From the NCBI RefSeq assembly GCF_964204865.1, contig NC_135253.1, forward strand, positions 20,832,001-20,896,000: DNA of 64,000 bases. Reading direction: 5' to 3'. Shown here one piece after another: positions 1 to 64,000 of the stretch (positions within the stretch are counted from its first letter, which is position 1; each line of letters begins with the position of its first letter). The notes below the pieces were generated by a model. The model saw only the letters and a list, made by a program, of their open reading frames with translations. It ran no database searches and was not told the origin of the DNA. Source of the DNA: Styela clava (lineage: Eukaryota). Position numbers and translations under genes: made by a program.

Positions 1-1038
1 GCGGGAATTCAATGGTAGATTCATTTTGGAGCATATTTTAATATCATCATTCCAACCACAAACCGAGTTTTAATTTGTCAGAGATAACAGTGTTTTTAAA
101 ACTTAATTTCCGACTTTACAAACTTAATTACATATAGAACCTTGGTTGTCACTGCTCAATAATGTATTGAGAAAAAAAAACTTGACTTTGAATATTCTAG
201 CTTTACTCATTATTCTACAATCCGGTAAGTGCATGATGAAATGCATCGACTAAATAAATGTACTTCTAGGTAAAGTTCATCTTATCAAGTCATTGGCATT
301 GATATAACTGTAACAAACCCCTTCTGAACAAAATGTTGGTGTTTTATTTCTTTCTTATCAAGTTTGCACTTTTAAGGTTGAATTTCACTATTTTATATAA
401 TATACATACGTATATGCATTGTCATTTATTAAATTATTTTGCTTCATGTCACTAAAATGGAATACTAAATTTCAGTTTTTGTGAGGTATTTCTCGTTATT
501 ATATTAGCTTTCTATCACTATTCATTATATTTATTTATGAGATAGTTGCCAATAAACAACTTTGAATTTTTTGTATGCGATTGCAAATGTTTCTTTTCCT
601 CGACATATTGTAGGTTAACTGTATTGAATAAAGTTCCATGCTTAAATTCCATGCACGTCAAACTCCTAGCTATGTACAAGAAGCCCTGACACTTCACTCT
701 TTGAACTCAAAGTTGAAAAAACTTTTTGGGTAAAAATTTTTAAAATTTTTTGTTGGGAATGGTAAGATGTTGTATATTGTGACTATTTTCATCGTTAGAA
801 TCTAAAATTCTGACTCTATGAAGTTTGAAAATACGACTCGACAGCTCTGTGTTATATGTATAGATAGCTACCTGCTTTTATTGCAATCATCTCGCCTCAC
901 CATGTCATGCTTACCTGTACAAGTTCCATGATCTATGCTTTGCAATTTTTATTCACTAACTTATATTAAAAAAGATTCATGACAGAATGTATTTGTACGA
1001 AACCAATGTGGCCAATTGTTGTTTCAAATGGAGTAGGG

Positions 1039-1347
1039 CAGGGCTACTCATATATTTTTACCGGAGATCCGCATACAAAACTTATTTTGGTCCGGTCTTT
1101 CCAGAAATTATATTTCGGCATCCTTAAACACGAATATTCTCGGCCGATTAATGATTATTAGCTAATCAAAATTGTTTATTATGGCCTTATAGTTCTTCTC
1201 ATACATATTTAATTCTATAAAAGTGATTTTTTAAACGGAAATTTCAAAAGTGGGGCTAATGATCTAAAATAAACAATTAGGCGCGGTCCGAATCGAATAC
1301 TCGAAAGATCCGGATTCGGAACGCGGTCCGCCAGTTGAGTAGGCCTG
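1039..1347. mobile_element. hAT-type MITE
   Basis: TIR cagggctactca / tgagtaggcctg; 8-bp TSD gagtaggg / gagtagga (7/8). Confidence 0.75.
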
Positions 1348-3494
1348 GAGTAGGAAATTGAGCGTGTGCTAAAATATATATAAAAGCTAGTAGGCTTGTT
1401 CCTCTTGCTTGTCTGAGATAATGTGACGGAATCTCAGTACTGTTGTGAATTGGTGTAGAATTATGTGTGCGAATCTGTGGTAGAATAATTATTCAAGAAG
1501 GATGAGTAAGAGGCTGATGCTTTTTGCTTTAAACAAGGCTCTATACACGCAGCCCTGATAGATAAAGTGCCATAATTTGAAAGACAGAATCTGTTTCTAT
1601 GAAGTGAAAACCTATTTTATCTCTCATCGTAATTTCTGTAAATTAATGGATAGGATAATACCAACAAATTCATCCCAAGAGAACAAGGGAAAAGCTGATA
1701 AAAAGGCTTGATCCTATGGCGAACCACGGCCTCTCATACGTTCCTCTGAAGTCGATGCTGATATGAGAATAGTTGGCCAGTTATTTGTTTCAGATGCATG
1801 GACTTGATGGTGGAGGAAGGCCTATGTTTCAATGAAATCCTTTTCGGTTGGAACATAGAGCGTTTTTGTGTTTATTTTTCCCGACTACAAAAGATCACAA
1901 ACTAAGTACCGTGTCTCCACGGAAATAAGAATTTTACAAATGGTTTTAATATAAGCCCCTCATCCCTAAAATAAAGAAAACCTAGTCGTTTTCTCAGTAA
2001 AAGCGTTTTATTTATAAGAAAATTGATATCGGTTTTCATATTCCGTATATGTGATAATCTAGTTATTATCTACTTTGTAATTTTGTTTTTGATAAATCAA
2101 AATAAAAGGCATCTCCGAAAAATAGGCCCTAGTGTTATTTTTCGAAAAGAACATTTGGGGAAATACAGTAGGTGTAGCACAGGGGTCTCAAAATCGCAGG
2201 ATGATGGTTTGTGGTCTCCTGATATGAAAGTTCAATGTTAGTGCGGTCCGCAAGTCACTCAGCTCAGTTAGCATAATTTTTTTATTTAATATAACATATG
2301 ATTACGTAGTCAGAACAAAATATTTTATCATTCATCCCCCGAAAGGCATAAGCGGTAACTAACCAGTACCGTACCTGTGGGCCTGATGTTCGATCGCGGA
2401 AAGCTTGAAATAAGTTAAAAATAATGTTTCATGATTTTTGACGTCACAAATATTAATTCTTAACATCTCCAGTTATTTTTATTTGTTCATTTATGTTTTC
2501 GACTTGTTTTGTGTTTAAAAGAAATTTCAGAATTATTCACATGCTCAAAGCATGTTGTAGTCTTATCAACTTCTCAAATTCAATTTGTAAAAGAATTTTT
2601 TTGCCAACTCACCTCGAATATATCCAGTGATGAGCTGGAAAATCGTATCAACCGGAACGACCCTAATTCGCAAAAATGTAATATATTTAAGTGTACTTAT
2701 GAAACAACACGACGCGGGCGTTTACAGAAATTTGTGCCTGTTTCAAGATCGAGCCGAAGAATTGCTGCAATGAAATATGAAGAAATGATCTGAAATATGT
2801 CTGTGTAAATTACAATAATATTCATAGCAACCCAATATAAATTATATTATTAGAAAGATAGAGGATGAATTTTCATGAAGTCAAAATTCAAGGAAACATC
2901 TATTACATGTTTCTACTGTCCTAATTGCGTGATGTGATGTGAAAAGAATTACGAATTATGCTGTAACAAAACATAAATTATTAACTAAGTTTACTAGAGA
3001 AACTAGACTTCTTGTACCATAATTTGATTTCAACAACAGGAACGCAAATGCAATAAAATAACCAACAACCGGAACGCCGTTCCGACTATATCCCACCACT
3101 GGGTTTATTCTTTTCTATCAGATAATTCCATTGTTTTTACTCAGAGTAACGACTACGAGTAATATGATATGGTAATTAAGCGAGGTGGTGGCTCAAAGCC
3201 CATATGAAAAAATATATTTTTCTCAGAGCGAAATTCCCCCACAAACTGTATTGAAGCCATGAAAAAAATTCCATACTCCCTGACGACGTATTTGGGTAAT
3301 TTATACCCAAGCGAAATCGTGTTTTTTAATACTGACACATTTAGAAAACACTCGAGAGCCAGAAATCGCCTTAGTCCTGATATATATAACTGCTAAACGT
3401 GTAGGCTCAAACTACACAATACCATCACAGGACTAAAAAACTTGTTATAGACAACAGTTTCACGATGATTTGATGGCGATAAAATAGAATTTAC

Positions 3495-3650
3495 TTATTT
3501 ATTTCGGGGGAGGGAAAGCCAATAATACGGCTCAGTCGTATGGCGAACCACGGGTTTGCGTCCGTCTCAAAATCATGTCGAGTGTGAGATTAGTTAGCCA
3601 GTTATTTGTTTCACCTGCGTATGCTTGGTGGTAGAAGAAGCCATTTTTGT
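3495..3650 (+). repeat. Dispersed repeat family F (also about 1685-1825 +, 15320-15480 -, 17390-17530 +)
   Basis: Shared ggaaagcc..taagacgg, tatggcgaaccacgg and gattagttagccagttatttgtt blocks; no TIRs seen; class undetermined (SINE-like fragment possible). Confidence 0.75.
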
Positions 3651-4619
3651 CCAAAGGTTCCACGCACTAGTTTCCACAAATATTGAGCCATCAATGTGGC
3701 ATTACATCTGCGAGTCTTTCTTTTTTCCAGAGGACACATTTCAATTTTATTGCCGAAGCCAAGAGAGGGCGGTAGAGAACCACCTAAAAAAAGCATTAAT
3801 TGCACGAAGTCGCCGATATTCGATCAAAAGCTGTTATTTTCGGTTAAATAGTATTTTGCGACACAAAATGACATAGATAATAGAAGTATACAATGCCCGA
3901 CTGCCAATATAGTATAAAAAGCACATATTAATTAAAAATGACTTACCATATATATATCAACAACAATGAAAACAGACAACCAAACAGCTCAGCACAAAAA
4001 CGCAACCCGACTTACCTATGGGGCACAAGTGTTCTTATGAAGTCAGTTCTCAATATATTTCATCCAGGTTTGTTTTATTCTGATCAGTGTTCAATTAAGT
4101 CTTTCCCTTCATTCAGTACATCTGTGAGGTACAACAAACTATATGTAGTATCAATATATCCACCTTGAAATTCAATTTTCAACAAATTCAGAAACATCAG
4201 GATGCAATATGATAGTGCATTGATCTCGTATGACTTTTAAATCTTTTTGAATATTATTTTTCTAAACTTCTATAACCAATTAATTCAATTACAAAGCGAT
4301 AATTACCGGGCAATATCCCGAAGGAGATAATTAATTTACATTCTGCCGTTTATGTAATCGCTTTCACAACTATGACGAAATAAGTGCGACCCACGTGTGT
4401 TATTCGCGCCTTTTTATCGCTTCAAAGATCCCGATGTCACTAAAATCAGCAAGGTGTATTGTATCGCATTCCGTGAGCAGACACCGTTGTTTTATTACTT
4501 CCAATTTATACAATAGCGATGTAAGTTAGGTGACGAAATGTGTATTGAATTTCACGCGCGATAAATAAAATATTTACGTACCAGAATACTTCACTTTATC
4601 AGCGTAAATGAAGCAATAT

Positions 4620-5560
4620 CTTCCGCAGGATTTTTTTTTATGTTGGTTAGCTTGTAGCTTGAATTCGTCTTATAGGACAGGACTATGCAGCTCGATACAG
4701 GAGACAGGTGTTGAGACGGCGAATCAGACTGCGGACTACGCAATTAGATTGTCAGTTATCCTTAGACGCATGGACTTATTGTTATTTGTAGCTTGATTAT
4801 TTCTTAAGATTGAATATAGGGCTTTTCATCCCGATGCAGGAGACAAGCGATGAAACGGTGTATGACATTGCGGGCCACGGTCTTGTCGTTAGATATATTC
4901 AAATGCATATAACTATCGTTGCTTACATCGTGAACGAGTCTTATAGGATAGAATAATGCTTTTTATCCCGATTCAAGAGACAGACAATAAATCGGCCTTT
5001 CGTCCAAGTACCGAGAAATAGATTTTAATTTCATATTTTCGAATGTATGAACCTGATGCTGCTTGTGAGTTGAATATGTACAGGATAGTGATTTCTATTC
5101 CGATATAGAGGACAATAAAACGGCAAATTTAATTGCGGACCACAGTCATTCGTCTAATTCTAATAGACAAGGGAAAAGATTTTCGGTTATACTTTGGCGC
5201 ATAGACTTGTTACGTTCAGCTCGAATATGTCTTAGCATAGGATAGGGTTTTTCACCTCGATACAGGAGACAGACGATAAGATGGTGAAACATATCTATAT
5301 ATTATACTACTTTTCATACCAGTTCAAAAGACAGACAAGAAAACGTCGAATCAGATTACGGGCTTCTCGTCTAATAGTCAAGGGATTAATATAGATTGCC
5401 CGTTATCCTCAGACGCATCGTCCCTGTTGTTGGTTGCAGCTTGAATATGTATTAGGATAGGGAGGACGTCTCATCTCAGAGACAGACGATAAAATGAGGT
5501 ATGTGATTGTGTGAGCCATGGCGTCTCATTCTATAACTATTAGCTTGTCGGTTATCTCCA
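4620..5560. repeat. Degenerate tandem repeat, about 7 units of roughly 120-150 bp
   Basis: Recurrent gcttgaat..ataggata..ccgatacaggagacagac..gattgcgg motif series near 4660, 4790, 4930, 5065, 5220, 5320 and 5440. Confidence 0.75.
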
Positions 5561-5736
5561 GACGTTGGAGTTATCGTTATCTAGCATTCCCCTCTCTGGA
5601 GTTTGGAATTTCCTATTAATATTATACTTTACAAACCTATTAGCTTGTCGGTTATCTCCAGACGTTGGAGTTATCGTTATCTAGCATTCCCCTCTCTGGA
5701 GTTTGGAATTTCCTATTAATATTATACTTTACAAAC
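5537..5736. repeat. Perfect 100-bp tandem duplication
   Basis: 5537-5636 is identical to 5637-5736. Confidence 0.95.
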
Positions 5737-5865
5737 ATGGTCTCCTAAGTCTTTAACAAGTAATTTAGTCGTTGCAAAATTATGCTACGTACCTGAGCAA
5801 GAATGTCTTCCGGTACCTAGCTTCGTTTGTAGCAATATAAATATATATGAGAAGGATTGAATTAT

Positions 5866-5977
5866 GGCGCTCCCGTAGTATTCGTACAAAGATGGCGCAC
5901 AACCTGCCAATTCTAACCTGGTACACATACTATATTCAGGTTGTTTGCTATCTTGGTACGAATACTACGAAAGCAGC
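5866..5977. mobile_element. GG-terminated hairpin MITE, family B (short form)
   Basis: ggcgctcccgtagtattcgtac...gtacgaatactacg palindrome; similar copies at 18828, 22157, 27605 and 56739. Confidence 0.85.
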
Positions 5978-6889
5978 TAAATTAGTTATTACGATCACAT
6001 GATTTCAAAAAGATAGGAAGGACTTTAGATACTTTTTCATTTTTTTGATTTATTTGTTATCATATTATGTTAGGCCCTTGCGCATGTGGCTTCTTGTTGT
6101 CACTTAGTGAGCTCGATCAAACCAACAAACAAAAATTTCGTTTAGATCAGTCTTATTTATTGTAGAAGATAGTGAATTTTGTATAAAATTTTTTGTGTCG
6201 CTACCTATTCTCAATCTCCAGAGTGTATTTTCAGTGTGATAATAAAAATAGGAGAGAATTTTGATACTTATCCCGGAGGAGAGGAAAGGTACGGCAACAC
6301 TAAATAAACTAATCATTGCTCATCTCTAATTAACGTTAACTTAATAGTTCTTAATTGATGTTACCTAAATGATGAGCACGGAGTCCTTCGCTGATCTTAG
6401 TTTTCAGTTTGTCAAATCCAACATCAGTTTTTTAAGCAAGGCCCAAATATTAAAATGAAAAAGGTTTTAAGATCCAACAATTTTATTTTGAATTTTAAAT
6501 TTAACCACGCAATAAACTTATTAAGGGACATTTAATTCGTTTAGTTAACATATATGATCGCTTGATATATGAATGAGAGTCATTTGGCAAAAAAGTTATA
6601 TGCACTGTTGAATTTATAGAACGTATATGTGTATTTAAAATTTATTGGAAGCTCACTATTGAATATGCTCGGTTTTCTATGATTCAACCGCGCCTACAGT
6701 CTGCCGACCACTAGTCTAGTCGGGGCCCAGTTACGATGTGGTGTAATTTAAATATAGTCTGTAAAATTTTCAACAACCCAATTTTAATGGTTGGTACAAA
6801 ACAACAGTTCTTAAAGACTTTTGTTCTATACCTTTGAACTCCGACGTTATAAATTGTTTTGTTCTCTTCAGTTTCGAAAAATAGATGGC

Positions 6890-8030
6890 CTGGAACTATA
6901 CATACTAATACGACCATATCATTTATTTACTTGAACGTCGGCACATTTAAAGTTTTACAAGTACGAGATGACAAATATTATGGTTATTCAATTGCGTGTG
7001 TACAAATTTAATTTGTTCTGGCGCGCCAGTCTGTATGTAAATGAATCGCCTTTTCCTTTAAAGTGGTTTCATATCTGTTAGGTATCTCAGTTGGCATATC
7101 GGGACATTACCAAGTTCTGTAGTCGTTATAAAAATATGTTATGGGGCAACAGGCCAACTGACATAAATGGAAAGACTTAGATCGTTGCGAAATAACTGCG
7201 ACTTACAGTACGTGAGTACTCCTTATGCGAAGTTCGTAGTAAAATTTAAAATATCTTAAGCAACGACTCTTTCTTTAAATCTATTTTAATCCTTCTCTCT
7301 TATATATAAACTTATCTTAGTAAAATTGAACTATGCTTGTTAAATATATGGAATGCGGATTGTGTAACGTTAGTGTAGTTACGGTAATATAAATTTCGCT
7401 ATCCCACTCCTATGTCTATACAACGCTAACTAGCGCCTTCGCTCAGAACAAGAACCTGTGCAGGTAACTAGATAATAATATGGAACTATATATACTAATT
7501 AGGCCATATCATTTATTTACTTGGACGTCGGCACATCTGAAACCGATCAAGTTTCTCAAGTAAGAAATCGAGTGAAACTATACATACTAACACAGCCGTA
7601 ACATTTATTCACTTGAACGTCGGCAAATCTAAAACCGTTTTACAAGTACGAGATTACAAATATTATGTTTATTCAATTGCGTGTGTACAAATTTTGTTTG
7701 TTCTGGCGCGCCAGGCTGTATGTAAATAAATTGTTCTTTCGTTTAAAGTGGTTTCATACCTGTTAGGTATCTAAGTTGGCATATTGGCACAATCTGGATA
7801 TTAGCAAGTCGTTATAAAAATATGTTTTGGGGCCATGGGCCAACTGACCTAAATGGATCAACTCAGATCGATGCAATTATTGCCGGCCTACAGTGCGTGA
7901 GTGCTCTTTATTCAGAGCAAAATTTGAAGCATCTCAAGCAACGACTCTTTCCTAAAATCTATCTTGATTCTTCCTTTTTATATATAAATTGCTCTTGGTC
8001 GAATAGCACTATACTTGTTAATATATGAGA
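6890..8030. repeat. Diverged tandem duplication (about 460-bp unit, head segment in three copies)
   Basis: 6891-7350 aligns with 7574-8030; the head gaactata.atactaa...acgtcggca also occurs at 7481. Confidence 0.85.
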
Positions 8031-8139
8031 GGCGGGGTGAAACACATTGGAGCAGTTCTTTCAGATCGCCCACACTGGCGTAGGTCATGCCACTAAAGTC
8101 TCACCCTTTGTTTATACAACGCTTCAGGATGATTTAACC

Positions 8140-8558
8140 CAGGGGTCGGCAACCTACGGCCCGCAGGCCGGATACGGAGCTCTATAATCCGGCCCACGAC
8201 GCTTCACTAAATTATAGTAACAAAATATTCGTTTTGACGAATATATTCTTTAGACTAAATTATATTATAACCTAACAATTATAGAATTCACAATTACTCG
8301 TTTAATGAGCATATAATTTAATTATAATTAAGCAAATGGCAACAAAACGCAGAAAAGCTGAAAACATTCAAATGGAATTTTATGAGATGCAATGTTGAAA
8401 TAAATTTATATTCTATTCAAGAGATGTATCACTGCTTGATTTTCCTTATAAAAAGTACCATCCGATCGAATTTCCAACTTTCTAAAAATATGTGCGGCCC
8501 GCTAATGACTTGCAAACTTAATTCTGGTCCACGAGCTACAAAAGGTTGCCGACCCCTG
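8140..8558. mobile_element. hAT (Charlie-like) MITE, same family as 11038-11485
   Basis: TIR caggggtcggcaacc / ggttgccgacccctg; TSD atttaacc / agttaagc (6/8); colinear with the 11038 copy. Confidence 0.85.
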
Positions 8559-9660
8559 AGTTAAGCACTAGTTAAAGTTGAGGAATAAATGTTCACAGTT
8601 TGCTCAAGAATAGAAAAATGATCCTTCCCATGTAGTAATAAAGAACTAAGAAATATAACTAATACTACAGAATATACAATATTCCTTCCCAAGAACGACA
8701 AAATACCTTCCAGGTTGTTAAAAAGGATGTGATATTTGATTATTCGTTCATATTAGGTTTAAACGATGTGATTTCAGTCTTTTCGATATTTTTGCAATGT
8801 AATTCCTTTACGTTTATGTTTTATACGTATTTCACTCCGAAGAAGGCAATTGTTTGACAAATAATTACTGCTCTTGCCAACCCAATTCATTTCACTCCGG
8901 ATGAAATCGCGTGCATGAGATTTGGTCTGCAATAGTAGCATTGCTGAGCGCATATACTACAATGTCATGACGCCCACCTTTGCTGCAATTAGTAACGATT
9001 GGTGACACACATTCGATATACACATAGGACGCACGTATATGATGTATTTTTAAGGGGTCATATAGGGTTGGATTACGTGATTCATTACTGTCCTTCCTGT
9101 TTGACCTTTCCTACTCTCTAATCATATTGTGCTGTCATAAAAAAGGTATTTTCATATATTCTCTCCATGTCCGGTGATTAGAACTCCTATTTCACAGCTT
9201 CACCTCAATAGGACATGTTCTGGCTCTGGTTTAATGGGAGTTTTATCACCATGTTGAGTGAGACTTATGTATTCAAATACTTTTAATAGTTCATGCATAT
9301 AGTGTGCATGTAATTTGGATTACTCGGAATTCGGGTGACGCAATGGCTTAGAGAGAATAGTTAAAGCGTTCGATCTGAACCAGGGCTTCCCAAACTGGGG
9401 GTCACGACCCGACACTGCGACGCCTGACGAGTTTTATGAGTCTCCAAGTGTTCAGCGATTTCACACAGAGTACGATATCTATTGTACTTTTTTATACTTT
9501 TGATTCGAAACTCATATTAAAACTAGTGCAAAACATAAATTTCACAATTTCGAGAGAATACATAGAATGCGCGCTTGCAAAATGGTGCCGACTTAAGAGG
9601 GGTCGTATGCCTATAATGCAAGGGTGCTGTAGCAAGAGTAAAGATAACTATCCTAAGTTA

Positions 9661-9899
9661 TTGAAGAGTCTTGCTGACAATAACACAAATGTATTTCTGT
9701 AACGTTTCGTTTGAATAAGGTCAGACTTCCTCAGACATACATAGTTCATGCGTAACTTCCATAGTTTCACACTGATTGTTTTTGCATGCAACCTCATTTC
9801 TTGTTATAGTTGAACTATGTATGTCTGGGGCAGTCTGACCTAGGCCAGACGAAACGTTACAGAAATATACTTGTGTTGGTGTGCAGCAGGACTCTTCAA
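9661..9899. repeat. Fold-back (long imperfect inverted repeat)
   Basis: 9661-9757 is the reverse complement of 9803-9899 with mismatches; related sequence at about 20470-20610 and 29020-29160. Confidence 0.8.
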
Positions 9900-10225
9900 T
9901 CACACAGGATTGTTTAGGTATTTGGTATTATGGTAATGTGTATTTATGGATGTATACGGTATTACAAACTATCCAAACTGCGCAAAAATCACGTTGCCCA
10001 AGAATCCCTTAATAATCGAATAATTAACTGAAACTTAGTTTTTATGCGTAGTGGTGATGGGATAATATTATTCAAAATAGACAAAGGGAAGAGTTTATTG
10101 AAAAAGTTTGGAAACCACTGATGAAAAGTGACTGCATTTGAAATTTTGAATGGCAAATAATCTATTAATATGTCTTGCAAATAATACGCAATATATTCTA
10201 AACTGAAAGAAACACCAAAATCACC

Positions 10226-10443
10226 GGCGCTTTAGAAGTTTGTGTACCAACTACCAATATGGCGGTAACTAATCTTGTTCGCCTATTTTACATCAAGTTG
10301 TGTAAAGGGACCGAAACCAATGGGCAGGGGTATATTCATTTGGCTAACACAGACAGTCCACGAACTCGAAAAAGAACTAAAATATGAAAAAAAAAAAAAG
10401 GAATAAAAATATAGCCTAACCCTAACCTGGTACACGTACTACG
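10226..10443 (+). mobile_element. Family A dispersed element (about 215 bp, shares termini with family B)
   Basis: Colinear with copies at 12964, 19277, 29598, 32620, 38192 and 54606. Confidence 0.85.
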
Positions 10444-11037
10444 TACACGTATTACGGTCTTATCGAGTAGAAGTAAGACACAGATTCTGAAATAAATTAA
10501 AAAATATCGTATTTTACAAAATTAAATAATAATAAAAAATGACATTTTTGACATCGAAATTCGGAATTTCAAGAATATTATACCGCCGTGATGTCTCTTG
10601 TTGCAGCGTAAATGTCGTATTAATGTATTTTCGCCTCTTTAGGGAGCGAGATAGTAAATAATAACGTGGAATCGTTAACTTTCAACAATATTCAGAAGGT
10701 TCGCTCGCATATTTCAGTAATAACAGTCGCTGCCACTTTGGTATGCGATCTCGGCGTCGTAATACTACTTTGACCGTCTTTGCTACTGCTACGTTTAATT
10801 ACTGCTAAATACAAACTAATTTTACAACTTTTTTTATTATTGAACAACAGGCAGTAAGTGACAATTAATAATCGCAAGCGGATCATGATGGACTCCGATT
10901 TTAAACGCCCTCGTTTGCGGTAATCTCTCAAGAGAATTTAGCTGTTTGGTTCTTGACCTAACAATGTTTTAGTTTAGCATTGTGTACTCTATAGTAAGTA
11001 TAGTATAGTAGTATACATAGTAATGCATACTGTAATG

Positions 11038-11485
11038 CAGGGGTCGGCAACTCGCGGGCCGGATCCGTCCCGCGGAGCACTATAATCAGGCCCGCGACGC
11101 TTCACTAAATTTTGGTAACAAAACATCCGTTTTGCCAAACATTTTTTATACTAAATTATACTATAACCTAACAATTATATATTTCGCAATTACTCGTTTA
11201 ATGAGAATATAATTTAATTATAATTAAGCAAATGGCAACAAAACGCAGAAAAGTTGATGCTGAGTGCAAAGGGTTCAACGGCGATGAAAATATTCAAATA
11301 GAATTTTATGAGATGCAATGAGGAAATAAATCTATATTCTATTCAAGAGATGTATCACTGCTTGATTTTTATTATAAAAAGCGCCATCCGTTCGGTTTTT
11401 TGAACTTTCTAAAAATATGTGCGGCCCACCAATGACTTTCAACCTTAATTTTGGCCCACGAGCGACAAAAGGTTGCCGACCCCTG
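11038..11485. mobile_element. hAT (Charlie-like) MITE
   Basis: TIR caggggtcggcaac / gttgccgacccctg; perfect 8-bp TSD ctgtaatg. It retains a remnant (atggcaacaaaacgcagaaaagttgatgctgagtgc = MATKRRKVDAEC) resembling a SPIN-type transposase N-terminus. Confidence 0.9.
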
Positions 11486-11824
11486 CTGTAATGTATAGTG
11501 TAAAGAATGGATACAGGAGAGAATTACAGCAGAGAATTTAGTGTAAAGAAAGCCAGTCCGCCAAGTCTTATAGTGTCACCCTTGTCAACACTCAATTTTT
11601 TTCCCATCAAGAATAAAATCCGATTTCGACAGTTTAAGTTTAAAAAGTTGATCACATGGGTAAAAATACATAGTGCTTTTTGATCTTGATGCTGTGTTAA
11701 TCCTTTCGCCTCATATTACTACGGGGCTAAGCAATAGCCGCACTCTCTTCTCCTGCCTTTCCCACATTGATTACCTAATTTTTTTTTTTCGTGGTCCGGC
11801 GAGATGTCTGAAGTTAGTTATATG

Positions 11825-12479
11825 TAGGCTCAACATACGTCCCGCTTTAGGCGGGACAGTCCCGCTTTTTAGCGTCTTGTCCCGCCGTCCCGACAAGTCA
11901 GCCAAAAGTCCCGCTTTGGCGTTCAGCTAACCAGCATAATACACGAACATATTCTCGTTACTGTTGTTGCTGTGTAGCGCAACGCTAGCCTACTTACTGT
12001 AGGTGAATGCGTTATTTTTTTTGTTTCGTTGTTTCCCGCTAACATTGTTAGCGAACGCATCACATGTAAAATCAATTCTATTTGGTCCTGTTCGGACGTT
12101 CACGTGAATGTAACATTGAACAACGTCTTTTTGACGATATTATCTGCAGAAAAGCATGCGAATAAAAAAATTCTCAATGCTTGAAAACGGCAGACTATAT
12201 CATTACTCTTTATTCTTTTGCTGTACATAAAAATCTAAATTCGGATCATTTATATCGTTAGCGTATACACCTTTCTATTTTTCGAACTGAACCCGATATT
12301 TAGACAGAGAATATGCGCATAAACTCTCGAAGACAATATGGTCAATGAAGACAGCCGGGATGGCTTTAAATGTAGGCCCATGTAGTAAAATCGGAAAATG
12401 TAAAGATACAGGATCGCAGCTAAGGGGTCGTGTCTTTGGAGGCGTCCCGCTTTGTAGTCAAAAAAATATGGTAACCCTA
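11825..12479. mobile_element. hAT non-autonomous element with TAGG(G) ends (Blackjack/Ac-like)
   Basis: Ends taggctcaacata / tatggtaacccta, subterminal gtcccg repeats at both ends, perfect 8-bp TSD gttatatg. Confidence 0.85.
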
Positions 12480-12963
12480 GTTATATGTATAGTGTATAAA
12501 TGTACTGCATAGTATAGTAATGTATGGTGTACAGCTGAAAAGGCAAAGGTAAATCGAAGTATTCTGGAATGGCTCGCAACCCCCAACAACCCCCTTTTGA
12601 AATATAAAAAAAAATTCTTCCGTATCACACATAGCAATGTTTTGTGGCTTGATACGTTTTTTAGACTCTCAAAACTCTTGAAAACCCTGTTAGCTGTTTC
12701 GGTCTAATTGGCAATTATAAAATTCAGATCTCGCTCCTTTTCTTTTACTTCTTCTTGTGTCATGATAGTTTAGCAGGGGTATGCAACTTTTTTTGTCGAT
12801 TGGCCATATAACCAACTTGGCAACAAGCACATAATGGCTTGGCTTAGTGTTTGCTCGTATAGAGCCGTGTTCGGAGCCATAGACATAGAAAGAGTGGAGG
12901 TATGAAAATATTTCTCAAAAACTCTATTTAATAGCCAACGTTGATATGAGATGTACACTGCAC

Positions 12964-13183
12964 GGCGCTCCAGAAGTGTGTGTACCAATATGGAGGTATA
13001 TACTATATTTGTTCGCCTACTTTACATCAAGTTGTGTAAAGGGACTGAAACCTATGGGCAGGGGCATATTCACTTGGCTAACACACACACAAATTCCCCG
13101 AGCTTGTAATAAAACTAAAATAAGGAAAATCGGAATAAAATTATGGCCTAACCGTAATCTGGTACACACACTGCGGGAGTATC
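12964..13183 (+). mobile_element. Family A element
   Basis: ggcgctccagaagtgtgtgtacca ... tggtacacacactgcgggagtatc imperfect TIRs. Confidence 0.88.
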
Positions 13184-14519
13184 AGGCACACCTGTTCGAA
13201 TCTATGGAATGACATGTATTGATTGCGTGTTTACATGAAATTCGAGATAAATAATTGTTTGGGGAATTTTTGTTTTCACTAAACAATGGTTGACTACATC
13301 TGTCCCACATTCTCCTTTTAATAGAAAGTGTTGAAGGCAGTATGTTCCCTCGCCTTTCATTTTAGGAGGGGCGTTTCGAAACTTAAGAGGTGGTAAATGT
13401 TTTGCTTTCACCGATAAAACTATTTGTAACCTAAAAAAATGTGTTATGTATTTGATAGAACCATCTGCAATGATAAATATGCCACTTTCTGACATTCAAA
13501 TACAATAATATGGATCTAAGCTAATTTTCAAAGTTTGGTACACACCTCAAAATTATGAGGGGTGTTTAGGGGGGGGATTCAACTTCTATAGGGGTGTAGG
13601 TAAATCACTAGTTGAAGAGAATGTGCCACGTACTAATAGTGAAACCGTGATTGGGACGAAATTTCGTATTTTGTGTTAGTGCTAGTGTTGTACTTAAATA
13701 CGCGGGTTCGATATTACCATTATATGAGATGAGAAATAGCAAGAAGAAAGATAAGATCCCTCACTTCCCACATAATATCCAATGAAAAATGTTCCATTTT
13801 ATTTATTATATCATTATGCTATTTTGAACATGATAGCATGTATGGCGGAACTTGCGGTGGTTTAGGTTATGAGTTGTAACATGTTTTCAGTTCACCGTTG
13901 ACGCCTTTTGGTATGTAGGATTTGTGAAATTGTCGGTGTTGATCTTCGATAATCTGTTTAGGAAATAATAAATTCGAGAGGCAACGCGATTATATCAGTG
14001 TTTCTTAACCTTGGTTAGGGTAACCCTAGAGTTCGATGGATCTGTTCCAGAAGCTTAACGAAGGACCTTTCACGCCATGAAGTTAGGGTTAAGAATCACT
14101 ACTTTATGTAGTATTTGTAGAAATATCCTCGAAAACTCGAAATGCGATACTACTTCTCGACAAAACGCGAACGTTCACAAACAAGGCCGTATACAAACAG
14201 ATATTTTTTTAGATTTCCGCAGATTTTTTCCCCTCAAGGTCCCTGATATTTCTTGTCCACACAGATGTTCAACCCATAATCTAACCACTGCTCCGGCCAG
14301 CTATACTTTAGGTGACTTATCTAGGGTATGGCAACCAATAGAGGATAGAGGCGCAAAACGGCGAAGATTTTCGGTTTCAAATGTTTCAATAAATCTGTAT
14401 TTCTATTTAAATAATAACGTACAAGTATCTCATTTTAACAGAAGCTGTTAATAAAAATGGCAACAAAGTTGAAGGGGGCGCAGTTTCAAACTTTAGCATG
14501 GGCGTCTCTATATGTAGAT

Positions 14520-15182
14520 CAGGGGTCTCCAACACGCGGGCCGCGGGCCGCATGCGACGCAATGCCCAGGAAGTGTATATGTTCGGTAAAGCAGAGAATA
14601 TTGTGAAATTATAATATCAAGGTTCAGTGCCTCATGTGTTGTGCAATTATTGCTGTTCAAAAGAAATACAACATCCGGCGATATTACGACTCATTACACA
14701 GGGGAAAATACCATCATGTCTATATATACTGAAACAAATCGTCACGAAAAGGTATCGCAATTAAAATTTTCACTTTTGAAACAGAGATTTTTTTTTCTCG
14801 GACGAACAAAACTTTGTGAAGCTTCGGTGAAAGCAATCTTTGCCATAAGTGAGATGATTTCAAAATCGTCGCGTTCTTTCGTTGAAGGAAGCTTTAATAA
14901 AGAGTGTATGTTGAAGGCTTGTGAAGTAACAGCAGCATTTTTTTCAACAATGAAAGTTAACAGATCAGCCTTTCGCACACGACTATCGAACAAGAGTTTG
15001 TATGCTGTCTCAAGACTAGCAAACCAACGCTAAATCTCACCTTTACAAAATGGTGACAAATGTCCATCACAACTAATTTTTTTTCCATTTTTTTATGTGT
15101 ACCTAATTTGTTGTTTTGCGGCCCGCGTCGTCAACAAATTTCAAAAAGTGGCCCGCGACATGTTTTGAGTTGGAGACTCCTG
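14520..15182 (+). mobile_element. Internally deleted hAT transposon (SPIN/Charlie/GTF2IRD2-type transposase remnants)
   Basis: TIR caggggtctccaac / gttggagactcctg; perfect TSD atgtagat. Frameshifted N-terminal transposase remnants (CLMC..IAVQKKYNIRRYY..H; ISKSSRSFVEGSFNKECML) are fused to a C-terminal dimerization-domain remnant (FSTMKVNRSAFRTRLSNKSL). Confidence 0.88.
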
Positions 15183-15492
15183 ATGTAGATACACCCGTGT
15201 ATAATTATTATTATAAATCACCATTTTGTATGAGAAATCGTTTCAAACTTAGCAATCTATTGTTAAATAATAAGAGGATTGCTGAACGTTTTATCGTCGT
15301 ATAGTGGTTCACGTAACTGCTAGTCGATTACGGCTTCCTCCGCCAACAAGTACATGCATTTAAAAAAAATAAATGTCTAACTAATCCCATACCTGGCATG
15401 GTCTGGTAACCGGGCGAGGGGCCTTGGTTCACCATATGTTTACGCCATCTTATCGGCGGGATAAATATGAAATCCTATCTTAATTAATAATA

Positions 15493-15881
15493 TCCATACC
15501 TTCAATGGGGACTAGAAAAGCTGAATGCTTTTGCCGCCTTTTTCATTTGAAGAATTTTCACACCACAGACCGATTATGACGTCACTGACAAAAATATTCA
15601 GCTGTTGCACGCCTGGATTACTTCCTATACATCCGCTATTACTCTCATTTTTGTATGTTTTGATAGATTCTCTCGAATTTAGCTCAGAACTAATGAGTCG
15701 AATGGACGATTTTATCATGAGTGTACATGGGTGGGCACCATAGCCGGGTCATTCATTTTAATTCCTGAGTGAGTTCTCGTGATCTTCCTTTGAGCAAATA
15801 TTCAAATAAATGGAAAGGTTGATGCAGTCTCCCTACATTCGGTATTCAGTATTTTAGTTCATATACCATTGAAGGTATGGA
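15493..15881. mobile_element. Unclassified TIR element
   Basis: Perfect 16-bp inverted repeat tccataccttcaatgg / ccattgaaggtatgga; no clear TSD; single copy in the window. Confidence 0.6.
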
Positions 15882-16369
15882 ATTCGTAGAAAGCCTCTGC
15901 ACAGTCATAATACGCCGCGAATAGAGCCATGAAATGCTTGAAGTAAAACGTAAGTAATTAAATTTGACTATTAAGTAATTAAAATAACTAAATTTACTAT
16001 TAAATTTTACTAATCTAGATTTAATGTAATTGGTAACACCAGAAAACTCTGAATGAGTTTGCCGTATTCGGAGGCAGCATACTCGGCGGAATAAAAACGA
16101 CTACTCGATGTCATTCGTTGGACCAAATAGCTTTGTGAAAGCCGTGTCAGTACTTCATTGAATGAATTTTGTGGATGGCTTTGTAGATTTTACCTGATGG
16201 AAGATATCAACCATATATATTCAACTCTATAGAAATCTATGGAAAAATCTTTTTCTAGACAGCGGTATGAAAGGTGGAAGATGCAAAGAATTGGGTGAAA
16301 TAACAAATAGAAAGCGGATTTACGCTCGGAGTAGCAGTTGGCGACAATTTGTTTAAACGTTCTGCACTG

Positions 16370-16440
16370 AGTTTTTATACCATATTAGTTTAGTTTTTAT
16401 ACCATATTAGTTTAGTTTTTATACCATATTAGTTTTAGTG
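16370..16440. repeat. Minisatellite, 3 x 22-23 bp
   Basis: gtttttataccatattagttt(t)a repeated three times. Confidence 0.9.
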
Positions 16441-16639
16441 AGTGTTGTATTGAAATAGTAATTAATTGATTAATATTAGTTACTATATCCATTGCGTATT
16501 TGTCTTTCTGTAATCAGTTAATTGCTTATTAAACTCGATTCCCAGATAATTACAAAAAAGTGTTATCTACATCTTTAGATCTGTGGATTAACACATGCGA
16601 GCATAATACGATACCGTACCGTTATTTTAATGAAGCATA

Positions 16640-17180
16640 CTTAATGTTTGGAAGTATTCTTATAATTGAGATTATCTGCATATATTTCAACCAGTTAAAA
16701 ACACATTTCAACACATTTGTTAATTTACTGATCTAACGTTGACGAATGGGCGTTATAGAAAGTAGTTTACTCTAAAAGCTTACTCTAAGGGTGTACATTC
16801 ATGTAGTGCATGAAAAGGAGTAGGTGTTGACGATTCTTCATAAAGCAATAATCAACGAACGTAACCATTGCACGCTGCGTTCAATTTCCTTTTTTGAGAG
16901 ATCCTTGCTGTTAAAATTCTTTGGACAGTGCAGTTGATTATTATATTGATGGATTTCTAATGTTTAGAAAGTTTTTCAAATATTGAGATTCTCTGTTCAT
17001 ATATTTCAACAAGATTGTGTGCTTTTCAACACATTTCTAAATTTACTAAGCGGATGATGACTAATGGATTTTTGAGAGAGTAGTTTATTCTAAGAGCAAA
17101 AGGCAAACACGTTTATAGTGCACGAAAAGTTCAAGCTTTTAAAGGTTCTGTGGAGCAATAATATAATGTATGTAACCACA
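16640..17180. repeat. Diverged tandem duplication (period about 317 bp)
   Basis: attgagatt.tctg..catatatttcaac...caacacattt...atttact...agtagttta.tctaa at about 16666 and 16982. Confidence 0.75.
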
Positions 17181-18827
17181 TTGCTTGTAATTTAGTTAAA
17201 CGATCTCAACCGGTATCAGTATACAGAATTGAGAGTAACTGAGCTTTTCGTCCATGTTTGGGAAAAGTTTGGGTTAAATATGAATTAGGTCAAAAATATT
17301 TTCCACAAATTCTATTTCAGTAAACGCTATAGAACAGATAATTTTGCGCGGGTAAAAATAAATAACGGTTTTAGAATATAAATTTTTCATTTATCCAGTG
17401 AAGAGGAAAGCCTATAAGACGGATTAATCATATTGCGAATCACGTCAAGTCGCTTGGTTACAAGTCCATGTTGGTTATAAGATTAGTTAGCCAGTTATTC
17501 GTTACAGATGAACGAACTTGTCGGTGACGTAATTTTTTTCCTCTGCGTGTCACTAAACTAAATGAGGTCCGCATACCTTCATATCATACAGAGTGATTGC
17601 TGTTATTTCTAAATTCCTATTGCGGTACATAACCCAAAGTGCGTTTTTTTCATATATCGCTGCCGGGAACAAAATTAGCGTATATCACAATTTAATTATT
17701 TTGGAAGATTCTGTATTTTTGTAATCTTCTGCTCTATCATCTAATTCTAAACCTAAAAAGAACATAAGGCACTGACTAAGACTAAAACAGGTACACCTCT
17801 TTGAAAACCAAACTAAAAATGGCTCCTGGTTCCTAATGACAAAAGATCAAAAATGTGACATAAATTACTTCGGTTTGGCGGCGCATGTGTCAGCATTAAG
17901 ATTTTCGTCGTTTCCAAATCCATACCGAGATATCCTCGTATATTAGAAAAGTCGGTAACGCAGATACGGTTCATTATTCGAGGCTAAGTTTACTCAGAGG
18001 ACACGTGTTTGAAATACTTTTGCTTTACCATGATTAGTGCAGTATCAATCATCAATAGCGCTTTGAATACTTAGTGATCCCTTGGGTATTTCTTATAAAT
18101 ATTGATGAAGTGCAGAGAAGCGGTTTTGCTTTCACGGGTAAAGTGATTTAAATGTGCTTGCTTTTGTCTGTTTTAATTTTTTAGCGTGTATACGTGTATA
18201 CTGGTAATACCAGAGTTAGCAAAACAGCGTCAAAACTCTTGAATTAAATATAATAATTATCGGTATTCGTGCTACAGTATACATGCACTATTGGACACAA
18301 AGTGGGCCACCTATGAATCGGTTTCTTAACATGTTGTTGTTGATCTTGTTTTTGTTGGTATTCTTGGTAATTTTCTTCTTATGGTTATGAAAAATCGCTT
18401 TTTTCAACTACTAGACCAATTGCTTTGAAAACTTCAGTAGGTAAAGATTGTAATTTTCACTAGAAGGCTATTACTTTTTCGTGTCCATATTTGAGCATAG
18501 CGCTTTTGCGTGTATCCTTTCACGCAAATACACGCAAAAAAGATAGTTAGTCTCGCGTAACCCCAACTCATAAGTATATTTATTGTGAAGGGGTCGATAT
18601 ATTACAAGGAACTCAATGGTGGGTGCTGAGATAGAAACAACCGCAGGAACTGTGAGAAGTCAGAAGAAACGCCCGCTGCCTACTTTCATGAAATGCTTTC
18701 AAAACAAGATCGCGTGGTCCTTACTGAAGTGACAAGAATTGACGCAGAAATTTTTGCTCAGAAACTTTTACAAAACGATATCGTTTAAAGGCAGAGTAAC
18801 CTTTGTACGATAAAAATACACAAATTT

Positions 18828-18942
18828 GGTGCTCCCGTAGTATTCGTACCAAGATGGTGAAAAACAACCCCAACATAGTATGTATACCAGGTTAGGATTG
18901 GCAGGTTGTGCGCCATCTTGGTACGAATACTACGGGAGTGCC
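18828..18942. mobile_element. Family B MITE (short form)
   Basis: About 30-bp TIRs; flanking caaattt direct repeat. Confidence 0.88.
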
Positions 18943-19276
18943 CAAATTTGTGCTGCTATAGCGTGAGGACTATACCGCCATATATACCTTATCTACGTTT
19001 GAGTTAGGGATAAAAATAAATCAATCAGCGGCAGACCTCGCGAAATAGTACTACCTTGAGGTATACCTCACTCTACAGTGTGGTAAACCTCGCGTTATTG
19101 TACTAGCTTAAGGAGATATCACGCTAGAGTAACACTAGGAATTGTGTTTAATTTAGTGGTCGACCTAAAGTGTATCTTTCAATATTTAATAGGTAGTGTA
19201 AATATTTGCGATGAAATTTAATTTTATTGTGTATTACGCAAGGGTGTAGCCACTGCAAATAAAATTGGAAATTTAT

Positions 19277-19489
19277 ACGATCCAGAAGTGTGTGTACTGA
19301 TATGGAGGTAACCATTTTTTTTCGCCTACTGTACATCAAGTTGTGTTAGGGACTGAAACCTATCGGCGCTAGGTATATTCACTTGGCTAATACAGACAGT
19401 CCCCGGAACTCGTAAATAAACTGAAATAGGGAAAATCGGAATAAAATTGGGACCTTACCATAACCTGGTACACACACTGCGGGAGTACC
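19277..19489 (+). mobile_element. Family A element
   Basis: Colinear with the other family A copies. Confidence 0.88.
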
Positions 19490-20719
19490 AAATTTTATAT
19501 GTAATGAAAATCGTATGAAGTACAGGATTAGAACAGCGGAGATCCAATGTGAAATCAATTTTTTTCAGGCAGGCTTCGATATTCTTCCATGCGGCATTTT
19601 GTAGTCAATTTTAAATCTCAATCCCTTGAATGTTTAGTAGCAAAACCATTACTGTGTAAAACTTTGCTAGTTAATTTAAATGTATATATCACAAGTTGAA
19701 TTAAAGTTAAAAAATGATTTTTAAATAAGAATGATAATTTTAATTATCAGATTGAAAACAACTTTTTTTTCGATGTGATAAGTTTTGTTTAATAAATAAT
19801 TTTTTGATGATTTCTTGTCACGGGAGTTCTCTAATCTCTATACTTTTAAACAAATATTTGAAAACCTTTGGTTCGTGTCCCGAGATAATGATTCACTCCA
19901 TTGTGTATTTAATGAAAAGATATTACTGTCTTTCCCATGTCTCCTTTATGCGAAGTACAATTGAAACGAGTAATGACTATTGTGCCAATCATTGCTATGT
20001 TCCGTTAGTATGATTGTGTTGACATGTGTGTTTGTATGTATTTTTATTTGCCTCAAAAATGTGACAGCATCTGCATAATAATTAAACAGTATAACAATCA
20101 AACAGTATAACAGAGACGGGATACATGTTCAAGACCTTACTGATCTAAGACACAATTGTGCGACATGCACCTCTAACAAGTAATGTGGCAGTTTAGGATT
20201 ATTTATTGTAATATGGCATGTTTGGAATTTGTCGTAGGATCTTGTGGAGATTGGCACAAAAATCTAACATAGGCAGGAATTCGCAGGGGCCGCATGGCTT
20301 TTAGTTCTTTATGTAGTTTGGAGTAATTTGGAAAGCTTCTATTACTGTATATTTCTATGTACCGTATGTAAGAGTTCTGCTGCACCCTAACACAAAAGCA
20401 TTTTGGTACCGTTTTGTCTGGCCAAAGTCAGCCATGCAGTTTACAACAATGACCAATGTTCAGAAATACATTTATGTTAGTGTGTAGCAGGACTCTTAAA
20501 TTACATTGTATAGTCATGTTTATTCCTGTTACAGCATCCTTCCATTATACGCATACGGAGCCACTAGCATAAAGACATTGAGGAAGGATAGGAGGTTAGT
20601 CTCGCGCAGCTCAAAATTACTGTACTTTTGCTGTTAATTTATCATTTTTTTAATTGTGGTCGTCATTAACAGAATATAATCGAAACTAACTCATCATCTA
20701 TGATTAACACATCAATGTC

Positions 20720-21066
20720 CATCAGTGATCTGATATGTCGTGACGCATCATTTCCTGTGTCGTCATTATTTCCGCTATCTTGTCATTACCTTTCACCCGA
20801 GTCACGTGATGATTTCATCACTATTCGTGATCAGATCTGATGCATTGCAATGTGACTGTTAGATTGGCATGATATAACTACATGATAAACGTTTTCCCTT
20901 CATTCCGAATAGTGTGAGGTCGTGAGGATTGCAGAGCGGCCGGCGAGTTGCGTTGCAACTAAAAGCGTTTGAGATTAGCAGACATTTGCTTTTCGCGTTA
21001 GCACTAGAGAAGTACTTTTGCGAGACAAGAAATAATAGTGCTTGATTCGATCTGCTTTGCTTGTAG
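20720..21066 (+). promoter_or_regulatory. Candidate promoter plus non-coding first exon, possibly of gene 1
   Basis: Locally CpG-rich and free of recognisable repeats. E-box GTCACGTGAT at 20801, inverted CCAAT (gattgg) at about 20862, an ATG-free stretch from about 20900, and a possible donor TAG|gtacat at 21067 followed by a very AT-rich tract. The link to gene 1 is inference. Confidence 0.4.
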
Positions 21067-22156
21067 GTACATTAAATTTATTTCTTACATTTATGTTTAG
21101 TATTTGTATAACCCTTTAGATGGCGGAGTAAATCTGGAGCATTACCATTTTGCGTTAGCTCTAATTGGAGTGTTACATTGGCTAAAAAAGGGGTGATAGT
21201 GCTTGATTTAATATGTTTGTAAGTACAATAAATTTATTCTTATATTTTTGGCAAGGATTTGTATAAAACTTAAGGTAAATGATGGAATAAATCTGGAAAA
21301 TCTGATTGGTAATTTGTGTAGTAGTTCCTGCCCCATTGAGTGGAAATTCATAACATTTTGCCCGTATTATCAATTGCTATACATAGAACCATACATAAAA
21401 AATGAACCAACCGTCGATATAATCATAGTTCTTGTCAGACTGCATTCTACTTAGTTTACCAATAATCAACTTTTGTCTTCTTCGGGCAAAGTTCAGAATT
21501 ATAATTTACATATTAGACCGAAATTTTTCATTTTGTGTAGTTTTGTCATTTCTTTATACTTAGCAGTGCTTCTGGCCTCCTTGACAAAACAGTATAATCG
21601 TAAATGCAAATAAAACTTTACAATGTGTTAGAACTGTAGCTTAAATCTATCAGTATAGCTTCCTTTCTGGAATCTTGTTCGTAGAAAAATGTATTCAATT
21701 TCGCTTCTCAGATCGTTCAAAATTCTCTGTCTGTATAAGTTAAGTAATAGATAGAATGTTTATGTGAACAGCTTGAGCACTTTGTAACCTTGGACGTTCC
21801 GAGTAGTTCATGCACGTTTTATTATTTGCTCATCATTGTAGTGTGTCATAACAATACTTTGAATATCTGAAATTGCACGAATGGAATGCGCTTCTTCATT
21901 TTTAAGAAAGCAGTTATTTTGAATTATTTCTACAGACACAGCAGTTAGTGTTTAAGCGTTAATCGGATATATTTTAAAATTAAACCCACTCGCTCAATCG
22001 ATGTTTAGGGAATTGGATAGCCTAGGCCAAAAATACCACTACCGCCCTATTAGTTACCTGTACGTTGAAGGGCTGGAGGAAGATATAATAGTTCCCACAA
22101 AGACACGTAGTCGTATAAAACCGAAATAAATTTATCGTTTGAATTTCATTTTATTC

Positions 22157-22267
22157 GGCGCTCCTGTAGTATTCGTACCAAGATGGCGCAAACCTGCTAA
22201 CCCTAACTTGGTATGCATAATATATTCAGGTTGTGCGCTATCTTGGTACGAATACTACGGGAACACC
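22157..22267. mobile_element. Family B MITE (short form)
   Basis: About 30-bp TIRs; perfect 8-bp TSD ttttattc. Confidence 0.9.
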
Positions 22268-22786
22268 TTTTATTCAATTCTCATAAAGTCGCTTTTGATT
22301 CACTGATTAAGTAATTAAAACAATGAATAGAACTTATTACTAAATAACTCTCAATCAGTATTATCCTGCGGTTGGAACACCCATCAAACAAATGTTTATT
22401 CAATCAATCCCACCTGGCACACCTTGAAAAAAAAACGTATTCTGATTTAAATATAGAAAGGTATGAACGGGGTACGCCTTACTTTGTACGCCTCAAAAAC
22501 TGTGAACATCAGATAAATGTGGTACGGTTATATACTCTCAAATATGCAACTAGTATAACATATTCAAATCTGTATTTGAAGCATGCGAAGTCGACTATTC
22601 GACGAACGTTTAATAGTTATTTTATGGCATATTTATGCAGTCTCAACATGTGGATTAGAAAGAATTTGAGATATAGGAGGAAGGAAAACAAGTAGTTCAT
22701 TTTATTGTCAGTTGGGGTTACATGAGACTCACTATTTCTGTGCTTTTGTTCTGTGGTAAAGGATATTGTAGCAATAATAAAAATGA

Positions 22787-23012
22787 CGGGTCCTTTGTAC
22801 AAAGGCCCGCCCAGAAAACACCTGTGCCAACGATAAAAATGAGAAAATTAGTAATTATCTATTTAGGGATGCAGAATGCGCTGGAAATTCATATTTTCAA
22901 TTTATTTCTAATCCCAAATGGATAGTTACTAATTTGTTATTTCGAAACTGTGACGTTTTTTTTCTCAAAATTCACATTTTTGCAATAATGGAGGGGGCTT
23001 TCTACAGAAATC
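22787..23012. repeat. Degenerate palindromic repeat family G (also about 29250-29475, 32380-32597, fragment 23865-23950)
   Basis: Shared aaattagta / ttactaattt inner inverted repeat and tttgtacaaa terminal motifs. Confidence 0.6.
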
Positions 23013-23380
23013 CAAAATGACTATTCTTAATAATTAGATTTTTTAAACGTGATTATTGAGTAAAATGATTTATGAATTGAACGCGTTTAAATTCTTACGA
23101 ATGACTCACGAAGAGTGAAATTGGCACGATCACCTTTCACGATGCATGGAAGAGCAATTATTAACTCGTGAATCAATTATAGGTGACGATACTTAATTCT
23201 ATTAACATTAAATCACCATCCGTGTGAGCAGATGTTTGTAGCATTAAAGGCGATAATCTTAGTCGCAGTCACGGTAACGCTATAATTACCGGTGGTAATC
23301 GGTTATCCACGGTCATGAATTTGAACGACCAACTATCTATTTGGTTAATCCCGTAAGCTCGATGGCCCTAGCGGTTAAAT

Positions 23381-23691
23381 TAAACATGGTCAAACTACGA
23401 CCCGCGGGCTAAATCCAGCCCGTTGCGTTATTCAATCTGGCCTACCTGATGCTGGCACAACCAAACCAAACTCACATTTTTATGTTTTAGCTAAATAATA
23501 GCTCCAGTTATTTATTGAGCTTGTGATCAAATTTAGTTTTTGGTATACGAGGTTTATTGTTTTCCACTTTTATAACACTGTAAATATTGTTTATAAAATG
23601 TCACTTTTTACGTCACACTTACATAGCCCGCCCGACTAAGTGCCATGGGCAAAAATTGTGGGCTCTAGTCCAAAAACTTTGCCAACCCCCG
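23381..23691 (+). mobile_element. hAT-type MITE, family D
   Basis: TSD ggttaaat / ggtcaaat (7/8); colinear with 34515-34800, 40315-40621 and a partial minus copy at 50620-50786. Confidence 0.85.
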
Positions 23692-24160
23692 GGTCAAATA
23701 GTTATACTTATCTGTCTTGGCATCCCTGGTACAAATCTTATGCCCTAACTTCACCCAAGTTTCAATGTCAAACCAGAAAAATATTGTTAGATAGTAATGG
23801 GTTCTTGTTTAAGGCCTTATTCGAAGCTGAAGTCATGCGGATAACCATCGCTGTGCCCTGTGCGGGTCTTTTGTACAAATCCCCCGCAACCGCTCAAAAT
23901 AAAATATTAATAATCCAGTTGCAGTTTGGGTTAAGGTTAGAAATGCAGATTGTGCCGACAATTCAAATTTCCAAAACATTTCAAAAGCATTAATAACATG
24001 CTTGTCATATCCCTAATAGTTATGATGCGCAATTTTTCGGTTTCAAAATTCATAGTGAGGCGATTGTATGTCAAAAAACATTGAATTTCTCGCTTCTCTT
24101 AACGGTTCAAGTAATTATTGGGGGATCATAACACCTTCCATCAAGCCCATGCATCTGAGA

Positions 24161-24346
24161 GGTGACCGTACATTTGAACCCTCGTACATTTGAAACCATG
24201 TGTGAATCCGCGGGTTCAATCTGTATGCGGGTTCTAAAACCCATGGGTTAGGGTTAGTATGGGTTCAAATATCCGTAAAACAAAAAAAAATTCATAGGTG
24301 CAATATATGCAGGAGCAATTGTCGTGGATTCAAATTTACGGGAACC
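24161..24346. mobile_element. GG-terminated MITE, family C
   Basis: Ends ggtgaccgtacatttgaacc / ttcaaatttacgggaacc; TSD atctgaga (8 bp); internal gggttagggttag. Confidence 0.85.
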
Positions 24347-25006
24347 ATCTGAGATAATAGCTTTCTAGCACATTAGCTATTTTTGAAATTGGTTACAAAT
24401 TGAGTATTCTTATATTTGTACCCCGCTGGCTATACATGAGACAACTGTATTTTAATAATTCCCAATGGTAGAAAATTGGAGGTACAAATGTTATTGCACT
24501 TAAATGTATCATTTAAATAACCTGCCTTATTGGCTGTCCTTCAGATAACAAATTTAGTGATATGACAAACATATTTTGGTGGTTTAACTATTCTGGCACG
24601 CGAATGTATCCCGTATCTTTGATACTTTGATAACGCAAGTGTATCATTTGAGTTTGTTACTGAATACACCATGAAATCGTTCATTAGGTTACTTCATTCA
24701 TCGTGCGGATGTAAAACGAACACGTAACGGGAAGCGGGGATGTAATGTCGAAAGTACGTGATGTGCATGGAACACAACAAGCATTGAATCATGTTTCGGT
24801 TCTCGAATACGTGACATAAAGCCGAACGATCACGTAATATTATATATTACAAGTCCAATGGTAAAAATTGGGAAATAATTAGCCTTGAATGAGCTAGCGA
24901 CATTTTATCATCTCCACATGCAGACTCCCGCTTTTCTCACAACTTCAGCCTATATTAGTTTAGGATAAATTAACTTCGGCTATTTGCCCATCTTTTCATA
25001 TTTATC

Positions 25007-25836
25007 ATATCGTCACGCTAATAACCGAATTGCGTAAGTCATTTTTGGCGATTTTGAGTTTTTTATAAAATAGGTATTTATGTAATGCTGCGCACCTGTC
25101 TGTTAACTCAGATTTTATTTTTAGAATTCCGAAACCCATAAAAATGGAGATTTAGTATGACATGCACATTTGTGCAATTATTTCGTCATAATGAATCACC
25201 ATTGTTACCGCAGGACTATTGTGACGTCACAAAAGCAAAATAACCTCTGCGAAGTATTTTCGAGTTTTTGCATCTCGGATTTTAGCTTAGCGCGAATTAA
25301 TTTGAATTTATAGTACAGTATAGGAAGACGTGCACTTGTGATATTCACTGTCCGATACCAATTCACCTTGGTTGGCTTTTATATTGGGTGCATTGCTGTT
25401 TAATTCTTTATATTTGATCTTAGTCTTATTTCGGTGGGTGTGCAGAACGTGTTATATTGATGAAATATATATTTTTAAACATAAAAAATAATGTAATTGA
25501 AACTGATTAGCTATTTTTGGGATTAGACACTGTATATTCTGAGAATTACATTCGTTTTTGGAATGTTTAGTTTTCAGGACTGGTGCATATAGTAAAGTTG
25601 CAAAATTGCGTATGTCCCCAAGTCATAGACACATTTCTGCCTAAGTCACAGTGCGCCATTATGACGTCACTTAACTGCGTCATACAAATTAACCTAAATC
25701 CGGCTACGATCAAAAAATTGAACCATGGCAAATTATTGACTCTCAATGGCATATCAATATCACTGGAAAGTTTTTCACGTTTTTCTCAAAACTGCTAAAA
25801 ATGACTTACGCAATTCGGTTATTAGCGTGACGATAT
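25007..25836. mobile_element. Non-autonomous TIR element (possibly Tc1/mariner-like, TA target)
   Basis: About 40-bp perfect inverted repeat atatcgtcacgctaataaccgaattgcgtaagtcattttt at both ends; no transposase ORF inside. Confidence 0.8.
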
Positions 25837-26122
25837 TATTTTTGGAAAACCGATTCACGTATTAGGGAATTCAACTAAACTAACTTATCCCAACCTATGA
25901 ACTGAATCTAAGAAAAGAAATGGGAAATTCTGAGGTTGGCAATAATATCATCACAAATACATAACAAGTGATAACCGTTACATCACAACTGACGTCACAA
26001 AATCGGTACGTTAGATGTCGAAATGCGGACATTTCACTCTGTCCAGTTAGGAAGTCGAGTTTTTTATACAATCATCCCACTATGCATTGGACGTTAACAC
26101 AACACAATGAAATATCTCAAAT

Positions 26123-26326
26123 GGTTCCATTACATTTGAACCCACGTACATTTGAACCCATGACAATTGCACCTGTATGCTATTGCATCTATGGAATTTT
26201 TTTTTGTTTCACGGATAGTTAAACCCATACTAACCCTAACCCATGGGTTTTAGCACCCGCATATAGATTGAACCCGTGGATATACGCATGGGTTCAAATG
26301 TACATGGGTTCAAATGTACGGTCACC
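26123..26326. mobile_element. GG-terminated MITE, family C (opposite orientation to the 24161 copy)
   Basis: Ends ggttccattacatttgaaccc / gggttcaaatgtacggtcacc; perfect 9-bp TSD atctcaaat. Confidence 0.88.
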
Positions 26327-27604
26327 ATCTCAAATGTATATTTTAAAAACTACTCAGAGACACGCATACCACACATGCTTTTCACAAACTATTTTTGCAT
26401 CACATATTTACGACTTTCCAATCGTTACTCCTCTAACAGGCGGTGGGATTCTATATTTACCTTCGTAGAATATCATATTAAAAATGAATGCTTGTTATTT
26501 ATTTATTCATCTCCTTACCAAACAGAAATACCAAATATTTTGATCAGACCCGCAACGACGATGGAGCTTATATATAGAATAATCTTATTAAAAAGTACGT
26601 GTATAGCCGTGTGTATTTCTGGTAAAGCTATTTTTTTATAAGTCCTATTATATATATGTTGAAATTTCGGTGGGTGGCCGAGTAAACAATTCCTTTGCGA
26701 AATTTGATTGTTCGATTTTATAACATTCATTAAAGAGATATATAAATATGTAACAATTGCTTTCACAAAATGCTACTATAAAAATTCTGCAATGAATTGC
26801 TATGTAGAATGTTAAATAGGTAACGCGGACCGTAGAAATTGCTACTGTCAAACAAATACGTTTCCATAAAAGAGCTATTTTGTGTCTTTGCCTGAAGTCA
26901 AATATTGCTTGAAATATTAGACAAGGAAAAACACAAATTATTTAATTTCAGCGTAATATTTAATTTGGATTGGCGTATAGTTAATGCTTGGTGCGCAGGA
27001 TCTTTCTATCTATGTTGGTGTCGCATAGTTACAAGGTTATGTCCGGCATATAGACCACTGCGTAGAAACCAGGGTATACAGACTCTATGACAGAGCATAA
27101 AGATATCGGTAATTACATAAGGCATATCAGCTTCTCTAAATAACAGCTTTACTGGAGATCTTCTTTGAGCAAAAGTATATCTGATAGAAAAGTCCTGCAA
27201 AATTGTTAGAGCTTCTTCTTTGCAGAATTAACTATTTTTTTTGCAAAATAATTTAGCTGAAACAGTTCTGAATAAAATCTCAAACACAAAGAGTTTGGTC
27301 CGAATATACCTAAATCGGCTAACACATATTTTTCAATCAATTTACTTAACATGATTGTGGCGGGTATATAAATCCTGTTCAAGGAACGTCATTTGAATAT
27401 ACTCTCGTACCTTGAGTGGGTAATGTATTGTGTGCGTTTCTCCTAATTTTGTCTGTGTAAATAACAGAGGGCTGAACCGCTATAGCACGAATTCTAATAT
27501 TTGTTTTCCAGTGAGTTTTTGGCTAATTATAATATTGGCGTTCAAGCTATGTATGTATACAGGCAGGCCCAGTAGAATATCAGTCTACATATCAGTCTTT
27601 TTTC

Positions 27605-27714
27605 GGACCTTCTGAAGTATGCGCACCAAGATGACGCACAACCTGAACTAAGGTTGTGTACCACGCAAGGGTTCAGGTTATGCGACATCTTTGTGCGCAT
27701 ACTTCAGGAGTACC
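27605..27714. mobile_element. Family B MITE (short form)
   Basis: About 45-bp imperfect TIRs; perfect 8-bp TSD cttttttc. Confidence 0.88.
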
Positions 27715-28534
27715 CTTTTTTCTTTATGTATATTCTTAATTTGTGGCTTTGGACTTAGAAATAATTTAAGCTTGCGGCAAAGCTAATGGATGGGGTTAGA
27801 ATGAGTCAAGTATTTAATTAGGAATAGGGGATTGATATGTGGTCCGAATAGACATTTGAATAGAGATCCTAGACCTAGGATGCTGTTACTATATATGACT
27901 TTAGTTCAAGTTAACTTTTTTAGTGTTTAGAAATTCAGCTTAAAGCTCGACATACCCGCTGTGCTATAAATCGGATAATCGGGTATGTCGAAGTATATAG
28001 GTTTCATACATTTGGAAAATATAGTAGCAACATGCATACCGATGCGGTTCTCCTGGAGCTCTTTGTGGCAGATGGCTGGAAGTGGCGATAGAAGCAAAGC
28101 ATTTGACATTTAAAACTTTCAGTTACATGGGTTTGGCGTCAAGGCGCATTAAACAACAATGAAGTTGTGAACCGCATTTGAAAATCAACAAAATACCGAT
28201 TGAAATAACAAATGACATGTCACAAGTTGGTATACGCCTTTTATCTGAAGGATAACAACTTAAATGCCATGTTGTTTTCAGTAAAACTTGAGCAATAGCA
28301 GAAAATGCCAATTATGGAACCCGTGAAGTGTCTTGTGCGTTATTACGTCTAAATTTTCACTTATTACGACAATAATAATAAATAACTTATACCACTAGAT
28401 TGCAATCAATGAGAAAAAGCATTCTTCGCAATTTTTATGCAACAAATTATTCTATATCAAGTTATATCTATTCCAAGGTGTTTTGCTTCAATCAATCACT
28501 TTGTAAAGAAAGTCAATTTAAGTAGCGATATTGT

Positions 28535-28930
28535 CAAATCTTTCGAGTAAATGCCAGATCGTGTTTCTGCTCTTTGCTAACGCTAGTACCGTCCACTCGT
28601 GGTGATGGATTTCTTTTGACCGTAATTCTGTGGTTTGCACCTGCACTTGGCGATATCAAGTATATTCTTTATATCAGTTTATCAGAATAAATGAATTATT
28701 GCATAGAGCATATATCTCTTTTATTAACAACACAGGACGCCAAACAAAGACAGAACTCCTACATCAAATCGTTTGAGTAAATACCAGATCGTGTTTCCGC
28801 CGCACTATATAGGTTTGCTCTGCGATAACGCTAGTACCGTCAACTCGTGACTATCAGGTTTATTTAATATTGATGGATTTCTTTTGGTCACAATATTGTG
28901 GTTTGCACCTGCACTTGGGGATATAAGTAT
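28535..28930. repeat. Diverged tandem duplication (about 120-165 bp)
   Basis: gagtaaat.ccagatcgtgtttc, taacgctagtaccgtc and tgtggtttgcacctgcacttgg each occur twice. Confidence 0.85.
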
Positions 28931-29597
28931 CAGCTTGCGAATAGGCGGATAAGTGAAACTTAACTTAAAAACTAAATTGTTGTTTTGCTTTGCAATTCAA
29001 GAGTTTTGCTACACTAATACAAATGTATACGGAGTGCAGCAGGACTCTTGAATTGCATAGTATGGCATTTTTATTTTTGACACATCATCCTTGCATTATA
29101 TGCATACGGATCCAATAGAGCAAAGGCATTGAGGAAGGGTTGGGAGTTAGTCTCGCGTATTCTATACTGGTTGTTGTTCCTCGTTATGTTGTAATATGTG
29201 TCACTATTTATGACATCACTATCATTTGGAAAATTATCTTCAACTAACGCAGGATTTTTTGTAAAAAGCTACTGCCACCAATGCAAAAATGTGAGATTTG
29301 TGAAAAACACCGCGGCCACGTTTTAAAATAGGAAATTAGTATTTATTCAGTTAGAGTTATGATTTGTGTTGAGAATGATTTGAACAGTTGAATTTTCAGC
29401 GCAATCTGGATTTAACTAGATAGTTACTAATTTGTTCATTTTGAGTGGTGTCGTGGGTGCTTGTACAAAATCTCTCTAACGCTTTTCAACAGCATGTACG
29501 GATTAAAATTACGACGAAATGCTAGTTAACAATTAACTACTGACGCATTTTAACAGGATTGAAGATGAGTGTGTCCGTTTTTTAACTTACAAAGTTC

Positions 29598-29805
29598 CGC
29601 GCTCCAGAAGTATGTGTACCAATGGGGAGGCAACTAATTTTGTTCGCCTACTTTACATCAAGTTGTGTAAAGAGACGGAAGCCTATGGGCAGGTGGTATT
29701 TTCACTTGCCTATCACAAACAGTCCCCGAACTCGTAATAGAACTAAAATAATCGGAATAAAATTATGGCCTAACCCAAACCTGGTACACATACTACGGGA
29801 GTACC
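29598..29805 (+). mobile_element. Family A element
   Basis: Colinear copy ending 80 bp upstream of the gene 1 acceptor at 29885. Confidence 0.88.
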
Positions 29806-29970
29806 TAATTTTCTTATTACGGATTGAGTAAATTGAATCAACGTTGAAACATTGAAATTTATTCAACATTTTGTACTTTTTACAGCAATAATCATTTACT
29901 TTTATTTAATACTTGTGAGCTATGCAGCTTACTGGATAAATTGCGGCAAAATGGAAACATAAAACCAGAT

Positions 29971-30291
29971 ATGCATCCGATGCGCAAACTACTTTACCAC
30001 CGAGGAGTTGACGATCACATCGGGACTTACGTTACCGATTATGTCTACTCTGGAGTTTGTTTTCTACTTTGTATTCAACTAATTGTACGAATATATCATG
30101 AACGACGAAAAATGACGTCAGAGCAACGTATGACGTCTTCGTGTTGTAAAATTTCAAACTGGTTGCCATGGAACTGGCCAAAAGAGAAACCGACTGCTAT
30201 TGGTATTTCAACATATGCTGTTTTACTGTTCGGGTTTTCTAACTTTGTGATGATGTTGCTCGGAGGCTTAACACATCAGTTCTTGCAAACG
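29971..30291 (+). CDS. Gene 1 (7-TM CREST/DUF6962-like membrane protein), first coding exon
   Basis: Acceptor ttttgtactttttacag ends at 29885. The first in-frame ATG is at 29971 (alternative 29980). It encodes MHPMRKLL...YVTDYVYSGVCFLLCIQL...VMMLLGGLTHQFLQT (two hydrophobic helices). Donor ACG|gtgagt at 30292, phase 0. The frame is open back to the acceptor, so an upstream start cannot be excluded. Confidence 0.85.
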
Positions 30292-30682
30292 GTGAGTTGG
30301 ACTTAGTTTTATAATTTACTGGGCAAGTGAAATAATGTTCAAAATTTGCAGTGTTTCTACATACTTTTTGAATTCAAGCAACTAATCATGAATTCGTAAA
30401 CCAATTCATCTGTAAAGTTAAAAAATAATACTAAGCTTTTTCTATTGTGTTTCAAAATTTAGAAATCAAATATTCATATAGCAGTCTGTTTATAAATTTA
30501 TATACTCGGAAAAATGAATGTGTTGAAATTTTTGATCTTGTCTGCGAGATAGGTACCCGTATCGAAAATTAATATTATTCATTGGAAACAACATACAAAA
30601 CGTATTTCTTCATTTGATCTCCATATCGACATATCGAACTATGATTTTTTCATCTTCTTTTTTAATCAAAATTTACTTTAAG

Positions 30683-30799
30683 GTCGAACCCTACAATGAC
30701 GATATCAACAATTTATGGGATTGGTTAATAATCTGGAGAGTTGGCTCATCTTTTTCTGCCATTGTTTGTTTTAGTCTACTGATAATGACAGAACAGATG
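30683..30799 (+). CDS. Gene 1 coding exon 2
   Basis: tttaag|GTC ... ATG|gtaaat; 117 nt, phase 0-0; VEPYNDDINNLWDWLIIWRVGSSFSAIVCFSLLIMTEQM (one TM helix). Confidence 0.88.
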
Positions 30800-30926
30800 G
30801 TAAATATAATATGTACATATTTATGTAAAATGAAATACAAATGTGAAATTCAGTTCATTTTATTTGAAGAATATTGATCAATCCACATTTTAAAATAACG
30901 AAAATCTTGGAAACTATCTTCTATAT

Positions 30927-31177
30927 CAGGGGTGTGCAATGGGCGACCCACGGGCCATAACCCGTGGCCCGCCAAGACATTTAGTGCGACCCTTTTCCCC
31001 ATCGAGTATGAAGTCGCTCACACCAGTAATAATTTCTTTTTCTTTTTTTACTCCATTAAATCTTTTGCCGTTTTCCCCTGCTGATATCTTTATTACTGTA
31101 AAGCTGATCTATAGCCGTATTCTATTCTTTTATGTGTCCAGCTAAATGTCTAAAGTTGGTTATATGGCACAACCCTG
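30927..31177. mobile_element. hAT-type MITE (gene 1 intron)
   Basis: caggggtgtgca / ggcacaaccctg; TSD ttctatat / ttccatac (6/8). Confidence 0.7.
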
Positions 31178-31522
31178 TTCCATACGTATATTTCCTACAA
31201 AATTTTTCTAATAGTAATATTTAGTCCGTGTTATAAGTTCCCCGATTTAAGATGATGTAAGATGGTAAGCATGGATTTCATCTAAAATATTCAGCTTATA
31301 ATAAAAACATATTCAGTTTGGCGTCTGCGGTATCGAAATTTTACTAATTTCGCACCAATTATTAATATTTTTAATAATGATTTGGTTTTTATAGCGTGTT
31401 TTATGTCTCCGCTACAAAGTACATAAATGATTACCCAAAATATTCGTTTCACAGATTTTTTCGTACTTGAATTTTCGTAAATAATAATTGCATAATCCAA
31501 TTTTTTATTTTCGTTTTCGCAG

Positions 31523-31688
31523 ATAACTCAAGAAAGAGTTTTCCGAATCCCACACACAATTCGTGTTGGTTATTACATCATAATATTTGCAACAGTGGTG
31601 TGTTTCTTTGGAGTCAATTATATCCCCTTAACCGGCAAAGTGAAAGATCCGTTCAGTATAAGACAAACTTTTACTGTTACATTTGGAG
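31523..31688 (+). CDS. Gene 1 coding exon 3
   Basis: ttttcgcag|ATA ... GGAG|gtaaga; 166 nt, phase 0-1; ITQERVFRIPHTIRVGYYIIIFATVVCFFGVNYIPLTGKVKDPFSIRQTFTVTFG. It is absent from the ORF track because it has no start codon. Confidence 0.88.
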
Positions 31689-32619
31689 GTAAGAGTATGA
31701 TAAACACATCTATTGCCTTTATTTTATTCACTATGCTCACTGACGACAGTAGAGTTTTTTAAATGTAGATATTTCTGAACAAAAATGTTGTTTGACATAG
31801 TTTTACAGTTACATTTGGAGGTGAGAGCATGTTAAAGTATGTTGATGCTTCATTTTTATTGCCGCATACACTTTGGTACTCGAAGTATGCGTACCAAGAT
31901 GGCGGTTATTGCTTTTATATTATATACTATGCTTACATAGAGAAGCGGGATTGTTTTCTTGAACGTTTAAAATTTTGAACAAAAACATTGTGTGACAATG
32001 TTTTACTGTTACATTTTGGGGTACGAACACGTATGCTAATGCTTTGGTTTTATTACCACATAATTTTAACTTCCCTTTTTTTTATAACGTAGATATTTTT
32101 GAACAAAAACATTATTTATCGCGTACCTATATTGACAACATTTATTGGTTTTATACCATTAACTCTTCTTACTTTAAGACAGCGTTTTTTTTTGTTTTTT
32201 TTTAAGCAAAATGGCTCCTAAATAGAAAATTTAATCTGACTGCAATTGTAAAAAGAATTTTTTTGGTTACAATTGCTCCAGTAAATTACCTTAGCCCCAA
32301 AATAAAATTTTAAACTGCATTATCGCTGAAAGCGAACAAGCGTTGCAATCTATCGCTGATGCGCTAAAAGATATATAAAGTGTGCAAAAATCTGAGATTT
32401 GAGTAAAATACCGCCCACACGTATTTAAACAACACATTAAGTAATTATTAACCTAAGGTTGAGGGTGGGATTAGAAATTATTGAAATTTCAAATTTTTTG
32501 CGCAAACTTCTTTTTCAAACCTAACCAGACAATTACTAATTTTCTCTTTTTTGAGCGTTGGCGGTGGTGATTTTTGACGGGATTTTTGTACAAAAAAAGC
32601 GATCCGGTAGTATGTGTAA

Positions 32620-32838
32620 AAAAAGCGATCCGGTAGTATGTGTACCAAAATTTGGATAACAATTTTTTTTTCGCCTCTCTTACATCAAGTTGTGTAAAGA
32701 GACGGAAGCCTATGTACAGTGAGTATATTCACTTGGCCAACACAGACAGTCCCCAAACTCGCAATAGAACTAAAAAGAAGAAAACCGGAATAAAATTATG
32801 GCCCAACCCCAACCTGGTACACATACTACCGGAGTACC
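32620..32838 (+). mobile_element. Family A element (gene 1 intron)
   Basis: Colinear copy; its left end is part of a 26-bp tandem duplication (aaaaaagcgatccggtagtatgtgta x2). Confidence 0.85.
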
Positions 32839-32943
32839 CAAAATGATATACTTTTTAAGACTTACACAAGATGAATTATAACAAAACCCTTCTCCATCAT
32901 TGCGTTTTATTCCAATATAATTACAGATGTTACTTTATTGCAG

Positions 32944-33090
32944 TTGTAGTTCTTAACGGCATTGCTGCTCTGATTGTAGTTGTCTATCATTCCTGCCATA
33001 AAACCACAAGAAAGTCAACTCGCCCATACTCTACTGAATATGAAGGAAGATATTCTCCGTCGCATTCGCTGAATAGTAATTCTTTTTGTG
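32944..33090 (+). CDS. Gene 1 coding exon 4
   Basis: tttattgcag|TT ... TGTG|gtaagt; 147 nt, phase 1-1; VVVLNGIAALIVVVYHSCHKTTRKS...NSNSFC. It completes the TM helix begun in the previous exon. Confidence 0.85.
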
Positions 33091-33843
33091 GTAAGTAGAG
33101 GAATTGCAGATGAGTTATAGACTTAGTATACCTATGTTTCAGCTAAAACTTAAATTGAGCAGAGTAATGTATTAACAATTTAAATAAGTATAATCGTATC
33201 AGGAGACAATAAATAATTACACATCGTCAAATATGTTTACATATATGTAATTCACGCGAATATTCGATCTTTATCGCTATTCAAGTAATCGAGCCCTATG
33301 TTACATTCTAGACTTCATTAGGACATGTAATTTTGCATTATAGCCTTAATTTGGCTCAAACCTCATTCTCAACTATAATCAACGACGTGTAATTAAAATG
33401 AGTAAGTACTGCCTAAGCGGAAGGATTCCCATCATTTTCAAAATAATTATCATATACGCTCAAGTGACCGCTAGATCATAGATCGAGATAAAAGTGTGAA
33501 AATGCACTTGTGTATTCCACAAATGCCTATAGTTCTTTTACCAAAATTAATCTGATAGTTTCTGATAACAAACTACACAATCTATACTAATAGCTTTGGC
33601 AGGTGATGCTTATCCGAAAAGCAGAAACTTCCTTACAATTCAAAGGCTGCTTGGAGTTACACCTTTCTTTCTCTACTTTCGTACTTATTTTTTTTCGTGT
33701 CTTTCCTGTTATTCTTTTTTTCATTTTTTTTTTTCATTTTCGTTTGTTTTCTTCCAATTTTTACGAGGCAAATGCATATAGCTACTTTAAGAAAATAAGT
33801 AAATCATTTCTGGTATCTAACTATATATATCCTTATTTTTCAG

Positions 33844-33984
33844 ACGATCGGTCTATCTTGGGTTTTCTGTCTTGTAATGGATCAACTAATAGTCACCGTC
33901 AGGTCAGGGATGACAAACGCAAAAACCGCAGAAGATTGGAATTGTTTGCGATGACTTTAGCACCCTGGGTGTTCATAGTAGCGG
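33844..33984 (+). CDS. Gene 1 coding exon 5
   Basis: tattttttcag|AC ... GCGG|gtgaga; 141 nt, phase 1-1; DDRSILGF...RRRLELFAMTLAPWVFIVA. It aligns with the gene 2 exon at 63473-63342. Confidence 0.9.
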
Positions 33985-34514
33985 GTGAGATATCTTAAAA
34001 TTTATATGTTTTTTCAAACTTAAATTATGATCCAATACGCTTTACTTGGACGTTAACTTTAGTTATGATGTAAACTCAGAGGGTGCTACTCTGTTAAAAA
34101 AAATTAAAATGAAGTTTTTAATGGGTATTATTATGCACTTAAAACTGCTATATACAGAGAGTAAATTTCCATCTGATGTTTTGAAATAGTGTACTGCTAC
34201 AATGACATTGACTGTCCAGTCGTGAACGCAGCTTTGTTGTCGGAAAGAATTATACCATTTTTCAAAGATAATTTTAATTTTTATCTAAATGCTGGATAGA
34301 TTATTCAGAGATCTCTATTAAAATGCCGTATTTTTAAAGGATATTTCTACTATCTCATTATAAACGCCAAATATTTTTGTCAGAATGCATTCCAATCTGC
34401 TATTATTCATTTGTAAGAAACAATCATGCGAAAACTGATTGTAAGACATTCCAGAGAATTTTTCGACAAACGACATAATTACCTTAAACGTAGACCATTA
34501 TCCAGATTTCCGAA

Positions 34515-34800
34515 CTGACATGGGCTAACTACGACCTGGGAGCCAAATCCGACCCGTTTGGTTATTCAATCTGGCCCACCTAATGCTGCCACCAAACCAA
34601 AACCAATTTTTGATGTTTTAGCTAAAAAATAGTTGTAGGATTTTGTTGAGATTGCGATTAAATTTAGTTTTGGCTCGAGGCATATTGTTTTCCGTCATTG
34701 CTTTTGTAACACTGTAACTTCTTACGTCCCACTTACATGGCCCGTCAGGCTAGGTGGGCAAAATGTTTGGCACTTGGTCCAAAAACCTTGCCCACACCTG
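34515..34800 (+). mobile_element. hAT-type MITE, family D (gene 1 last intron)
   Basis: ctgacatgggctaactacg ... aaaaccttgcccacacctg; colinear with the other family D copies. Confidence 0.82.
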
Positions 34801-34879
34801 CTAGAATGTAGTTCATGGTATCTTCTCTATTGTATGACTCCAGATTGGTGCAAAAAAACTTTTTTTATTCTAATTTCAG

Positions 34880-35352
34880 GCGCAGCAAACCACTTCATGA
34901 AATCGACATGCGCCGATTCGGACGCTGCTCATATTGACCTTGGATGTCCTCTACCGGATTCATTTAACCACAACGCACTCATGCATGTAATGCAAATCGT
35001 TTCAGCGATTTCATTTTTTGTTGCGGAGAACATGGCGATCACAAGACGAAGTCAAATGGACGCTTCAAACATCAAAAGAGTGGCTACGTCATCGACAATT
35101 TATAATGACGTCATTAACAGTTCTGACATCACAGATGACAAAGATCGTGATGTAAAGAATAACAACAACAACAATAGAAATGATGACGTCATTCAAAACG
35201 TCATAAAACAACCAGACGTCATAATCATACCGGAGCTGGAGGAAACCGAAAGGATGAAAATACCAAAGTTTCCAACCAACCTAAATTATGAAACGTTATC
35301 AACTAATAATCGACATAGTTTGTATGATAATCTTTCCAACGTGCAGGTATAG
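34880..35352 (+). CDS. Gene 1 last coding exon
   Basis: taatttcag|GC, phase 1; GAANHFMKSTCADSD...GCPLPDSFNHNALMHVMQIVSAISFF...SLYDNLSNVQV-TAG. Strong protein similarity to the minus-strand ORF at 61940-62464. Exon lengths sum to 1365 nt = 454 aa + stop. Confidence 0.93.
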
Positions 35353-38191
35353 TTTCGTCCTTTCCGTCCATTTGTAGTGGTACGTATTTCTGCGATTGGT
35401 AAAAGGTTGGTAAGGTCTCTTAGGCTAATATTTTTTCCCCCTTTCCGTATTCCAAAAGCGCTGTTGAAAGCAGATTTCCTAGTATACGGTCTCTTGGGGG
35501 CAATCCTTGTGCTGTTAGCATGAGGTTTCATATAGTTTATCGAGATACTATTTTGAAAGGACAATTTACACATTATGCCAATGTGCACAAATCTATAAAT
35601 AACAAATATATGCAAAATTGCTGGAGTTAAAACCATGACAATGTTGCCATAATATGTTATTATTATATGAATTTTCTCTCTCAAAGTTCCAACATTTTAA
35701 TTTTTGTTTTATTTGTTGAATTATGTGCAATATATTAGTCATGTTTCCATTAGAAATCTTAAAATTATTTTATTTTTTTCTCGTGTAAGTAACGTACTCT
35801 AACTGTTTCTTGTATTTGAAATGGAGCATATTGAAAATTATTTTATTGGGTAGTGTTTTGAACATTTCTCACAATCTCGACCCAGTAGAATGGGTCAATT
35901 ATACCCATGGAACTACGAGAGAAGTTTCAACCAGAGGTCACTAGTTATACTGTAAGAAAAGAGTATTATTATGTTAGACTTACCATACCCCTATGTCGGA
36001 GTTATCTAAAAGCACAGTCCATGAATTGCATATGATATATAATAAAATAATAATATCTGGTGTTACTTGCCAAAATTTTAATTCAAACTTCAGTGGTATA
36101 TAAAATATTGACAATTCTATTTTCTCAATGAGTGACTTTGTAAGCCTATTTATAACAAGATCTTGCAAATCTGGTCAATATAAACAGGAAATAACAATAT
36201 AAATTTTTCGAATTTTTTAAATGTTTTTGCCATATTTGCGCAGACATTGAAAACATTGGCTAAATTTTTAATATTTGCTTCTCATCGGTTCAGCATTCGC
36301 TTACTATTATTAAAGTTTGATTTAGGCTTATTTGCCTCTACAAAAAACGCTATTTCATCGAACTAAATTAAACGTATTATAATGTTCCAGCATATGAAGT
36401 ATTATTTTATTATCATTACTAAATAAAATATCTATATTTTCCGCTTGTTTGAGTTTTTGTCGACTTTTGAATTGATACTACAGGCAGTGGCATCGCGCAA
36501 TTGTGCAACCGATAATACGTAGCAGAATTCGTAAGGACCGGGTAATTAAAATGGCTAGTTTGTTTACCGAAGCTATTCGTATATCTCAAATGAAACTCGA
36601 TACAGACTTGTTTTTAACATATTTATATTCGTTGCAAGTTTATCGCTATAAATTAACCGAATCATGTCAATCAAGAATTCTAGAAAAGATAAGATTTCAC
36701 ATTCAGGTCTGGCCAGTGTCTAAGCTCAATCTCTCACAGAATGAGAAATAATAAGTTTGATGACATATATATTTCGGCAATGTTTATCTGATTTAATAAT
36801 TAAATCTCGCCCAGTTGATGTAAAAATACAATTTAATTCTGATATATTTAAGCTACAAAACCCCACATAATTAAGCCTATTTGTCCATTTACAATATATC
36901 GCGTGCATAAAACAGAATTACGAAAAAATTCTTCATCATAAAATAGGGTAGATGCAAGCTATTCAGTGACACTGTCAAATTGTCAACAAACAACATTGAA
37001 AAATAATTTCTGCGTTCAGGTGCATTTTCAGAGTTAAAGTGTCAAAGGTCAACTTTGGTGTCGAACACACGCAGACTATCAGGTGTTCTATTTCACATAT
37101 AAGACATTGTTACTAAGCTTAAATTCAAAAAAGACATATGTTGTATTTACTCAGCTATACAAGGGTTAATATTTTAAATCGAACGAGATTTTGCGGTAAA
37201 ATACTTTTTGGGATAATCTTTCCCTTCTTTGTTGCGGTCTGAGCGTATTTGCCGATTTGTTGTGTGTTGACAAGCGTTTGTCGTCAGTTTCTCAGGTTTT
37301 GAGCGTAATGGTGCTAAGGATGTTTACGTAAGATTACAATTGGCTTATCCGAGCTAAGACTGGGGGCTGGGTGCCGTATAACAACTCTCCGCACTGAATG
37401 ATGGTATTTAAATTTTCATCGATTTGTTCCGATGAGATACCTGTCAAAATACTTGACCATTGTTCAAAATAAAAAACAGGATTTCGCAATTAAACACAAT
37501 GCATTATTGTCTACTATTTCATTCCTTTCACGCGATGCCACTTTTATATGTAAGCAGATGATTTTTTATAAATTTACAAAGAAATACAAGTCTTTTGCCT
37601 CATTTTGTTCTACATAAACTAAAAAACAAAACTCCTCACTAAATAACAGCGCGCCATTGTCTCATTTACCGATGGTTACTTTCAGCAAGGGATTAAACAA
37701 GTAGTCCTGGCTTGTGTATATCGAAGTTAAACATCTCAATGTGTTGAGCTGGTTTGAAGTTTATTGTTCATCTTTGAACGACGCTTATAAAAAACGATAA
37801 ATTTAAAATGATATCTTCGGATATGTTAGCTTTCGAATTTAAATACGTAATCAAAAACGTAACGTAAGTAATATTTTATATTAGTAGTATTTATAATATT
37901 TGTATTTTGAAGCACAAATTATTTTATATAATAAACTTAAATGCTTTTGATAGGTGTTCAGCTCTGCAATAACAAAAAGACAGTTTTTCGCCATTAAGTT
38001 CAACCAACGACATGCAAGAATAGATATTTCGAAGTTGTTTGTCATAACAAATATCACAACCGTGACAAAAGAAGCGTGTCAATCGTACCCAATCGCCGAC
38101 TTAAAATGAATACTTGAAATTGATAAAAGCAATGCATTTGTGACCTTATTTACTTTCGTCGAAAATGGCCATTTGTATGCGTTTATTGCTG

Positions 38192-38403
38192 GGTACTCTC
38201 GTAGTGTGTGTACCAGGTTAGGGTTGGGCCATAATTTTATTCCGATTTTCCTTTTTTTAGTTCTAATATGAGTATGGGGACTGTCTGTGTTATCCAAGTA
38301 TACCCTCGGCACAAAGATATCAATCCCTTCACACAACTTGGTGTAGAGTAGGCGAATAAATTTAGTTTCCGCCATATTGGTACACACATCTTCTGAAGCG
38401 ACC
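38192..38403 (-). mobile_element. Family A element
   Basis: Reverse-complement copy. Confidence 0.85.
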
Positions 38404-39654
38404 TAAAAAGAATACTTAAATTTAGGAAAGGGGTGGATATATTTGCCACCTGAATAAATTTTTTCTAAAGTGGTTATTTGTATGCGTTGAATGCTGACAG
38501 CTATTTAGATTTTATAAATTATTTCAATTAATGTTGGTATTGGGCTTGCTTCTGGGGTTTACATAATTTTGCTGATTAGAACAAAGTTCGGTTTGGTGCA
38601 ACCAGTTTTGCGTCACAATCACACCTTAGAAAATGAACACCCATAAATAAAATAGGAGTTAGTCAATGATATCCTCAGCTTTCCCAATAATAAAACAATT
38701 TTGTTGTTCGTGTTCATTTACATGCTGTGGCTAATTATAGTACATCCCCTGATTCGAAGTTACATGCATTCAATGACCAGCACTTAATTGCGTTGTATTG
38801 CCTGGATTATTATTTCCTTATTACTTAGCACCATTGAAACTTTTTATTACTTTTTAGCCAAATTATTTCTCGCCTCATAAAAAAAAGAGCTTTTGCATTC
38901 AAGTTTGACTTGTTGTTGAAGGTCGCAAGTACATGAGTCAATAAGTAATAAAGGCTACTTACTTACAGTGCAAGTTTTAGTGAAGATGGAAAATTAAACC
39001 AAACACGCACTCACTTTAAACCAGGGCTTTCCAAGCTGTCAGGATCACGACCCCTTCCAATATATTAAAATTTTTTGTGCGACTCCCTGTTCCGAAAAGC
39101 GCGCCCCTTCTTTGGTCTTACGATTAAAGTCGGCATTGTTGTGCAAGCGCGCCGATTCTCTGGTCCTATTATTTTTTTAAAAAATCGTGAAATTTATGTT
39201 ATGCACTAATTTTAATAATTGTGTTTCGAATCAAACGTCCAAAAATATACAATGTGTGAAATTGGTGTACTCTTTGCGACTCTTAAAATTCGTTGACCCC
39301 AAATGCTGGGACGCGACTCCTATTCTAAACCAGTTTTCTCCAAAACAGACATTTTAAAATCATCCCAGTTGAACAATAACGGGTATTTGTCACAATCTGA
39401 GTATGGTTCCAAGAGAAATGGTATGTCCACAGGACTACTAAAAATCTAAAACTACAAAACAGGAATTCTGCATGCAAAAAAAGGTCAACAAGAAATCGGC
39501 GTAGCGGTCCATTCTGTTTTTTTTATTACACTCTCCTTTATGTGTTGTTTATATTTATAGGCTTATAGAGAATAGTCATTTGACATTTAGTCCTATTTGG
39601 GGTACGTTGAATCAAGTTTTGCCAATTTTCTCACTACTGCACGATTTAACAGGC

Positions 39655-40123
39655 AATTAACTTCCAATGGCGGAAGTATTTGCTTCTTGCGGTCACCACT
39701 TACACGCTTTTTATGCCGAGGCTTGCGTCATTTGCGCGCCACTTTCCCAGCATTATGTTTATTCAATAACATTGGCCACGTTTGGTCATAAATAACTTTG
39801 TATATAGAACCTGGCCAAGTATTCAAACACAAGGAGTAATGCAGTTTGCTTTGTAACGTGGTATTGGGCTATATATAAAATTTAAAAATTAAATTGTGAA
39901 GTAATGAGTGCGTGGGATCGGAAGTGGATTCGGCGAAGCAGGGCTTAACAACGTGAGAATGAACTGTGCTTCGTACAGACTCAAGGGTTCATTAACTTAG
40001 GGTTTATCGAATGACGTTGTTGATTGTTGTTGTCAAATTTACAGAATCCAAGTATGAAACTATCAGTTGGGATTACGCAAGACTAACTAACTACCTTTCT
40101 TTGCTCTATGCCTTTGGGTAAGT
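39655..40123. promoter_or_regulatory. Candidate promoter/enhancer (motif-dense, CpG-rich)
   Basis: CCAAT-ATGGCGG-CGGAAGT overlap at 39664-39677, TGCGTCA, TTTGCGCGCC, a TATA-like run at about 39871, a second CGGAAGT at about 39919, and gtaagt donors on both strands (minus about 39702, plus 40118). Confidence 0.3.
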
Positions 40124-40314
40124 GGGCTCGTATGCGTTTAACGTAAGGATGCTCTGCCAAAGATGATTATACTATTTGATTTAGGAGTCTTGCTGCACAC
40201 AATCAAATAATTTAAATATGTATTTGTCTTTAAGAGACCTCTAACTTCATTTGTTTTTAAAATGCGGCAACAAAATTGAATACATACTTGTTGGGCAACG
40301 AGTATTGTCTAGTC

Positions 40315-40621
40315 CCGACACGGGCTAAATACGGCGCGTTGGGTAATTCAATTGGCGAAAAAATCGCTACAACTGATGCTACTACAACCAAACTAAAACC
40401 AATTTTTGATGTTTCAGATAAAAAAAAAAATAGCTCAAGGAACTTGTTGAGATTGCGATTAAATTTAGTTTTGGCTTGTTGTTTTCCACTTTTGCTTTTG
40501 TAACACTGTAAATATTGTTCATAAAATGTGACCTTCCACGTCACACTTACATTGTTCATGGCCTGCCGGTCTAGGTGGGCAAAAAATTTGGCATCTGATT
40601 CAAAAACCTTGCCCACCCCGG
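40315..40621 (+). mobile_element. hAT-type MITE, family D
   Basis: Colinear; TSD gtctagtc / gtatagtt (6/8). Confidence 0.82.
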
Positions 40622-41788
40622 GTATAGTTTATCAAACCGATGATATGGTATGATTATCTGTCCAACCTCTATGCATTTATGTGGTCGCCCGTAATTTTCT
40701 CAGAGATGAATTGCCTGAACTTTTGAATAAGTGCTCCGAGAGATCTTGGTTGAAGTTAACCTTTACAAAACAAATTTAGTTGTCCCTAAATATATGGCAC
40801 GAGAAAAGTCCAACTAAACTAAAAACTGTTGATGATTTTGCAATCATTCATTTGCAATCAAGATCACCTTGCAATTTAAATCGATATCGATGAAAATAAA
40901 AAAGATTATTATAGACTTCATACAATGCTAAAATCACGAAAAAAACATTAAAAAAGATAAAACATTAGGGGGACATTTCTAATTAGCTATAAAAAATATT
41001 TAATCAAAAGTGAAGGAGTTTTGTGTCTATAACATTAAACAATAACGACACGAGCATGAATAATTTTGGATGAAGATCCGTGAGTTCAAGTGTTATTCAA
41101 AAGGCTACTAGAATTGATTAAATTAAATTATTAAATTTAGAGTTTTTCTTATTTTGCATATTATTTACTCTGTGAAGGTAGGATACTGATAATAATTTTA
41201 GAGTGATGGATTATGCAGAATTACAGGACGCTTAATATTAATGCGAACTGTTGCGAAGGGAATGTACAAAGATTAGTTTTAGTTCAGCTTGGATATCAAG
41301 GGATTACTATAAATGGGTGGAAGAGGTAATTCGAGATTGCCTGAATGTACACAGACATTATTGATCGCGCCAAAGTGAGTTGCCTCAATGATTGTGAATC
41401 ATTTAATTCATCTGTGAGGGCCAAAACAATGAATGGTATCGATGAATTCCCTTTGCAATTTAAAATTTTTATAGGACTTTATGAACACCCTCTATCTATT
41501 GCATTGGAAATAGGTATTTCCCGTATTGCATACTTTTGCTTTCATTTACTTTGGGATAATTCCCCCCAGATCACATATCAGGATAAATATTGGTGTAGAG
41601 AGGTCGTGTTGCAAATTATTTCACTTATAAACCTGTATCTGCTTGGTACCTGTTATTTTTTAAAGCCGTGCGTTCACGCATATAATAGCAATATAATCAC
41701 ATCTGCCATTCACAATGTTTGTGTCTTCTTCAAAAATATTAGGGCTCTGTGTATCAGTTTTTGCCCACACAAAGACTAGCTCGACTGT

Positions 41789-42080
41789 AGTAGTTCTCAA
41801 GCGGCGGGGTGCACCTCACAAGGGGTCGTAGACAATTTTTGAGGAGACTTGAAGCTATTAAAAAATAAAAATATATGTTATATTTGATCTTGCCCGCCTC
41901 TATTTTAGATATTTAAATTTTTTTTATTCTGTACATGTATTTCCAACGTGTTTTTTTAATAAAACATAGTTTCGCCTTGCTATCTTTGATTTGTAGCTTA
42001 TTGTAAGCTAGTTATTTTTGAGGTGGGGCGCGAGACTTGGCAAATTATGAAAATGGGGCCTAAAAAGTTTGAGAAGCTTT
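41789..42080 (+). mobile_element. hAT-type MITE, family E
   Basis: Colinear with 55634-55917. Confidence 0.7.
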
Positions 42081-42664
42081 CAAGTTCGAACTGCATAAAA
42101 AAATACAAATATCTCATACTACCCACCTAATTCGTGTTAATCGAATAAACCAAGCGAGATAGATGAAAATGCGCGCTTATTTGCCTTGTAGAACGATTTT
42201 TTAAGATATTGTCAGATATCAATGACTATATTTATCTGGCTTCGTTTGGAACAAAAGGCACAAGTGAGCGTCGTATGAAGGTATTATACTACAAAAAATC
42301 GGCTGTCTGCGTTTTTGTATACGCCGTAAAGTGGGTGTCTAGCTCTGTGTAAATATGTAAATATATTTTTTATTGTTGTACTTTGATCTTCAGTCGACTG
42401 TTTACTTTGATTTGCTATTATTTCCGTTCTCCCGGATTCACATATTTACTTAAATCTTGTCCAATCTGACCAAGGGATCATTGTGTTCAAACAATTGGTT
42501 TCGTCGCACAGGAGATTAGTATTTTATAGCTTCACCAATATATACATAAAATTTTTAGCCGACGTTTGTCGCAAAAATCTTTAAAATAGGGCCCTTTGGG
42601 AATTGGTAGATTCATCGTAATTTCGTTGTATTGTACGATAAATATTGAATAACGTAAATTGGTT

Positions 42665-42901
42665 GGTACTCCCGTAGTTTGTGCAACAAGATGGCGGACA
42701 CCGGGACGTAGTATGTGTATCAGGTTAGGATTAGGCTATAAATCCAGGTATAAATACTACGGAAGTGCACTTGGCTAGTCCCTGAACTCATAGTGGAACT
42801 AAAATAAGAAAAATTGAAATAAAATTATGACCTAACCCTAACCTGGTACACATACTATGTTCAGGTGTTCGCCATCTTGGTGCACATACTACGGGAGAGC
42901 C
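42665..42901. mobile_element. Family B MITE (long form)
   Basis: ggtactcccgtag...ctacgggagagcc; TSD aaattggtt / aaattgttt (8/9). Confidence 0.85.
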
Positions 42902-45511
42902 AAATTGTTTAGTTCATATCATAATTTTAAATCTGAGCCTAGTGAAGATGAACCACTGACATGTCGTAGGTTTAGCCACAATCAAGTGCTGACTAAGTCA
43001 ACAATCTTCTATATCACTTACATGTCAAATTCTATAAAAAAAACATCCAGTTGATGAAAGGAAAAGTCACGAAGATGTCAGCCATAATACCTGTTATTGA
43101 ATAGATTGAATATATTCAATTTTAGTTTGAATAAAAAATTCCTTGAAATTTTGACGACATTGAAAAGCGGTCGCGATAGATATTACACTGAGCGACGCAA
43201 GATGATTGAATATTGTGATGATTGTAATTTAATCATTATAAAATTGAGTCTTACAAAAATAGACCTTCCGACGTCAAACACATTTATGTGGTCTGGCCAC
43301 AAAATTAAAAGAATTATGACGAATATAATCGCAAAGCTATTTTGCGGTTTCTTCCAAGAATTTCTGAAGCTCAATTACGTCAACTTCGACATTACAACTT
43401 TGAAAATATTTTGCATTTTATATATCAAAAAATGTTTTTAAATAAGTTACGCATAAAAGGCTATGTAGAAATGTGCATTATATTTCAAATAAAATAAAAA
43501 GACGGAAAACTTTTTTCGCATCATATTATCAACCTGGGAAGGAGTAAATTTTTAAATCCTAATTTTACTAAATATTCAGAATTTGACTTCCCTTTTTGGA
43601 CTTCGGATATGCAATTCGCATATGGAACGACCGACGCAAACAATGTATATACATCGTACAGTATCCTGGATTTAAGTTTCTGGCTGATAAATTTTCTTGT
43701 AATATGCAAGATTATTTTGACCACAGACATGACCTGATTGTCACGACTATTTTTATACTAAACATAAATTATTCTCAGCATTATCCGAGTAAATGAATTG
43801 TAATGAGCTTATGTAAAACTGAATTTGTGCACCATAAATATCATTTTTTGGCTGCATATTTTGACTGGTATTGTGAAATAGGTATTTTAATCCAGTCACA
43901 TAAAAACAAAAACCTCTATATATATGCTAAAAATACACATCTAACCCCGAAAACAAATTTTGATTTAAACATCATCTTATCGTAGTTACCATCAAGGGTA
44001 ATTTCCTCTCGACAGACAAGGTGCCATATTATTAAGGGGTTAAGCAAACACATTAAATCAAATTTGACACCTGATAAGAAACGTCCATCAAAAACAACGT
44101 TCAATTATTTCCTATCGGCCTATTAAATAAAATAGATGAAATTTAATAAGAAATATCAAGCAAACGCAACAAAATGTATTATCCCAAATTAAGTCAAATT
44201 TGAAATTATTTTGCATTATATTTGAAGTATATTTATTCCCAATTTTAACACAAAATGCTACTTTGCAATATGCTCTATATTTTATATTTTAAATATGCCG
44301 AGAAAATCCAGCCGCAATGAATATGTTTTTAATATTAATTTACTGAGTACACATCATTTGACCTTTACTTTATCTTTCTTGAAGATATAACGAACATTGC
44401 GAACGTATATATATATATATATATGTTGTATTACTGATACAATATCTTGGATTAACTTGGTGGTGTTCTGATTGAATGGTTAATATGTTATACTGAGCGC
44501 ATACTCGTGTTTTGCAGTGTAGTTATTTGTAGAATGTGTGAGCATCCCGGTATGTATCAAATATGGGATGAAAACTATAGATCAAACAACAAACCAGCCA
44601 AGCCATTTAGTGTGGTTCTTGTCAACACTCAGATCATTCTTTATCAGGTATAAAGAACTAATCCGAGACTCCACTATATATTGTTTTTTTGATCTTTTCG
44701 CTGCGTTAAATCTTTCGCCGTTTTGTCTGGCGTTCTTATGACTGAGGGATAGCGCATTCTCTCCTTTTATGTGGCCCAGCTAGACTTCTAAAGCTGGTGT
44801 TAGATGGCTCACCGACAAAAATGTTGCACACTCCTGCTGTAGACGGACTTTTCGGTTCTGTATTACTCTTCATACTTATTGTATTTGTTGTAAGGGTTGG
44901 GCTTAATTAGAGCCAAATCCTCTAAAAAATAAACTTCTAAGATTTGTATTTGGACGATGTATAGTGTATACTATATATCGCAAAGATGTTGTTGTTTGAA
45001 ACAATGTCTCAACTATATGCGTGTGAGTACAAATCGCGGCGACAAATATTCGGATATTAGATAAAGTAACTTTTTACCTGTATCTTCCAGCTTACATAGA
45101 GTTTACGTGTCTTCAGAACATCAGGGACAGTGTCATGGACTTCTCGCCCACAACACAAAACCTTTATCCGTTCACAATTTTTGGTTATGTGCCTTTTTCT
45201 ATCCTTCCATGTAGCCCCGTCCACTCCCACTTTTCATACAGAATGTTACAAAAGTTCTGGCCCACCTTCGTGATGACAAGGGGATATTTATTGTTTGTGG
45301 ATGCATTTAGTTATTAAAACTCATAATGCTGGTAACTATAAACAGTAGATGAGTGTTACTGGATACGGATGACTTATAGGTTCAAGAGCGTTTATGCTAA
45401 ACGCATATTTTCATAATATTCATCAAACTTAGAAACTTTTAGAGTCGGAATACAGCCAACTGGAGATTTTAAGAATTTTCGTGGAAATGGTCGAGATGGA
45501 GTAGAAATTTG

Positions 45512-45722
45512 GGTACTCCTGAAGTATGCTTACCAAGATGGCGGACACCGGATGGAGTATGTGTACCAGGTTGAGGTTAAGTCATAATATTATTCTAAAT
45601 TTTCCTTATTGTAATTCCATTACGAGTTCGGGGACTATCCAAGTGACTCCCGTAGTATTTGTACCTTTAATTGTGGCCTATCCATAAACTGATACACATA
45701 CTACGTTCCGATGTTCTCGCCG
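45512..45722. mobile_element. Family B MITE (long form, one end truncated)
   Basis: Colinear with 60107-60331. Confidence 0.8.
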
Positions 45723-48700
45723 ACTTAATTAACTCAGCATCTAAGCATCTGTCGATCTCAAATCAAATTAAAACATGAGTTCACGTGATATGTTCAATAA
45801 ATCAAGTCACACATGCAGCAACAATGAAAACTAAAGGTATCTGTTTTGGAGTTTAGTTTGTACGTGTGTGGGTGAAACACCGTAAAACAAATACAAAATA
45901 AAAATAGTTGTTTTTTGACCTATTTCAGTAATATATTTCTCTAATGTTTGACATCGGTAAGCGTTATCTTTGTATCACCTTTGACAAGGACTAAACTTTT
46001 ATGGGTTTGCTAAAATCAAGATCCCAAATCTTTAACCAAAGGCGAAATAGATAGAAGAGTTGAAATCGAAAACTAATGCGTTATTCTGAGTGTAGAAGAT
46101 TGTGGCATTCTAGTAACTTCCGATTGGACATCATTTCCCTTGCCTCTGAGTGAGGGCACATAGCCTTACTTTAAAAAAAAACTTTTATATTAGGGCAGGA
46201 TAGTTTGTACACGTAATTAGATGTCAGCAGATTGCGTTTAACACATTAATTCTTAACTTTTTCTCTTCCGTGGCCATTTTTTGTTGCATAAAAATTTGTT
46301 GACCTAATTTAAGATTTCCATGCGAGAGAAAAAATAAGAAACACTTTTTGAAAAATAGAAAATTTTGCATTAATGAGTTGAATGAAAATTATCACTCAGT
46401 GGAGAAAAGTCGGCATCATCATTCATTGTGCTACTGCAAATTTAACTATAGTAACACAAATAAACTAAATTTATCACTAACTCTAGTAATTTTTAATATG
46501 TTTGTGGCCCCATCAAAAAGTTTCTGTTTCCCAACACTGGGCCATGGCCCACTGGCTGAGAAGCCCATGTTTTAGCACAAGATGTACTGATCCAAATTTA
46601 TACAAAACATGCGCTGTTCAAGAAACAATCGACCCGTAGCACCAGAAGTGTTTATTGCTGTAATAAACTCTGATATATGCACGTAGGATATATAATTAAA
46701 ATTTTATTCAATGCTCTCATGTACAAGCTTACAGCTTATAAGGTGAAAATGTTAATGTTTTCTCATAGACGCGAAACCTTGCACGACAAAACAAATAAGT
46801 TGTAAAAAGTTAATGAATATTCAAAATTTTAATGTCAGTGAACTCAAAAACTATTTAGGTAAATTATTTGTTTGAAATTGAAGTTATCGCCCCTTTTCCT
46901 TCATTTATGGAATTGAAAATACAAAATGAATTTTAGTACTAAATCTTGTCCACCACTCAAGTCAGTGTGTAATGAATAAGGTATTAGCTAGATCGTAAGA
47001 ATTATTTGGGTCTTTTGGAAAATATATTAGCTCCACATTTGTCAACGGGTGTTTGACCTCGTTTCGAAAGTTCAGATCGTTGAATCGCGGAAATGAATCT
47101 CATAAATATACCGTAATGTCTGAATAAGTTAAATATAGGCAATTTCATATGTTTACGGTAAAATGGTATTTTTCAGTTCACTGATAGAATGAGGGAAGTA
47201 AGTACTATTTCACATAGAATAACCAGATATACAAGCTTCAATTGAAATAGAAATTTAAATTCCACTCTCAATAAGGCAGAAACAAAACGCTCAGATGTTG
47301 ATTACGCAAAATAGCATGTTTTGCTACGTAAATTCTTCAGATTCACTCTGATTTTCTACATTTAAAGATTATTTTGTTATACTAATAATAGTGTCATTGG
47401 TACCATATTCTTCTGCGTGGATAAGGTATAATACCAATCTAATTTTTCAAAACAATTCAAAATGTCGCACTCCCACTGCACACCCTAATCACCTAATGAT
47501 GTAGAGTCGGATCCTCCACAAACTATTTACTTTAAACATCCAAGGCATTCAATTTAATTATATGTTTGTAAATAGGATTTTATAATAGGTGGTTTCGACT
47601 GACAGTTTAATAAGACTACCCGTTTGAAATAACGGTAGGAACAATCAAAGGTTTATACGTGCTTGATCATTATTCTAATTTCTTAGTGTAAGACTGGATG
47701 GAGACTGGAGGCTGGCCTTCGGAACATTACGTAGGTTTACAGTGATACCAATACCAATAATAGTATCCTTGCATATTCTTCTGCGAAGTTAATGTACATT
47801 TCCAAATCCCTTTTTCCGAAACATTTCTAAATGTCGCACTCCCACTACACACCATAATTACTCAATGATGTAGAGTCGGATCCTTCATCGATCATTCACA
47901 TTAACCATCCAATGTACTTCATTTATTTAATTACATGTTTGTAAATATTCTATAATAGGTGGTTTTGATCGACAGTTTAACAGTTTAACAGTTTAAGACT
48001 TCCGTTTGAAATGAAGGTGGAAACAATCAAAGGTAGTTTGTTCATGCCAGCTGTAGCTGATGATCGCAATTTTCTACATTGCTAAAGTGTAATACTCTAT
48101 ACATCATTCATTCTCCAGGCATCACTAACAATCTTTGCCAGCAAACATAGTACCTGATTTAAAAATCGAATCGACTATTTCATTTATTTGACTTTGCAAG
48201 CCTATACTGTATATTTTGTGCTTGCATTTTGGGGTTCGAAGAGGGTGTATATATTTTAGGGGTTAATTAGCTCTTTGCGACAGGCTATTGATAAGACATT
48301 TTTGCATGTTACAGAATTTAATATATATATTTACTCATATATTGAACACATGAGAATAACGACATTTGAATATATATATACACGGGGCCCAAATGCAATA
48401 TAAAGGGTTATACAAAACGTTGCCATGAATTTGAAATTTTACGTGATATATTTTGAGTGAAACTGAAGAAAGTTTAAAAAAGTTAACAGAAGGAATAGCC
48501 GTCTAGCGACTTTGAGCATTGTAATTCGGAAATCTATTGGTCCATTAGTTCTGGAGAAAATTGATGTTTTGGAAACAACGACAATTTAAAAGAAACTACC
48601 CATAGGTCCATTTCGTATCCATTAGCATAAATTGTGCGTGCTGAATCAATCGAGTGGGAATACATTTCAACCAAACAGGAATTCAAACGTAAAGCACGTT

Positions 48701-48742
48701 CATTGACGATATCGAAGATGAAACCAATTCATTACAATGGAA

Positions 48743-48978
48743 AGTACTCCCGAAGTATGTGAACCAAGGATGGCGGACACCGGAACGTAGTATGAGTACC
48801 AGGTTAGGGTTAAGCCCTAATTTCAGATACAAATACTACTGGAGTCAATTGGCCAGTCCCCAAACCGTAATAGAACTAAAATAGGGAAGTGGGATTAAAA
48901 TTATGGCCTAACCCTAATCTAGTACACATACTATGTTCCGGTGTCCGCCATTCTTGGTTCACATACTACGGGAGCGTC
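48743..48978. mobile_element. Family B MITE (long form)
   Basis: About 70-bp TIRs; TSD caatggaa / caatgaag; empty paralogous site caatgaaa at 51737. Confidence 0.88.
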
Positions 48979-49090
48979 CAATGAAGTATATTTACGCTTT
49001 ATATGGAATATGATGTTGAGAGTGTTAACAAATACTGTAATATCAATAACCTTGCTTTGAGCTGATAAAATTATATTGTTGGCTACATAG

Positions 49091-49368
49091 CAGTGGTTCC
49101 CAACTGGAGGTGGTAACCATGCCAGGCGCATATCTGATTTTCCTTTTCCTTTCACTAGAAAGTTTTCCATTCTTTCCAGTTTCATTGCTTGACAAGGTTA
49201 TTTCACAGTGTATTTTCCCTTTGTTGACTATGATGTTTAAACATAATGGGATTTATAATCTACCCATCAAAGTATCACTATGAATACCACTGGAATGATA
49301 AACAGCGGGCCATAAGTGCTAAAAGCCCCCGAAAGGGGCCACAAGATATAAAAGGTTGGAAACCACTA
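49091..49368. mobile_element. hAT-type MITE
   Basis: cagtggttcccaac / gttggaaaccacta; TSD ctacatag / atatatag (6/8). Confidence 0.75.
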
Positions 49369-50619
49369 ATATATAGTTTGTACTCCTAATTAGATGTCAG
49401 CAGATTGCGTTTAACACAAAATGTACTGATCCATATTTATACAAAACATGCGCTCTCGAAGAAACAATCGACCCGTAGCACCAGAAGTGTTTATTGTTGT
49501 AATAAACGCTGATATTGTTCACGTAGACTATATAATTAGAATTTTATTCAATGCTATCAAGTGCAAGCTTACTTCTTATAACGTGCAAATGTTAATGCTT
49601 TCCCATTGACGCGAAACCCCGAGCAACAAAACAAAACAACTTATAAAAAGTTAATGAATATTCGGAATTTAAAATGTCGGGGTGAACTCAAATGTATTTG
49701 AACAAATTATTTGTTTGAATTTCAAGTCATCGTCCCTTTTGCTTTCATTTACGGAATTGAAATACAAAATAACTTCTGCTACTAAATCTTGTCCACTAGT
49801 CAAGTATTTGTGTAGTGGATAAGGTAGGCAATATCGTTTAAGAATTATTTGGATCTTTGGGAAAAATATATTAGCTCCACATAGCTCTAACTTTGTTTCG
49901 GAAGTTTGGATCGATGAATCTTGGTAATGAATCTCATGAATAATGTTTGAATATGTTACATATAAGCAATTTCATATGTTTTCCGGGCTAATATTATTTA
50001 TCAGTATGCATATAGAATAAAGCAATTAAGTGCTAATATACATAGAATAACCAGATATACGAGATTTAATTAAAGCTGAAATGTAAAATTCTACTCCTAA
50101 AAAGGCTGAAACAAAAATATCAGTTGAATGCTGATTGCGCCAAATAGCATGCTTTCGCTATGTAACTTCTTCTGACTCATTCTGAGTTTATACACTGAAG
50201 GAGTACTTTGTAATACTAATATCAATAATAGAGTTTTTGGCACCACAGTCTTCTGTAGATATAAAGTACACTTTCAATCTAATTACCAAAGTAATTTAAA
50301 TGCCGCACTCCCTCCCACGACACACCCTAATTACTTAATGATGTAGAGTCGGATCCTTCACAAACTATTTACATCAACCCATCCAAGGTATTTAATTAAT
50401 TACATGTTTGTAAATAGAATTTCATAATAGGGGGTTTAGATTGACTGATCAAGAAAACTTCCGTTTGAAATAAAGGTATAGAAAGAATAAAAGGGGGGTA
50501 TACGTGGTCGCTCGTTAATTCAATTTACCTGCATGGTGTAGGATTGAGTATAACTTTAAGTTCGTATTCAGAGCATCAAGTAAGTTTCATCCCAGTTACC
50601 TGTTCAGGATTCAATAGGT

Positions 50620-50786
50620 TTCGTGCCAAAACTAAATTTAATCGCAATTTCAACAAATTCCTTGAATAATTTTTTGGCTAAAACATCGCAATTTGGTTTT
50701 AGTTTGGCTGTGGCAGCTTTAGGCGGTGGAATTGATTTCCTCAACGGGCTCGGTTTGGCCCGCGGGCCGTAGTTTGCTCATGTCAG
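50620..50786 (-). mobile_element. hAT-type MITE, family D, partial
   Basis: Reverse complement of the left half of family D. Confidence 0.75.
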
Positions 50787-53700
50787 CTGTATCAGACGAT
50801 CGCAATTTTCTACATTGCTAAAGTTTCATTTATTCGCAACGCATCATTAACAATCTTTGATAGCGAATATATAGTATACGCTTAAAAATTTATTCGACAT
50901 TTTCATTTATTCGACTTTGCGAGCCTAAAATTTTTCTATTTTGTGCTTGCATTTTAAGGTTCGAACGCGGGCATATCACCAAAGTGGAGTCCGCTCTAAA
51001 TTCTGGTCTAAGCTATAAACTATTTCATTGGGAAAAAGGATTGGAGCTTATCCAAAGGAAATTTAAACCATATCGAATCTCAAAGGAATAAACTGTTAAT
51101 ATTGCAGTAATACCACATCCGATAATAAAATTAATAAATTCCCTTGGTGAACGGCTGGGTAACATCTGACTTAGACACGAGATATCATTGTGTTTGAACG
51201 TGAGATGCCAAAATAAAAAATACTAATACAGAAAAGGTCATTGTTTCAACATTTTAGGGGTTAATTAGCTCTTTGCGACACGATACTGATAAGACATTTT
51301 TTCAATTCTCAGTGAAATTTTTCATGATGCAGAATGGCATGTATGTACACATTGACTCATATTTTGAATGGCATTTGAATATATTATTGAATTACTGATT
51401 TTTAAAACAAGAAGGAAATGCTTAAATATACTGACACGGGGGTCGAATCCAATACAAAGAGGTTATGCAAAACGTTATATAACGGGATATATCGGCACCA
51501 ATAGGATCAATAGGAAGAAAATTTAAAAAAGTAAAACAGTAGAAATAGCCTTCTAGCGACTATCATCTTCCACTATTGTAATTTGGAAATCTATTGGTCC
51601 ATTAGTTCTGGAAAAAAGCAATGTTTTCGTAACAACAACAAACTAAAAGAAACGACCCATAGGTGCATTTCGTGCCCATTAGCCTAAATCGTGCGTGCTG
51701 AATTAATCTAATGGGAATTCAGACGTGAAGCCATTACAATGAAATATATTTGAACTTTATATTGTAGAAGTACTCCACCCTGAAGAAGTATGCCCGCGTA
51801 ACATGAAAATGTTTTAAATTCAACATTTTTATGTGTTAGTTTGCCTTTAAATTCTTTCATTTTCCTGGGCGCTTATCGCAGAATTTCATAACAGTATATT
51901 TACTCATATTGAACAGTTGAAAGTCATGACAATGATGTTTTTGAATATATTATCGAACTACTTGTTTCAATCACAACAAGGCAAAGCTTAAATATATAAA
52001 AACAAAGATCAAAATAAATTTATAAAAGCGTCCAACTTATAAAATAATTTTAAAAAGTGTTACCAGGAAATGAAAGAAAACAGCTGAATGTCGGGTGAAA
52101 TATAGAGTTACGTAGAATTCAACGAAAATTGAAAGTGAAATGAAATAAAACTAATGAGCGACTTACTACATAAACACGATTGGTTCATTAGTTCCGTAGA
52201 AAAGCAACGTTTTCGCAACAACAAATTGAAAAAAAGAAGATCAATAGGAGAATTTCGTGTCCACTGGCATAAATCGTGCGTGCTGAATCAATTGAGTGGG
52301 AATGTATATCAATCAAACGGGAATTCAAACGTAAAGCACGTTTATTGATAATTTCAAAGATGAAAGACATTACAATGGAATGTAATTAATCTTTTAATTG
52401 GAGAGCTGTTGTGAGTGTTATTAAATAGAAATAATGTAAAAATTTGAAGATAATTCATATTCACTTTTAGTAAACGGCAGTAGAAATTTAGTAAAATAAT
52501 ATATTTCTGCATAAGACAAATAGAAGGTCAAATTTTTCTTCCATTAGTAGACATTTCTTAAGCACTATTATTTTCGTTTTTACATTATTTGCTTTCGCAA
52601 TAAAATTTAATATAATATTGGAATCTAAGATCGTTAACCTGCGTCATCGATACGTTTCCTTATTAATATTAGTCATATACGAATAAATCATAAGCATCTA
52701 TCGCTATCACACTTTTGATTAAATATGCAAATGAATAACACCAAAGAATATTCAAAGAATGTAGACTTTGGCGCAAATAAATTAAGACTAGTTTTTTATT
52801 TTGAAATTTAAAATAGATAATATTTTGCGAATTTTAGTTTTTTTGTATCTTCTTCTGGCAATTTTGAGCAACGGTATTTATTTTTTAGAATTCAAAGCTC
52901 AGTCGCCGACACCTTGTATAATTTTATATGATTTTCTGAATTATCAATAGGCAGCCGTCACTCAATTGCAACTAGTTTTGTTCAAATATTCGCCATCCAA
53001 ATTTAACGTTGGGTATAACAAGCAAGTCGAGAAGAAATCGTTGTTCGCTTGAGCTAATTCAAAGTTACTTCAATCGTGGATATAATCACTGGTGGTATTT
53101 ACAGGCTTTTCCATTGGAATCGTCTCATGGGATGGTATGGCACAGGTATAATACGCTATGAGATGGAACAGAAAAATATGTCTAATGTACAAATCTGCCA
53201 ATTATATTATATTACTGACCAGATGATCGATTGCATATGCGGGTAAAATATCATATTGTTATTCCATTTTTCCACTTTGTCATACATCAATAGTGTACGT
53301 CTAACACATTTGGATCGAACAAGCCTGGATATTCAGGAGGACTGCGTTCTTGAGAAGTGTCACGAAAACCAGAAACTTGTTATTTTGTTATGTATTAGAT
53401 TTTTGTGAAGCATGTCATGTTTTAGATCACGTAGTGACAAACATACATTTTCTGAAATGAGAGAGCTGGATTTTAGTGAGTTCAATACAAAAATAAAAAA
53501 ATGTTCTTAGTATTTTTAATTCCACCATTGCATATAGCAGGGGTACACAACACAAGGCACGCGTACCTAATGTGGCACGTTATTAGATTAAACGTGGCAC
53601 GCGAACAACTTGGTAAAAATAATATTTGTGTTTATAATGAATCCTAATAATTCACGTTTATATCGAAATAAACTTAAATTACTTATTCACACATTGCTAG

Positions 53701-54605
53701 TTAGTCGTCTTGTTATCAAAAGTAATTATGTGTTTTTTGGAAGTTTGTTTACAATACCAACAATTATAAGAACGTGGCGTGGCGCGCAACATGAATGATG
53801 ATACATTTTCTGAAATGAGGAAGCTTGATTTTAGTGGGTTCGATAAAAAAAATTCCTAAAATTTTAAATTCCACCATTGCATATTCTCCAATTTATATTT
53901 TCCAATAAACCTAAGTTCAGCGAACTGTCTATAGAAAATTTTATCACACACAGACAGACACAAACACGCAAAGTTCATCCTATAAGGTATTATCCACTTA
54001 TAATGTATTGCTCGACACATCTATAAATATCATGATATTTGGATGCAAAATAGCACGGTTTGGTAGATGGTGATAGACGCGGCTTTGCCATTTTAGGCTC
54101 GGAATGTTGTACATAGCAAAGATAAAATCAAAATATCAAAGGGATTTTTCTTAAGCATTTCAAGCTATATTAATTTCAACGATAGTTCTAGACTCTAGAG
54201 CAGTGGTTCACAAACGGTAGAGCGCGCACCACAAAATATGGCGTAGACCAGGGTGGTCCTAGATTGGCAGCTCCGCGGGCCATTTAAATAGAAACTTTTG
54301 AAAGCCCTGGACAGTACCGACGTTACCCGATATGGTTCCGCGGAACGCAGCTTGGAAATCTCTCTTCAAAACGGTCACTTAATGCCCAAACCTAATCACA
54401 CACAAATGGACAATCTGATATCTCGACGAAACGGTAACTCAAAGAAAAAAAGAATTAAACTATTTGTATAAAATGAAACATGGGCAATGAAAAAGCACTC
54501 GCAGTAATGTAGCCTCAAATAATAGTACCCAAGCACCAATAATAATGTGGCGAGATTATAATGATACAATAATTGGGTGCGTTCGGAGCATGACAAAGTT
54601 ATTGC

Positions 54606-54819
54606 GGTACTCCCGTTGTGTGTGTACCAGGTTAGGGCTTAGGCCATAAATTTATTCCGATTTTCCTAATTTTACTTCTGTTACGAGTTCGGAGACTGTC
54701 TGCATTGGCCAAGTAAAGATACCCCATGTCTATAGGTTTTAATCCCTTTACACAATTTGATGCAAAGTAGGCGAAAAAATTAGTTACCTCCATATTGGTA
54801 CACATGCTTCTGGAACGGC
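54606..54819 (-). mobile_element. Family A element
   Basis: Reverse-complement copy. Confidence 0.85.
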
Positions 54820-55633
54820 GTTAGTTTCTCTCTATTTCACGAATGGCACGATTTACTATTCACTTTACCATTTTGGAGAATCGCCAACACGCAGCGAATT
54901 TACCGCATTCGGATATGATAAATAACCGCAATTTTCAAAAGTTGCAGCTGTGCTTGTTGCTATCTCTCAAATTGTGTTTTTGTTTTATTGACCTTATGTC
55001 ATTACTGTATGATAATTTGCCCTTTTGTCATTTTTATTTGTTGGATTATTATTAATTTTAACTGGTGCGGTTTTGTGCGGTTCCAGGGCAATAATATTCT
55101 TCGATGAATGTTTAAATGCTTTTCCTGTGATGAGGATTTATTCTTTGACAAGTTTATAACAAAAAATATCAGATTTGTTAACAAGTTGATAATGTTTACA
55201 TGGAATATTTCATTATCTGCTCATAACATTTCTTCTGGTAAGCTTTGAATTGCTCGATGCTATCTTTAGAATTTCGTTTCTGATTTATATGACTTCTATC
55301 AAATAAATGCAGAGGCGCATTTTTTCTATCAAATATTCCAAATCAACAATTTTAGTTTAATTGATTTATTTTGACACGCAAGTCTACCCGTCCTTCACAA
55401 TGCTTCACGGACTCTCATAAAAAATACCGCGTTGCTTTTTGTTTCACATTTGCCATATTTGCCCAAAACTCATCTTCATGTAGGCAGTATTAAAGTTAGT
55501 CTGGAAGCGACTGCCGTTTGTCTCATGGAAAAATATTTTAGTAGATGGATATTGGTCTTCGTTATTTCCGTGTGTGACGGGCGCTGACCGTAGTTATGAA
55601 CCTGAATCTTTATCGCCGTGTGTCACTTTGAAT

Positions 55634-55917
55634 CAGTGGTTCTCAAACGGTGATGCGCGGCCCACAAGGGGGGAGTAGACAAATATTTGAGGGGGCGTGG
55701 AGCTAATTAAATATTAAAATATATTTTAGATTTGATATTGTCCGCCTTATTTCGGATATTTACGTTTCATCTACTTACGTTTCCACATGTTTTTTGAACA
55801 AATCTTACTTTAGCCTTACCATCTGCTATTTGTAGCTTATTGTTAACTAGTTTTTTTTGAGGTGGGCGCAAAATGAATCTATATTCTCGCGCGGCTTGAA
55901 AAGTTTGAAAACCACTA
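55634..55917 (+). mobile_element. hAT-type MITE, family E
   Basis: cagtggttctcaaac / gtttgaaaaccacta TIRs; colinear with the 41789 copy. Confidence 0.75.
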
Positions 55918-56047
55918 CCATAGACGATTGTGGGGTTGTGGTTTAGGATCAAACTACGATTTTATCTATAAATACAATACTGTTAAAAACTCCAATTTTT
56001 CCTTTTTCCATACATATAGATTATTTCGACTATCATTTTTTTATGGA

Positions 56048-57215
56048 TAAAATATTTCAGATTTATAAGTGAATAATTCAAAATATTTTCTAAAATTCCT
56101 GTGTATGAACATATCCCTATCTATCCAAAATAAATTGACAAATGGCCTCGTAACATAAAAGATTGTAATGATGGGTCGAAAATATAGTTAACTTCGAAAT
56201 AGAGACTACATTTAATTGTACATACAATTTCGCAATTACCAAAGCGCTTTCCCCCCGCTTTTGTGTAATATATAAAAAGTTGTTTTCAGTTACATTATCG
56301 TAGCCCGTAGCCTATAATGTGATATATGTAATCTAATCTTAGATAAAGTAGATAATGATAGTGCTACATATCATATATTAAAGTACCTAATTTGTCATAT
56401 CATGTCTCACATGAACAATTTATGCGGCGGAAATATGAACCGGTAATATTTCGCTAGTCGCTACCACAAAAATTCAAACCAGCGAATGATACTATGATTA
56501 CAGATATAGTACCACACTGCAAACCCTTGTTTACCGATCGTGTTGGTGCGAACTATCGTATATTTATACAGGTAAAATATTTCATATTTATAAGTAAATA
56601 ATACATTTTTTTTTTAAATTTCTGTGTATGAACATATTCTTATACCATTCGAAATATATGATGCTTAATGTTCAGGTCTCGTAACATAAAATCTTATAAT
56701 GGTCGGTCGAAAATGTAGTTTACTTCAAAGCAAAATCTGGTGCTCACGAAGTATGTGCACCAAGATGGCGCTACCTGAACCCCAACCTGGAACACATACA
56801 ATGTTCAGGTTGTGCGCCATCTTCGTGCACATACTTCTGGAGGTCCCTAAAAACTTTCTTAAATTGTTCATTCATTTTTCCAATTGCCAAAACGCTAGTT
56901 TCTCCTCGCTTATGTAGAACCTTGTCAAAACCCTAGTTTTCAGTTACATTGGCGCCATACTCCCAGGCAATTCTTCAATTCTTCGAGGCCTATAAGATAA
57001 TAAACACAATCTAATCTCAGATAAGGTAGATAATGATAAAGTTACGTATCATATATTAAAGTACTTGCATTTATCATATCATGTCTCACATGAACAATTT
57101 ATGCGGCGGAAATATGAACCGGTAATATTTCGCTAGTCGCTACCACAAAAATTCAAGAATGATACTATGATTACAGAAACAGTACCATACTGTTCACTTC
57201 TGTGTTGGCGCAAAC
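56048..57215. repeat. Tandem duplication (about 520-bp unit; second copy carries a MITE)
   Basis: 56048-56555 aligns with 56572-57215. Confidence 0.88.
56739..56847. mobile_element. Family B MITE (short form)
   Basis: Palindromic; absent from the paralogous duplicated segment near 56200 (empty site). Confidence 0.85.
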
Positions 57216-58234
57216 TACTTAAAGCGCGCAATACCACACTATTATAGGAAATCAAATGGATCTACGGATCGTTTTGTTATTATGTTGTTGTTGTTGTTGT
57301 TCTTGTATTTCGACCAAGGCTCTTCACCCTCTTGATGTGCGAAAGTAGAATTTTTTTTGACGGTACCGGAGATGTAAAAGGTAAAGGAGAACACTGCCTC
57401 AATTTAGTCTTTGTGTCTATGTATTTGAGCATCGCTTTTTTATAGTGTCAGGAGCTTTACCGTTCGTAACTTCGCTCAGGAATCATAAGCTTTACTTCCA
57501 GGTTGAGTTTTCGTCACCTTGCTCCGAGAAAATATTATTAAGAAATTTGTCACTACTCAGCATCAGCTGTCCTACTGAGCAATGCAGTTACCAAGTATTG
57601 ATTGTATTTAACAACATTTGGAAATATATGCAACCAATATTTGTTAGGTTTTGAAATATTTGGATGTCCTTTTAAGGCATAAAGAGAATATAAATTCAGT
57701 TTTACTATATTCATTCAAAACTAACTACACAAATGTATGCAAAGACGCGTGAATCTAATTCTCTTTGTTGTTGTTTTCAATCCGTTTCAAGGTCAAGCTA
57801 ATGCCTAACGGACAAATAGGAGTTTTTGATATAAATTCATTCATCAAATTGAAATTTTATTCTACATGCTCACAATGATTTTTATTTTATCACTAACAAG
57901 AAACGTCTGGAATAAAACTTCTGTAATATAGTGGCCTTTGACCCGTGTCCGTTCATGACTGAAGGTGACTTTTAGGTCCTGTGTACTTATCACCTGTACG
58001 GTGGTATATATATACATTAACTGTTACTGCGTGCATTAGCTGTTTTAGGTTTATCTATCGGGAATGTGTTCTGTTTGGAATGTGATTGAAGTTTGCAATA
58101 GCAATATTGGTAATGGGGCGTACATACACACCACCTTACCACATTGTGTTTGAATAATTTCATTAGTTGTTTTACTGATACACGTTTGTTATTTTAGGAC
58201 ACCCCTAAAGTTCGGAACGGAATTCACCTTTTTT

Positions 58235-58765
58235 AATTGACTAATTATACAAAGGAAGTCTAACACGAAACCTATCTTAATTACAGACAGCTAATTAGAA
58301 ACAAAACAAACACGTGTTTATTTTTCGTTTGTTTGCTTTCTCATCATTGAGAAAATTTGATAATTGTTGAATTCGTTTGCCCTGAATTTTCTTCCGATAC
58401 AGATTTATGCCATTTACCAAACTATGTATCAAGTTTAATTAAAAAAAAAAAATTCCCGTGTGACACAAACTGTAATTTGCCCCAAAAGAAACTTTCTTTT
58501 TTTGAGTAAAATATTCTGTAATTAGCCCAAGTACATTGAAAAAAAAATTTCAAGATTTTTGCTTCGAAAATATCAACCTTTGGCTGAGAAATTTTTTTTT
58601 GGATGGAACAAGATAACGTAAATTGTAAAAAAGTGACTAATTATACAAAGTAAGTCTAGCCCGAAAAGTATCTTAATTATATAGACAGTTAATTAGAAAC
58701 AAAACAAACAAATGTTGGGTAATTTTCGCCTTTATTTGCTTTTTTATTATTACGAAAAATTGAAT
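58235..58765. repeat. Direct repeat, about 120 bp x2
   Basis: tgactaattatacaaag.aagtcta ... taattagaaacaaaacaaaca at about 58240 and 58634. Confidence 0.8.
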
Positions 58766-60106
58766 GAAAACTTTGTGAGCTTTCTTTAATCTCAAAGTTT
58801 ATTTCAATATGTAAGTATGGTAGTTACTAACTCATGTCAATAAATAAACCTTGAATAATTAAATCTTTCAATGTCACATACTGTACTTTGCAAAAAAGAA
58901 AATTCCATTTGGTTGAAAATAGGACATATTTGTTGAAGCATGTTGTTTTGTTCACATTACGGCTATTACTTTACAGTTAATATTATTGACACAAAGGGTG
59001 AGCGAAGTTTTCCCAGACTATCTGGGAAACAAATAACGTCGTTTAGTTAATTTGCGGATTAAAACTTTAAAATAAAAGACTGACTCATATAAGTGATTTC
59101 TTTCAAACAAGAGACCGACGTGATGGAGGGCCAACTTTAACGTCGCGGACGGTCATAATACCATCAGAAACTAGTATGAGCAATTACATATAAGGTCAGA
59201 TTTTGCAAACGACCGTGTATCGGAAGTACTAAAATGAAAAATAATTCGCCATGGCTCATTATCAAGAAACTTGAACAAATAATGGAGAATGTTATTGAAT
59301 ATTGGAAATTCTTTTCTTGTTTCGAAATTGTAGGATTAGCTCAAATGCGGCATGAGAACACAGTTAATAAAAAGTAGATTCAAAGCGTTACAAAACGTAA
59401 TTTTAAACATTTCGTAGAAATTGTTTTAAATTCACCGTATTTCCAACTTCAACTTTCTTAAAGTATTTCAGCAAAACATTGGGGTCTCAAACTTTCTTAA
59501 ACCAGGCCAAACTACACATATCAACGTATGCGCAGACAGACTTTTGTTTAATTTTTTGAAGTTATTTTTTCCAGTCTTAGTTATACTTCATATGTGGCAT
59601 AAGAACACGGTCCGTCAAAGATCACGATCTTATAGAAACAACATATAATAGATACAATGGATCCAAACGACAAAATAGGAATTACTTATTCAAATCACTC
59701 TCGGGGTTTATTACTAAACCCTCTTCACACCTAATTGCACAGTTAGTCAATGATGCGATTTTATGAAAACATTTATATATAACTTTCAAAAACCCAAACG
59801 TTCCTAAGCGGGCCTAGTTATAGCCGTCGCTGTATACACAGACAGAAGGAAGTGTTGTAAATCCGCATAACTGCGGTAAAATAACAATTTGTTCAATTAT
59901 CAGATTAACAGACCGATAATGGTAATTGATACATAATCAACATAAAACAGTGAAGTCTAGACACTTTCTATCTCAAATATGGGAGAGAAAAATTAAAATT
60001 CTTCAGAAGCAAGTGTGGTAGCTGAAATAACCAGGCGGTGGAAAAGGAATTAAAATGCATTATTTGGTTTTCTAGGATAAGGACACTTTTATGAACAACG
60101 CGAATC

Positions 60107-60331
60107 GGCGTTCCCGTAGTATGTGAACCAAGATGGCAGACACAGGAACGTGGTACGTGTACCAGGTTAGGGTTAGGCCCTAATTTTCGTTATTTTAGTC
60201 TTAATACGAGTTCAGAGACTAGCAAAGTGACCCCCGTAGTATTTGTACCTGGAATTATGACCTAACCCCAACTTGGTACACATGCTACTTGCCGGTGTCC
60301 GCCATCTTGGTTCACATACTACGGGAGTACT
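60107..60331. mobile_element. Family B MITE (long form)
   Basis: About 70-bp TIRs; TSD cgcgaatc / cacgaatg (6/8). Confidence 0.88.
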
Positions 60332-61939
60332 CACGAATGCTATAAAGACATACTCAATCAGAGCAATACAAAATGAATGATGTTTCGTAGCTTGATTGCT
60401 ATTTCCTCAGAATAAAAACTCGTTTACAACTGAACTCCGTTCATTGAGAACAGCAGATTAATTTAACATACGAATAAATGAGATGCGCCGCAACAATTAG
60501 GAGTTGTCGCGCTACCCATCATTAAAGTAATCACATTATGTCACAATACATAAAAAACTTTTAATGTCTTTTGAATATTTAGTTTGATGGGGTTGAGTCT
60601 TATTTTATTGATTTACATTAAAAGTAACGCCAGTTTATTGTGCTAATATTCATGTATCAGGGACTGTCTGTTACGTTCAAAGCAAAAATAAAGAAAAAAA
60701 ACGAAAAAAGTGAAACCAATATTACGCGGTTTTATTTTTCGCAACGCTTCGATATATAAACGAGATTTTAAAAAATCTAAAAAAACACTAGGTCGGTTTT
60801 ATAATCGCCCTCTGTAATAATCTTCATTAACAGCATTTCTTCCTCTACTTTGTTTTTGGGCATTGGAGAACTAGATATAGCCCGTGGCCCCCTTCCAAAA
60901 GCTTTTAGCACTCGTGGCTCCCTTGTTTATCATTTCAGGGGCATTAATAGTGTTATTTTCAATGGTAGAATCTAAATCCCAGTATGTTCACAATACATGC
61001 TCAACAAAGGGATGACACCCTGTGAAATAACCTCATCGGGCAATGAATGAAACAAGGGAAAACACAGTATTCTTGTAAAGGGAAAAGAATCAGTTTTGCG
61101 CTTAGCATGTTGGTTCCCTACAACTGCCTTGTGGCCCTCTTGGTGGGCGACGGGACCCCAGTTAGGAACCGCTCTTGTAGAGTTTACTAACAACTGCGCT
61201 AGACCGTCCATCGCCCATACAGCACTGGAAGTACCATTCCAAGACAAAAGTCGCCTGAGAAATATAGAAACCACCAAGATATAAATAAATCAAAACATAC
61301 TTTGATATCACCACTTTATTTATATATTGAAAGAATCACTTGGAACAATTTAAATAAAAAGAAATTTACGCTTATTGTAAGGTTTATAATAGGAATTATG
61401 TAGTAGGCTAAGTCGTAAATTTCATTTTATAATAGGTCTAATTAAGGTAAACGAAACTGTTCATTTGGTACCACAGCAAGAAGAAAAAGTACGTACGTTA
61501 ACACCTTTCCGTGAAGAAAAAATCTTCTAGGATTTGGTTATAGAAATATTTTGAAATATTGCACGCACTAAATAAAAGTATCTAGGAAATAATATAGAAC
61601 AGAAAGAAGAAAATAAAACAGATTTGGAACTATCAAAGCATTTAAGAAACTTTATATTGTGTAAAATTTATGACGTCATATCGCTTATGACATCATCAAA
61701 ATTTCAACCATAGTTGTTATGTACATATATGCTATTTTTATACCAATGTTATCATTATTAATTAACTGCTTAATTTTACACAATAACAATAAATTTAAAC
61801 AAATTTTAGTTCACTTCCTATAAAGCAAAATGCACAATGCACATGAATAAATTAACAATTACAAATTATGACGTCGTATTTGTACGTAAGAATAATATAG
61901 TCGACGTCTTTGGCAAAGTATGCATAGAAGTCACAATAC

Positions 61940-62409
61940 CTATACATCGAAATGATTGTCATAAAGGCTATGTCTGTTGTCCTTCACAGGTATTCGTGAA
62001 TCGAGAGAAAGTGGAAACTTGGGGTCTGGTGTTGAATCTTTTACTTTAGATTCTGTGTCCGTCATGTTTTTATTTTCAGTATTTCCACTGCTGGTTTTGC
62101 AGACAACGTCATCTCCCCTATTATTATTGCTACTTTCGTTCTGAGAAGGTTTACTTGAAATCTCGCAGCTCGTCATTGCGTCGTTGTATATCGTAGACGA
62201 AGTTACTGTTCTTTTTATATTGGTACTATAAGTACATTTTCGTCTTGTAATCGCTATATTTTCTCCAAGAAAAAATAAGCACGCTGACACAATTTGTATT
62301 ACGTGCATGAGAGCGTTATGGTTGAATGAATCCGGTAGAGGGCATCCGAGCTCACTATAAGCATTGTCCGAATCAGCGCATTTCGATTTCAAAAAGTGAT
62401 TGGTTGCCC
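61940..62409 (-). CDS. Gene 2 (paralog of gene 1), last coding exon
   Basis: Minus-strand ttatattttag|GG, phase 1, at the same intron position as in gene 1; GATNHFLKSKCADSD...GCPLPDSFNHNALMHVIQIVSACLFF...SLYDNHFDV-TAG. Confidence 0.93.
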
Positions 62410-62714
62410 CTAAAATATAAATTAATATGATAAGTTTGCAATGCACAAACAAAATTGTAAACACTAAAGCAACTTAGTCAGTATTGACATCTGTTGTTGC
62501 ATGGTGAGATTATTTTTATTTTATGAGAAGCTCATTCACGCCTTTTTATTCAAACTAGGCCCTTTGCGAAGAGACACTGGCATCTGACTATATGTACGGA
62601 CCTACTATGAAATACTGATGCTACAAATACTAATACCAAGTTGCAAGCGTAGTATTGTCCAAGAAAAGCAATTTTCTCTTCAATAGTGACAAATTGAACA
62701 AAAACTACTGAGTG

Positions 62715-63090
62715 AAGCAATGCATTTCTTCTATATAAGTCTTTTTTGCTATTTGATTGATCATTTAAAAATAGCAATGCTTTGTTGCTATGGGAATGGC
62801 AAATGATAATTACCTAAAAAGGTCACAATATGCGTGTTTTGACAGTTTATTCTAGTCCTGTTTATCATTTGATAGAACATTAAAAAATTAGCAATGGTCG
62901 TTTGCTATTGAAATGGTGATTATTGATTACTTAAAATGATCACAATGTGCATGCATTGACAATTTATTTGAGTTCTTTTTAGCATTTGATAAACATTTTA
63001 TAATAGCAATGCTGTTTTGGTGTTAAAACGCTATCATTCATCACTTTGATAAGGTCACAGTGTGCGTATTTGACAATTTATTCAAAGTCA
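62715..63090. repeat. Degenerate tandem repeat (about 117-bp period) in the last intron of gene 2
   Basis: tagcaatg...tcaca.tgtgc...tgaca.tttatt recurring near 62772, 62889 and 63004. Confidence 0.7.
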
Positions 63091-63341
63091 TAAATGTCAT
63101 ATTGCGTCTCCATTTTGAAGAAATTACTATACCCCGCATGTAGTATTTATATTTCAGAGTACGTATTCCTGTTAAAACTTGACGTAAAACGTTTTCAATA
63201 AATAGGGCATCGTTCAAGTTAATTCAATCCGACTTACGGTTTGCATAATTAGTCCTCCATCAAAAATATATTTTTTTTTGTGAGTATATTCGTTTAGGAG
63301 TATATTAAGATACCAAAAATGAGATTTTATATGAAATTTAC

Positions 63342-63473
63342 CTGCAATGACAAAAGTCCATGGAGCTATGCACTTCACAGCTAATTCAAATCTTCTGTAC
63401 GTGATGTCATCCTCTTCGGCGTAACCGGATATAACGTTGCAACAAGAAAATTTACTTTCTTTTGAATTGTTTT
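63342..63473 (-). CDS. Gene 2 penultimate coding exon (upstream exons not identified inside the window)
   Basis: Minus-strand ctttgctttag|AA ... GCAG|gtaaat; 132 nt, phase 1-1; NNSKESKFSCCNVISGYAEEDDITYRRFELAVKCIAPWTFVIA, which matches gene 1 RRRLELFAMTLAPWVFIVA. Confidence 0.9.
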
Positions 63474-64000
63474 CTAAAGCAAAGAATATTATATTTCAAT
63501 GTTCGTGTTTGGTATATATAACAGAATTTTTCGTATTTTATCAAAAATTGTTTTCTGGAATAAATATAGATTTCATGGATTTGGTGGAGGTTGTTAGTAT
63601 TTCACGGTAAATTTCAATCAGAAAACGATTTGCATGTTGGAAGTAAGACTCTGAATAGTTCAGGTTGCAGAGCCAATATTGAATAATGTTCTATACCAAA
63701 AATATTGAATTTGTATTAATAGTTTCAGAATTATCAGTCTCGATTCTGTAATCGATTCTGTTTCTACTGAGACAAAAGACTCTAATACGTAGCTGCTATA
63801 GTTTTACGAGAGATAAATCGGCATCAAATCAGTCAGTAAGTAGTTTATTTTTTCACATATCGAAAGTGTAAAGTATACATACAGTTAAAAAACAATGGGA
63901 ATGTAAAATAAATTGAAACTTGAAGGTACACGCGATAAACCAGTAATGGTTACAAGGCAGTGTCGCCTATGTGAGAAAGTCTAAAATAGAATTATGCCAC

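What the first reader, a model, noticed from the sequence alone, without database searches (positions are those of the whole stretch)
29971..35352. Uncharacterised 7-TM CREST/DUF6962-like metal-binding membrane protein as an intron-containing animal gene
Seen: six exons with canonical GT-AG sites and consistent phases (0,0,1,1,1) splice into a 454-aa ORF with seven hydrophobic segments. TDY sits in TM1, GGLTH ends TM2 (30262-30276), and C-x12-CPLPDSFNHNALMH precedes TM7 (HxxxH at 34969-34986). Established: CREST-superfamily proteins (alkaline ceramidases, PAQR/AdipoR, Per1/PGAP3, SID-1, TMEM8/myomaker) are 7-TM proteins that bind Zn via an SxxxH His and a C-terminal HxxxH. Inference: this protein supplies the three His but has Gly where CREST enzymes have Ser. 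The TDY / GGxxH / FNHNxxxH signature matches my recollection of the mostly bacterial DUF6962 family, not any named vertebrate CREST gene. It may be an unstudied animal branch of intramembrane lipid hydrolases or lipid receptors, retained patchily or acquired by horizontal transfer.
Basis: partly seen in the sequence, partly recalled or inferred. Interest (0 to 1): 0.8.

Follow-up and report, generated by a model that had tools for sequence, protein, structure and literature searches.

The report
Tunicate DUF6962 seven-helix membrane protein gene
This is a real, conserved sea-squirt (Styela clava) gene for an uncharacterised seven-helix membrane protein of the DUF6962 family, with a conserved His/Asp/Asn cluster on the outer membrane face; it looks like a metal-dependent lipid enzyme, but kinship to the CREST hydrolases is not shown.

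Summary
The six-exon GT-AG model at 29971-35352 (+) is correct. It matches, junction for junction, NCBI's 454-aa "uncharacterized protein LOC120327053 [Styela clava]". The gene has a convergent paralog whose last two exons lie in the window (61940-63473, -). A third paralog lies about 50 kb further on, and a distant intronless paralog is on another contig.

The DUF6962 call is supported. Twenty of 21 family members hit Pfam PF22285. Paralog B, a Styela-like transcript and the Ciona ortholog score above the curated cut-off; gene A itself scores 22.7 against 27 bits.

Named relatives are all tunicates (Styela, Ciona, Phallusia, Clavelina) or a foraminiferan. Two motif scans of 185,579 prokaryotic species found none, so bacterial transfer is unsupported.

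CREST membership is not shown:
- No member hits a CREST Pfam family.
- hhalign against a PAQR profile gives at most 3% probability.
- Predicted 7TM models match ACER3 (Z 15) no better than GPCRs.
- The TM2 Ser and the TM3 Asp are absent.
- The TM7 motif is H-x4-H, not HxxxH.

The conserved residues all sit on the predicted outer face (N-out, C-in). My best guess is an exoplasmic metal or lipid site. I could not test RNA junctions or His geometry. The finding has moderate interest.

The parts
29971..30291 (+). Gene A exon 1 (107 codons, phase 0): N-terminal GVDDxIGTYxTDY motif, TM1, cytoplasmic loop, TM2 ending in GGLTH(Q)
   Evidence: maps to P0069 residues 1-107
30683..30799 (+). Gene A exon 2 (39 codons): VEPY...W motif and TM3
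   Evidence: P0069 108-146
31523..31688 (+). Gene A exon 3 (ends in phase 1): TM4 and the start of TM5
   Evidence: P0069 147-201
32944..33090 (+). Gene A exon 4: rest of TM5 and the start of the long K/R-rich cytoplasmic loop
   Evidence: P0069 203-250
33844..33984 (+). Gene A exon 5: rest of the cytoplasmic loop and most of TM6
   Evidence: P0069 252-297
34880..35352 (+). Gene A exon 6 with stop: C-x11-CPLPDSFNHNALMH motif (His codons at 34969-34971 and 34984-34986), TM7, and a ~100-aa low-confidence cytoplasmic tail
61940..62409 (-). Paralog B (LOC120326743) last exon, convergent with gene A; it carries the same CPLPDSFNHNALMH motif
63342..63473 (-). Paralog B exon 5; exons 1-4 lie beyond the window end, at G000:C4:20896001-20899366

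Best explanation
Shown: 29971-35352 (+) is Styela clava gene LOC120327053. It is one of three clustered paralogs on this contig, and a distant intronless paralog sits on another contig. They encode seven-helix membrane proteins of the uncharacterised Pfam family DUF6962. The family has two old tunicate subfamilies and relatives in marine protists. Both A and B are under purifying selection. Inferred topology: N-terminus outside or luminal, C-terminus cytoplasmic. Every family-wide conserved residue lies at the outer ends of TM1, TM2, TM3 and TM7 or in the TM6-7 loop. On the 454-aa protein these are D14, T19, Y20, T22, D23, Y24, G99, H102, W125, C308, C320, P321, F326, N327, H328, N329 and H333. 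Inferred mechanism (not shown): these residues form one buried polar pocket at the exoplasmic leaflet. The pocket binds a divalent metal (most likely Zn2+) through H102, H328 and/or H333 and an acidic TM1 residue. It hydrolyses or binds an outer-leaflet or luminal lipid, and the Cys pair forms a disulfide that fixes the TM6-7 loop over it. This would work like the N-out/C-in CREST enzymes (ACER1/2, PGAP3, TMEM8A). Homology to CREST is not demonstrated.
For: The gene model equals the NCBI protein. Paralogs are collinear exon by exon. dN/dS between A and B is 0.15. A 452-aa uninterrupted ORF sits on a 2.2-kb Logan contig (P0003) with the same junctions, which looks like a spliced transcript of a close relative. 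DUF6962 is hit by 20 of 21 members, and four score over the cut-off. AlphaFold models have pTM 0.71 and 0.82 with seven helices at pLDDT above 90. Loops on one side carry 36 K/R against 5 on the other, and the conserved Cys pair is on the K/R-poor side. Invariant and nearly invariant columns are listed. ACER3 ranks among the top natural structural matches for both models (Z 15.4 and 15.0). The only stretch hhalign aligns to PAQR is the TM7 His motif. The CREST definition and the existence of N-out CREST enzymes with outer active sites come from PMC3146951 and PMC13562381.
Against: There is no statistically significant sequence or profile link to any CREST family. Structural matches to ACER3/AdipoR2 tie with many GPCRs and designed 7TM bundles. 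The CREST Ser is Gly, the TM3 Asp is not conserved, and the TM7 histidines are spaced i, i+5. Gene A itself scores below the Pfam cut-off (22.7 against 27 bits).
Confidence: 0.5

Rival explanations
1. It is a true, very divergent member of the CREST superfamily (common descent) and acts as a Zn2+-dependent lipid amidase or esterase. The TM1 Asp and a Gly replace the canonical TM3 Asp and TM2 Ser.
For: It has seven TM helices with a His at the end of TM2 and two His at the start of TM7, the same positions as the CREST motifs. ACER3 is the best or near-best natural structural match for two independent models. The sole hhalign local alignment pairs H328/H333 with the PAQR HxxxH.
Against: hhalign probability is 0.2-3%. 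None of 21 members hits HlyIII, Ceramidase, Per1, SID-1 or TMEM8 Pfam models, even at E up to 10. Three of the five defining residues or spacings are not met. GPCRs score equally in fold search.
Confidence: 0.22
2. It is a non-enzymatic seven-helix receptor or sensor with GPCR-like N-out/C-in topology. The conserved outer pocket binds a ligand, and the Styela-specific cytoplasmic tail carries sorting or signalling tyrosine motifs.
For: N-out/C-in topology is like that of GPCRs. Fold matches to Ste2, class C and class A GPCRs have Z 13-15. One member gives a weak 7tm_1 hit at E 0.014. The tail motifs TSSTIYND and NRHSLYDN are conserved in A, B and P0003.
Against: The long tail is absent from paralog C, Ciona, Phallusia and Clavelina and from the protist members, so it is not a family feature. 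The invariant His/Asp/Asn cluster at the membrane interface is more typical of metal or catalytic sites than of GPCR ligand pockets. No GPCR family is hit significantly.
Confidence: 0.2
3. The tunicate genes were acquired by horizontal transfer from bacteria.
For: Among annotated animals, only tunicates were named among the hits I looked up. Tunicates are known for at least one bacterial gene acquisition, cellulose synthase (established knowledge). The compact 198-position Pfam model suggests short, possibly prokaryotic, members.
Against: Scans of 185,579 prokaryotic species genomes with both signature motifs found no relative. Only 54 hits turned up in 1.84 billion representatives, and none is named as bacterial. 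The closest outgroups are a foraminiferan and eukaryote-like metagenome contigs. Two deep subfamilies occur in Ciona, Clavelina and Styela, so the family predates the tunicate radiation. The genes carry five introns.
Confidence: 0.05
4. It is a decaying duplicate or annotation artefact without function.
For: It is one of several recent paralogs. Gene A scores below the Pfam cut-off. No reads were laid.
Against: The frame is intact across six exons, all motif residues are kept, and dN/dS is 0.15 against B. Nine runs guessed to be RNA hold 10-17% of the locus words, close to the exon share of 24%.
Confidence: 0.03

Closest known systems
Pfam DUF6962 (PF22285), family of unknown function
   Same: It is the only family hit consistently (20 of 21 homologs). 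Matches cover both the N-terminal part of the profile (positions 2-154) and the C-terminal part (147-192). Paralog B, P0003, Ciona LOC100183876 and P0052 score above the gathering cut-off.
   Different: Gene A itself scores 22.7 bits, below the cut-off of 27. The tunicate proteins are 330-650 aa against a 198-position model, with long cytoplasmic loops and tails. No function is known for any member, and no paper in the library mentions the family.
Alkaline ceramidase ACER3 (PDB 6YXH/6G7O) and the N-out CREST enzymes ACER1/2, PGAP3 and TMEM8A
   Same: Both are seven-helix bundles (Z 15.0-15.4, 236-244 residues aligned). Both have a His at the end of TM2, two His at the start of TM7, and a conserved acidic N-terminal/TM1 motif next to them. 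ACER3 has its D19WCExN24 Ca2+ site and a disulfide to the TM6 end. The predicted outer-face site resembles that of ACER1/2, PGAP3 and TMEM8.
   Different: rmsd is 5.2-6.0 A and sequence identity 6-10%. There is no profile similarity. Gly replaces Ser, there is no conserved TM3 Asp, and the His spacing is H-x4-H. The Cys pair lies within the TM6-7 loop rather than linking the N-terminus to TM6.
PAQR/AdipoR (Pfam HlyIII, PF03006)
   Same: The local motif resemblance is P..FN..(S)HN.LWHV against CPLP..FNHNALMHV at the start of TM7. AdipoR2 matches the gene A model at Z 14.6.
   Different: hhalign probability is 0.2-3%. AdipoR2 is not in the top 50 for the Ciona model. AdipoRs are N-in/C-out, the opposite of the predicted topology here. 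Styela has its own ordinary PAQR3-like gene.
G-protein-coupled receptors (Ste2, class C and class A 7TM domains)
   Same: They share the overall 7TM arrangement and N-out/C-in topology, with Z 13-15.
   Different: There is no significant sequence match. The conserved residues here form a His/Asp/Asn/Tyr cluster at the outer membrane interface, which is not a GPCR signature.

Membership tests
Pfam DUF6962 (PF22285) | Whole-protein score at or above the curated gathering cut-off (27 bits) for the protein of this gene | tested here: not met
   P0069 (gene A protein, from NCBI) scores 22.7 bits, E 1.2e-4. Exon 6 alone scores 15.4 bits.
Pfam DUF6962 (PF22285) | Close homologs score above the cut-off, and the family as a whole hits this model and no other | tested here: met
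   Scores are 33.9 bits for paralog B, 33.8 for P0003, 41.7 for Ciona P0009 and 44.7 for P0052. Twenty of 21 members match, and no other family is matched by more than two members.
Pfam DUF6962 (PF22285) | The match extends over both halves of the profile, not only one motif | tested here: met
   P0009 residues 17-152 match profile positions 2-119. P0035 residues 20-183 match 3-154. C-terminal matches fall at profile positions 147-192 in many members.
CREST superfamily | Seven core transmembrane segments | tested here: met
   Hydropathy and AlphaFold helices at 17-56, 79-108, 115-149, 157-177, 193-224, 282-308 and 328-378.
CREST superfamily | SxxxH at the end of TM2 | tested here: not met
   His102 is invariant, but the -4 position is Gly or Ala (GGLTH). 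Ser appears in no short-clade member. The definition is from PMC3146951.
CREST superfamily | Conserved Asp at the start of TM3 | tested here: not met
   The Asp of WDW occurs only in Styela A, B and P0003. Other members have T, S or A (W[T/S]WLIVWR). Only W125 is nearly invariant.
CREST superfamily | HxxxH at the start of TM7 | tested here: not met
   The motif is FNHNALMH, that is H328-x4-H333. N329 and H333 have the i, i+4 spacing.
CREST superfamily | Significant sequence or profile similarity to a recognised CREST family | tested here: not met
   hhalign of A5 and A4 against a 19-sequence PAQR alignment gives probability 0.2% and 3.0%, and global mode gives nothing. No HlyIII, Ceramidase, Per1, SID-1 or TMEM8 hits appear in 21 members at E up to 10. 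The PDB profile search finds no CREST chain. Ceramidase, Per1, TMEM8 and SID-1 profiles were not tested by hhalign.
CREST superfamily | Structural similarity to solved CREST proteins that stands above other 7TM folds | tested here: inconclusive
   ACER3 gives Z 15.4 and 15.0, and AdipoR2 gives Z 14.6 for one model only. Designed GPCR-like folds give 15.4-16.8, Ste2 15.1-15.2 and many GPCRs 13-15.
CREST superfamily | Three His converge on a Zn2+ site; hydrolase activity | not testable with these tools
GPCR (rhodopsin-like and others) | Significant match to a GPCR family profile | tested here: not met
   Only one of 21 members gives a 7tm_1 hit, at E 0.014.

The most novel reading that the evidence does not exclude
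DUF6962 is an unrecognised, highly divergent branch of CREST-like intramembrane metallo-hydrolases with a re-wired outer-leaflet site: a TM1 Asp/Tyr motif, a TM2 His and a TM7 NHNxxxH. It would be an old eukaryotic gene family that, among annotated animals, survives only in tunicates as two subfamilies. There it would process a luminal or cell-surface lipid or lipid anchor.
Probability: 0.2. Interest if true: 0.65.

Novelty: new member of a known kind. Interest (0 to 1): 0.38.

Why it matters
If the conserved outer-face His/Asp/Asn cluster is a metal-dependent catalytic site, DUF6962 would add a new family of intramembrane lipid-processing enzymes. Its animal distribution is restricted, as far as I looked: tunicates only among the named hits. 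Ciona, which has one ortholog of each subfamily, would be a tractable model for knockouts. As it stands, the gene is an already annotated 'uncharacterized protein' in an already catalogued family of unknown function. The value lies in a sharper hypothesis about the residues, their side of the membrane and the family's distribution, not in a new kind of system.

Tried and rejected
Exon peptides were searched separately, and whole-protein work used the NCBI protein P0069, which a search returned.
- A MAFFT alignment of exon fragments against full-length paralog D was scrambled and was discarded.
- The protein-atlas search could not read the sequences.
- The genome search 'relatives' is unavailable for this genome, so bona fide prokaryotic DUF6962 members could not be fetched. 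The family's overall taxonomic spread therefore remains unverified.
- phmmer and hmmsearch against PDB sequences gave only spurious hits.
- NCBIfam gave nothing.
- Foldseek against PDB gave only E of 0.01 or worse, as generic 7TM hits.
- hhalign in global mode gave nothing.
- Literature searches for DUF6962, PF22285 and the LOC identifiers returned no papers.
- Names were looked up for 30 of the 54 hits of the large search. The other 24, mostly short fragments, were not.


Full report
**Observation**

The region 29971-35352 (+) contains six exons: 29971-30291, 30683-30799, 31523-31688, 32944-33090, 33844-33984 and 34880-35352. Every acceptor ends in AG after a pyrimidine-rich tract, and every donor begins with GT(A/G)AG-like sequence. 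The phases are 0,0,1,1,1 and the sum is 1365 nt, or 454 codons plus TAG.

Each in-frame piece was analysed on its own. A profile search later returned NCBI's own protein for this gene, P0069 = 'uncharacterized protein LOC120327053 [Styela clava]', 454 aa. The six pieces map onto it contiguously at residues 1-107, 108-146, 147-201, 203-250, 252-297 and 299-454, with the three split codons between them. Identity is 438/451.

- 34969-34986 encodes H-N-A-L-M-H, which is H-x4-H rather than HxxxH.
- The two cysteines are C-x11-C.

**Genome and paralogs**

The genome is Styela clava, a tunicate. The window is G000:C4:20832001-20896000.
- Paralog B (LOC120326743, P0068, 449 aa) lies tail-to-tail with gene A. 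Its exons 6 and 5 are at window 61940-62409 and 63342-63473 (-), and the rest runs past the window end.
- Paralog C (LOC120326649, P0002, 363 aa) lies about 50 kb beyond B.
- Paralog D (LOC120342790, P0001) is distant and intronless, on contig C3.

A and B are collinear exon by exon. Over 271 ungapped codons dN/dS is 0.15, so both copies are constrained. Exon 1 has much lower synonymous divergence (pS 0.23) than exons 2, 3 and 6 (0.56-0.85), which suggests gene conversion of the first exon.

**Relatives elsewhere**

I searched 1.84 billion representative proteins with a profile of exon 1 from A, B, C and the N-terminus of D. It found only 54 proteins at E of 0.001 or better. I looked up names for 30 of them. 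The named ones are:
- Styela clava;
- Ciona intestinalis (LOC100183876 and LOC100178977);
- Phallusia mammillata;
- Clavelina lepadiformis;
- the foraminiferan Bolivina argentea.

The rest are unnamed Logan, ENA or JGI sequences.

P0003 is a 452-aa uninterrupted ORF on a 2.2-kb Logan contig. It is 64% identical to A overall and has the same junction residues. It is best read as a spliced transcript of a close relative.

A maximum-likelihood tree gives three well-supported groups:
- a 'short' tunicate clade (Styela A, B and C, Ciona, Phallusia, Clavelina);
- a 'long', mostly single-ORF clade (Styela D, Ciona LOC100178977, Clavelina);
- a protist clade (Bolivina plus ENA sequences).

Both tunicate clades occur in all three ascidian orders sampled, so the family predates the ascidian radiation.

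I scanned one genome from each of 185,579 bacterial and archaeal species for DD[SHE]x[GA]TY[VI]TD and for CP[LF][PWH]xxFNHN. Neither scan found a relative. A metagenome scan found 12 loci. The ones I inspected look eukaryotic: exon-like pieces, transcript-length contigs, or a neighbour resembling a eukaryotic prolyl hydroxylase. I could not retrieve bona fide prokaryotic DUF6962 members. So I cannot say how bacterial the Pfam family is, but nothing here points to a bacterial donor.

**Family assignment**

Exon by exon, only exon 6 touches a family: DUF6962 at E 0.019. With whole natural proteins the picture is clear:

| Protein | DUF6962 score (cut-off 27 bits) |
|---|---|
| Paralog B (P0068) | 33.9 |
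| P0003 | 33.8 |
| Ciona P0009 | 41.7 |
| P0052 | 44.7 |
| Gene A (P0069) | 22.7 (E 1.2e-4) |

Twenty of 21 aligned members hit DUF6962, and no other family recurs. Matches cover profile positions 2-154 in some members and 147-192 in others, so the relation spans the whole domain. No paper in the library mentions DUF6962, PF22285 or these LOC identifiers.

**CREST test**

CREST is defined by four features (PMC3146951; PMC13562381): seven core TMs, SxxxH at the end of TM2, an Asp at the start of TM3, and HxxxH at the start of TM7. Here:
- Seven TMs are present.
- The TM2 His (H102) is invariant, but the Ser position is Gly.
- The Asp of 'WDW' at the TM3 start exists only in the Styela A/B lineage and is T, S or A elsewhere.
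- The TM7 histidines are spaced i, i+5.

No CREST Pfam model is hit by any of the 21 members, even at E up to 10. I also built a 19-sequence PAQR alignment, starting from Styela's own intronless PAQR3-like gene. Comparing it with the family by hhalign gives probabilities of 0.2% and 3.0%. The only aligned stretch pairs CPLPxxFN-HNALMH with PERxxPGxF(D/N)xxGxSH(Q/N)xWH. That resemblance is suggestive but not significant.

AlphaFold models are confident 7TM bundles: the gene A protein (P0069) has pTM 0.71 and the Ciona ortholog 0.82. In an all-against-representatives structural search:
- ACER3 scores Z 15.4 (rmsd 6.0, 244 residues aligned) and Z 15.0 (rmsd 5.2, 236 aligned).
- AdipoR2 scores Z 14.6 for one model.
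- Designed GPCR-like folds score 15.4-16.8, Ste2 scores 15.1-15.2, and dozens of GPCRs score 13-15.
- Foldseek gives only E of 0.01 or worse.

The fold is a generic 7TM bundle and cannot decide the question. CREST membership is therefore not established, and three defining features fail.

**Likely mode of action**

Loops on one side of the membrane hold 36 Lys/Arg against 5 on the other, and the conserved Cys pair lies on the K/R-poor side. This predicts N-out/C-in.

All family-wide conserved residues lie on the outer side:
- D14 and T19/Y20/T22/D23/Y24 at the start of TM1;
- G99 and H102 at the end of TM2;
- W125 at the start of TM3;
- C308...C320-P321 and F326/N327/H328/N329/H333 in the TM6-7 loop and at the start of TM7.

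The cytoplasmic loops and tails are variable and modelled with low confidence.

A buried cluster of His, Asp, Asn and Tyr at the membrane interface, capped by a probable disulfide, is most simply read as a metal-binding or catalytic pocket. It would act on an outer-leaflet or luminal lipid. That is functionally analogous to the N-out CREST enzymes ACER1/2, PGAP3 and TMEM8A. It also recalls ACER3's acidic N-terminal Ca2+ motif packed against its Zn site. This is inference. I could not measure His-His distances because coordinates are not exposed. A ligand-binding receptor role is a live alternative.

**Expression**

Nine runs guessed to be RNA, from three studies, hold 10-17% of the sampled words of 29800-35500. 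Junctions are therefore supported only by the NCBI model, by paralog collinearity and by the P0003 transcript-like contig.

**Verdict**

The CREST and metal-hydrolase reading is a reasonable but unproven analogy. The bacterial-transfer idea is unsupported.

The gene and family are already in public databases as uncharacterised. This report adds three things:
- the restricted distribution (tunicates and protists among named hits);
- the two-subfamily structure;
- a specific outer-face residue cluster to test.

Noticed in passing
window 29971-30291 vs L009:6547-6867 (paralog B exon 1): Exon 1 of paralogs A and B is 91% identical in protein with synonymous divergence pS 0.23. Exons 2, 3 and 6 show pS 0.56-0.85. 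This pattern suggests gene conversion confined to the first exon.
   Followed up: partly
window 29600-29830 and 32620-32850; partial copies near 56690-56930 and 60190-60340: A dispersed repeat of about 230 bp has terminal inverted repeats (CCGGTAGTATGTGTACC ... GGTACACATACTACCGG) and looks like a MITE. One copy sits just upstream of gene A and another in intron 3.
   Followed up: partly
window 35060-35352 (gene A tail); window 61940-62200 (-) (paralog B tail): The ~100-aa cytoplasmic tail is specific to the Styela A/B lineage. TSSTIYND, PKFP and NRHSLYDN are conserved in A, B and the P0003 transcript. They fit YxxPhi sorting signals as well as the ITSM/ITIM patterns noted in s1-819965. The C-terminal residues differ (VQV, FDV, SHA), so a PDZ ligand is not conserved.
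   Followed up: partly
L011:2510-3892 (-) = G000:C3, LOC120342790: This is a distant intronless paralog (461-477 aa) with TNY instead of TDY and GFVHH instead of GGLTH. It belongs to a 'long' subfamily also present in Ciona (LOC100178977) and Clavelina, whose members have large inserted loops.
   Followed up: partly
L012:1315-2232 (+) = G000:C1:15662317-15663234: An intronless PAQR3-like gene (305 aa) carries the full canonical CREST residues: SAGYH, a TM3 Asp and HNLWH. I used it as the CREST comparator.
   Followed up: yes
L035:363-800 (+) and 1027-3138 (-), JGI metagenome contig Ga0115005_10008924: A protist-like contig carries a C-terminal DUF6962-type exon (CPLPKGFNHNAAYH) next to a 703-aa ORF that, by eye only, resembles a prolyl 4-hydroxylase-type 2OG oxygenase. 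The organism is unknown.
   Followed up: no
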